Virus record (IMG/VR): IMGVR_UViG_3300045988_182320
Source: a virus
Lineage: Duplodnaviria; Heunggongvirae; Uroviricota; Caudoviricetes
DNA length: 39,937 nucleotides
Reading direction: 5' to 3' (one strand)
How positions within the stretch are numbered: the first letter of the stretch is position 1; every line of letters starts with the position of its first letter. This document shows, one piece after another, positions 1 to 39,937 of the stretch. The translations under genes and the position numbers were made by a program. The notes beneath the pieces are model-generated. The model made no database searches. It saw only the letters and a list, made by a program, of their open reading frames with translations, and was not told where the DNA came from.

Positions 1-395
1 CATCACGGTCACCACCGCTTGAAAATTCGCAAATTTTAACCCTAGCGTATGAAATGAAAGATGGAAAATTTGCGTCATCAAAAACACCATGTTTTTCAGA
101 CTTCAGGAGGAAAAACATACCTTGGAGCGATGAAATCGCAGCATTTGGCAGGCTTCGACCCCGAGGTTGAAGATGCCAAATGTGTCGTTTTACGACAGGT
201 TTTCCACACCCACGGATTGGAAAACCCCGATTTTATCGTGGTTTTAGGGATTCAAAGGGAAAATAATTCCCCTTTGTCGGCGATAGCACCCCCCACCGCC
301 CTACGCCCGAGCGCGCCTTCCGCCCCCTTGGAAAAGACGGAATATGTAAAAGACCGTTAACGTTTTTGTAGGAATGTAAAAAGCCAAAAGGCACG

Positions 396-427
396 AAAAA
401 AGGGAACACGCTTCGCAGCGCACTCCC
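396..427 (-). terminator. Candidate rho-independent terminator downstream of terL
   Basis: Imperfect hairpin gggaacacgcttcgcagcgcactccc (402-427) followed on the minus strand by a T6 run (plus aaaaaa 396-401). Confidence 0.35.
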
Positions 428-498
428 CTTATCGGCGGTCAAGCAAGAATGCCAGCCACCTAACTTATATAAGAATCGTACTATCTAAAGAAATCAAA

Positions 499-2100
499 CT
501 ATAGCATGGAACCCGTGGCGATGTAGCCATCAGCCTGAGGGTATTTCTCCATGCCAATCATGAGCGTGTCGTAGGCATCGGAGCCATCGGTGCGAGCCTC
601 CAACTTATCCTCCTCGGTCTCAGCCAGCTTCTCGCCTCGCTTATCCTTCTTGCCGTTGTAGACCCCGGCCAGGCGGATGGAGATGAGCAGGTCTTCGTTG
701 TTCTCGCTGTTGATCATCGAGCGATGCTCAGCCTTGCCGAGGAACATGCGGTTGAGCAGAAGCATCTTTTCGAGATGTCCCATCGGGTTGCCCAGATAGG
801 CCTCGTTGACATACCAGCCATGGTCGGTGAGGTAGTCGGTGATGAAGGTATGGAAGTCATCGTTCATCAGGGCGTAGTTGTTGCCCACGAAGGTGGAGTC
901 GTAGTAGAAGTTGACCTCTTTGCACCGATGGTACTCATAGTACTGCATGAACTTGTCGAGCAGGGCTGGCAGCTTCTCCTCATACTTCACGAAGATGCTC
1001 TTGAGGCAGCGTGCCTCGCCCCGCAGGTTGTCTTGTCCGACGGCTATCCAGTTGATGAGGGCGTTGGCATCGAAGGCGATGCAGAGCGGACGGTCGGGGT
1101 CAACGTCGGCATCCATTCTGGAATCTACATGCTTGAGCTTGTCGATGTCGTAGCCCAAGCCATCGAGGTAGGCGAGGTTGGGCGCCGTGTATAGGTTGGC
1201 ATCCCTGAGGTTGGAGTAGAAGCCATCGAGCGAGATGGAAGGTCGCTTGCACATGATGGAGGTCTGGAAGGTGAGGGCAGGGAGGTCTCGCTTCATCTGC
1301 TTGATGAACTCCATGCCGAGCACCTCGATGTTATAGACCGATGAGTACTCTTTATAGAAGAGTGCCTTGGAGCGCAGTTGCGCCAGGAGCTGACCAATCT
1401 CTCGGAGTCGGCGCTGGGCATAGCCTGAGACATGGCCCGAGGTCTTGATGCGGTTGCGTATGTCATACTCCTCTACCACGAGCGAGGCGATGGCGTCGAT
1501 GAGCAGCTGGTCGCAGTCTTTCTTGTAGTTGAGGAACCAGGAGCCCTTCTTGGTCACGGGCATATCAGAGGTGATGAGCATGCCATGGTGGTAGTAGTGC
1601 TGGCCGAAGAGGTTGACGTTGCCTCGATTGGCAGGGAAGGTCTCGTCTTTGAGCTGTTCGAAGTTGATGAACTTCGCCTCGTCGATGTCGAGGTAGTCGA
1701 GCGAGAGGGAGTTGGAGGTACCCTTGCGGTCTTGCGAGATGATGGTACCGATGGAGCCGTTATAGAAAGAGATGGTGTTCTCCCAGTTGCTGGGCGGTAT
1801 GACCGGGTCGGGCCATCCCAGTTTTTTGGGAGGCTTGACCCCGATGAGATAATGCTTGCCCCGGTGGAAGCCCCATCGCTCCCAGTGCTGAAGCATCGAC
1901 GGTATGGTGTTGGTGAGGCATCGCTTGGTGTTGGCGGATACGAAGCCGCCGTTGCTGCCAGGCATGCGCTGCATGTTGCGCAGGTTGAAGGTGGCGTGGA
2001 GAATGCTCTTGCCGATGCCTCGACCGCCCACGACCACGTTGTCGCGGGCGGAGATGAGGTTGACCTCCATCTGGGCTGGGTTGAGATATTGATCTATCAT
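499..2100 (-). CDS. terL: Terminase large subunit
   Basis: 533 aa; N-terminal Walker A-like VVGGRGIGKS, Walker B-like LDYLDIDEA, C-terminal acidic nuclease-like region; ATG at 2098-2100; last gene of the minus-strand operon. Confidence 0.8.
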   Translation of the reverse strand: MIDQYLNPAQMEVNLISARDNVVVGGRGIGKSILHATFNLRNMQRMPGSNGGFVSANTKRCLTNTIPSMLQHWERWGFHRGKHYLIGVKPPKKLGWPDPVIPPSNWENTISFYNGSIGTIISQDRKGTSNSLSLDYLDIDEAKFINFEQLKDETFPANRGNVNLFGQHYYHHGMLITSDMPVTKKGSWFLNYKKDCDQLLIDAIASLVVEEYDIRNRIKTSGHVSGYAQRRLREIGQLLAQLRSKALFYKEYSSVYNIEVLGMEFIKQMKRDLPALTFQTSIMCKRPSISLDGFYSNLRDANLYTAPNLAYLDGLGYDIDKLKHVDSRMDADVDPDRPLCIAFDANALINWIAVGQDNLRGEARCLKSIFVKYEEKLPALLDKFMQYYEYHRCKEVNFYYDSTFVGNNYALMNDDFHTFITDYLTDHGWYVNEAYLGNPMGHLEKMLLLNRMFLGKAEHRSMINSENNEDLLISIRLAGVYNGKKDKRGEKLAETEEDKLEARTDGSDAYDTLMIGMEKYPQADGYIATGSML

Positions 2101-2726
2101 AGTGCTTTGTCCTCCTTGACTTCTTCTGTAGGTGTATATTCCAAGAGCTGTTCGTCGTAGTCCTCGGCCTCGATCTTGACGAGATCCATGGAGTTGTCGG
2201 TGTATTTCTTGACGAGCTTCTTGATGGTCTGCATCACGTTAGGGATGCGCTTGAGACCCAAGTGTCGTGGGTCGGTGGTAGGGATGAAGACCTGAGGCTG
2301 AATCTGGTCGTAGCCGTTGTCGGTAGGATCCTCTTTGTCGAGCAGGTGATATTTGCCGTATGCAGCTGCGGCGGCAGCCATGGCTCGGGCATCGCCCATG
2401 GAGTCGGCCTTGTCGTAGGTGCGCTGTATCATCTGGTCGAAGCGATAGCGGGCGAAGTCTTTTGACACTTTTTGCAGGTTGCCCAATATGAGCTTGATGA
2501 GGTGCAGGTCGTTGTAAGCCATCATGCGCTGCACCTTGTAGTCGTGCATATCTTTATAGACCAGCTCTTGGTCGCTCTTGCGAGGGTTGATGAGCCACCA
2601 GGCATAGAGGGCACGGATGCGCAAAATGCGGTCGCGCACTGGGGCGGGCACATTTTGCGCATCCATCTCTTCGGGTGTGCGGTCCATCAGTTCGATGATG
2701 GCATCGATGTTGGCGGGTTCTCTCAT
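2097..2726 (-). CDS. Hypothetical protein; possible terminase small subunit by position only
   Basis: 209 aa; ATG at 2724-2726; 4-nt overlap with terL start; no diagnostic motif recognised. Confidence 0.3.
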   Translation of the reverse strand: MREPANIDAIIELMDRTPEEMDAQNVPAPVRDRILRIRALYAWWLINPRKSDQELVYKDMHDYKVQRMMAYNDLHLIKLILGNLQKVSKDFARYRFDQMIQRTYDKADSMGDARAMAAAAAAYGKYHLLDKEDPTDNGYDQIQPQVFIPTTDPRHLGLKRIPNVMQTIKKLVKKYTDNSMDLVKIEAEDYDEQLLEYTPTEEVKEDKAL

Positions 2727-3004
2727 ATTCTAATCTCCTCTAACATTTGGTTCAGATATTCGTGTGTGCGCTGCACCGCCTGTGGCGAGCCAGCCGCAGC
2801 CAGGTCTAGCTCGTTTTTGCGTATCTGCTGGCGCACCGTCGCCATGCCCAAGTAATAGACACGGTGAAGCTCGGAGTCGGGCTTCAGTATCTCGTCACGC
2901 AGATCGTCCTCGCTAATATCCAAAAGGACGGACATCTCGGATATCGGAGTCAACGTCTCCGCGAAGTCTTGCACTTTTTTGAGTAATTCCTGAGAAATTT
3001 CCAT
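2723..3004 (-). CDS. Hypothetical small protein
   Basis: 93 aa ORF with ATG start, overlaps neighbours by 4 nt (operon-like coupling). Confidence 0.4.
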   Translation of the reverse strand: MEISQELLKKVQDFAETLTPISEMSVLLDISEDDLRDEILKPDSELHRVYYLGMATVRQQIRKNELDLAAAGSPQAVQRTHEYLNQMLEEIRI

Positions 3005-3488
3005 TGATTCTTAAGCTTTGAGTGTCACAATGAAGGGTATATCCGCCGAAGAGGTCGGCGAAGACCTGCGGGTCGGTGGTGATGATGGTTGACTCGTCAC
3101 GGCTGCCGTAGGTCTGGTTTTGCGAGGTGACGACCGACACGACGTGCTGGTCGTTGCGGAAGAGTGTCACCTTGGAGTGGTTTTGCCCCAGGAACACATC
3201 GTCGAAGCAGGTCTGCATCATGCGCCACAGCTGCACGGTCTTTTTGCTCGCCTTGACATCGAGCAGCATCGTTGCCGACAGGATGCTGCCCGACTGGCGC
3301 ATCAGGCGGAAGCCTCGCAGGAACTCCTCGGAGGTGGAGTAGGAAGACACCCACACATCTGCAGGGCCTATCTGGGAGAGAATCCACTTGATGAGACCGA
3401 GGGTGTGGAGGTGCCGCCCGAAGTAGGCTTGCGTCTGGGCATCGGCGATGGGACGGAGCAGGTCACTGACCTTGACCTTGGTCGGCAT
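2913..3488 (-). CDS. Hypothetical protein
   Basis: 191 aa ORF, ATG at 3486-3488. Confidence 0.4.
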   Translation of the reverse strand: MPTKVKVSDLLRPIADAQTQAYFGRHLHTLGLIKWILSQIGPADVWVSSYSTSEEFLRGFRLMRQSGSILSATMLLDVKASKKTVQLWRMMQTCFDDVFLGQNHSKVTLFRNDQHVVSVVTSQNQTYGSRDESTIITTDPQVFADLFGGYTLHCDTQSLRINGNFSGITQKSARLRGDVDSDIRDVRPFGY

Positions 3489-4206
3489 TGGCGGCTAGCT
3501 TAGCCTTGGCTACACGGTCACGGTCGGCATTGGTAACCTGGTATGAGTCGTAGGTGAGCATGTCGGCACGATAGCGCTTGTCGAGGTCGGAGAGTATCTT
3601 GAGAAGCTCGTATCGGTCGCATGGCTCAAGGCGCTCCATCGTCTTGAGCGTCTCGAAGGTCGATTTAATCTGCTTGTATCGCTTGGCGTTGGCATCCCAG
3701 AGAGCGGCAACCTCGGCAGGAAGGAACTCATGGTCGCTGCGCTTGCCCTTGCGGATGACCGCCACGCCATCGCTCTCGGAGGAAGGCAGCTCGGCATCAT
3801 CGGTCGAGCCATCATCGTCGATGGAATCGGCATTTTTTGCGATTTCATTGCCATTTTCGTCGGTTTCATCGGTCTTTTTGGTCGTTTTCTCGGTCGTATC
3901 GGTCGTTTCTTCGGTCGTTGCCACAGGTACGCCCTCACTGATGATGGCTTGCGCCTCTGGTATGACGATGGCATCCATCTGCTTGACCTCTTCGATGGTC
4001 ATGCCATCGAGACGAATCTTCAGGAACTTATTCAGCTCATACTCGATGTTGGTGCGATAAACCTGTGGCTGTCGGGTGGCACGGAAATGGTAGAAGCGAT
4101 TGCGGTTGAGACGGAAGAGCATGTCTGCGCCCTTGATGATGTCAGCGTCGCTCTCGTGCTTGGCATTGAGCCACGCCTGTATCTGTTTGGTGAATTGATG
4201 ATCCAT
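3463..4206 (-). CDS. Hypothetical acidic protein
   Basis: Start placed at ATG 4204-4206 (MDHQF...) rather than the track start at 4338, because a terminator hairpin (4238-4266) lies between; long D/E/T-rich central tract. Confidence 0.4.
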   Translation of the reverse strand: MDHQFTKQIQAWLNAKHESDADIIKGADMLFRLNRNRFYHFRATRQPQVYRTNIEYELNKFLKIRLDGMTIEEVKQMDAIVIPEAQAIISEGVPVATTEETTDTTEKTTKKTDETDENGNEIAKNADSIDDDGSTDDAELPSSESDGVAVIRKGKRSDHEFLPAEVAALWDANAKRYKQIKSTFETLKTMERLEPCDRYELLKILSDLDKRYRADMLTYDSYQVTNADRDRVAKAKLAANADQGQGQ

Positions 4207-4220
4207 ATATAAGAATGTTT

Positions 4221-4266
4221 TTGATGAAAAGAACAAAGGTGGCTCAGGCACGAAGCGAGAGCCACC
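4221..4266 (-). terminator. Rho-independent terminator
   Basis: Perfect 8-bp stem ggtggctc (4238-4245) / gagccacc (4259-4266), 13-nt loop, followed on the minus strand by tttgttcttttc. Confidence 0.55.
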
Positions 4267-4322
4267 TAAGCTTTGAAGTTTAAACCGTATGTAGTTATGC
4301 AAAAATTTGGGCAAATGAACGT

Positions 4323-4919
4323 TTATGCCGCCTCCCATACAGAGCCATCGGAACCCTTGATGTCTCCGGACTCAGTCTCGATCTTGCCAGGATAGAACGG
4401 TGTAGGGCAGAAGTCTGTCGCCTCGGTGTTGACGGTCGTGGTGCAAGCATCGGTCACGCCGCTGCCCGATGCCTGGCTGACGGTAATCTTAGGTGCGAAT
4501 GCCTCGCAGCCGATGAGACGGGCACGACCCTTGCGGTCTTGCACCATCATGATGAGCTCGTCGTTGATAGCCATGGTAGCGAAGCCACTGATGTCCTCGT
4601 CGGTACCACCCACCACGAACTCGCCTTTGTTGAGGAACGTAGCGGAAGGTGCCTCGCCCTGAGTCTCTGCAGTAAAATTGCTCTTGGCATCTACGAGGTC
4701 GAGACTGTGCCACTTGGCATCGCTCGCCAAGGTGAAGTCGCCTGTATATTGAGCCAGCTTGGCCGGGTCTGTGGTCTTGTCATCAGCTGCTGGCAATGTT
4801 GGCCAAGTCAGGATCTGACTCTTGAGGATGAAGAATACACGAGGTTTAATGCCTGGGGCTATGCGAGCCCCAGGACATTTTTTGACTGATTTATATAAAT
4901 CTTTTGTAGTACAAGCCAT
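4323..4919 (-). CDS. Hypothetical protein (head-module neighbour)
   Basis: 198 aa, ATG at 4917-4919, immediately downstream of the capsid-like gene. Confidence 0.45.
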   Translation of the reverse strand: MACTTKDLYKSVKKCPGARIAPGIKPRVFFILKSQILTWPTLPAADDKTTDPAKLAQYTGDFTLASDAKWHSLDLVDAKSNFTAETQGEAPSATFLNKGEFVVGGTDEDISGFATMAINDELIMMVQDRKGRARLIGCEAFAPKITVSQASGSGVTDACTTTVNTEATDFCPTPFYPGKIETESGDIKGSDGSVWEAA

Positions 4920-4952
4920 AATTTAATCTCCTATATATAATAAGGTGAAACT

Positions 4953-6056
4953 TTACTCCTTGCCCTCATCGTCAGTGTCGCTTGAAGACGTATCCACTGG
5001 GTCGCCACTGGCAGTGTTGCTTGCAGCCTCTGCGAGCGAAGTCTTCTGGATGAGCGGTGTGGTACCATCGTTGGTGATGACAAGAAGGCGCTCTTTGTTG
5101 ATGCTCTCGTACTGGCAGCCGAAGAACTTGGTGGCGATGAAGTCGAGCTTCCAAGGGTGGTATTTTTCCACGCTGATCTTCTCCTCGTCGCTGTTGTTTG
5201 CCTCGTTGACACCCACGAGCATGTTGTTGCGAGTGGTGAGCTGGAAGAATGGCGCATTCTTCTTGTTGACGAGCGGTACCATCTCTACGTTGTCGAAGCC
5301 CTCGATGGTGTTGTGGTTGTAACCTGTATTGTATGGCACATTGCCAAACTTTTTGAGGTAGTTGCGGTTGTAGAGGTTGATGAACGCCTGTGGCACGTAG
5401 AGATAAAGCTTCTCTTCGCCAATCAGCTCTTCGTCAGCCGACTCGCAGATGGCCTGAGCGAAGTCAACGGCGTTGTCGTCGCTGATGGAAGCGTCGCTGC
5501 CCAGAATGTCTGAGACCTTGATGAGGTTGCCGAGTTCGCTAGACAGCTTGGCATTGGTCAACTCAGTCTTGGCGATGGTATCGAAACCATTGAAAAGGTC
5601 TTTTGAACCCTTGCCCTGGTCGTTGCGCACGGCATCGAAGAGGTGGAGGTTGAGATTCTTGCCCAGCTTGAGCGCAAGCAACTGCAGCACCTGAAGGGTG
5701 ATTGGCACGTTCTTAAGCGCTTCGCCATTCATGGCGTTGGCACCCCAGATAGTGGAATAAACCGAGTTAGGGGAGAACTTGATGTCAACGTTGCCGAGGT
5801 ACACCTGCAGGGTACGAGGTGTAATCTTAACGCCACCATCGCCCACACGGTTCTCGTCGTATGGACCGAGCTCAGCGTTGCCGAGCAACTCGCCCACGGT
5901 CTCTGAAACTCTGATGCCCGGGCGCAGGGTCATATATTTGAGCGACTGAGCCAAGCCCTTTGTCGGCATCGTAATCAACTGCGAACGGTAAGTTTTCGCA
6001 GTGTTCTGCAGCTGTACATCGACATCTGCAGGCGCAATGAATTTATTATCTGCCAT
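4953..6056 (-). CDS. Putative major capsid protein
   Basis: 367 aa ORF starting 2 nt after the protease/scaffold gene; assignment is positional (protease-scaffold-capsid order), no motif-level proof. Confidence 0.5.
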   Translation of the reverse strand: MADNKFIAPADVDVQLQNTAKTYRSQLITMPTKGLAQSLKYMTLRPGIRVSETVGELLGNAELGPYDENRVGDGGVKITPRTLQVYLGNVDIKFSPNSVYSTIWGANAMNGEALKNVPITLQVLQLLALKLGKNLNLHLFDAVRNDQGKGSKDLFNGFDTIAKTELTNAKLSSELGNLIKVSDILGSDASISDDNAVDFAQAICESADEELIGEEKLYLYVPQAFINLYNRNYLKKFGNVPYNTGYNHNTIEGFDNVEMVPLVNKKNAPFFQLTTRNNMLVGVNEANNSDEEKISVEKYHPWKLDFIATKFFGCQYESINKERLLVITNDGTTPLIQKTSLAEAASNTASGDPVDTSSSDTDDEGKE

Positions 6057-6057
6057 A

Positions 6058-7083
6058 TTATGCGAACTGATTTAAAGCATCCAACACTTGATCTGAGCAG
6101 AAATCCTCGACCTTGGTGTCATCGACAGCAGTGTGCGTGTCGCCACCAGGCTCTCCCTCCAGATCCTTCACTTTATCCTTCAGGTCATCTCTCTCCTTTT
6201 CGAGATTCTTGACCTGAGTCTCTAACTCCTTCTTCTCATCCTTGACCTTCTGAAGCTCTGTGTCTTTGTCGGTCACGGCCTTGGAGTCGGCAGCAATCTT
6301 ATCCTCCAGCTTCTGCATCTGCTCCTGAGAGATGGTGCAGTCCTTGGCTGAATCCTCTGCCTCAATGCCCTCGATGTTGAGGACATTGTTGATGTGAGTC
6401 CATTTTTTAATCATATTAATAATTTTGTTTTGAGATTTATCTTTACCGAAAATTCGGTCGATGAAGCTTGGCTTTTTATCATACCAAGAGTTGACGACCT
6501 CAGGGAGCACCGGAAGGTTGTTGTACTTGATGAAGTCTTGTGTCTGCTCTGTGATGTCAGCAGGTTTGCCATCCATGGACTCATCGACGAGACCCAGTTC
6601 GATGCACTCATCGACGGTGTGCCACTTTGCCTCGGACATCACCTTGACGATGTCCTCGTGCTTCTTGCCCGAGCGATCGCAGTAAACGTTGGCGATGATG
6701 TTGTCGATTTTCTGCTGGTTCTCTTGCTGTTTTTGAAGCTGCTCGATGAGCGAGCCTATCTGCTCCTCGTTGAGCGCAGACCACACAAACTGCTCGGTAG
6801 AGCACTTGTGTACCAGGAGCAAGCTATATTTGCTCATGCGAATCTTGCTGGCACCCATCGCACAGATGGTGGCAGCAGAGGCAGAGAAGCCCGCCTGGAA
6901 GTCAACGGTCACATCGCCATGGGACTTGAACATCTGGCAGATGGCGAGACCTGCGGAGACCTCACCACCCAAGGAGTCGATGGCAACATCGACGTGCTTG
7001 TCTTTGTTAGCCTTGAGAATGTCGCGGACCATGAGTTTTGTCCACGAGCCAATATATCCAGTGATAGAAATTTGGTACTTCAT
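6058..7083 (-). CDS. Prohead protease (ClpP/S14-like) fused to a coiled-coil scaffold-like C-terminus
   Basis: N-terminal IDSLGGEVSAGLAIC...GFSASAATICAMGASKIRMSKYSLLLVH resembles the ClpP Ser/His active-site regions; C-terminal half is K/E/D-rich coiled coil (KVKDEKKELETQVKNLEKERDDLKDKVKDLE). Confidence 0.8.
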   Translation of the reverse strand: MKYQISITGYIGSWTKLMVRDILKANKDKHVDVAIDSLGGEVSAGLAICQMFKSHGDVTVDFQAGFSASAATICAMGASKIRMSKYSLLLVHKCSTEQFVWSALNEEQIGSLIEQLQKQQENQQKIDNIIANVYCDRSGKKHEDIVKVMSEAKWHTVDECIELGLVDESMDGKPADITEQTQDFIKYNNLPVLPEVVNSWYDKKPSFIDRIFGKDKSQNKIINMIKKWTHINNVLNIEGIEAEDSAKDCTISQEQMQKLEDKIAADSKAVTDKDTELQKVKDEKKELETQVKNLEKERDDLKDKVKDLEGEPGGDTHTAVDDTKVEDFCSDQVLDALNQFA

Positions 7084-7106
7084 ATATCTTTGCGATTTTT
7101 ACGGCG

Positions 7107-7114
7107 CAAAGATA
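7107..7114 (-). promoter_or_regulatory. Bacteroidota-type -7 promoter box
   Basis: Plus-strand caaagata = minus-strand TAtcTTTG, 24 nt upstream of the protease start codon. Confidence 0.45.
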
Positions 7115-7143
7115 TATAATAATGTATAAGGATAAAAAAACTT

Positions 7144-7563
7144 TTATTGGATGATTTGGAGCGGTTTTATCACGTCAGACCATGTCACGGTATAAGTGAT
7201 GAGCGATGAGTCTGTGTGCGAGCTTGGCATATTTTCGGTGCGAGTGAGCACCGGGAAGGGACGCTGGTCTCTGCCCAGAAGATAGGCGCACCCATCGGCG
7301 GTAGTCACCTTGTAGGCGAGCGGGTGAACCTCTGAGTCTATCTGCTCGCTCGACTTGAAGGTGAGCTTTGAAGTGAAAATGCGAACCTTGGACTCAATTT
7401 TGTCGGTGATTTCACAACTCGACGGCATTTTGCACTTTATCTGCTGGAAGACTGCACTTGCAGGAATGATGCAAAGATTTTTGGCTGGGAAGATGACAGC
7501 CTTGAGGTCATCGGCTCTCACGACCTCAATCTTGATGATGTTTTTGATGTATGACATAAGCAT
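7144..7563 (-). CDS. Hypothetical protein
   Basis: 139 aa, ATG at 7561-7563. Confidence 0.4.
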   Translation of the reverse strand: MLMSYIKNIIKIEVVRADDLKAVIFPAKNLCIIPASAVFQQIKCKMPSSCEITDKIESKVRIFTSKLTFKSSEQIDSEVHPLAYKVTTADGCAYLLGRDQRPFPVLTRTENMPSSHTDSSLITYTVTWSDVIKPLQIIQ

Positions 7564-7642
7564 GAAAATTTATCTTTTTGTTTGGAATCGACGGATATTT
7601 CGGTTTTGTTCGGAGTTGTTTGCAGAGACGGAAAAATTTGTA

Positions 7643-8227
7643 TTAATCTTTGCTAAATCTTGTTGTAGATATTAAATTTACGCCTCTTTTTGCGTGTTGA
7701 TCACGCATTCTGTAGAAACATTGGCGTACGGTATCCTCGTAATCGATGCCAATGCCATGCTGTTCGCACCATGCCGAAATGAGCGATGAAAGCTTGCATG
7801 AGCGGTCGGCGATGTCTTTGAGCGAAGCCCAGAGATCCATCTTGAAGAGGTCGGAAATCATCTCTTTGACGGCACGTCTGGCACGTGGCCCGAGGTAGTT
7901 GTACTCTCGCACAGGCTTAGCCTTGGAGTCAGGCAGCTCGATGGCAAGATACTCTTCGGGATGGGTGAGCCATCGGCTCTGCTCGAACTCCTCGTCGTGG
8001 AAGGTATGCTTGACACTTTGGTGCAGTTGGCTGGCATCAGCCTGCTGCATCTCTTGGATGTTCTCTTGGTCGATAGGCGATAGGTTGACAACGGGAGGTC
8101 TGCTGGTGAACTTGCGGAGCACAGCCACCTCGTTGCCGATGGCAGGGAAGACCACTGGGTTGCCATAAGCTCGGTAAGCCCATTGTCTGATGTGGGTAGG
8201 AACTTTGATGTAAACAATTGGATTCAT
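7643..8227 (-). CDS. Hypothetical protein
   Basis: Track ORF begins with TTG at 8239; first ATG (MNPIVYIK...) at 8225-8227, with a -7 box at 8248-8255. Confidence 0.45.
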   Translation of the reverse strand: MNPIVYIKVPTHIRQWAYRAYGNPVVFPAIGNEVAVLRKFTSRPPVVNLSPIDQENIQEMQQADASQLHQSVKHTFHDEEFEQSRWLTHPEEYLAIELPDSKAKPVREYNYLGPRARRAVKEMISDLFKMDLWASLKDIADRSCKLSSLISAWCEQHGIGIDYEDTVRQCFYRMRDQHAKRGVNLISTTRFSKD

Positions 8228-8247
8228 ATAGCTATGCAATTTTCGTG

Positions 8248-8255
8248 CAAAGATA
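8248..8255 (-). promoter_or_regulatory. Bacteroidota-type -7 promoter box
   Basis: caaagata on plus strand (TAtcTTTG on minus), about 21 nt upstream of ATG 8227. Confidence 0.45.
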
Positions 8256-8369
8256 CAAAGAAAATTTGAAATAACTAACGATAATCGGTAAAAACTAACT
8301 TTTATCAGTAAATTTGGTGTGATATAATTTCGTCCGAAAAGTTTGTATTTTTGTATCGTACAAACAAGG

Positions 8370-8620
8370 CTCTGTAACTAGCTGATAATCAATACTATTT
8401 TTGTGATACAATTTTCTGATACAGAAATTGTAACTCTTTAGCTTTTGTAACTTGGGGTTTTGTCGAGGTCGAAGACCTGTAGGAGAAGGGGCTTGTTACA
8501 AACTTGAAAAACTTTGTAACCGAGTTGTAACGCAACTTTGTAAACATCGGCATGGCGGCTTAACTCACTCTTTTTTAGTTATTTACATCTTTTGCTAACA
8601 TTATGTTACAGAGTTACAAA
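8370..8620. repeat. Iteron-like repeat cluster, candidate replication origin
   Basis: At least 8 copies of TTGTAAC / GTTACAA in about 250 bp (8371-8377, 8428-8434, 8445-8451, 8495-8501, 8514-8520, 8525-8531, 8605-8610, 8613-8619), including the inverted pair gttacaaa(8495-8502)/tttgtaac(8513-8520); next to the primase-helicase gene. Confidence 0.45.
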
Positions 8621-8764
8621 GGATTTGTATAAAATAAAAGAAAGGGGTGTGGGGAAAACGATGGCACGGGGCGTGAAGGAGGTTAGAAAAGGCCCATCGA
8701 GACACCCAGGACACCCCCATTGGCCAATGGAGGGGTAGCGAGACGAAACATCGCCCATGGCAAC

Positions 8765-8800
8765 GAAAAAAGGGAGCGACGGCCAATGCGCATCGCTCCC
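8765..8800 (-). terminator. Rho-independent terminator downstream of the primase-helicase gene
   Basis: Perfect 8-bp GC-rich stem gggagcga (8772-8779) / tcgctccc (8793-8800), followed on the minus strand by tttttt (plus aaaaaa 8766-8771). Confidence 0.55.
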
Positions 8801-8981
8801 TCGTAACATGGGAAAAGAATTATAAATCAGCAAAAATCTGCCTATGAAATCAGCCCTCGTCTGCTTGCAAAAATAGTGAAAAATTGCTTGAAAATTTAGC
8901 CGAAAATATTTGCATAATTCAGATATTTTTTGTACCTTTGCACTATAACTTGGGGCTATCTATTCTATTATATATGGATGG

Positions 8982-11936
8982 CTAGAAAGGTTTATCACTA
9001 TCTTTATCTACCTTGCTCCAGTCAATGGTAGATTGATATTCACCCCCAGCTGCAGGGACATCAGCCTTGGCAGCTTGTTTATCCTCTTTTTTATCATCAC
9101 TCTTCTTGCTTCGGAGATAGATCATCTCGACAGGGCTGCCGTCTGGGTTAGCTGGATCGCGTCTGATGATGCGGTGCTGGCTGTTGCAGAGATCAGCTGG
9201 GTTCAGCTCTTGGATGTATGGACACAGCTCGACGAAGGCTCTGAGCTTTTTGGTGAAGCTCTGTGTGGTCGCCTTGTTGATGCCTGAGAACTGCTTGAAG
9301 TCATTGAACGCACGCTCTCTCACGATAAATGTATCGAGTCGCTCGCTCTCTTCTGAGAAGTAGGATGCAGCCCAGTCTTCGAAGTTGACACCCATGTCGG
9401 CCTTGAACTTGCGCTTGATGATGTTATCCATCGGTGGCATGATCTTGATAGGTTCGCCAGCCAAGGAGAGATAGAAACGACAGCACTGCAGGAAAAAGTT
9501 GATGTCAGCATTCCACTCATCCTCAGTGTATGTCTTTGAGAAGAGATCTTCGTCGAAGTCATCACGGATGCTTCGGGTCTCTTGGTAATCATTCTCCTCT
9601 GTGCGCTGATGGTAATAGTCGGAGAACACCATATAGAGCAGTCTCGCCTCTGAGGAAGGGTCGAAGTCTGCCGGCACGTAGTTGGTGGTGAAGGCAATCT
9701 TCGGGCTATCCTCGAAAGGAATTGTGAAGCTCTGGTTGTTCTTTGGGTTGACTGTCATATCTGAAGTAATGTTATCGTAAAATAAACCTGTGTTGAGATA
9801 GCGGTCACAGTCATCGAGGAGCAGCATCTGGGTGTGCTGTGTCACCTGATCGAAGACGTGTGGGTTGTCCATCAGCTTAGGGTTGCGTCCGGAAAGCTTG
9901 ACTGTTTTCATCAGCAGTGAAAGCGTCTTGAAGAAGAAACTCTTACCGGAACGGCCGTTGCACTCGTTGTTTTCACCAATCTTGTTGTCCATCGCCATCG
10001 GAGCCCAAGCCCTGGATGGTGCCTTGTAATGATGGAGCATGTAGCCGAAGGTGAAAATCTTGTTTATCAAGTTCTGCTTTTGCTCTTGTATCTCGTTGTC
10101 GGCAAGCCCTTCGCCAGCGATGTCGAAGAGGTGTGCCTTGTGGTATGCCTCTTTCTCCTCGATGCTCTTGTCCTCAAAAGCATACTCTAGCTCTTTGCGC
10201 CAGTAGGTGCGAGAGGCGTTGATGAGATAGCCGAAGAAGTGGGACTTCACGTTCTTGACCTCGATGTCGAACTTCGGCCTGCCATCCTCGTCGATGGTTC
10301 GTGTGATGGAGAACATGTCATCCAACTTCTTGAAGTTGTGGTTGATGACATTCTCTTGCCAAACATAGTTTTTGAGCGAGCTGCCCTCACGCTGGTACTC
10401 GTTTAGTCCATCTTTGGTGACCTCGACGCTGACACGAGGGAAGAAGAACAACTGCGAGTGGTTGGTGTAGCTGGTGAAGTCTAGCGTAATCTCTTGGAGC
10501 GAGTCGAGCGCCGATGCCGACAGCTTTGGCGTGTTGAGCACCAAGTTAAGGATGTCACGCTTCTCAGCTCTCTCGATGACCCATTGGCGGCAGAACTCAC
10601 GGATGTCTCTCGTGGTGATGAGCTTGACGATGTTGCCCGTGATGCGAACATATTTGGTGATGGTCGAGTTGTCATCGTGCAAGGTATAGAAACCATTGAG
10701 ACGAAGAAAATTGTAGAGGCACGCCGTGTCGATGTAGTGGTCCCAGGTGTTAGCCTTTTTGTTGAGCTTGCTCACCCAAAATCGGGCTGGCATCGCCAGT
10801 GTCATGAGGTTGCGGAAGTCTTTGCGAGTATTGCGCAGCTCCATCCAGTCTCGCAGGTCTTTGCGCCCCTTGCCACGGTTGTCGTGGTAGGTGCGAAGCC
10901 AAGAAGGCAACCATATCGTATGGATGTCGATGAAGCGCAGGGCAAGCTCTGTGCCCTTGGCGATGCCCGTCTCGTCGATGTCGGGTATATTGTAGAGCAC
11001 CTCGACATACTTCATAATCTCTCGGTACTCCTCGTCGCTGAGCTTGTAGGTCTCGGAGTTGAACCATAACGGGTTGTAGCCCATGGAACGGCAGCAGAGA
11101 CTGTCACGCTCGCCACTGCAGATGAAAGCCTCGGGAAGTTTCTTCTCCTTGTAAGGCTTGGACTCGTCTGTGTTGGTCTTGTTGTACTCAGCCTCTTCAC
11201 GGCGGTTGAACTCGTGATAGGCAGCCTTCAGCTCAGCTAGGCCATTGATGTATTGCTTAGGCTTGATGCCGTCTGGGGTGTAAGAGAATCGCCACTGCTT
11301 TTGGTAGTTGAGAGGCTCATATATCTTGTAGAACTTAACCTCAGGCTTGTCGCCTTCAGCTGGGCGAACCAAGCACTCACGCATAAAGATAGGGTAGTGC
11401 TCGTTGCTGTGCTTAATCTTGACCTTGCGGTCTTTGACGTATCCTATCCACTTGGCGGAATGCCAGTTGAGTGCATCGACGTGCTCTTGCTTGACGTTTG
11501 GACCCAGTACCTTCAGTTCATCCTCGGTGAACTTCTCGTTCAGCTCGAAAGGTCTGGTACCATCTTTCTCGTTGATGGTGGCATCACGCTCTGTGAATGT
11601 AGGCTTGTTGACCTCTTTTTTGAGTTCATCGCTAACGTTGTATTCGGAAGCCAGTCTCAGGATGGCATCAGGAAAGCGGTCGATGCACTTCTCTCTCATG
11701 TAGAGGTCGATAGGTGACTCGGCAGAGCCGTCGCCGCCGAAGTCAGTCACTCGCCAGCAGTCTTTGAACTTTTTGAGACTGCAGGAAGGTGTTTTCTCAT
11801 TGCGGATGGCAAAGTGCTTTTTAGGCGTGCCAGTCGTGCAATATTTCTGGACGCATTCTTTTGCGTCCGGGTATAGTGAGATGATGATGTCGAGACCATC
11901 ATCTGTAGCTTGATAAATTTGTTCTGCTTTGATCAT
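8982..11936 (-). CDS. DNA primase-helicase (TOPRIM-like N-terminal region plus SF3/D5-like P-loop NTPase)
   Basis: About 984 aa from ATG 11934-11936 (track ORF starts at TTG 11966); Walker A NGRSGKSF and Walker B-like LLLDDCD in the C-terminal third; SGERD...DIDETG TOPRIM-like acidic motifs upstream. Confidence 0.7.
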   Translation of the reverse strand: MIKAEQIYQATDDGLDIIISLYPDAKECVQKYCTTGTPKKHFAIRNEKTPSCSLKKFKDCWRVTDFGGDGSAESPIDLYMREKCIDRFPDAILRLASEYNVSDELKKEVNKPTFTERDATINEKDGTRPFELNEKFTEDELKVLGPNVKQEHVDALNWHSAKWIGYVKDRKVKIKHSNEHYPIFMRECLVRPAEGDKPEVKFYKIYEPLNYQKQWRFSYTPDGIKPKQYINGLAELKAAYHEFNRREEAEYNKTNTDESKPYKEKKLPEAFICSGERDSLCCRSMGYNPLWFNSETYKLSDEEYREIMKYVEVLYNIPDIDETGIAKGTELALRFIDIHTIWLPSWLRTYHDNRGKGRKDLRDWMELRNTRKDFRNLMTLAMPARFWVSKLNKKANTWDHYIDTACLYNFLRLNGFYTLHDDNSTITKYVRITGNIVKLITTRDIREFCRQWVIERAEKRDILNLVLNTPKLSASALDSLQEITLDFTSYTNHSQLFFFPRVSVEVTKDGLNEYQREGSSLKNYVWQENVINHNFKKLDDMFSITRTIDEDGRPKFDIEVKNVKSHFFGYLINASRTYWRKELEYAFEDKSIEEKEAYHKAHLFDIAGEGLADNEIQEQKQNLINKIFTFGYMLHHYKAPSRAWAPMAMDNKIGENNECNGRSGKSFFFKTLSLLMKTVKLSGRNPKLMDNPHVFDQVTQHTQMLLLDDCDRYLNTGLFYDNITSDMTVNPKNNQSFTIPFEDSPKIAFTTNYVPADFDPSSEARLLYMVFSDYYHQRTEENDYQETRSIRDDFDEDLFSKTYTEDEWNADINFFLQCCRFYLSLAGEPIKIMPPMDNIIKRKFKADMGVNFEDWAASYFSEESERLDTFIVRERAFNDFKQFSGINKATTQSFTKKLRAFVELCPYIQELNPADLCNSQHRIIRRDPANPDGSPVEMIYLRSKKSDDKKEDKQAAKADVPAAGGEYQSTIDWSKVDKDSDKPF

Positions 11937-11963
11937 AATTCTTTTCCATTGTAAATTTGCTTG

Positions 11964-11971
11964 CAAAATTA
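11964..11971 (-). promoter_or_regulatory. Bacteroidota-type -7 promoter box for the primase-helicase gene
   Basis: caaaatta on plus strand (TAatTTTG on minus), 28 nt upstream of ATG 11936. Confidence 0.4.
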
Positions 11972-12104
11972 TTGCAAAGCGAGTTCAAAACAAAATACTT
12001 ATTTTTTGTCGCATAGAGCCTTTGGCTCATACTCGACGTATCTGTGGAGAGGGTGGCAGTATCTGCCATTGATGCAGTTGCTGCCATCCTCGCACTTTTG
12101 GCAT

Positions 12105-12416
12105 TTAATCGGTGGCATCGACTTTTATATCAAAAGTGTCGTTGTGTAGCAACATCTTGGTATGAACATAAATTGGTTTTTGTTCATCCTCATCCCATCC
12201 AACCTCTCGGAAGTCTCTGCCATCGATATAGCATTCGGTGGCGTATCCTTTGTCGGTCCACTCTACGATATGGTCTTTGTCGAACTCGTCTCTTGCTGGC
12301 ACTGTAGCCAGAACACGAGTGCCAAACTTGCTGTAGCTAATCTCGTGTATAGTGACGTTAGGGTATTTCTCGATGATTGCCTCCTCGATAGATTTTGTCT
12401 TAGTCTTCTTTTTCAT
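12105..12416 (-). CDS. Hypothetical protein (early region)
   Basis: 103 aa, ATG at 12414-12416. Confidence 0.4.
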   Translation of the reverse strand: MKKKTKTKSIEEAIIEKYPNVTIHEISYSKFGTRVLATVPARDEFDKDHIVEWTDKGYATECYIDGRDFREVGWDEDEQKPIYVHTKMLLHNDTFDIKVDATD

Positions 12417-12606
12417 TGTTCTTCATTCTGAATTTAACAATACCTGCCACGATGCCGTCTTCTTGGTCATCGTAGAACATATTTAAATCTGTTGTGCCCT
12501 TATGGAGTGTACCATAGGACACGTCAACGGCAACGCTGGCATCCTCGAAATCTTTGAGGATGGCTTGAAGCTGTTTGCTGTTGCATCTGACTGTCATTTT
12601 TCCCAT
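12400..12606 (-). CDS. Hypothetical small protein (early region)
   Basis: 68 aa, ATG at 12604-12606; overlaps neighbours. Confidence 0.35.
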   Translation of the reverse strand: MGKMTVRCNSKQLQAILKDFEDASVAVDVSYGTLHKGTTDLNMFYDDQEDGIVAGIVKFRMKNNEKED

Positions 12607-12812
12607 GATCCATCATTGATAATTTGCTCGATGACCTCTCTGTCGATGGCACGCCAAGTATTGGTGCGCATCTTATTGTAGATGGTGTTCTGGCTCATCT
12701 CTAGCTTTAGCTGCAGTGTGGCCATGAACTTGCTTCTCTTTTTGCGTGGTATCTCATTATACCATGCGAGGATGATATTTTCATCATCATTTTTTTTGTT
12801 TTTTTCTTGCAT
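12594..12812 (-). CDS. Hypothetical small basic protein, first gene of the leftward early operon (Cro-like by position)
   Basis: 72 aa, ATG at 12810-12812, transcribed divergently from the HTH regulator; -7 box at 12841-12848. Confidence 0.4.
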   Translation of the reverse strand: MQEKNKKNDDENIILAWYNEIPRKKRSKFMATLQLKLEMSQNTIYNKMRTNTWRAIDREVIEQIINDGSWEK

Positions 12813-12840
12813 ATTCCAATATTTATTATTAATTTTGTTG

Positions 12841-12848
12841 CAAAGTTA
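12841..12848 (-). promoter_or_regulatory. Bacteroidota-type -7 promoter box (leftward early promoter)
   Basis: caaagtta on plus strand (TAacTTTG on minus), 29 nt upstream of ATG 12812; a plus-strand TAatTTTG lies immediately adjacent at 12830-12837. Confidence 0.45.
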
Positions 12849-12933
12849 GTAATAAAAATCGGAAAATACTAACGAAAGTAAGTAAAAACACCTATGATAA
12901 TAGGTTAAATATTATTAATTAAATTAGGTAATT

Positions 12934-13311
12934 ATGTTTAATGGTCAGATAATCAGAAAGTTAATGTCGGATGCTGGCTTAACTAAAAAAGAGTTTGAAA
13001 GACGTATGTTCGGTAGTAAATCGACCGACCTCAACCATTTGGAAAAAGCGAAGAATCTTCGCAGTGACACTCTCGAACGTCTGCGTGAGGTGTTGAAGTG
13101 CTCTATGGATGACTTCTTTACAGCACCCTCATGGGCTGAGAACGGAAAGGGGACAGTCGTAGGCTCTAACAATGTGCTGTCAACAGTAGCCATCGGCAAC
13201 GAAGTGATGGAAGCCCAATATCTCAAGGAGTTGCTCTTGGAGAAGGACAAACGCATCAGCACTTTGGAAAATTATATCAAGCTTCTGGAGACTAACTTAA
13301 ATAAGGACTAA
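12934..13311 (+). CDS. XRE/Cro-CI-type helix-turn-helix transcriptional regulator (candidate repressor)
   Basis: 125 aa; N-terminal IIRKLMSDAGLTKKEFERRMFGS...SDTLERLREVL matches an HTH_XRE-like helix-turn-helix; divergent from the early operon and upstream of the integrase. Confidence 0.65.
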   Translation: MFNGQIIRKLMSDAGLTKKEFERRMFGSKSTDLNHLEKAKNLRSDTLERLREVLKCSMDDFFTAPSWAENGKGTVVGSNNVLSTVAIGNEVMEAQYLKELLLEKDKRISTLENYIKLLETNLNKD

Positions 13312-13535
13312 TACGAAACATAATTCGTAAGATGAATCCTTATATATAATAAGGTGTATAAAATATATCGTATAATCTCAGCAGTGATATCCAACTCGTT
13401 AGTCCTGCCGCCGCAACCAATATCGGGTAAGAAGTTGGAAACAACATTCTTATCCGATTTTCCGTTTTGGGGAGGGACGGAAGCGAAATACTTTATTGTT
13501 GAATATCATTGGCTGGCAACGGACAATGAAAAAAA

Positions 13536-14699
13536 ATGACTGCAAAAGAAATTGATTTTTTGAGCTCGCGTGAAATAGTAGGTTTCACGCTGCCTGTGTT
13601 GCATACCAAGGGCGGTTACTGGTATGTTGACTTTACTGCCTTTGACCCTGTTTCGGGTCGGATGAAGCGCAAGAAATATATGCTTAATAGGTACAAGACT
13701 GACCACAAGAAGCGTATGATGGGTACCTTGCTTATCCACAATATCACGGCAAAATTGACCGCTGGATGGAATCCTTGGGTGAATGCCGACAAGTCGAGAC
13801 AATTCACCGAAATACCAATTATCTTTAGTCGTTATCGTGATTATATTAAGTCGATGACCGACAAAAAGTCGATGAAGGAAAAGACCTCTATCGACTACCT
13901 CAGCCGCCTCAAGACTCTGGAGTCTTTCATCACTGAGTGCAAGAGTGTCAAATATGCCTATCAGATTGACCGTGCCTTCGCCATCGACTTCTTAGACCAC
14001 CTGATGTATGACCGTGATGTGAGTGCTACCACAAGAAACAACTATCGCTCTTGGCTTGTCTCCTTCGGCACTTGGCTTATGGATAGAAAATATATCAGCG
14101 AGAACCCTGCCATCGACATCAGAAACATCGCTCAGAAGGAGAAGTTCAGAGACCCTTTGACCGAGGGCGCGCTTAAGAAGCTGAAGACTTATCTCTATGA
14201 TAACAACAGACATTTTCTCTTGGCTTGCCTCTTTGAATATTATACCTTTATCCGACCGAATGAGTTGACGCAGATAAGAATCAAAGATGTGTCGATTGCT
14301 GACCAGACGGTCTTTATCAGTTCTGCCATCAGCAAGAACCGTAAGGACGGACTTGTGGCATTGAACGATGAAATCTTGAAGCTCATGATAGAGCTGAAGA
14401 TATTTGAGCATCCGGGACATTGTTTTATCTTTGGCAAGGGGTTGAAGCCTGGTGAGGAGCGAGCACCTTATAACCAACTGAGAGTAGAGTGGGGCAAGAT
14501 GCGAGATGCTATTGGGTTTCCGAAGGAGTATCAGTTTTATAGCCTGAAGGACACTGGCATCAGGGATTTGGCGAACGCACAGGGTATCGTGGTCGCCAAG
14601 GATCAGGCACGCCACTCTGATATATCTGTGACGAATCGATATATCAAGAACCAGATGAAAGTGAACGAGGAGACCAAGCACTTCAAAGGTGGGCTTTAG
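13536..14699 (+). CDS. int: Tyrosine site-specific integrase
   Basis: 387 aa; C-terminal ARHSDISVTNRYI (His and catalytic Tyr box) and upstream HCFIFGKGL region typical of phage tyrosine recombinases; stop tag at 14697-14699. Confidence 0.85.
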   Translation: MTAKEIDFLSSREIVGFTLPVLHTKGGYWYVDFTAFDPVSGRMKRKKYMLNRYKTDHKKRMMGTLLIHNITAKLTAGWNPWVNADKSRQFTEIPIIFSRYRDYIKSMTDKKSMKEKTSIDYLSRLKTLESFITECKSVKYAYQIDRAFAIDFLDHLMYDRDVSATTRNNYRSWLVSFGTWLMDRKYISENPAIDIRNIAQKEKFRDPLTEGALKKLKTYLYDNNRHFLLACLFEYYTFIRPNELTQIRIKDVSIADQTVFISSAISKNRKDGLVALNDEILKLMIELKIFEHPGHCFIFGKGLKPGEERAPYNQLRVEWGKMRDAIGFPKEYQFYSLKDTGIRDLANAQGIVVAKDQARHSDISVTNRYIKNQMKVNEETKHFKGGL

Positions 14700-14724
14700 T
14701 CTCCTCGATGAGGTGGTGTCGTGG

Positions 14725-14756
14725 CTTCGCTGGTTTGTGTTTGATGAGTAGCGAAG
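14725..14756. terminator. Hairpin between convergent genes (candidate bidirectional terminator)
   Basis: 7-bp stem cttcgct (14725-14731) / agcgaag (14750-14756) between the integrase stop and the stop of the 632-aa minus-strand gene. Confidence 0.3.
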
Positions 14757-16655
14757 TTACGACATCATATAAAAATATCCTGTATAGATAGGCTCAATCT
14801 GGTCATCCTTGACCTCCATCTCTATTTTTTCGCATACGAATTTTTTGTTGTGTATGATGTATGTGTGAGATGGGTCAGGGATGGTATCAGATTTGAACTT
14901 GACCTGAAGGCAGTTTTTGTTGTCTATCTTGAGACCGCTGTCGTGGAGCTCACCCAAACAGGTTCCTGCTTGCCAAGCCTTGTTTAGGGATAGGGAAGCC
15001 ATCAGAACGGTTGGAAACGTGCCAATATTGCCAGGATCGAGAAACTCCATCCTATACATGGAATTGATGCGGCTGTCAGTCATGAACTGCGGCCATCTGG
15101 ACTTCTCCCCTACCCATGAGACGTTGCCATTGAGTGGGTGTTCGTATTTTTGAACTTTGCCAGGCACTATGAAAAACACATTCATGCACTCCTGGTCATC
15201 CTCGGAATCATCCAAGGTGGACTCATCATCGATGGCATCCTGTATGGAGACGTAGTTGTAGCCATCCTCGTCTGTGTCGCCCTCTTTGGCTTCGGCTTCT
15301 TTGTCGTTTGGCATAGACAGGAGGCAGCGCCATTCGCTGTGTTTATCCTCAAAAAGAAAAGACCTAAAGCTAACATTTTCCACGACCTGTGCTGCTGGGG
15401 ATATGTTGAGGTCTGTGTAATCATCGGAGGAGTTATCCCTTATCAGTGGCGACCAGACACCAGCCAACTGCCAGCTCTTGTTGCCGTCGGTATCCTCGAC
15501 ATATATATAATAATCGCTGCCCAGATGACGGATGATGGTGGTGCGCTTCTTCTTCTCGGACCATCCACTGGTAGTGGCAGGAAACTGAAAGTTGGTACCA
15601 ACGGCTGTCTCGAACGAATCGACTATATCGAAATTATCAAAAACTTTTTTGGGAATGACTTCGTAATCACCTCTGTTGGCTGAGTCGCCTAAGTTGTACT
15701 GCAGGTTGGCTGTCGATGAGGTTGAGAACGAACCATCGGCATCGTAGTCGGTGGTGTACTCGTCGAGTGTCTCTATCTCTACGGAGTCGGCGGATGATAG
15801 CTCTGAGGACTTGATGACCTGACAAGTCTTTTTGATGTCGTCGAAGTATATGGTGGCGTTGAAGAGCTTGCGGAACTCCTCGATGAAGGTGTAGCTAGTC
15901 CAATGAGGAAGGGCACGGCGAAGCTCTAGGGTCTTGAAGGCGGAGGCGATGTAGAGCAAGTTCCATGGAGAAACATCGAGGTCGTTGCGTGTGAGGGTGT
16001 AGCCCTCGTAGGCGATGACTCGCTTGAAGATGTACATCAGGTTGGGCTGCACGGCGACGTTGCTGATGTATGGATCTTTGCTGCCTATGAAATTGCCCGT
16101 GCGGTCAACGCCCACGAAATTGGCTATCATGTCGTTGGTCTCGTCTCTGACTGGCATGAAGCACCACTTGCCCTGCTCGCCCAGAAACTTGCTCTGGTCG
16201 GCGACGAGCCTATAGACGGATTGAACCTTGGGGATGTTTTTCCAGCCCTGTGAAAAACCTTTATCTACCGTATAGCCTGGTGCGGATGCCTTGCCGAAGT
16301 CTATCTCGTCGATGTAGTGCTTGGTCATCTTGTCGTTGAACTTGATGCGAGACTTGCCGCCCACTATCTGAAGCTTTATCTCAGAGTCGGTGACGCTGAT
16401 GATGGTACCCACGCCAGAGAGTACCAGGCGACCGCTCACGTAAAGCTTGCAATCGTTGTAGGTCTGGGTGGATTTGGAGACATCGAAGCGGCTCACGTTG
16501 TGGAAAACTCGGCGGTTGGGCATTATTGCCATGGGGAAATTGATGTCGTAGGAGTATTCGCCATCGTCGGTGACGTATTGGTTGGCGTATGTGAGCTTGA
16601 TGGATTGGCTGGCAGCCGGGTAGGCTGCCATGCCATTGATGATGCATGTTATCAT
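14757..16655 (-). CDS. Hypothetical tail protein (directly downstream of the tape-measure-like gene)
   Basis: 632 aa ORF, ATG at 16653-16655; assignment is positional only. Confidence 0.4.
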   Translation of the reverse strand: MITCIINGMAAYPAASQSIKLTYANQYVTDDGEYSYDINFPMAIMPNRRVFHNVSRFDVSKSTQTYNDCKLYVSGRLVLSGVGTIISVTDSEIKLQIVGGKSRIKFNDKMTKHYIDEIDFGKASAPGYTVDKGFSQGWKNIPKVQSVYRLVADQSKFLGEQGKWCFMPVRDETNDMIANFVGVDRTGNFIGSKDPYISNVAVQPNLMYIFKRVIAYEGYTLTRNDLDVSPWNLLYIASAFKTLELRRALPHWTSYTFIEEFRKLFNATIYFDDIKKTCQVIKSSELSSADSVEIETLDEYTTDYDADGSFSTSSTANLQYNLGDSANRGDYEVIPKKVFDNFDIVDSFETAVGTNFQFPATTSGWSEKKKRTTIIRHLGSDYYIYVEDTDGNKSWQLAGVWSPLIRDNSSDDYTDLNISPAAQVVENVSFRSFLFEDKHSEWRCLLSMPNDKEAEAKEGDTDEDGYNYVSIQDAIDDESTLDDSEDDQECMNVFFIVPGKVQKYEHPLNGNVSWVGEKSRWPQFMTDSRINSMYRMEFLDPGNIGTFPTVLMASLSLNKAWQAGTCLGELHDSGLKIDNKNCLQVKFKSDTIPDPSHTYIIHNKKFVCEKIEMEVKDDQIEPIYTGYFYMMS

Positions 16656-16688
16656 AAACTAATCATAAATGAGGCTTGATGAAAACCG

Positions 16689-19600
16689 TTATTTGTTTGA
16701 CTTCATTTTTTGATATTGGCTCCATTGGCGGTCGAAGCCATCGGGGCCGGTGATGACCACGTATGACTTGATGCCAGCATCGAGCTGTTGGTTGAGTCGG
16801 TCGATGGTGTTATGCACGCTATCGAGGGATGCGCCCATCTGTTCGGTGTCGCCACCTGTGACGTTGACCACTGGGGCGACCACGGCTGCGCTGCCTGTGC
16901 CCATGGCACGGCTCACGTCTTGTGCGGTGAGCGAGGCGACAGTGTTGTTGCGCTGCGCCATATCGATGAGCTGCAGGGCAGGGAGGAGCTGAGGATTGTT
17001 GACGGCGTTGTGGTTGGCGACGAACTCGCCAGCGTGAACCACGCCAGCCTCTTTCTTGTAATTGCCAGGACCAGTGAAACCACCCTCGTAATAGCCAGCC
17101 GCCTCTGCCTGGTGCTGCTTTTTGATTGTTGCTATCTGGAGCATGCCCGCTGCGGTGGCGAGACCTGCGGCGATAGGACCAAGGATGTGACCCACCACTG
17201 GGATGGCTGCGGCTGATGAGTAGGCGTTGATGGCAGCCATGGCGGTTGAAGCTATGGCTTGTGCGATCTCTATCTTCATCGCCTTTTTGTTGGCCTTGCT
17301 CTTGGCTGCAGCCACCTCTTTGTCTCGCTTCGCCTCGAGTCGCTTTTTCTTGGCTGAGTTGTTGCCAGCGGCAGAAATCTGCTTATCGTAGTTTTTCTCG
17401 ATCTTGGCGACCTCTAGGTCTGAGCAGGCCTGAGAGTAGGCGGAGGCAGCGCCCATCATCGTGTTGATGCTGCTGAAGGCAGCGCCAGCGATGGAGGCTA
17501 TCTCTTGATAGGTCTCTTTGTTCATCTGCTTTTTGGCATCTAGATAAGCCTGTTCGCTGATGTTGCCATCTCTACGTAGCTTGTCTAGATTATCGTTGAC
17601 CATCTTTTGCTGTTGGATGGCTGCGATGGCACCACCTGCGATTGTGGCGAGGTTGTCGCTGCCCATGGCATTACTGTTGTCGCCGTTGCCCTTGGTCATC
17701 TTTTTGGCGGTGTCGAGGGCGGTGTTGGCATCCTCTTTGCGCTGCTCGTCGGCGGTAGGCTTGTATGAGGCGTATTTGTTGGCGATGCCCATCTTTGTGC
17801 GCTGGTATTCCTCCTCTCTGATGAGACCTGCCTTGTAGATGGCTTCGAGCCCCTGCAGCTCTAGTTGCATCTGCTCTTCGTTGCCGAGCTTGCCGTATTC
17901 TTGGCGCAGCTGAAGGAGTTGTTCGTCGTGTTGCTTCTGAAGGTCGTATTTGCGTTGCTGTTGGGTCAGCTCTCGCTCTTTCTCGATCTGGGCGTACTCG
18001 TCAGATGAGGAGAGGTAGAGGGCTTGCTTTTTGTTGAGATAGTCCTGGTATGAGAGAAAGAGAGCCTCGTTGACGGCATCCTCATTGTGATAGAGGTTGG
18101 AGTCTTTGTTGTAGTAGTCTGCATTGAGCTTCATTTCTTTTTTCTGTCGCTCGGTCTCCAGGGCTTCGAGGTCGGCGGTCTGCTTCTTCTCGTAGTCGGC
18201 GGCGATATTCTCTTTCTCGGCGCTCAATCGCTTGTACTCTTCGCTCTCTGCCTCGCCATACTTTTTGAGGATGTCGAGGCGAGCCTGAAGCCCCTGCTCT
18301 TTGATATTCTTCATCTTCTCGTTGTATTCGGCGAGTCGAATCTGCCCCGTAGCGTAGAGTGTCTTGGCATCTAGCTCTTCGGCTTGGTTGGCTTTCTTGG
18401 CATCGTCTAGCTCTTTTTTCATGTCGGCCTTGCGCTTTGCCTCTGCCTTGCGAGCCGCAGCCTCACGCTTCTTTTTCTCCTTCTCGGCAGCCTTGCGCTC
18501 TTTCTCGGTCATGGTATGACCAGAGGAAGGGGTGACGGGTGTCTCAGTAGTTGCGCTATTGTTTAGTAAATTCTTCTTTACAGTCTTGTTGTACTGTTTC
18601 TGTAAATTAACGTTTTTCTCTAATTGCTGATTATAGAAATTCTCTTCAGCATTGACTTTTTTTTGCAGGCTTAGGTTTGCCTGTAGTCTTTGCGTATGAA
18701 TTTGCTTTTGCTTCTCGTTGCTCTTCAGTGCCTCGTTTTGTTCGATGAGCTGACCTGTCCATCCATCAGCCACGGCATTGCTCTCATATTGCTTAGGATG
18801 AGCCTTGCGCTCAGCATCGACAGCCTTCAGAGAATATCGTATGCGGCTCTCTTTTTGTTTGAGTTTCAGTTTCTTTTTATTGATTTCCACTTTGCGTTCA
18901 TAGATAGCTTCTGCCATGGCAGCATTCTCTAGCTCCTTGATGTAGTTTTGGATGGCAATCTGATTGTCGTTATACAACTTGCCCTCTTTGGAGATAGAGG
19001 CGTGATATTCTGGGACGAGCTTTTGCATATTTGCGATAGCTTGCTTGCGCTCGTCAACGGTATAGGCATTGGAGTGGATAACCTTGTTGAGCATATCGAC
19101 CTTGTTGCGCTCATCGAGGGTAGCATCAGACACTTTTTTGGCGAGGCTGGCTTGAGCCTCTGCCACAGCTCTGTTGTTTTTAGCCTCTTGCGTGTTGTTG
19201 CGCATCGCCTCATTGTAAGATGTTATGGCTTTGTATGCCCCATAGGCAGCCACGCCCACAACGGTGATTACCGTGGCGAGGGCAGCCCATGGATTGGTGA
19301 GACTGGCTAGGCGTGCCGCCCTCATCACCACGATGTAGCCCTGTATGCCTTTTGTGAGATAAGCCCATGTGGCTTGCAGTGCCACTAAGGCAGCACGCAA
19401 AAGGGTAGAAGTTGCAGCACAAGCTTTATCGACAGCTGAAGCGTATTGCACAGCGGCAGATTTAATCTTAATAGCGATTGTCTCCTTGTACCAGAGAGTA
19501 GTACAAACAGCGATGGCTGTTGACAGCACGGCTATTTGTTTGGCATAGGTGACGGTGAAGGTGATGAGTGTGGACATGACCTTTATAGTCAGGCTGAACG

Positions 19601-21035
19601 ACGTGATGCCATATTTCATGGCAGGGATGAGTTTCTCGCCAAGTTCGATGGTGAGGTCTTGGAATCGCTTCTTGGCCTTGTCTAGCTCTGCCTGAACTGT
19701 TGTGTTTTGGGTGTTGAACTCATTGAGCACACTGGTACCATCGGCATAAGACTTGGTGGCGATGTCTTGTGCCTCCCTAACTTGGTCGAGGTGTGTAGCT
19801 ACGGCGGAGAGCACGCCCACGGCACGGGTACCGTTGAGCTGCATCTCTTCGAACATCGGTGCCATCTCTGTGAAACCTCCCTTCGACTTCATCGCTTGCA
19901 TGAACTTCATCAAGCCCTCGTTGGCGTTGGTCTTCATCAGGTTGGAGAACTCCTTGACCTGCATGCCCGCTATCTTGGCAAACTTGGCTGGCTCTTGGTA
20001 CATTTTTGTGATGAGCTGTGAGAAGACTGTGGCGGAAGTCGCCTCCTCTTGCATGTTTTGGTCGAGGGCAGAGGCGAGACCCATCAGCTGTGCCTGGGTC
20101 ATGCCGGCCTGGATGCCGACACCTGAGAGGTCGGCGGTGAAATCGACGATGTAGCCAGCGTTTGCAGATGAGCTTTGTGCCAGCTCATTGACGGCGGAAC
20201 CTGTGGCGAGCATCGCACCACGAAGGCCTTTGGTCTTATCCTCACCAAACATCTGGGCGAGCTTGCCGATTTTATCGACCGCCCCCTTGCCGAGGTCATC
20301 GCCGAGGGCGACATTGATTTTGTCGGCACCATCAACGAACTCCTCGATCATCTCTTTGCTGGTGATGCCGAGGCGACCGGCAGAGCCAGCCAGCTCGTTG
20401 AGCTGCTCACGAGCTGTGCGGGTATCCATGCGCTTGAAGTCCTCGTTCATCTGATGAACCTGTTCGTCGGTCTGACCGGTGTATTTGCGCACGTCTGCCA
20501 TCGACTCCTCCATGTCGGCATAGGCTTGGGCTGCAGCTCTCAAAGTAAGAGTGAGTGTGGTGAGACTGCCCAGTATCTGGGTGAAGGCACCCCAGTTTTT
20601 GTTAAGACCATCCCACATTCTAGAGAACAAACTTCTGGAAGCTTTACCTTCGTCGTTGATGTGCTGCATCTCTGCTCGCACTTGCTTTAATTGCTTTTGC
20701 AGTTTTTTCCATTCGTCTGAGTTGCGCTTGATGGCACCGCTTTTCAACTCTCTGTTGAGAGCCTTGGCGACTAGTTGCAGCTCCTTGTATGATGCAGAAG
20801 AAAGATTGTTGAGAACTTGGTTAACCTTCTCTTGGCTAGTCATGTATGCTTTTGTCTCAGCCTTTAATCTCTTTATCTGTCGTTCGAGGGCTGTTGTTGA
20901 CTCGCCCTTAGCATAAGCCTCGTCTCTGGCTTTTTGCACTTCTTTCAGCTTGTTTTGCAATTCGTTGAGTTTATCCTTAGCCTCTTTGGTGTCAAGAATA
21001 ACTCTGCTAACATGGGTATCTGTATTTGTTGCCAT
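16689..21035 (-). CDS. Tail tape measure protein (putative)
   Basis: 1448 aa; long K/E/A/Q-rich coiled-coil stretches, central hydrophobic segments, Gly-rich C-terminal region (GGFTGPGNY...GVVHAGEFV); ATG at 21033-21035. Confidence 0.7.
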   Translation of the reverse strand: MATNTDTHVSRVILDTKEAKDKLNELQNKLKEVQKARDEAYAKGESTTALERQIKRLKAETKAYMTSQEKVNQVLNNLSSASYKELQLVAKALNRELKSGAIKRNSDEWKKLQKQLKQVRAEMQHINDEGKASRSLFSRMWDGLNKNWGAFTQILGSLTTLTLTLRAAAQAYADMEESMADVRKYTGQTDEQVHQMNEDFKRMDTRTAREQLNELAGSAGRLGITSKEMIEEFVDGADKINVALGDDLGKGAVDKIGKLAQMFGEDKTKGLRGAMLATGSAVNELAQSSSANAGYIVDFTADLSGVGIQAGMTQAQLMGLASALDQNMQEEATSATVFSQLITKMYQEPAKFAKIAGMQVKEFSNLMKTNANEGLMKFMQAMKSKGGFTEMAPMFEEMQLNGTRAVGVLSAVATHLDQVREAQDIATKSYADGTSVLNEFNTQNTTVQAELDKAKKRFQDLTIELGEKLIPAMKYGITSFSLTIKVMSTLITFTVTYAKQIAVLSTAIAVCTTLWYKETIAIKIKSAAVQYASAVDKACAATSTLLRAALVALQATWAYLTKGIQGYIVVMRAARLASLTNPWAALATVITVVGVAAYGAYKAITSYNEAMRNNTQEAKNNRAVAEAQASLAKKVSDATLDERNKVDMLNKVIHSNAYTVDERKQAIANMQKLVPEYHASISKEGKLYNDNQIAIQNYIKELENAAMAEAIYERKVEINKKKLKLKQKESRIRYSLKAVDAERKAHPKQYESNAVADGWTGQLIEQNEALKSNEKQKQIHTQRLQANLSLQKKVNAEENFYNQQLEKNVNLQKQYNKTVKKNLLNNSATTETPVTPSSGHTMTEKERKAAEKEKKKREAAARKAEAKRKADMKKELDDAKKANQAEELDAKTLYATGQIRLAEYNEKMKNIKEQGLQARLDILKKYGEAESEEYKRLSAEKENIAADYEKKQTADLEALETERQKKEMKLNADYYNKDSNLYHNEDAVNEALFLSYQDYLNKKQALYLSSSDEYAQIEKERELTQQQRKYDLQKQHDEQLLQLRQEYGKLGNEEQMQLELQGLEAIYKAGLIREEEYQRTKMGIANKYASYKPTADEQRKEDANTALDTAKKMTKGNGDNSNAMGSDNLATIAGGAIAAIQQQKMVNDNLDKLRRDGNISEQAYLDAKKQMNKETYQEIASIAGAAFSSINTMMGAASAYSQACSDLEVAKIEKNYDKQISAAGNNSAKKKRLEAKRDKEVAAAKSKANKKAMKIEIAQAIASTAMAAINAYSSAAAIPVVGHILGPIAAGLATAAGMLQIATIKKQHQAEAAGYYEGGFTGPGNYKKEAGVVHAGEFVANHNAVNNPQLLPALQLIDMAQRNNTVASLTAQDVSRAMGTGSAAVVAPVVNVTGGDTEQMGASLDSVHNTIDRLNQQLDAGIKSYVVITGPDGFDRQWSQYQKMKSNK

Positions 21036-21057
21036 AATTGAATATTTTATTTTATGG

Positions 21058-21065
21058 CAAAGGTA
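21058..21065 (-). promoter_or_regulatory. Bacteroidota-type -7 promoter box for the tape-measure-like gene
   Basis: caaaggta on plus strand (TAccTTTG on minus), 23 nt upstream of ATG 21035. Confidence 0.45.
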
Positions 21066-21080
21066 ATAAGGAGGAAAATA

Positions 21081-21119
21081 TAATAAAAATACGAGACCGT
21101 ATGTATTGCGGTCTCGTAT
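21081..21119 (-). terminator. Rho-independent terminator
   Basis: Perfect 11-bp stem atacgagaccg (21089-21099) / cggtctcgtat (21109-21119), 9-nt loop, followed on the minus strand by tttttatta. Confidence 0.6.
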
Positions 21120-21461
21120 TTACTTGGTTATCTCTTGCTCTTTTTTAAAGAACTCGTATGCAAGATTGTTTGCATCCCAAACAAGATATTTCTTGTTGGT
21201 GTTTCTGAGTGTCTGTTTATCACCTGTTATGGAGTTTGCTATCGTGACGCAGAAGAATCTGCCTCGCTTTACGATTTCGGTTGCCGTATTGTTTGGCGAT
21301 GCCAGTCTTATAGGCTCGTCAAAATTCTCATCAAAAGTATCAAACAATGGTTCGGAAGCCACTGTGGCTGGGCAAGAACTATTGCCAAGCTTGTCGAGAC
21401 CTTTGAGGAGTGCAACTGTTATAATCGCTAGTATCCAGCATCCAAATATAGTCGTAATCAT
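21120..21461 (-). CDS. Small membrane protein (hypothetical)
   Basis: Start placed at ATG 21459-21461 (MITTIFGCWILAIITVALL..., N-terminal hydrophobic helix); the track ORF extends further upstream across a -7 box at 21491-21498. Confidence 0.4.
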   Translation of the reverse strand: MITTIFGCWILAIITVALLKGLDKLGNSSCPATVASEPLFDTFDENFDEPIRLASPNNTATEIVKRGRFFCVTIANSITGDKQTLRNTNKKYLVWDANNLAYEFFKKEQEITK

Positions 21462-21490
21462 AATTTGCAAGTTTATTATTATCTTTGTTG

Positions 21491-21498
21491 CAAATTTA
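21491..21498 (-). promoter_or_regulatory. Bacteroidota-type -7 promoter box
   Basis: caaattta on plus strand (TAaaTTTG on minus), 30 nt upstream of ATG 21461. Confidence 0.4.
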
Positions 21499-21683
21499 AT
21501 AATAATATTTGGAATATGCAAGTATTTTGTGTTAAATCTTTGATTTGTTTTGCGGTATGGTGGAAAAATATTATATTTGCAGTGGCAATTTAATTTTAGA
21601 AAGTATGAATAAAGATTTTGCTTTAATATTGGTAAACATAATATGCGCCTTAACGGCATTTGTTTGTATGATAATCACTATTG

Positions 21684-22040
21684 TTATTTCATTAGTGAGA
21701 TTATAATAGTAATACACATAGATGCGATTGTAATAATCGTGCAAATGATATTGATATATTCTTTGTATTCTTTCAGAAGTGTCAGTCTCTCCTGTCTTCT
21801 CTTCTGTTTGTTATAGCCTTTCTTGGCAGCATTCTCCCCTTGTGGTGTCAGCTTATAATAAGCTTCTCCCCACTCATAAACAAGTCCCTCGTCTTGAAGT
21901 GATTGTAGAACATCGTATGGCTCAATGTCATATCCATACGTATCATTTATAGCACTGTGTACATCGTCTTTGTTAGGACTACCTTCTAAGAACTGGCTTA
22001 AAATGAAATCTGCGATTTCTATTTGCTTTTTAGTCATCAT
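21684..22040 (-). CDS. Hypothetical tail-anchored membrane protein
   Basis: About 118 aa from ATG (MMTKKQIEIADF...), C-terminal hydrophobic helix IICTIITIASMCITIIISL; the track ORF starts with GTG at 22124 and would run through an upstream hairpin. Confidence 0.4.
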   Translation of the reverse strand: MMTKKQIEIADFILSQFLEGSPNKDDVHSAINDTYGYDIEPYDVLQSLQDEGLVYEWGEAYYKLTPQGENAAKKGYNKQKRRQERLTLLKEYKEYINIICTIITIASMCITIIISLMK

Positions 22041-22092
22041 AATCAAATAAAAACGGCTCGTGCATCGGGAGGGCAGTCCTTCAGCACGAGCC
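22041..22092 (-). terminator. Hairpin + T-run (terminator or leader attenuator)
   Basis: Perfect 9-bp stem ggctcgtgc (22055-22063) / gcacgagcc (22084-22092), 20-nt loop, followed on the minus strand by tttttatttg, just before ATG 22040. Confidence 0.5.
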
Positions 22093-22175
22093 ATTAACAG
22101 CTGTATATCTTTATGTCTTGCCACTCATGAGACCTGCCCGAATCATGTTTGACATCATTGTCTTTAAATATGGTG

Positions 22176-22183
22176 CAAAGATA
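22176..22183 (-). promoter_or_regulatory. Bacteroidota-type -7 promoter box
   Basis: caaagata on plus strand (TAtcTTTG on minus), upstream of the 22055-22092 hairpin and of ATG 22040. Confidence 0.4.
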
Positions 22184-22223
22184 ACGCTTTTATCTGAAAG
22201 CACCAAATGATTTTACGAAAACT

Positions 22224-22835
22224 TTATTTCACCACCTCTATGTATCTCGAGTAATCAATCTTGGAGTGGGGATTGTGGCTGACTATCTGCACCTGATAGC
22301 CCTTGGTGCCCCATCGCCACCAGAGGAACTTGTGGCGGTAGGTGCGGCTCACGATGGTCGTCAGGCTGTCTCGAGACGAGTACTGGCACTCTCGCTTGGG
22401 GATGTCGATATGGAGGGAGAGCCATTGGTCTCGGTAGGTGTAGATGGAATCGGGGATGCCGGAACCAGCCACGGCGGCGGTCGGTTCGGGCGTGAGATAG
22501 ACCGTATCGGCGGTGGTTGACGAAGCTGTGTGGATAGACTGCACATCTTTGAGCCGCACTTTGAGGTCTTTGATGAGCTTGGTATCGGCGAGGTGGAGCT
22601 TTTGCAGCTCGTCGTATTTCGACTGAAGGGCGTTGAATATGGCGACATTGAGAGTGTCTCTCACGTTGGCATATTCAATGTCGTAGTTGAGGTTGGCAAC
22701 GTTGTAGCTCTGTCGGTCGAGGTCTGCCTGAAGCTGCTCGCACTTGTTGGCGGAGTGTATGAATGCGACTGCGGTCACGATGAGCAGGGCTGCCAGAAGC
22801 TGGATGATAATCTTGGGTGTAATCTTTTTTGTCAT
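22224..22835 (-). CDS. Membrane-anchored coiled-coil protein (possible spanin or lysis accessory)
   Basis: Start placed at ATG 22833-22835 (MTKKITPKIIIQLLAALLIVTAVAFIHS, N-terminal TM) followed by a coiled-coil-like region; immediately downstream of the amidase. Confidence 0.3.
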   Translation of the reverse strand: MTKKITPKIIIQLLAALLIVTAVAFIHSANKCEQLQADLDRQSYNVANLNYDIEYANVRDTLNVAIFNALQSKYDELQKLHLADTKLIKDLKVRLKDVQSIHTASSTTADTVYLTPEPTAAVAGSGIPDSIYTYRDQWLSLHIDIPKRECQYSSRDSLTTIVSRTYRHKFLWWRWGTKGYQVQIVSHNPHSKIDYSRYIEVVK

Positions 22836-22864
22836 TGTCTTTTTGAAAATGATTGGTGAGTGAG

Positions 22865-23290
22865 TTATGCGATGTCTTTGTATTCGTCGATGGCATTGAA
22901 GCAAGGACACATCTTCTTCCATTTGGACTTGTCCTTGCCCCAGATGTCACGATGGCCCATTATCTGGGCATCTGGGAATTGTTGCTTCAGTTTGTGGAGT
23001 AGCAAAACGAGGGCGTCTTTTTGCTCTGGTGTGCGGTTGTCGATAGCCTTGCCCTTAGCGTCGATGCCACCGATATAGGCGACGTTGATGGCTGTGGAGT
23101 TGTAGCCCTGCACGCCGTTGCTCACCTTTTCGATGGCTAGGAGTTGGTGGATGCCGCCGTTTGGGGCGATGACGTAGTGATAACCTGGATTGGTCCAGCC
23201 CTTGCGGCGGAACTCTGCCTTGAGGTCGTCGATGGACTGGCTTTGCGACCCTGCGGTGCAGTGAACGAAAATGCGTTTAATCTGTCTCAT
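22865..23290 (-). CDS. N-acetylmuramoyl-L-alanine amidase, T7-lysozyme/PGRP-like (endolysin)
   Basis: IFVHCTAG...GWTNPGYHYVI...GYNSTAINVAYIGGIDAKGK...TPEQ...HRDI...KMCPCF closely parallels the conserved blocks of T7 lysozyme (Amidase_2 family); start placed at ATG 23288-23290. Confidence 0.9.
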   Translation of the reverse strand: MRQIKRIFVHCTAGSQSQSIDDLKAEFRRKGWTNPGYHYVIAPNGGIHQLLAIEKVSNGVQGYNSTAINVAYIGGIDAKGKAIDNRTPEQKDALVLLLHKLKQQFPDAQIMGHRDIWGKDKSKWKKMCPCFNAIDEYKDIA

Positions 23291-23531
23291 TATTTTGCTT
23301 GTTATGATTGAACAATTTGTTTTTGATGTTGTTGAACTTGGCATCGATGGCGATGGCTACGCCGAAGATGGAGCCGGCATACATGAGCGACTGGGCAAAG
23401 TACCAGAGCACATTGTCGGTGACATCACGAGCCTGGGAGGTGAAGTAACTGATGTAAACCAGTATGATGGCGAGGAGGAGCACGGCGATGGCTGAGCCGT
23501 ATTGTATCCATTCTTTAGTATTTCTCTGCAT
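23277..23531 (-). CDS. Putative holin
   Basis: 84 aa from ATG 23529-23531 (MQRNTKEW...), two predicted TM helices and a charged C-terminal tail; overlaps the amidase start by 14 nt. Confidence 0.5.
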   Translation of the reverse strand: MQRNTKEWIQYGSAIAVLLLAIILVYISYFTSQARDVTDNVLWYFAQSLMYAGSIFGVAIAIDAKFNNIKNKLFNHNKQNNETD

Positions 23532-23558
23532 GGTGAATCTTGTTTTTGTTTTACAGTG

Positions 23559-23566
23559 CAAAGATA
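23559..23566 (-). promoter_or_regulatory. Bacteroidota-type -7 promoter box for the lysis genes
   Basis: caaagata on plus strand (TAtcTTTG on minus), 28 nt upstream of holin ATG 23531. Confidence 0.45.
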
Positions 23567-23580
23567 AGAAGGGTAGGGTG

Positions 23581-23617
23581 ATAATAAAAATACGAGACCG
23601 CCCTAACGATCTCGTAT
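23581..23617 (-). terminator. Rho-independent terminator
   Basis: Stem atacgaga (23590-23597) / tctcgtat (23610-23617), 12-nt loop, followed on the minus strand by ttttt; shares an identical 20-mer with the terminator at 21080-21099. Confidence 0.5.
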
Positions 23618-23631
23618 TATATGTTTAACTG

Positions 23632-24039
23632 TTAGACCTCTCTTGAGAGAATCTCCTTGGCTATCTCTTTGGCCTCTTTGCGCCACGACTGATAAGCCTC
23701 GAACTCTGCCTCGTGAGTCTCGTCGCCATCGCCACGGTTGGCTAGGATGGCCTCTACCTGGTTTTGGCTGTATCGGGTGCGAACCAAACCAGCGGTGAAA
23801 TCGTCGTAGGTGGCTGCGGTCGCCTGAATCTTGGTCGAGCCATCAGGCTCTGTGCCCTCATAGCTGTAAGCAGTGACACCCTCGGAGTTTTCATCTTCTG
23901 ACTGCTCTGAGGTATCGGAAGAGCCTGTAGCGGCCTCAGGGTGATAGTTTTCAACTTTCTGCTCACCAGTGTAGAGCAGATAATGGTTATCGTCATATTT
24001 GACGAAGCTCTTGCGAGCTAGATAATACTTCTTGTTCAT
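23632..24039 (-). CDS. Hypothetical acidic protein co-transcribed downstream of the reverse transcriptase
   Basis: 135 aa, ATG at 24037-24039, only 6 nt after the RT stop; D/E-rich, not Avd-like. Confidence 0.45.
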   Translation of the reverse strand: MNKKYYLARKSFVKYDDNHYLLYTGEQKVENYHPEAATGSSDTSEQSEDENSEGVTAYSYEGTEPDGSTKIQATAATYDDFTAGLVRTRYSQNQVEAILANRGDGDETHEAEFEAYQSWRKEAKEIAKEILSREV

Positions 24040-24045
24040 AATTGA

Positions 24046-25620
24046 TCACGTGAATTTATAGAACTTCTTTTTGAATTTATTGTGAAGCTCTGCGACCACG
24101 GTGGAGAAGGGTAGCTCATCACGACAGAAGTCGTTGAGGGCTTGGTCTATCAAGATCTTGGAGCCTGTATAGAGGTAGTGCTCCAGAGGTTGCCATACCT
24201 CGGTGCCGTCTGGCTCCAGGTGGTCGATGATGCGATAGCGTAGGGAGAGGCGCTTCTTGGGCACCTCTTTGGTGACCATGTGGGTGGAGCCGTCCGGGGC
24301 GGTCTCCTCTTGCTGGATGGTCTCCTTCTCTATCACCGAGTCATCGACCTTGTAGTCTATCACTTGAACGAGGAACTTGTTCTCGTCCTGACCCTCACGG
24401 CAGATGATGTCCTCGATGGACTGCTGCTGTGATTTCTCCATACCGTCAAAAGGCACGCGCGCACGGCGAGCCTTGACGAGTTTACCGAATCTTTCCATAC
24501 CGATTTTCTTATATAAGTTTTTAGAGTTTGCGTGGATGCCCAGACCTAGGCGAGAGGCTGCCTTGAGCTGTATCTGGCGGTCTGTGAAGCCCGCCTTGCG
24601 TAAGTTGGCGATCTGTCTGCAGAGGTCGTGCTTGAACCGCTTGCGCAACAGGGCGTGGTCGGCGTAGATGATCTGACCGCAGAAGTCGATGCCATCGCAG
24701 GTGCGGTGGATACCCCAAGACTTATTGATGGATAGGTGCCAGTCACGGGCGAGGTGCATCACGGCAAGCTCTGCCATCAGCCTGAGGAACACCTTATCCT
24801 CGTGGAGGATGTAGATGTTGTCCATGAAGCGGTAATAATGGCGAAGACCTTGGCGGCAGAAGCGCTCGAACCTATCGTTGAGCGACTTCACTCCCCCGCA
24901 TAGCAGTTGAGCTTGCTGCTGAGTGCGACAGGTAACGAGCATGTCGATCACGTAGCGAGCCTGCCAGTAACGGAACTTGTCGGTGTCTTGGAGAATGTCG
25001 AAGCATCGGAGTGCCAGGTAATCGAAGCGGGCGAGGAAGAGCTGACCCAAGAGTTGGGCGAGCTTGACGCCGAGCACGATGCCTGGATTGAAGCTATCGA
25101 CCACCTCGTCGATGAAGGCGAGGAGCTTGCGGTCTTTGATCTTGCGGCGATATTCACTTTTGAGAAGAGCGTGGTCTATGCTCTGAAAATAATGGTGAAT
25201 ATCCATGGGCAAGCAGTAGAAGGTATCTTGCTGTGGCGAGTTGAAGATGTCTCGCTTGACAAGATTATAGAAATAATGGGTGCCCTTGCCCTTGGAACCA
25301 GCCGGACTGTGGCTGTAGAGTGTCTTGCGAAGGTTATCCTCTACAGGTTGCAGGGCAGCGTGCTGGATGACGTGGTCGATAACGGGCAGCTTGTTGACTT
25401 GGCGATGTTTTGGATAGTCGATATCTTTGGCGACATAGGCTGAGGTATGCCAAGTTTGTTGGGTGTAAGCATCGAGCATGCGTCCGATGTTATGGTCTAG
25501 GTTTGCCTCGAATTTTTGGACCGCACGGCGAGACATCTTTTGTCGGGCGTAGTCATAGAATGCCCGACGAAAGTTGTCTAGTGTCTCGACCTGTGGCGAT
25601 ATGTTGCCAAACCTTTTCAT
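24046..25620 (-). CDS. Reverse transcriptase of a diversity-generating retroelement
   Basis: RT motif A LPMDIHHYFQSIDH; motif B-like GIVLGVKLAQLLGQLFL; motif C position reads YYRFMDNIYIL (non-canonical); primer-grip-like DFCGQII; adjacent to the TR/VR pair. Start placed at first ATG 25618-25620; the track ORF begins with GTG at 25689. Confidence 0.8.
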   Translation of the reverse strand: MKRFGNISPQVETLDNFRRAFYDYARQKMSRRAVQKFEANLDHNIGRMLDAYTQQTWHTSAYVAKDIDYPKHRQVNKLPVIDHVIQHAALQPVEDNLRKTLYSHSPAGSKGKGTHYFYNLVKRDIFNSPQQDTFYCLPMDIHHYFQSIDHALLKSEYRRKIKDRKLLAFIDEVVDSFNPGIVLGVKLAQLLGQLFLARFDYLALRCFDILQDTDKFRYWQARYVIDMLVTCRTQQQAQLLCGGVKSLNDRFERFCRQGLRHYYRFMDNIYILHEDKVFLRLMAELAVMHLARDWHLSINKSWGIHRTCDGIDFCGQIIYADHALLRKRFKHDLCRQIANLRKAGFTDRQIQLKAASRLGLGIHANSKNLYKKIGMERFGKLVKARRARVPFDGMEKSQQQSIEDIICREGQDENKFLVQVIDYKVDDSVIEKETIQQEETAPDGSTHMVTKEVPKKRLSLRYRIIDHLEPDGTEVWQPLEHYLYTGSKILIDQALNDFCRDELPFSTVVAELHNKFKKKFYKFT

Positions 25621-25828
25621 AAGCGGTGTAATGTCTGTGTTGAACGGTGTATAAACTGTGTATAGTCTGAATCGTCTGCTTTTGTACACTTGATAACCTT
25701 CGACCGGATGACCGTGTTGTCATCATCTACCAGCTGTCTTATTAATGTGTATGTATCGCCATGGGGCGAGGATTGACCCTGTAATCTCGAAGTGGGAGCA
25801 AACGACCCACGAAGAGATATGTCTGTAA

Positions 25829-25950
25829 GTTGAGGGCGGCGCCGTAGTTCACATTGGCATTCGAGACAGCATTGTTCACGTTGAGCGTCGAAAGACCGCA
25901 TTGACCACCATTGTTAGCGTTAGCACCACGAAGGCAGACACGAAAACCGG
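25829..25950 (-). repeat. DGR template repeat (TR)
   Basis: 122-nt intergenic copy of the target gene 3' region; 110/122 identical to VR; every mismatch is a plus-strand T in TR, i.e. a coding-strand adenine; the same-frame translation carries Asn (AAC) where the VR varies. Confidence 0.85.
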
Positions 25951-25984
25951 CACCTAGGGTCACACCCTGGTATCATAACCGCCG

Positions 25985-25992
25985 CAAAGGTA
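25985..25992 (-). promoter_or_regulatory. Bacteroidota-type -7 promoter box upstream of the TR
   Basis: caaaggta on plus strand (TAccTTTG on minus), about 35 nt upstream of the 5' end of the TR in the direction of TR-RT transcription. Confidence 0.45.
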
Positions 25993-26188
25993 ATAAAAAT
26001 AATCGGTATGGAAGCATGTCAAAGAGCTTTTTTGATGTTTTTATTGATATTTTTTTTGTCGCCGACCGCCACAGGCGGTAACTTAAGGCGAGCTACGCTC
26101 GCTGGGTGCTTCGGCTTCGCCGAGGGTGCTCAGGTCTCTTTTGCACACCCAGTAAACCGATGCACACCCAGCAAACTGATGTAGTCTT

Positions 26189-27661
26189 TTAGGCCGCCTC
26201 GTAATACACGGGTTCAACGGACCACTCGGATGCTGCTTCGCAGAGGGCGGCGCCGTAGTTCACATAGGCAAACGAGACAGCACCGTTCACGTTGAGCGCC
26301 GAAAGACCGCAAGGACCACCATTGTCAGCGCTAGCACCACGAAGGCAGACACGAAAACCGGATGTAGCGCCGCTAGTATTCCAGAAATAGCTAGTCCAAT
26401 AGGTTGACTCGGATGCGCCCGTGGCGGTCGGGAAGTTCTCCAGATGCTCCATCGAGAGCGTCTTGATAAAGCCTTCGCCCTTGGTCGGCGAGGTGCTGTA
26501 AGCCACCATGCCATCGGCGGAACCTATCGTCCACGTGCCGTAGATGGACGGTGCCACGAGATGGGTCACGGAAGTGTCCTCGTTGCAACGCACCTGCTCG
26601 TCATCCATGTGTCGCCACAATAAGCCGAAGCCATTTTTGTAGCCGAAGAAGGATGGTATCTTGGCGGTATAGACCACGGTGCCATCGTCTTTTTTGACCT
26701 CGTAGCTCGCCTCGCCGCAAGCGTCGCCCAGCTCGATGCCGGCAGACATCGGCACGATAGGGCGATAGCCGTTGTAACCACCCCAATCAGGCATCTGTGT
26801 CACGCCAGCTCCGAGACCACCCTGGTAGAGACCGTTGGCATCTTTTTGGCTGTTGATGGCATCCTGGTCGTAGTGGGTGCCGAAGATGACCCCGAAGAGC
26901 ACGGCGATGGCAGAGGTGTGGCGCATGGTGGTGCAGAGCCAGCCTGTACCATTCTTGCGGGCTGCGGCACGCCAGTATTCGGTAGTCTGGTTGGTGGCAG
27001 CCTTGCCCAGCATGGTGCGGTTGGTGTTATCTAACGTTGAGTCGTTGTTGCCGCCTCGGTAGTCTGTGCCCTCGTTGATGTAGCTCACCAGCTTGCCTGT
27101 GCTGCGCTCTAGCGTGGCGAAGCCAGCGGCGGAGATGCTGCCCACAGGTATCTTGTAGTTGTACTCGCCAGGTATTGGCGTAGGGCTGACCATCTCGTAA
27201 TGGAGTCTGCCCACGGTCTTGATGACCATGTACCACTCCTTGCCCCAGCCCCACTGGTAATGCCCCTCTGAGCCATCGAGCTTGGCTGTCTCGCCGGTGG
27301 CATACTTGTGGTGGTCTTTGGAGTCGAGCTTGCGACGGGAGTGGTCATTCTTGACCAGATAACAGCCCAGACCCAGCTCCGTTGGTAGGGTCTGCAGTAA
27401 CTCTAGCGAGCCCACATAAGTGGCGGCTTTAGGGGTTGCATTGTCGAGGTTCCACACTCGACCACACCAAGGATGCTGTCCCATTTGGACGGCGCTTTTG
27501 AGCGACATCTGCTCAGACCTGCCGGATTTTTTGTCGAAGACCTCGACAATCTTGTCAGTGGCGCTCATGTCTGACTGTGGGAGGTCGTCAACCTGTTGAC
27601 CTCCATCGAAAGCGGCTATGATAGCCTTGAGCTTACTCTCTTCTTCTGATGTTAATGCCAT
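26189..27661 (-). CDS. DGR target protein (putative receptor-binding tail fibre) with C-terminal variable region
   Basis: About 490 aa from ATG 27659-27661 (MALTSEEES...; track ORF starts with TTG at 27709); C-terminus ...GFRVCLRGASADNGGPCGLSALNVNGAVSFAYVNYGAAL is encoded by the VR; stop tta at 26189-26191. Confidence 0.8.
   Translation of the reverse strand: MALTSEEESKLKAIIAAFDGGQQVDDLPQSDMSATDKIVEVFDKKSGRSEQMSLKSAVQMGQHPWCGRVWNLDNATPKAATYVGSLELLQTLPTELGLGCYLVKNDHSRRKLDSKDHHKYATGETAKLDGSEGHYQWGWGKEWYMVIKTVGRLHYEMVSPTPIPGEYNYKIPVGSISAAGFATLERSTGKLVSYINEGTDYRGGNNDSTLDNTNRTMLGKAATNQTTEYWRAAARKNGTGWLCTTMRHTSAIAVLFGVIFGTHYDQDAINSQKDANGLYQGGLGAGVTQMPDWGGYNGYRPIVPMSAGIELGDACGEASYEVKKDDGTVVYTAKIPSFFGYKNGFGLLWRHMDDEQVRCNEDTSVTHLVAPSIYGTWTIGSADGMVAYSTSPTKGEGFIKTLSMEHLENFPTATGASESTYWTSYFWNTSGATSGFRVCLRGASADNGGPCGLSALNVNGAVSFAYVNYGAALCEAASEWSVEPVYYEAA
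26240..26361 (-). repeat. DGR variable repeat (VR)
   Basis: 122 nt inside the last ~57 codons of the target gene; differs from TR only at 12 positions corresponding to TR adenines (TR 25830, 25831, 25855, 25860, 25861, 25872, 25873, 25888, 25901, 25902, 25915, 25920). Confidence 0.85.
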
Positions 27662-27683
27662 AATAAAAATTATATTTAATCGA

Positions 27684-28448
27684 TTAAACAATGCGTAATT
27701 TATCACCAACTTTTCTAAGCTTGCCCGATGCCGACAGGCGAAGGCGAGGCTGGCGCACGGTGATGCTGACCTCTTGCCAGAGCGGTGTGTTGGCGGTGGG
27801 GATGACCCAGAACTTGGTGGTGCCCTCGCCCTTGATGATGAGGTTGCCGCTTGGGTCTGCCACGAGCGAGTCGCCCTCGGCTCGCTGGAAGAGCACGCTC
27901 TGAGGGAGGTAGCTCGGCAGGATCTGCACGGCGATGCGCTGAGCCACCTTGTTGCGTAGGCTTATCTCGGGGAGATAGGTCAGGTTCATGCGAGCTGGCG
28001 CGATGAAGCCTGTGGTTATCTGAGCGGCGAGACCATCCATCTGCGCTATCTTGGCATCGGCTCGCTTGGATGCCGCGTCAGCCTCTGCAGCCTTGGTCTC
28101 TGCCAAGGCTGCCTGTGATGCTGCAGCCTCGCCCTGCTCGCCAGCCGCCTTGGCTGCGCTCTGGGCGAGGTTAGCCGCCTTGTTGGCATCGTCGGCCGCA
28201 CCCTGCGCTCTGACGGTCGGTGTCTTGTCGAGCCACAAGCGCCACTTGGCGTTGGTATCTGAAGGAGTCGTCGTGTTGCCATCCTCTAGGGAGGCGAAGA
28301 CTCCTGACGATGTGTGAACGATGTCGCCCTCGTCGTAGCCCTTGACGGTCTGGCCATCCTCATCTTGATAGGAGTAGCCCGACTGCCAGGTGCCCTGGTC
28401 GGTGAAGGCGACATTGCCCACGATAATGATGTTTGTGTTATCTGCCAT
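27684..28448 (-). CDS. Hypothetical protein (tail-fibre region), Ala-rich central coiled coil
   Basis: 254 aa, ATG at 28446-28448. Confidence 0.45.
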   Translation of the reverse strand: MADNTNIIIVGNVAFTDQGTWQSGYSYQDEDGQTVKGYDEGDIVHTSSGVFASLEDGNTTTPSDTNAKWRLWLDKTPTVRAQGAADDANKAANLAQSAAKAAGEQGEAAASQAALAETKAAEADAASKRADAKIAQMDGLAAQITTGFIAPARMNLTYLPEISLRNKVAQRIAVQILPSYLPQSVLFQRAEGDSLVADPSGNLIIKGEGTTKFWVIPTANTPLWQEVSITVRQPRLRLSASGKLRKVGDKLRIV

Positions 28449-28454
28449 AATGAT

Positions 28455-29297
28455 TTATACTTTAATGACTAACTTGTTTCTGCGCTTGACAACGTGTTCA
28501 GCGACATGACTGCCGTAGTCGATCATGAGGAGTTTGTTGCGCCGTTGACGGAACGCCGGATACATGGCACCGCCTCGGGCGATGACTCCTGTATCGACAT
28601 AGGTGTGCTTGGAGAGATCCCACTGCCACCAGTTGCCGTTGTCGCCCATCTTGGGTGGATGGTCGTTGAGCTCCTGGGCTAGGTTGGTCTGCTTCTCGCT
28701 CTCGGTGAGGGCTGTGAGCGTATCATCGATGCGCTTGTTCTCGGCGGTGACACGACCCGCCTCGGCGGCTATGCGAGCATTTTCGGCTGTCGCTCGCTTG
28801 GTCTCTGAATCCATGCGAGCTTGCTCTTGGGACTGTCGGGTCTGCTCGGCAGCTTGTCTCTTGGCCTCGTTGCTCTCAATGGCAGCCTTGGAAGAGAGCG
28901 TGGCTTCGGTCGCCTGTTTGGCAGCCTCGGTCTGCGACTTGCTGGCACTGACCGCATCCTCTACCTTTTTGCGTTCGGCGGTGAGGTCAGTTGTCGCCTT
29001 GTTGACGCTAGCCGCCGCATCGTTGGCTTTGCCTGCTGCGGTGTTGGCCTCCTCTGTCGCCTGTTTCGCCTCCTCGATGCGGATATCCACATCTTTAGTC
29101 AAGAGTGACAGCGGTGCGATGACTTGCTTTTGCACACCGTCTTTGCTGTAGAGGGCGGGCATCGTACTGATGCCATCGAGCGAGGTGGCGAGCTCGCAAG
29201 AGAAGATGTTCTTGCTGTGCCGCTGTAGATATTCGTTGAACTTAGGTAAGAGCCGGGCGCATAGCGCCTCGAACTCTGTGTCATTCTCTATGCCCAT
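28455..29297 (-). CDS. Hypothetical coiled-coil protein (tail-fibre region)
   Basis: 280 aa, ATG at 29295-29297; long A/E/K/T-rich coiled-coil segment. Confidence 0.45.
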   Translation of the reverse strand: MGIENDTEFEALCARLLPKFNEYLQRHSKNIFSCELATSLDGISTMPALYSKDGVQKQVIAPLSLLTKDVDIRIEEAKQATEEANTAAGKANDAAASVNKATTDLTAERKKVEDAVSASKSQTEAAKQATEATLSSKAAIESNEAKRQAAEQTRQSQEQARMDSETKRATAENARIAAEAGRVTAENKRIDDTLTALTESEKQTNLAQELNDHPPKMGDNGNWWQWDLSKHTYVDTGVIARGGAMYPAFRQRRNKLLMIDYGSHVAEHVVKRRNKLVIKV

Positions 29298-29300
29298 AGG

Positions 29301-29597
29301 CTATGATTTTAAGATGTCCTGTTTCCACTCGGCAATCTTGGCGAAGACAGCCCCTGCCTCTTCATCGCTCAGCACGGCAGTGTTGATGCGACATGAGAGG
29401 TTGGTATCCATAAAGCTGATGTATCCAGCACCGCTCTCGGAGGCTGGTGCATCATCTTTGGACTCTGTACGTTTATAGACCTCACCGGAAAAAGAGACCT
29501 TGTCATCTCGCTTTGTCTTGGTGAACTTGACGAAAACGCCTGTAACAACCTCAATCTCCTGGATGTCGGTTGTCGTAACTGTTGACTCTACCTTCAT
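29301..29597 (-). CDS. Hypothetical protein
   Basis: 98 aa, ATG at 29595-29597. Confidence 0.4.
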   Translation of the reverse strand: MKVESTVTTTDIQEIEVVTGVFVKFTKTKRDDKVSFSGEVYKRTESKDDAPASESGAGYISFMDTNLSCRINTAVLSDEEAGAVFAKIAEWKQDILKS

Positions 29598-29599
29598 AA

Positions 29600-29902
29600 T
29601 TAATCTTGCTCTATTAGTTTAACAATCTGACAATATACCCCTGGCACCAAGGAAGCCTTGGCGACCTCTTTGATCATGGTTAAGTCTTCGGTCGTACACT
29701 CGACCTCACTTGGTTTAGTGTGCATCTGCACACTCAGGTTGTAGGCTCTCTTAAGAGACTCATCATCAGCCTTGACGCTGTTATTGCTTCCGTTGAACAG
29801 ATGAAGTCCGAGCACCTCATTCATCATCTGAGGCTGTCCGTTGCTGTCTGTCATCACCCCGCCCCTGTAGTTACGGATGGCGACCTTAAAATTTCTTTTC
29901 AT
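29600..29902 (-). CDS. Hypothetical protein
   Basis: 100 aa, ATG at 29900-29902. Confidence 0.4.
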   Translation of the reverse strand: MKRNFKVAIRNYRGGVMTDSNGQPQMMNEVLGLHLFNGSNNSVKADDESLKRAYNLSVQMHTKPSEVECTTEDLTMIKEVAKASLVPGVYCQIVKLIEQD

Positions 29903-29920
29903 ATCTGTCTAAGTTTAAAA

Positions 29921-32900
29921 TTAATATGCGTGGTTCAGCTTGCGCGCTGTGTATTTGGTCGTGTAGTCACTCACCTTGTTGCCCATGGTTGAGTTATAGA
30001 CCAGCAGGAACGTCGCACTTTCGCCCTGTCCCATCTCTATGTAATCTTTGTTGCCGCAGTTCTCATCGAGAATCAAAGGTAACTCCTCTTTGTTCCATGC
30101 GTAGGAATCGCTTTTGTCTTTGATCTTGTTGCGCCCATAAATGAAGAAGTATGTCGTGCCTGGCTCAGCGACCACCGTAAATGTCACGGCGAAGTTGGTA
30201 GATGAGCCACAGCCTAATGCGCTGCGCACCTCAGACAGTGTTGGCAGCGTTATGCCGCTTGACGAGACGTAGCTGTAGATGAGCCAGACGTTATTCTCAG
30301 AAATCTTGGCATAGCCATTATAGATGGTGTTTTTTGTGCTAAGCGCACATCTGCTATACTTATATCCACCTATCCATCCATTGAGTACGCCATTGCCAGC
30401 ACCTGTGAAAGCAAAATTATAGGCACCGTTTTTAGCCGAGAGTATGGCTGCGATATTGTAACCAAGCCCCCACCAGTCGCTGCTGTCCTCATTTTCGAAT
30501 CGAGCCACCGCACGCTGTCCTGATGACGCTGGTAGTACGTTGCCACCGATGCCCGCAAAGCATTTATGGGTATCGTTGCGAAATATGATGTATGCATCAT
30601 TGGTAAATGGGTCGTTTGTCAGACCCGTGCCCTGGATAGTGAATCCAGCGATCTTGCCCGCCAATGCCTCCATGGAGCCATCTTTGTTGATTTTGAAATT
30701 GCTGTTGGCCGTGACCACACCGTTAAGGTTGATTTGGTCTGCCGTGATGGTGGCAGAGGAGATGCCGTTGGCAATCATTGTCTTGATGGTAGCCTCGGAT
30801 AGAATCTTGCCATCGACACCCTCGATTTTTGTAGTCAGCGCATTGTAGTCTGCCGTCACAAGCAAGCCACCTTTGTTTTTGAGCGTGCCATCGGCATTGA
30901 ATCGCTCGCTCATCAGGGCGTTGTAGTCAGCGGTGGTGATAAGATAGCTCGTATCTTTGAGCTTGCCATTGGCATCGAAACGAGCAACTGCCGAAGACCA
31001 CGAATCGGCGTTTTGACTGACCAACGATATAGTCGGACCATAATCGTTGCGTATGTCTGAGCCTACGCTGTCGGCGTGTCTCCTGGCTTCGGCAACGGAA
31101 CTGTTGAGGGCATTGTAGTTGTCAGACATAGTCCCTTGCAAAGTGTTTTTGGCTGCATTCAGCTCGTCTTTTGTCGCAGCCTTGCCCACCGTGGTATTGA
31201 TGCCATTGACCGTTATATTTAACTCAGCGAGTGCCGCCTTGGTGCCGTTGGCAGTATTGGTGACGCTCTCGACACGTGCAGTGATGCTGTCGATGTCGGT
31301 GTAGATGCCAGAAATTTTCTCGTTTGTTCTATCCTGCCAGGTGTTGATGAGGTCGATGCGACCTGCCTCTATCTCTATTCTTGACGAGAGTGTTGTGTTG
31401 AGTTCGCCGTATCTCTTATCGACATATAGGCGTATTGCCTCTTTCTCAGCGTCCAGCTCGATGCCGAGCTGAGTTGTGGTACCATTGACCTTGTCGATGT
31501 TTTGTCCCAGCAGCTTGATGTTTTTGGCCGTCTGAAGTATTTGTGTCGAGACGGTCTTGCTCAGGTTGTCGAGCGGCTCGTCGGTGATGGTGAGCAGCGC
31601 GACGTAGATGTCTTCTGTATATCGGAGCACGAAGTCGCCGGTGCCATTCCACTTGCCATTTAGCTCTACCGTCTGCCACTCTGCCGAGTATGGCACGCTG
31701 ACGCTCTGGGCTGACAGGTCGTTGGTCTTGCCTTCGACAGCCTTGCAACCCTCGAAGCCAAAGGTGAGGGTGCCAGCAGTCTTGGCGTAGATGCGAGCAC
31801 TTATATATAAGGTGTCTTGCACCTCGGTGTAGTCATCGCCAGTGGTGTTCATGCCATCCTCGCCTTTTTCTGCCGATGGCTGGGTATATTCCTTGTGGGT
31901 ACCGGGTTTGCGGATGAGATCATTGGCTTGTTTGATGCCGCTGTCCTGTATGTGCAGCATGTTGCGACCCTCGTTGTTGTCGATGCTCACTCGGTGGTTG
32001 CCACTCACGGTGGCGGCACCATTGACCATGACAGGTAAGCCATTGGCATCGACCCAGAACTGGGACTCGTCTGTATCGTCGATGGTCCAGCCATCAATGA
32101 GCTGCTCATCGTTATAGCCTATCGCCGTCAGAAACTGACCGTTATGGAGGTAGTTGTTCTCCTCTGTCGCCTCGTAGGAGGTCTGTGCGAAGCGGGTGGC
32201 GAACTGGTTCTGCAGCATCTGTATTTTGGTGTCGATGCTCTCACCTGTGCGGCGGAGCACGAAGTCGCCCGTGGCGTAGAGGTTCTGCAGGAACTCACCG
32301 AAGCCTGATAGTGCACCGAAGAGTGGATGGGTGATGCCCCGTAAGTTGCCGAGGCGACCTTTGAGCGCATTGTCTGGGTCTGTCTTGAGACCATAGATGA
32401 TGTCCATGTAGGGCGTATCGCTGCCCACAGTCATCATCTGTATGATGCCCTTGCGGTCGGGGTCGGTGAGGTTGTCGACCCTAACAAAAGTGTCTCGCTT
32501 GGTGATGAGCTGCTCTGCGGTGGCACCCTCCATCGATGAGGTGAAGTTCTTGAACTTGACCCATGCTTGCATATCCTCGCCACTGCCCTCGCTGCCCACC
32601 TCTGTCACGATAAGCTCGTATCGCTTGTTGACATAGTGATTGTTTTCGGTGGAGGGCATGCCATTGTACTGCTGCACCATCACGTAGTCATCCTTGCGGA
32701 ATGGGTTGTACATCCTGCCCTCGTGGGTGTCGAGATAGACCCTGCCTGTCTCTGGATCGTAGTGGTCAACCTCTAGCATCGCCGTGAAGATGCGGTTGTC
32801 ATTCTCGCCCAAGAGTTGGGAGATAATCATCTCGAAGATGCGCATGGTACCACGCACGATGAGATTATCGAGCTCTAGACCATACCTATTCTCTTGCACC

Positions 32901-33400
32901 CCGGCAGCGTTGGTCGTGGGGTTGTTGGCGAGTCGCCAGCCCTTGCCATCGAGGAAGCCCGAGACGAAGTCGGGAGAGCCTATGGTATCGTCAAAACGAG
33001 CAGCGCCCTTGACGTGCAGCGCACTGACTGTCGCCAAGCCCCACGCCAGGATCTCTTCGATGCAAAGCTTGTAACCCCCATTCTCTTTTGTGGCGAGGCA
33101 GAAGCCTTTTTGACCAGCCTCGGAGTAGTCATCAGTGGCGATGGAGTGGGCGATGATGTCGCCCTCTTTGGAGAAAGAAAAGAGGTTGCCTATCTTGATG
33201 CCCTTGAGAAAGGTGATGAGCCCATGGGCTGTATCGTCGTTGATGGCGGAGAGTTTATCGTTGTCAGCAGAGGAAGCATAGTCGAGCAGGGACAGGAAGG
33301 CGTTGCCAATGCGGCTTGCCGTATTGGCGTGCTTGACTCTCTCGTCACGGATGCCCTCGAAAGCCTCTCTGATTTTGTTGATGTCTTTATTTTCTGCCAT
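29921..33400 (-). CDS. Large tail fibre / host-specificity-like structural protein (putative)
   Basis: 1159 aa; G/N/T/S-rich repetitive beta-like segments and a central coiled-coil region; position within the tail-fibre block; ATG at 33398-33400. Confidence 0.5.
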   Translation of the reverse strand: MAENKDINKIREAFEGIRDERVKHANTASRIGNAFLSLLDYASSADNDKLSAINDDTAHGLITFLKGIKIGNLFSFSKEGDIIAHSIATDDYSEAGQKGFCLATKENGGYKLCIEEILAWGLATVSALHVKGAARFDDTIGSPDFVSGFLDGKGWRLANNPTTNAAGVQENRYGLELDNLIVRGTMRIFEMIISQLLGENDNRIFTAMLEVDHYDPETGRVYLDTHEGRMYNPFRKDDYVMVQQYNGMPSTENNHYVNKRYELIVTEVGSEGSGEDMQAWVKFKNFTSSMEGATAEQLITKRDTFVRVDNLTDPDRKGIIQMMTVGSDTPYMDIIYGLKTDPDNALKGRLGNLRGITHPLFGALSGFGEFLQNLYATGDFVLRRTGESIDTKIQMLQNQFATRFAQTSYEATEENNYLHNGQFLTAIGYNDEQLIDGWTIDDTDESQFWVDANGLPVMVNGAATVSGNHRVSIDNNEGRNMLHIQDSGIKQANDLIRKPGTHKEYTQPSAEKGEDGMNTTGDDYTEVQDTLYISARIYAKTAGTLTFGFEGCKAVEGKTNDLSAQSVSVPYSAEWQTVELNGKWNGTGDFVLRYTEDIYVALLTITDEPLDNLSKTVSTQILQTAKNIKLLGQNIDKVNGTTTQLGIELDAEKEAIRLYVDKRYGELNTTLSSRIEIEAGRIDLINTWQDRTNEKISGIYTDIDSITARVESVTNTANGTKAALAELNITVNGINTTVGKAATKDELNAAKNTLQGTMSDNYNALNSSVAEARRHADSVGSDIRNDYGPTISLVSQNADSWSSAVARFDANGKLKDTSYLITTADYNALMSERFNADGTLKNKGGLLVTADYNALTTKIEGVDGKILSEATIKTMIANGISSATITADQINLNGVVTANSNFKINKDGSMEALAGKIAGFTIQGTGLTNDPFTNDAYIIFRNDTHKCFAGIGGNVLPASSGQRAVARFENEDSSDWWGLGYNIAAILSAKNGAYNFAFTGAGNGVLNGWIGGYKYSRCALSTKNTIYNGYAKISENNVWLIYSYVSSSGITLPTLSEVRSALGCGSSTNFAVTFTVVAEPGTTYFFIYGRNKIKDKSDSYAWNKEELPLILDENCGNKDYIEMGQGESATFLLVYNSTMGNKVSDYTTKYTARKLNHAY

Positions 33401-33416
33401 ATTTTTTATTTTGATG

Positions 33417-33424
33417 CAAAGATA
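33417..33424 (-). promoter_or_regulatory. Bacteroidota-type -7 promoter box
   Basis: caaagata on plus strand (TAtcTTTG on minus), 17 nt upstream of ATG 33400. Confidence 0.4.
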
Positions 33425-33452
33425 GGTATGATGAGAACTATATAAAAATACG

Positions 33453-33911
33453 CTAGATCGGTGTGCCGAACATCTGCTTGAAGATGTCTGCCATCAGTCC
33501 CTGGTACTCATCGCCATAGAAGTAGCCCTCCATGTCGTTGAGCTTCATGATGGAGGCGTAGTACTTGCGATTGAACCATGGACGGCGCTGTCGTGGCTCG
33601 CCGAGGTTGTGCTTGGCACGGTACTCAGGGTCGAGGAACTCTAGGTCGCCGGGGTTGCCATGGTAATAGCCATTGCCTGTGCCCGTCTCTTGGTAGAGAC
33701 CGTAGAGCAGGAACTTGTGGGCTATCTGGCGAGAGGAACCGCCAAAGGATGTGGCTTGGACAGAGCTGAAGAGGGCACCGGTATGTCGGATGCGATAGTG
33801 GATGATTTTCTCTTTCCAGATATGCACCATCTCCTCTGCCCATCCTCGCTCGTAGGCGTAGATGTCCTCTTGTGAGACGGGTTGCTTGATGTCATTCGTT
33901 CCATTCCTCAT
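33453..33911 (-). CDS. Hypothetical protein
   Basis: 152 aa ORF in the minus-strand structural operon. Confidence 0.4.
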   Translation of the reverse strand: MRNGTNDIKQPVSQEDIYAYERGWAEEMVHIWKEKIIHYRIRHTGALFSSVQATSFGGSSRQIAHKFLLYGLYQETGTGNGYYHGNPGDLEFLDPEYRAKHNLGEPRQRRPWFNRKYYASIMKLNDMEGYFYGDEYQGLMADIFKQMFGTPI

Positions 33912-34422
33912 AATTATACTCCAGGTCTAGTGGCTCGCTCACGTCAAGATGGAACTCGACGCCTGTGAGACCGTTGATGAAATAGGCACCTATCTCTCGG
34001 CTGTCTATCTGGTCGCTGAGGGTGTAGGTGTTATAGTTGTCTTGCCAGTTGTATTTGTCGATGACAATCTTGCTCAGGAACTGTCGGAATATCTTGCGGC
34101 AGGTGTTGAGCTTCTCTTGTCGGTCGTTCATGTCGAACTGTTTGTATCGCATGAGAATCCACACGGTATAGGTCATCACCTTGCGATAGCTGCCATCGCC
34201 GTTGATGGCGACGTTGCCCTCGTTGGTGTCGTCGATGACCACGAAGTTTTTGCTCTTCGCCATATTCTGTAGCATGCCCTCAAACGAGGCAGGGGTGCTG
34301 CAGGTGGTTGGAGTGAAGCCAAGCTCGGAGGTGAGCTTGTTTTGGCGGGTGAGGTCTCTAAAGTAAGAGAAGGCATCGAACCCCACCTGAGTGTCGGGAG
34401 TCTTAACATCTGTACTGATCAT
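33892..34422 (-). CDS. Hypothetical protein
   Basis: 176 aa ORF, overlapping neighbours. Confidence 0.4.
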   Translation of the reverse strand: MISTDVKTPDTQVGFDAFSYFRDLTRQNKLTSELGFTPTTCSTPASFEGMLQNMAKSKNFVVIDDTNEGNVAINGDGSYRKVMTYTVWILMRYKQFDMNDRQEKLNTCRKIFRQFLSKIVIDKYNWQDNYNTYTLSDQIDSREIGAYFINGLTGVEFHLDVSEPLDLEYNYEEWNE

Positions 34423-35216
34423 GATTTTTGTTTTAATCGTTTGTCTAACTCGTCAGCCTCGCGAGCCTTGGCATCCAGTTCGGTGAGTGCTCGCCATACG
34501 TCTGAGTCTCTAATCTGCCCTTCTTTGGTGATGTCGCCGCCCGTGAGGGCACGGATCTGGGCGTTCATCGCCTCTATCATATCGTAGTCGCCATCAGCTG
34601 AAGCTGGCTTGAAGAGGTGTGGAAAACTTGTGGAAAAGTTTTGCTTGACCCACATGAACCACAGGAAGGCACCCATCACCTCGACTGGCGTACACTCGAT
34701 ATGTTCGGGTGGGTTGCCCTTGGCATCGAGATAGAGGTAGCGCATCATCTCTCTGAGCGGTGCGTCGCTCGACTGGTCTGACTGCAGAAACTGCTGGAAG
34801 TAGTTGTCGGCGATGAGGTAATGTTGAAATGGGTACTCGTGCAGCTCGATGTCGGCGGCTTGGAAAAGCCCGATATGATCGAGGCGGTTGTCTGCGCCCT
34901 TGCCGTCGAATATGTAGTCGAAGGCTTGGCAGAAGTCTTGCACTTGCCATAGCTGAAGGAAGAAGCGCACAGTCTTGCCACTGTCTAGCTGGGTTTGGCA
35001 GAGCCATCCGTCTTTTTTCTCGTTGAGCACCTCGATGCCGGCGAAGCGAGCGAAGAGGTAGGTGCGCACCTGCCACTCTTGCCACCCTTGGGTGAGGAGG
35101 TAGAGCACGTAGCGCAGCTGGTCTTGGGTGAGCTCGCCCCAGGAGTGAGGCACGTGGAGGTTGAGCGTGCCGTCAGCCAGCAAAGAAGAAGGTTGTGTCG
35201 TCAGCATTGTTTTCAT
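34419..35216 (-). CDS. Hypothetical protein
   Basis: 265 aa ORF. Confidence 0.4.
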   Translation of the reverse strand: MKTMLTTQPSSLLADGTLNLHVPHSWGELTQDQLRYVLYLLTQGWQEWQVRTYLFARFAGIEVLNEKKDGWLCQTQLDSGKTVRFFLQLWQVQDFCQAFDYIFDGKGADNRLDHIGLFQAADIELHEYPFQHYLIADNYFQQFLQSDQSSDAPLREMMRYLYLDAKGNPPEHIECTPVEVMGAFLWFMWVKQNFSTSFPHLFKPASADGDYDMIEAMNAQIRALTGGDITKEGQIRDSDVWRALTELDAKAREADELDKRLKQKS

Positions 35217-36018
35217 AAGCTATATTGTGGCTAGCCTTGTAGGCGGTGGAATCTCTATATTTGGCGAAGTCATCGATGTTATCGTCTATGAGGGAGAGTA
35301 GGCTGAAGAAGAGTTTGTCTCTCGCCCTGAGGTCGATGGAATCGCCGTTTTTTGTGATATGGCACCCGATGAAATCGTAGATGCGCATGATGGCGACCCG
35401 ATGGGAGGTGGTCGGGAACTGAGCCTTGCGCTCCTCTTCGAGCAACTGGTCTATCTGGGCATCGGAGAGTTCGCGGCGCAGGAAGGTCTCGGCTTGGTCT
35501 ATCTCGCCCTTGTGCGCCACGAGGTCATCGAAGGTAAGCTTGCCGGGGATGCCGCAGAACTTGTTGAGGATGTATGGCGACCAAATGAAGGAGCGGATGG
35601 TGTTGAAGGCTTGCAAGCTGTCAGCCCAGCCCTCGACCTGTCGCAATCGGTTGATGACGTTGTGCTGGGCGTAGTCTCGCCTGTAGGCAAGCTCGTGCTC
35701 CATGGCATCGACACGAGCCTGTGAGGCTGGGGCGATGTTGTCGTTGGAGACCACCCCGAAGCCGTTGTCGGTCATGATGATGTCGTGGGAGTGGAGACTA
35801 TCGAGGAAGGTGGCCAGTATGACATAGTCTCTGGCGTAGCGCTGCAGGGGCGAGTCTTCGGTCGAGACCGCTTGCTCGGCATCTGCGCCCACGACGGTGG
35901 CGATAAGATCGTCAAAATGGTTCTCGAAGGATGGCTGCATCTTGGTGAAGACATCCTCGGAGGCTGCCGCCACGAATGGCAGCAGCTGCTCGAACTGGTT
36001 TATATCAATCTGTATCAT
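35173..36018 (-). CDS. Hypothetical protein
   Basis: 281 aa ORF. Confidence 0.4.
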   Translation of the reverse strand: MIQIDINQFEQLLPFVAAASEDVFTKMQPSFENHFDDLIATVVGADAEQAVSTEDSPLQRYARDYVILATFLDSLHSHDIIMTDNGFGVVSNDNIAPASQARVDAMEHELAYRRDYAQHNVINRLRQVEGWADSLQAFNTIRSFIWSPYILNKFCGIPGKLTFDDLVAHKGEIDQAETFLRRELSDAQIDQLLEEERKAQFPTTSHRVAIMRIYDFIGCHITKNGDSIDLRARDKLFFSLLSLIDDNIDDFAKYRDSTAYKASHNIAYENNADDTTFFFAG

Positions 36019-37411
36019 CTTGTTGCTTTGATTTTAGGTTGTTGGAAACTTGCTTGGCATCCTTGTTCTCGTCGAGGGTGGTGAGCATGATGAGCGGCAC
36101 GTCTGGATAGACCTTCTGCTCCCAGTGGTTGAAGTAGATGACCACCCAGTGAACGGTCTCCATGAGGTCGTGGAACGCCTTCTCTATCGACTGCTTGAGG
36201 GTGAAGAGCTCTCGCTTGTCTGAGCCAGAGTTGTTGGTTTGGCTCTTGCCCGGTGTGGCGCCCACGAGATTAGGGTGGATGTTGTCGGCATAACACTGCA
36301 TGTTGTTGCTCTCGGCGATGTCGTCGCTGTAGTCACCGCCATCCTTTGAGGTGTCGATGCGCGTGATGCGCACCATCTTTACCTCTTTGCCATCAGGTGT
36401 GGTGTAATAGCCCGCTATCCAGAGCTTGCCGCTATTCTCGATGCCTGAGATGAAGGAGCGGATTTTTTCTTTCTCCTTCAGCTTGCGCTCCTTTTGCTTT
36501 GCCTTGTCGGTGATGTGCTCCTCTTGGAAGATGCCACGCCAATAGTCGTTGTGTATCTCTACGAGGTAAGGGATGGCAGCGTGGTTTTTGAGCTTTGCCA
36601 TCTTGCCGATGGCGATGAGCCGGGAGATGTCGTACCACTTGTCTCGGAAGATGGCGCTGTAGTAGGGCACGGGGTAGTATTGACTGCCAGGAGTAGGGAA
36701 GCGAGTCACGATGGCGAAGACTCTGTCTTTGCACTTTGCTCCACCCGTCTGTCTGGTCAGGGTCTGTCCGCTTTGACCGTCGAGCCCCATGCGCTGCTGT
36801 AGGTCGCCCAGTGGGTCTAGCTCGTCGAGGAGTGGCAGCACCTCGATGTTGTCGGGATTGACGGCATTGCGCCAGTTGGCATAGAGCACGTATTCGGAGC
36901 GACCGTTTTTGCTCTGGGTGAACCGACAGTAGCACGCCTCTTTGTGCCGTATGCCCACGATGCGATCGCCCTTTTTGTTGAGGATGATGGCTGAGACACA
37001 AAAGAAGAAGTACTTCATGTCTGTGATTTGCTCGAGGAAGAAGCGCGAGAGGTTGTTGTGCATCTTGAAGAGGTTGACCTCTTTGTCTTGTGTCGGAAGC
37101 TTTGTCTTGATGTCGTTGTACTGGAAGCCCATGCCGTAGCAGGTGAGCACGTTGAAGAGCTTGTTTTGCGCCATCACGCTGCTCTCGCCGATGTTTTTGA
37201 TGAGCTGGTAGGGCAGCTTGTTGTCTGCCCCGAAGGGGATGTAGGTGTATCTTTGCTTGTCCACCTCTACGGAGACGGTGGGTGTGGTACCATCATCATC
37301 GAAGATGGATGAGGACTCGACGAAGCCGCTGGTGGGCGACGAGGTCTGGTAATCGAGCACCTCGCCCATGGTGGCGTATGTGATGTCTATGTTATTGCTT
37401 TTGTCTGCCAT
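36005..37411 (-). CDS. Hypothetical large structural protein (portal candidate by size only)
   Basis: About 469 aa from ATG near 37409-37411 (MADKSNNIDITY...); the track ORF extends to 37582 but would overlap the upstream 86-aa gene. Confidence 0.35.
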   Translation of the reverse strand: MADKSNNIDITYATMGEVLDYQTSSPTSGFVESSSIFDDDGTTPTVSVEVDKQRYTYIPFGADNKLPYQLIKNIGESSVMAQNKLFNVLTCYGMGFQYNDIKTKLPTQDKEVNLFKMHNNLSRFFLEQITDMKYFFFCVSAIILNKKGDRIVGIRHKEACYCRFTQSKNGRSEYVLYANWRNAVNPDNIEVLPLLDELDPLGDLQQRMGLDGQSGQTLTRQTGGAKCKDRVFAIVTRFPTPGSQYYPVPYYSAIFRDKWYDISRLIAIGKMAKLKNHAAIPYLVEIHNDYWRGIFQEEHITDKAKQKERKLKEKEKIRSFISGIENSGKLWIAGYYTTPDGKEVKMVRITRIDTSKDGGDYSDDIAESNNMQCYADNIHPNLVGATPGKSQTNNSGSDKRELFTLKQSIEKAFHDLMETVHWVVIYFNHWEQKVYPDVPLIMLTTLDENKDAKQVSNNLKSKQQDDTD

Positions 37412-37416
37412 AATCT

Positions 37417-37677
37417 TTATAAGTATATTGAATGGTCGTTGTATCTGAAGATGAAAATGTCTCTCACCTTGCGTATCTGGTGGTTGACTGGGTTGTAGAG
37501 GGTGTGGGTGCCGTTTTGCCAGGATGAGGACTTGACGAGCCATCCCCTGTACTGGATGATGGAACCATCGCCGCCCTTCCAACAGTCGATGTCAACGGGC
37601 GAGCGGTCGATGCGCGAGATGTCGAGGGCACGGCGCAGCTCGTTGATGTGTATTGCCTTGGGTGTCTTGTCTGCCAT
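37417..37677 (-). CDS. Hypothetical small protein
   Basis: 86 aa ORF between two larger structural genes. Confidence 0.35.
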   Translation of the reverse strand: MADKTPKAIHINELRRALDISRIDRSPVDIDCWKGGDGSIIQYRGWLVKSSSWQNGTHTLYNPVNHQIRKVRDIFIFRYNDHSIYL

Positions 37678-37694
37678 ATATCTGAAGATGTTTT

Positions 37695-38756
37695 TTAGTT
37701 GAACGTATCGTCGAAGGAGTCGTCGAAGATGCGACCGCCCGTATTGTCGATGTTTTTGAACACGACATTCTGGACTCGCTGGGCATATTGGTAGCTGAAG
37801 GTGAACTCAGCCATGTCATCCAGCTCGTTGGTGCGCTCGCTCTTGGAGTCGGTGAAGGTAATCTCTTTGTCCTGTGTGTAGTCACGGAACAGATAGATCT
37901 CATCGGAGCGCAGCAGGTCTTCGGCGAAGTGTGCCATGGACGGAGGAATAACACCTGTGTCGCCCTCGAAGGTGCGGGTCTCTTTGACGGAGTAGTTGAT
38001 CTTTTTGCCGCTGATGACGGCGCTCTTGCGCTCGAAGGTAGGTGCAATCTTCTTTTTGCCTAGGCAATAGAAGATCTCTTGGCACCCGAAGGAGTTGGTG
38101 AAGAGGAGCACCGGGTCGGCGACCGCCTCGGTATGGTCTATCTGGAAGTCTTGCACTCGCTTGCCCACGGTGACGGTGTAGGCGAAGAGGTCGCCACGGT
38201 CGGCATCGTAGTAACGGTCGGGCGAGACATCGAAGGTGGTGATGTTATTCACCGTATGGGTAGGGGTGGCATCGGCGGCGATATTGCCCTCCACGACCTT
38301 GCCGTCTTTGTAATATCGGGCTGTGACGGCGGCAGTGGTTCTGTCGGCACCTGCGGCATGGAGATATTCACGGTGTCCGAGCTGTGTGAGCTTGGCACCA
38401 TCGAGGAGGGTGAGGAAGTATTGGTCGAGGAACGACTGGCACGACATGTTGATGTCAACGGTGGCGTAGTAGGCGGTGAACTCGCACGACCAGTTGGCGA
38501 CATCGCTCTCGCCATTGTGCTCGACAATCTTGATGGCGCACTTGGCGACCACGGTCGTGCGCACGGCATCGGAGATGAGCGTGCCGAGGTCGTAGATGGT
38601 GATGGTGCCAGCCACTGGGTAGTAAGTCTCGCTGAGCAGCTCTTCGCCCTCGCAGGTGATGGTAACGGTAGCGCGCTCGCCACCTATCTTGAAGGAGAAG
38701 GAGTCGAGCGCACTGGTGAACAATGGCGAAGATGGTTGGTTGGTAACTGTAATCAT
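37695..38756 (-). CDS. Hypothetical structural protein
   Basis: 353 aa, ATG at 38754-38756, preceded by a -7 box and a terminator. Confidence 0.45.
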   Translation of the reverse strand: MITVTNQPSSPLFTSALDSFSFKIGGERATVTITCEGEELLSETYYPVAGTITIYDLGTLISDAVRTTVVAKCAIKIVEHNGESDVANWSCEFTAYYATVDINMSCQSFLDQYFLTLLDGAKLTQLGHREYLHAAGADRTTAAVTARYYKDGKVVEGNIAADATPTHTVNNITTFDVSPDRYYDADRGDLFAYTVTVGKRVQDFQIDHTEAVADPVLLFTNSFGCQEIFYCLGKKKIAPTFERKSAVISGKKINYSVKETRTFEGDTGVIPPSMAHFAEDLLRSDEIYLFRDYTQDKEITFTDSKSERTNELDDMAEFTFSYQYAQRVQNVVFKNIDNTGGRIFDDSFDDTFN

Positions 38757-38779
38757 ATCAATGTCTCATTAAAACGATG

Positions 38780-38787
38780 CAAAGATA
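38780..38787 (-). promoter_or_regulatory. Bacteroidota-type -7 promoter box
   Basis: caaagata on plus strand (TAtcTTTG on minus), 24 nt upstream of ATG 38756. Confidence 0.45.
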
Positions 38788-38800
38788 GGAAGGAAGGGGA

Positions 38801-38841
38801 GAAAATAAAAATACCTGATTGTCATCACGACAACCAGGTAT
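38801..38841 (-). terminator. Rho-independent terminator (imperfect hairpin)
   Basis: atacctg (38811-38817) / caggtat (38835-38841) with an inner ttgtc/gacaa helix; followed on the minus strand by ttttattttc. Confidence 0.4.
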
Positions 38842-38933
38842 CGACTCATGGAGCTGACCACGCCTTGTTAAGCCTAAGGCTCCATTCCGAGACTGTTTTA
38901 TGTTGTAAATGAAAAAAAATGTGCTTGTCTTGC

Positions 38934-39245
38934 TTACTCTTCGGGCTGTGCGCAGTTGATTATCCAGACGAGTCTGCCACCCTCGACAGACTTCATCTTG
39001 AAGCCGTGCTCGACCATGTACTCGGTGATGACGGGGATGGGAGCGACGACCATGCCGCTGATGGCCTCTTGTATATCTTTGGAGGATAGGAAGTCAACGC
39101 ATTGGCTGTATGGGTCATCGCCCGGTGTGTCGCCCTCGAAGTAAGCGTCGAGCGCCATGCGCACATAGTCGATCTTGCTCTCTTGCTCTGACTGTTGCTG
39201 CTCGTCGCTGTTAGCACTGAAGCCCATCACACGCATACGTTTCAT
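38934..39245 (-). CDS. Hypothetical protein
   Basis: 103 aa ORF. Confidence 0.4.
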   Translation of the reverse strand: MKRMRVMGFSANSDEQQQSEQESKIDYVRMALDAYFEGDTPGDDPYSQCVDFLSSKDIQEAISGMVVAPIPVITEYMVEHGFKMKSVEGGRLVWIINCAQPEE

Positions 39246-39511
39246 GCCTCACCTCCTTTCGCCTCCAGTGCTATGTTGATGGTCTTGAAGAGCTTGCTCA
39301 TGTGGTCGAAGTTGTTGAGCATGAGTAGCACTTTGTCGGCACCGCCGAGGTCTTCGACACAGTTGGTCACCACCTCGTCTGAGATAAGCACCTTTTTGAC
39401 TTGCTCTAGGTACTCGATGAAGTAGCTGAGCTGGTTGACATCCATCATTTCTACGAGCGCATTCCAGACCTCTGCTGTCATGTGCATATTTGTTGCGTTG
39501 TTTGTGTTCAT
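39242..39511 (-). CDS. Hypothetical protein
   Basis: 89 aa ORF with 4-nt overlaps on both sides. Confidence 0.4.
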   Translation of the reverse strand: MNTNNATNMHMTAEVWNALVEMMDVNQLSYFIEYLEQVKKVLISDEVVTNCVEDLGGADKVLLMLNNFDHMSKLFKTINIALEAKGGEA

Positions 39512-39759
39512 GCTACGACTCCTCCCATCAGATAACCACCAAAGAAAACCACTGCCATGAAGGCTGCGAAGCCTAGTGTGGCCTTGACCACCTCGCCGTA
39601 GGTCACGCTCTCGTCGCAGAGTGCGGTGAAGGTCTCGCTCTTGGTCTTGGCGAGCTTCTTGATTTCACACTTGAGGGTATTGATGCCCTCGTTGACGTTG
39701 ATGCCTACAGGTCTCACCTGCGCATCATTTAGTAAAATTGAATTCTGCATAATTGCCAT
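39508..39759 (-). CDS. Hypothetical small membrane protein
   Basis: About 83 aa from ATG 39757-39759 (MAIMQNS...), C-terminal hydrophobic helix. Confidence 0.35.
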   Translation of the reverse strand: MAIMQNSILLNDAQVRPVGINVNEGINTLKCEIKKLAKTKSETFTALCDESVTYGEVVKATLGFAAFMAVVFFGGYLMGGVVA

Positions 39760-39937
39760 CTTTAACGCATATAGACCGACCTTGATGTATAAATACAATG
39801 GTGGCGGTCACATTCACCGTTGCGTTAAAGATGGTAGCTTTCCCAGCGAAGGGCAAACGATATCTTACGGATCATGCAACCGCCATATTGAAAAGACCTT
39901 TTTCCCGCTGCCGGGAAAATGATACTTTATAGGCATA

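Follow-up and report, generated by a model that had tools for sequence, protein, structure and literature searches.

The 238-nt spacer that separates the target gene of a phage DGR from its template repeat (TR) appears to be a composite intercistronic control region, made up of a structured target 3′ end, a promoter and a leader for the TR RNA, a reading to which we assign a probability of about two in three. Its anatomy, its conservation and the covariation of its stems are read directly from the aligned relatives, and each of its components belongs to a kind that is already known. For the hairpins and tandem repeat of the spacer, the best explanation is that they make up the target gene's 3′ end and terminator and are not elements of the DGR RNA.

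The window, by which we mean the whole stretch of 39,937 nt that was analysed, carries the cassette on its minus strand, on which all features described below are located, in the order target ORF with the variable repeat (VR), spacer, TR, the Rfam motif RT-17 and reverse transcriptase (RT). The target gene (26189..27709 in the ORF list) encodes a 506-aa tail protein (phrog_5302, E = 2e-58) and contains near its 3′ end the VR (26243..26361), a 119-nt direct repeat that is 92% identical to the 119-nt TR (25832..25950). The spacer (26188..25951) extends from the target stop to the TR, and the 142-nt gap that separates the TR from the RT gene holds RT-17. The RT (24046..25689, 547 aa) matches phrog_1423 reverse transcriptase (E = 1e-54), has FMDN as its motif C and gave no match in Pfam; its best match among solved structures is 8ub7_A, a 328-aa reverse transcriptase (E = 1e-11) that we take to be the BPP-1 bRT. 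A 135-aa ORF, acidic as judged from its sequence and without a match in Pfam or PHROG, lies 3′ of the RT gene, and a strong intrinsic terminator (23589..23618), a 13-bp stem followed by a T-run, lies 3′ of both. No Avd-like gene was found in the spacer between VR and TR, which contains no conserved ORF, or in the 135-aa ORF.

All 10 mismatches between TR and VR fall at TR adenines (minus strand). Adenine-only mismatches are also found in six relatives, with two exceptions: in L006 one of 11 mismatches is at a non-adenine (a TR T), and in L027 there are no mismatches. The adenine-only differences and the adjacent reverse transcriptase identify the cassette as a DGR. Close relatives of the cassette are located in Segatella (Prevotella) copri genomes, which makes the host a Bacteroidota species, and the carriers of this DGR are temperate phages of S. 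copri. The S. copri strains OF03-3 and iAP1412 are examples that contain relatives.

An RT-based scan of viral contigs yielded 79 loci with RTs of 58–99% amino acid identity, and 73 of them share the order VR, 51–54 nt to the stop, a spacer of 170–263 nt, TR, ~145 nt and RT. A second scan with the promoter block described below as query returned more than 120 contigs with one copy each, after which 117 distinct spacer sequences were available, and alignments of 52 and of 28 distinct spacers were built. The sequence-only reading would have been undermined had related DGR cassettes lacked its spacer elements; these are kept in more than 100 related S. copri phage DGR cassettes, over the full range of 58–99% RT identity. 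Conservation across the cassette is uneven. Identity to distant relatives is 26–65% in spacer tiles and 60–80% in the flanking genes, and islands within the spacer stand out, namely the promoter block (80%), hairpin 1 and the 7-nt AGCACCC. The most conserved parts of the cassette are the TR (up to 99%) and a 30-nt tile that includes the hairpin adjoining the VR (96%). For the spacer no annotated phage reference was found, the only matches being two unannotated faecal phage contigs.

Three hairpins and a 19-bp tandem repeat had been picked out earlier from the window's sequence, and all are present exactly where they were placed, at 26065-26079 (hairpin 1), 26088-26102 (hairpin 2) and 26111-26123 (hairpin 3), and at 26142-26160 and 26161-26179, the two repeat copies being 89% identical. 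The spacer as a whole folds better than shuffled sequences, with z = −3.05 on the sense strand (2 of 200 shuffles were equally good) and z = −2.86 on the antisense strand. In most groups of relatives G-U pairs give the sense strand a folding advantage of 4–13 kcal/mol over the antisense strand; the L039 group shows the opposite, the antisense strand folding better. The checks that had been proposed, RNA folding and covariation, yielded these folding scores and compensatory changes that keep hairpins 2 and 3 paired. An Rfam search gave no match inside the spacer, its sole match being RT-17, beyond the TR.

The fold includes a long imperfect stem, P1. The tandem repeat (26142..26179), two 19-nt copies that are G/U-rich on the sense strand, starts 9 nt after the stop, and in the MFE folds its stop-proximal copy supplies the 5′ arm of P1 at 26174..26164. 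The 3′ arm (26099..26110) consists of the AGCACCC at 26110..26104, whose columns are invariant in the 28-sequence alignment, and of a covarying flank that overlaps the 5′ arm of hairpin 2. Pairing is thus between the GGGUG(U)GC repeat unit on the 5′ side and GCACCC plus three variable nucleotides on the 3′ side, and the flanking triplets covary in five ways (AGC/GCU, UGC/GCA, GGC/GCC, UCG/CGA and ACG/CGU). When the groups were folded separately, P1 was recovered in every one of them. Its complementary 5′ arm is better than dinucleotide shuffles in four groups (W, L006, L039 and L040); in the L036 type, which is the largest of the distant groups, P1 is no better than shuffles and the stem is longer and imperfect. 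The tandem repeat itself is conserved neither in sequence nor in copy number, relatives having 2, 1 or 0 copies, and the tiles 26191-26102, which span repeat, P1 and hairpin 3, show only 39–49% identity while the structure persists.

The hairpins differ in how they are maintained. Hairpin 3 (26111..26123, sense TCGGC-GAA-GCCGA) is an apical branch inside P1 whose inner four pairs are 89% paired, two of them with compensatory changes; in the L036 group its columns belong to one long stem. Hairpin 2 (26088..26102, sense GCGAGC-GTA-GCTCGC) is 88% paired, with compensatory changes in three pairs. Its arms are swapped in the L039 group (GCGAGC/GCUCGC against GCUCGC/GCGAGC), a G-C to A-U change keeps the pairing, and in the L036 group it is broken. 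Hairpin 1 (26065..26079, sense ACCGCC-TGT-GGCGGT) has six invariant pairs and is 100% paired, and its pattern is unique in the 40-kb window, where 0.01 occurrences are expected.

In a distant clade that accounts for ~80 of the 117 distinct sequences, CGA and a run of T7–T9 come directly after hairpin 1, the form of a canonical intrinsic terminator on the sense strand, and the L036 version (CGA + T8) was scored as terminator-like, whereas that of the window was not scored. Relatives in the window's own clade have CGGCGAY and an A-run or a mixed A/T run in place of the T-run; in the window this is an A-rich tract of variable length (26028..26057, with A8 at 26057..26050) where the distant relatives have T8. 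The earlier view that none of the hairpins is a classic terminator therefore holds for the window, where no T-run follows them on either strand between 25600 and 26400, but does not extend to distant relatives, in which hairpin 1 carries T8. Like intrinsic terminators, the distant-clade hairpin 1 is a GC stem of 6–7 bp followed by CGA + T8; unlike them, the window's hairpin 1 is followed by CGGCGAC and A8 with no U-tract, and two structured elements precede it. Judging from the alignments, the T-run has been lost in the window's lineage, and without a U-tract the window's hairpin 1 may not be a terminator at all.

We propose that the target-gene transcript has a structured 3′ end, formed by the stretch 26188-26062, with P1 built from the repeat unit and GCACCC, hairpin 3 as a branch of P1, and then hairpins 2 and 1, the last being the putative stem of the target gene's intrinsic terminator. 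Such a structure would most likely halt or attenuate read-through out of the tail-gene operon, which is highly expressed, and protect the 3′ end of its mRNA, and it would insulate the TR-RT unit from that operon. Because an A-tract has replaced the U-tract, termination is probably leaky in the window's lineage. That AGCACCC is invariant in sequence is more than a simple role as stabiliser or terminator would account for.

Downstream of hairpin 1 the spacer contains a conserved block (25985..26027) with near-invariant columns in the 28-sequence alignment, of the form GCTCTTTGACAT ... TTyCAT.CCGATT.TTTT ... TAnCTTTG. Identity to distant relatives reaches 80% in the tile 26011-25982, as against 26–65% in the other spacer tiles. 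The block ends in the −7 box TACCTTTG, which lies where the sequence-only reading had located it (25992..25985, minus strand, 35 nt from the TR) and is invariant as TAnCTTTG in the 28 aligned spacers. The consensus for Bacteroides sigma-ABfr promoters, as it is cited in PMC7366714, is TAnnTTTG at −7 and TTTG at −33. A single TAnnTTTG in 238 nt has a chance expectation of ~0.05 and is not improbable on its own; the octamer is, however, enriched in the window (40 observed, 15.5 expected), and TTTG-N19/20-TAnnTTTG arrangements occur at six other window sites. Compared with the consensus as cited there, the −7 octamer of the spacer is exact and invariant; what differs is that the upstream TTTG is 27 nt away and not 19–21, that the −33 position reads TTyC, and that the entire 43-nt block is conserved. 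We considered the invariant TCTTTGAC as the −33 element and rejected it, the spacing being 27 nt where the other window sites have 19–20; at that distance of its TTTG from the −7 box it is not a canonical −33 element. No convincing further copy of TCTTTGAC was found in the window, and a scan of the window's spacer for sigma-70-type promoters and for terminators gave no match.

What lies downstream of the −7 box fits a transcription start. The box is ~17 nt upstream of a covarying duplex strand (25968-25956), described below, and as this strand must belong to the TR RNA, a start ~12–25 nt 5′ of it agrees with the position of the box. The intervening 25969..25984, to which the position of the −7 box assigns the predicted transcription start and the TR RNA's unstructured 5′ leader, is where a 6–14-nt length variation among relatives falls. 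With the terminator at 23618-23589 as its putative end, a dedicated TR-RT transcript is the likely and best reading of the invariant −7 box, the duplex strand and the closing terminator, in line with the TR-proximal promoter that had been suggested. The block 26027-25985 would accordingly be a Bacteroidota sigma-A-type promoter from which a transcript of TR, RT and the 135-aa ORF starts at about 25980. A promoter nevertheless explains the conservation of the whole 43-nt block only in part.

That excess of conservation, which goes far beyond a promoter's needs, also favours a different account, in which there is no TR-proximal promoter, the TR-RT RNA is produced when transcription of the target operon runs on, and the block serves as an RNA element or is bound by a regulator. 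The lack of a U-tract after hairpin 1 in the window's lineage and the non-canonical −33 spacing (N27) point the same way. We consider this account unlikely, since most relatives carry a canonical terminator (stem + T8) between the target gene and the block, the invariant octamer is an exact match to the host −7 consensus and is enriched in the phage, no covarying structure is predicted in 26027-25985, and the distance from the −7 box to the duplex varies, as expected for a start region.

Coding explanations for the spacer were set aside. An antisense ORF at 26008-26184 shares only its first six residues with relatives, in which its length ranges from 13 to 58 aa, and these six are shared because the underlying DNA block is conserved. 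On the sense strand, small ORFs are interrupted by stops in all three frames of the spacer.

If transcription of the TR starts at this promoter, the hairpins, which had been proposed as possible cis elements for DGR RNA function or homing, and the repeat are upstream of it and hence absent from the RNA made there; it is also their position upstream of the promoter that assigns them to the 3′ end of the target-gene transcript. The elements that can be attributed to the DGR RNA are instead ones that had gone unflagged, the strand 25968-25956 and RT-17 beyond the TR. The upstream strand (25956..25968, 13 nt, sense AGGGU-G-UGACCCU) forms 12 pairs with 25780..25769, and the downstream strand (25769..25780, sense AGGGUCA-AUCCU) is located 52–63 nt downstream of the TR. 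In an alignment of 21 distinct sequences 99.6% of the cells of these 12 pairs are paired, three pairs show compensatory changes, and one of the pairs takes four types (UA, CG, GU and UG). Sliding one strand by 1–3 columns lowers the pairing to 25–54%, and RNAalifold recovered the duplex independently from concatenated pre-TR and post-TR sequence. Just 3′ of the variable-length stretch relatives have an invariant AGGnUGUGA, whose variable n is explained by its duplex partner. G-U pairs are frequent in the duplex, consistent with sense-strand RNA.

On its 3′ strand the duplex borders directly on the first RT-17 hairpin, a 4-bp stem with a tetraloop and one compensatory pair, and this is followed by an A-rich stretch, AUACAUACAC, with invariant A's. 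RT-17 itself (RF03020; 25672..25773) scored 59.9 bits (E = 4e-11; gathering score 40.4) and was found in 7 of 7 relatives scanned, with 70–82 bits. The last five nucleotides of the downstream strand are the 5′ end that the Rfam RT-17 model leaves unpaired. We picture 25984-25951 as a 5′ leader whose last 13 nt would pair with the 12 nt beyond the TR, so that the TR is enclosed in a loop; the duplex would stack on the first RT-17 hairpin, with the conserved adenosines next to it.

Two other pairings for the leader were tried and rejected. A local pre-TR hairpin, AGGGT-GTG-ACCCT, is 73% paired, lacks compensatory changes and does not outdo shuffles. A pairing of the invariant GCACC with the leader's GGnUGU, predicted by RNAalifold, joins two invariant segments, and at the one position that varies most groups have a mismatch.

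DGR targets depend on a hairpin or cruciform that is GC-rich and located 3′ of the VR, with flexible spacing (Guo et al. 2011, PMC3240598), and in the published cases these hairpins lie 4–34 bp from the VR and have a GC stem of 7–10 bp and a GRNA loop (PMC3240598). At the present locus a minihairpin, CTGC-GAA-GCAG (26233..26243), follows the VR directly as TGCGAAGCAG in every sub-lineage and is present in 113 of 115 distinct upstream regions. This minihairpin, CTGCGAAGCAG, is invariant, and the 30-nt tile 26251-26222 that includes it is 96% identical to distant relatives. This post-VR minihairpin is likely the DGR target-recognition hairpin. It resembles the published target hairpins as a GC-rich inverted repeat 3′ of the VR, here directly adjoining it, and departs from them in its 4-bp stem and GAA triloop.

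The requirement for such hairpins, with its flexible spacing, raises the question of whether the spacer hairpins, and possibly P1 as a cruciform, are DNA-level mutagenic homing elements that extend or duplicate the target-recognition hairpin. Hairpin 3 and the post-VR hairpin have a GCGAAGC core and flank in common, the 5′ half of hairpin 3, CGGCGAAGCC, resembles the GC-rich end of VR and TR, CGGCGCCGCC, and AGCACCC is invariant in sequence. Moreover, two independent sub-lineages (L026 and L046/L191) carry a deletion that fuses the end of the VR to the 3′ arm of hairpin 3, although recombination between two 10-nt GC-rich near-repeats can account for such deletions. As had been suspected from the window's sequence, a homing role is conceivable for the spacer hairpins, but their dimensions do not suit it: they lie 133–177 nt from the VR, have stems of 5–6 bp and carry 3-nt loops (GAA, GTA and TGT), outside the published ranges for distance, stem and loop, and an invariant hairpin already adjoins the VR. 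Whole sub-lineages lack the repeats and hairpin 3, or have them rebuilt, and yet show adenine-only VR variation, and the G-U-rich pairing favours sense-strand RNA in most groups. On balance we regard a homing function of the spacer hairpins as improbable. Equally doubtful is a variant in which P1, with its GGGUGC/GCACCC core, and the GNA-loop hairpins form a target-side cis element by which the RT-RNA complex or the cDNA finds or delimits the VR, with hairpin 3 as a second, IMH-like entry; if it were true, the two independent VR-to-hairpin-3 deletions would be footprints of mis-homing.

Less probable still is that the tandem repeat and palindromic hairpins are operators through which a phage repressor or activator controls TR-RT or the tail gene. 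The 19-bp direct repeats and palindromes with invariant cores have the look of such sites, and in the window's clade a near copy of the hairpin 1 palindrome occurs 53 nt upstream of the VR. That copy is largely explained by the peptide PTAxGG and codon usage, however, and no further copies of the palindrome are found in the window. The repeat, too, varies in sequence and in copy number (2, 1, 0) while compensatory changes keep its pairing with the invariant arm, which argues for a structure rather than a binding site. The same upstream coding sequence gave rise to a separate candidate, a VR-bracketing duplex: hairpin 1 with CGGCGAC has a complement of 16–18 nt at 26431-26416, 53 nt upstream of the VR, the best in the whole locus within the window's clade. 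Synonymous recodings of the PTAxGG peptide already reach −20 to −27 kcal/mol (p = 0.002–0.19), and we rejected this duplex as mostly a coding by-product that is absent in the T8 clade. Finally, that the spacer features are functionless chance products of a GC-rich non-coding gap, as the shortness of each hairpin and the ~5% chance expectation of one TAnnTTTG per 238 nt might suggest, is hardly credible and already contradicted by the comparative data, given conservation through compensatory changes in more than 50 distinct sequences, a fold z-score of −3 and a hairpin 1 pattern expected 0.01 times in the window.

Taken as a composite control region, the spacer offers a concrete map of the wiring of a DGR that is very common in human-gut (S. 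copri) phages: a structured 3′ end would insulate the target, TR and RT would have their own putative promoter and terminator, and a duplex would clamp the template. The DGRs of Hankyphage and of crAss-like phages likewise belong to gut phages of Bacteroidales and diversify a tail protein, although the collection contains no annotated phage RT with more than 30% amino acid identity to the 547-aa RT described here. For the RNA motif, RT-10 of BPP-1 has been proposed as a DGR RNA element and other RT motifs have been speculated to act in DGRs too (Weinberg et al. 2017, PMC5737381); RT-17 at the present locus is outside the 25951-26188 spacer.

The closest parallel is to the BPP-1 DGR. Cryo-EM of the BPP-1 DGR RNP revealed 11 bp between the last avd codons and the spacer RNA, and the element to which these belong, cPRT Stop, consists of a duplex, a short stem-loop and A-minor adenosines, is needed for cDNA synthesis and is located where the cDNA ends (bioRxiv 10.1101/2023.10.23.563531). 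The parallel is incomplete: the upstream strand of our duplex is a non-coding leader behind its own putative promoter and not the 3′ end of avd, no Avd gene was found in the VR-TR spacer or the 135-aa ORF, and the RT, at 547 aa, has FMDN in place of YMDD. In layout, by contrast, the TR-bracketing duplex is the apparent equivalent of cPRT Stop. In both, a duplex of ~12 bp joins sequence just 5′ of the TR to sequence ~50–60 nt downstream of it, leads immediately into a short stem-loop with unpaired adenosines after it, and ends a few nucleotides 5′ of the TR, which in BPP-1 is the site where the cDNA stops. By analogy, the duplex may position the template in the RT and bring cDNA synthesis to a stop at the TR's 5′ edge. 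Its occurrence with a divergent RT and with no Avd recognisable in the VR-TR spacer or the 135-aa ORF suggests that the clamp is likely general. The orphan Rfam motif RT-17 would thereby be linked to a defined, BPP-1-like role, and what is new relative to its model is that the first five "unpaired" nucleotides pair with the leader upstream of the TR.

The variable repeat (VR) and template repeat (TR) are identical over at least their final 12 nt (GGCGCCGCCCTC; window 25833-25850 and relatives), and neither the window nor its relatives show an IMH/IMH* difference within the repeat. The two copies part only past CCCTC, where the VR is followed by TGCGAAGCAG and the TR by AACTTA. The VR is also flanked by a 16-nt inverted repeat (window 26416-26431 and 26062-26077, 15 of 16 positions matching), one arm of which encodes PTATGA and can pair with spacer hairpin 1 together with its 3' flank. 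In the window's clade this arm is their best complement within the locus; in the clade with T8 after hairpin 1 the complement is missing. The peptide and codon usage largely account for the inverted repeat.

Two relatives of different sub-lineages, L026 (3440-3500) and L046 (3540-3600), carry a deletion of ~130 nt equivalent to window 26246..26112, and L191 has the same deletion as L046. At the junction the GC-rich end of the VR (GGCGCCGC) is fused to the 3' arm of hairpin 3 (CGAAGCACCC / GCAAGCACCC); the target gene loses its final 17-18 codons together with its stop codon, and the tandem repeat is gone as well. Both deletion ends share CGGCG..GCC (10 nt, 2 mismatches), and the deletion could have arisen either by recombination between these near-repeats or by mis-targeted retrohoming.

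Between the TR and the downstream duplex strand lies a minus-strand stem-loop (UCUC..GUGGG / CCCAC..GAGA, window 25785-25817), whose loop contains GUUUGCU. This loop sequence is kept in most sub-lineages while the stem varies between them, reading CUGCAG/CUGCAG in the distant L036 group. In the DGR RNA the stem-loop is a candidate site for protein binding or for priming.

The stretch from VR to TR showed no Avd-like gene. Downstream of the reverse transcriptase (RT), inside its promoter-to-terminator unit, an acidic 135-aa ORF (window 23632-24039, minus strand), for which Pfam and PHROG gave no match, could be an unrecognised accessory factor. The unit ends at a long terminator-like hairpin (23589-23618, minus strand). 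Its stem (AATACGAGAyCG ... CGGTCTCGTATT) is nearly identical to that of a second such hairpin ~2.5 kb away on the opposite strand (21087-21121, plus strand).

The RT itself, for which a Pfam search gave no match at E ≤ 0.01, carries FMDN at residues 288-291 (RHYYRFMDNIYIL, window 24826-24837), as do all sub-lineages checked (the window, L006, L027, L035, L036, L039, L040, L059 and L062). Because VR and TR differ almost solely at adenines despite this motif, an RT with FMDN appears to be still active. In the phmmer match to the solved structure 8ub7_A, which we take to be the BPP-1 bRT, FMDN lies by position opposite the YMDD catalytic motif, and the second catalytic Asp of BPP-1 bRT would be replaced by Asn.
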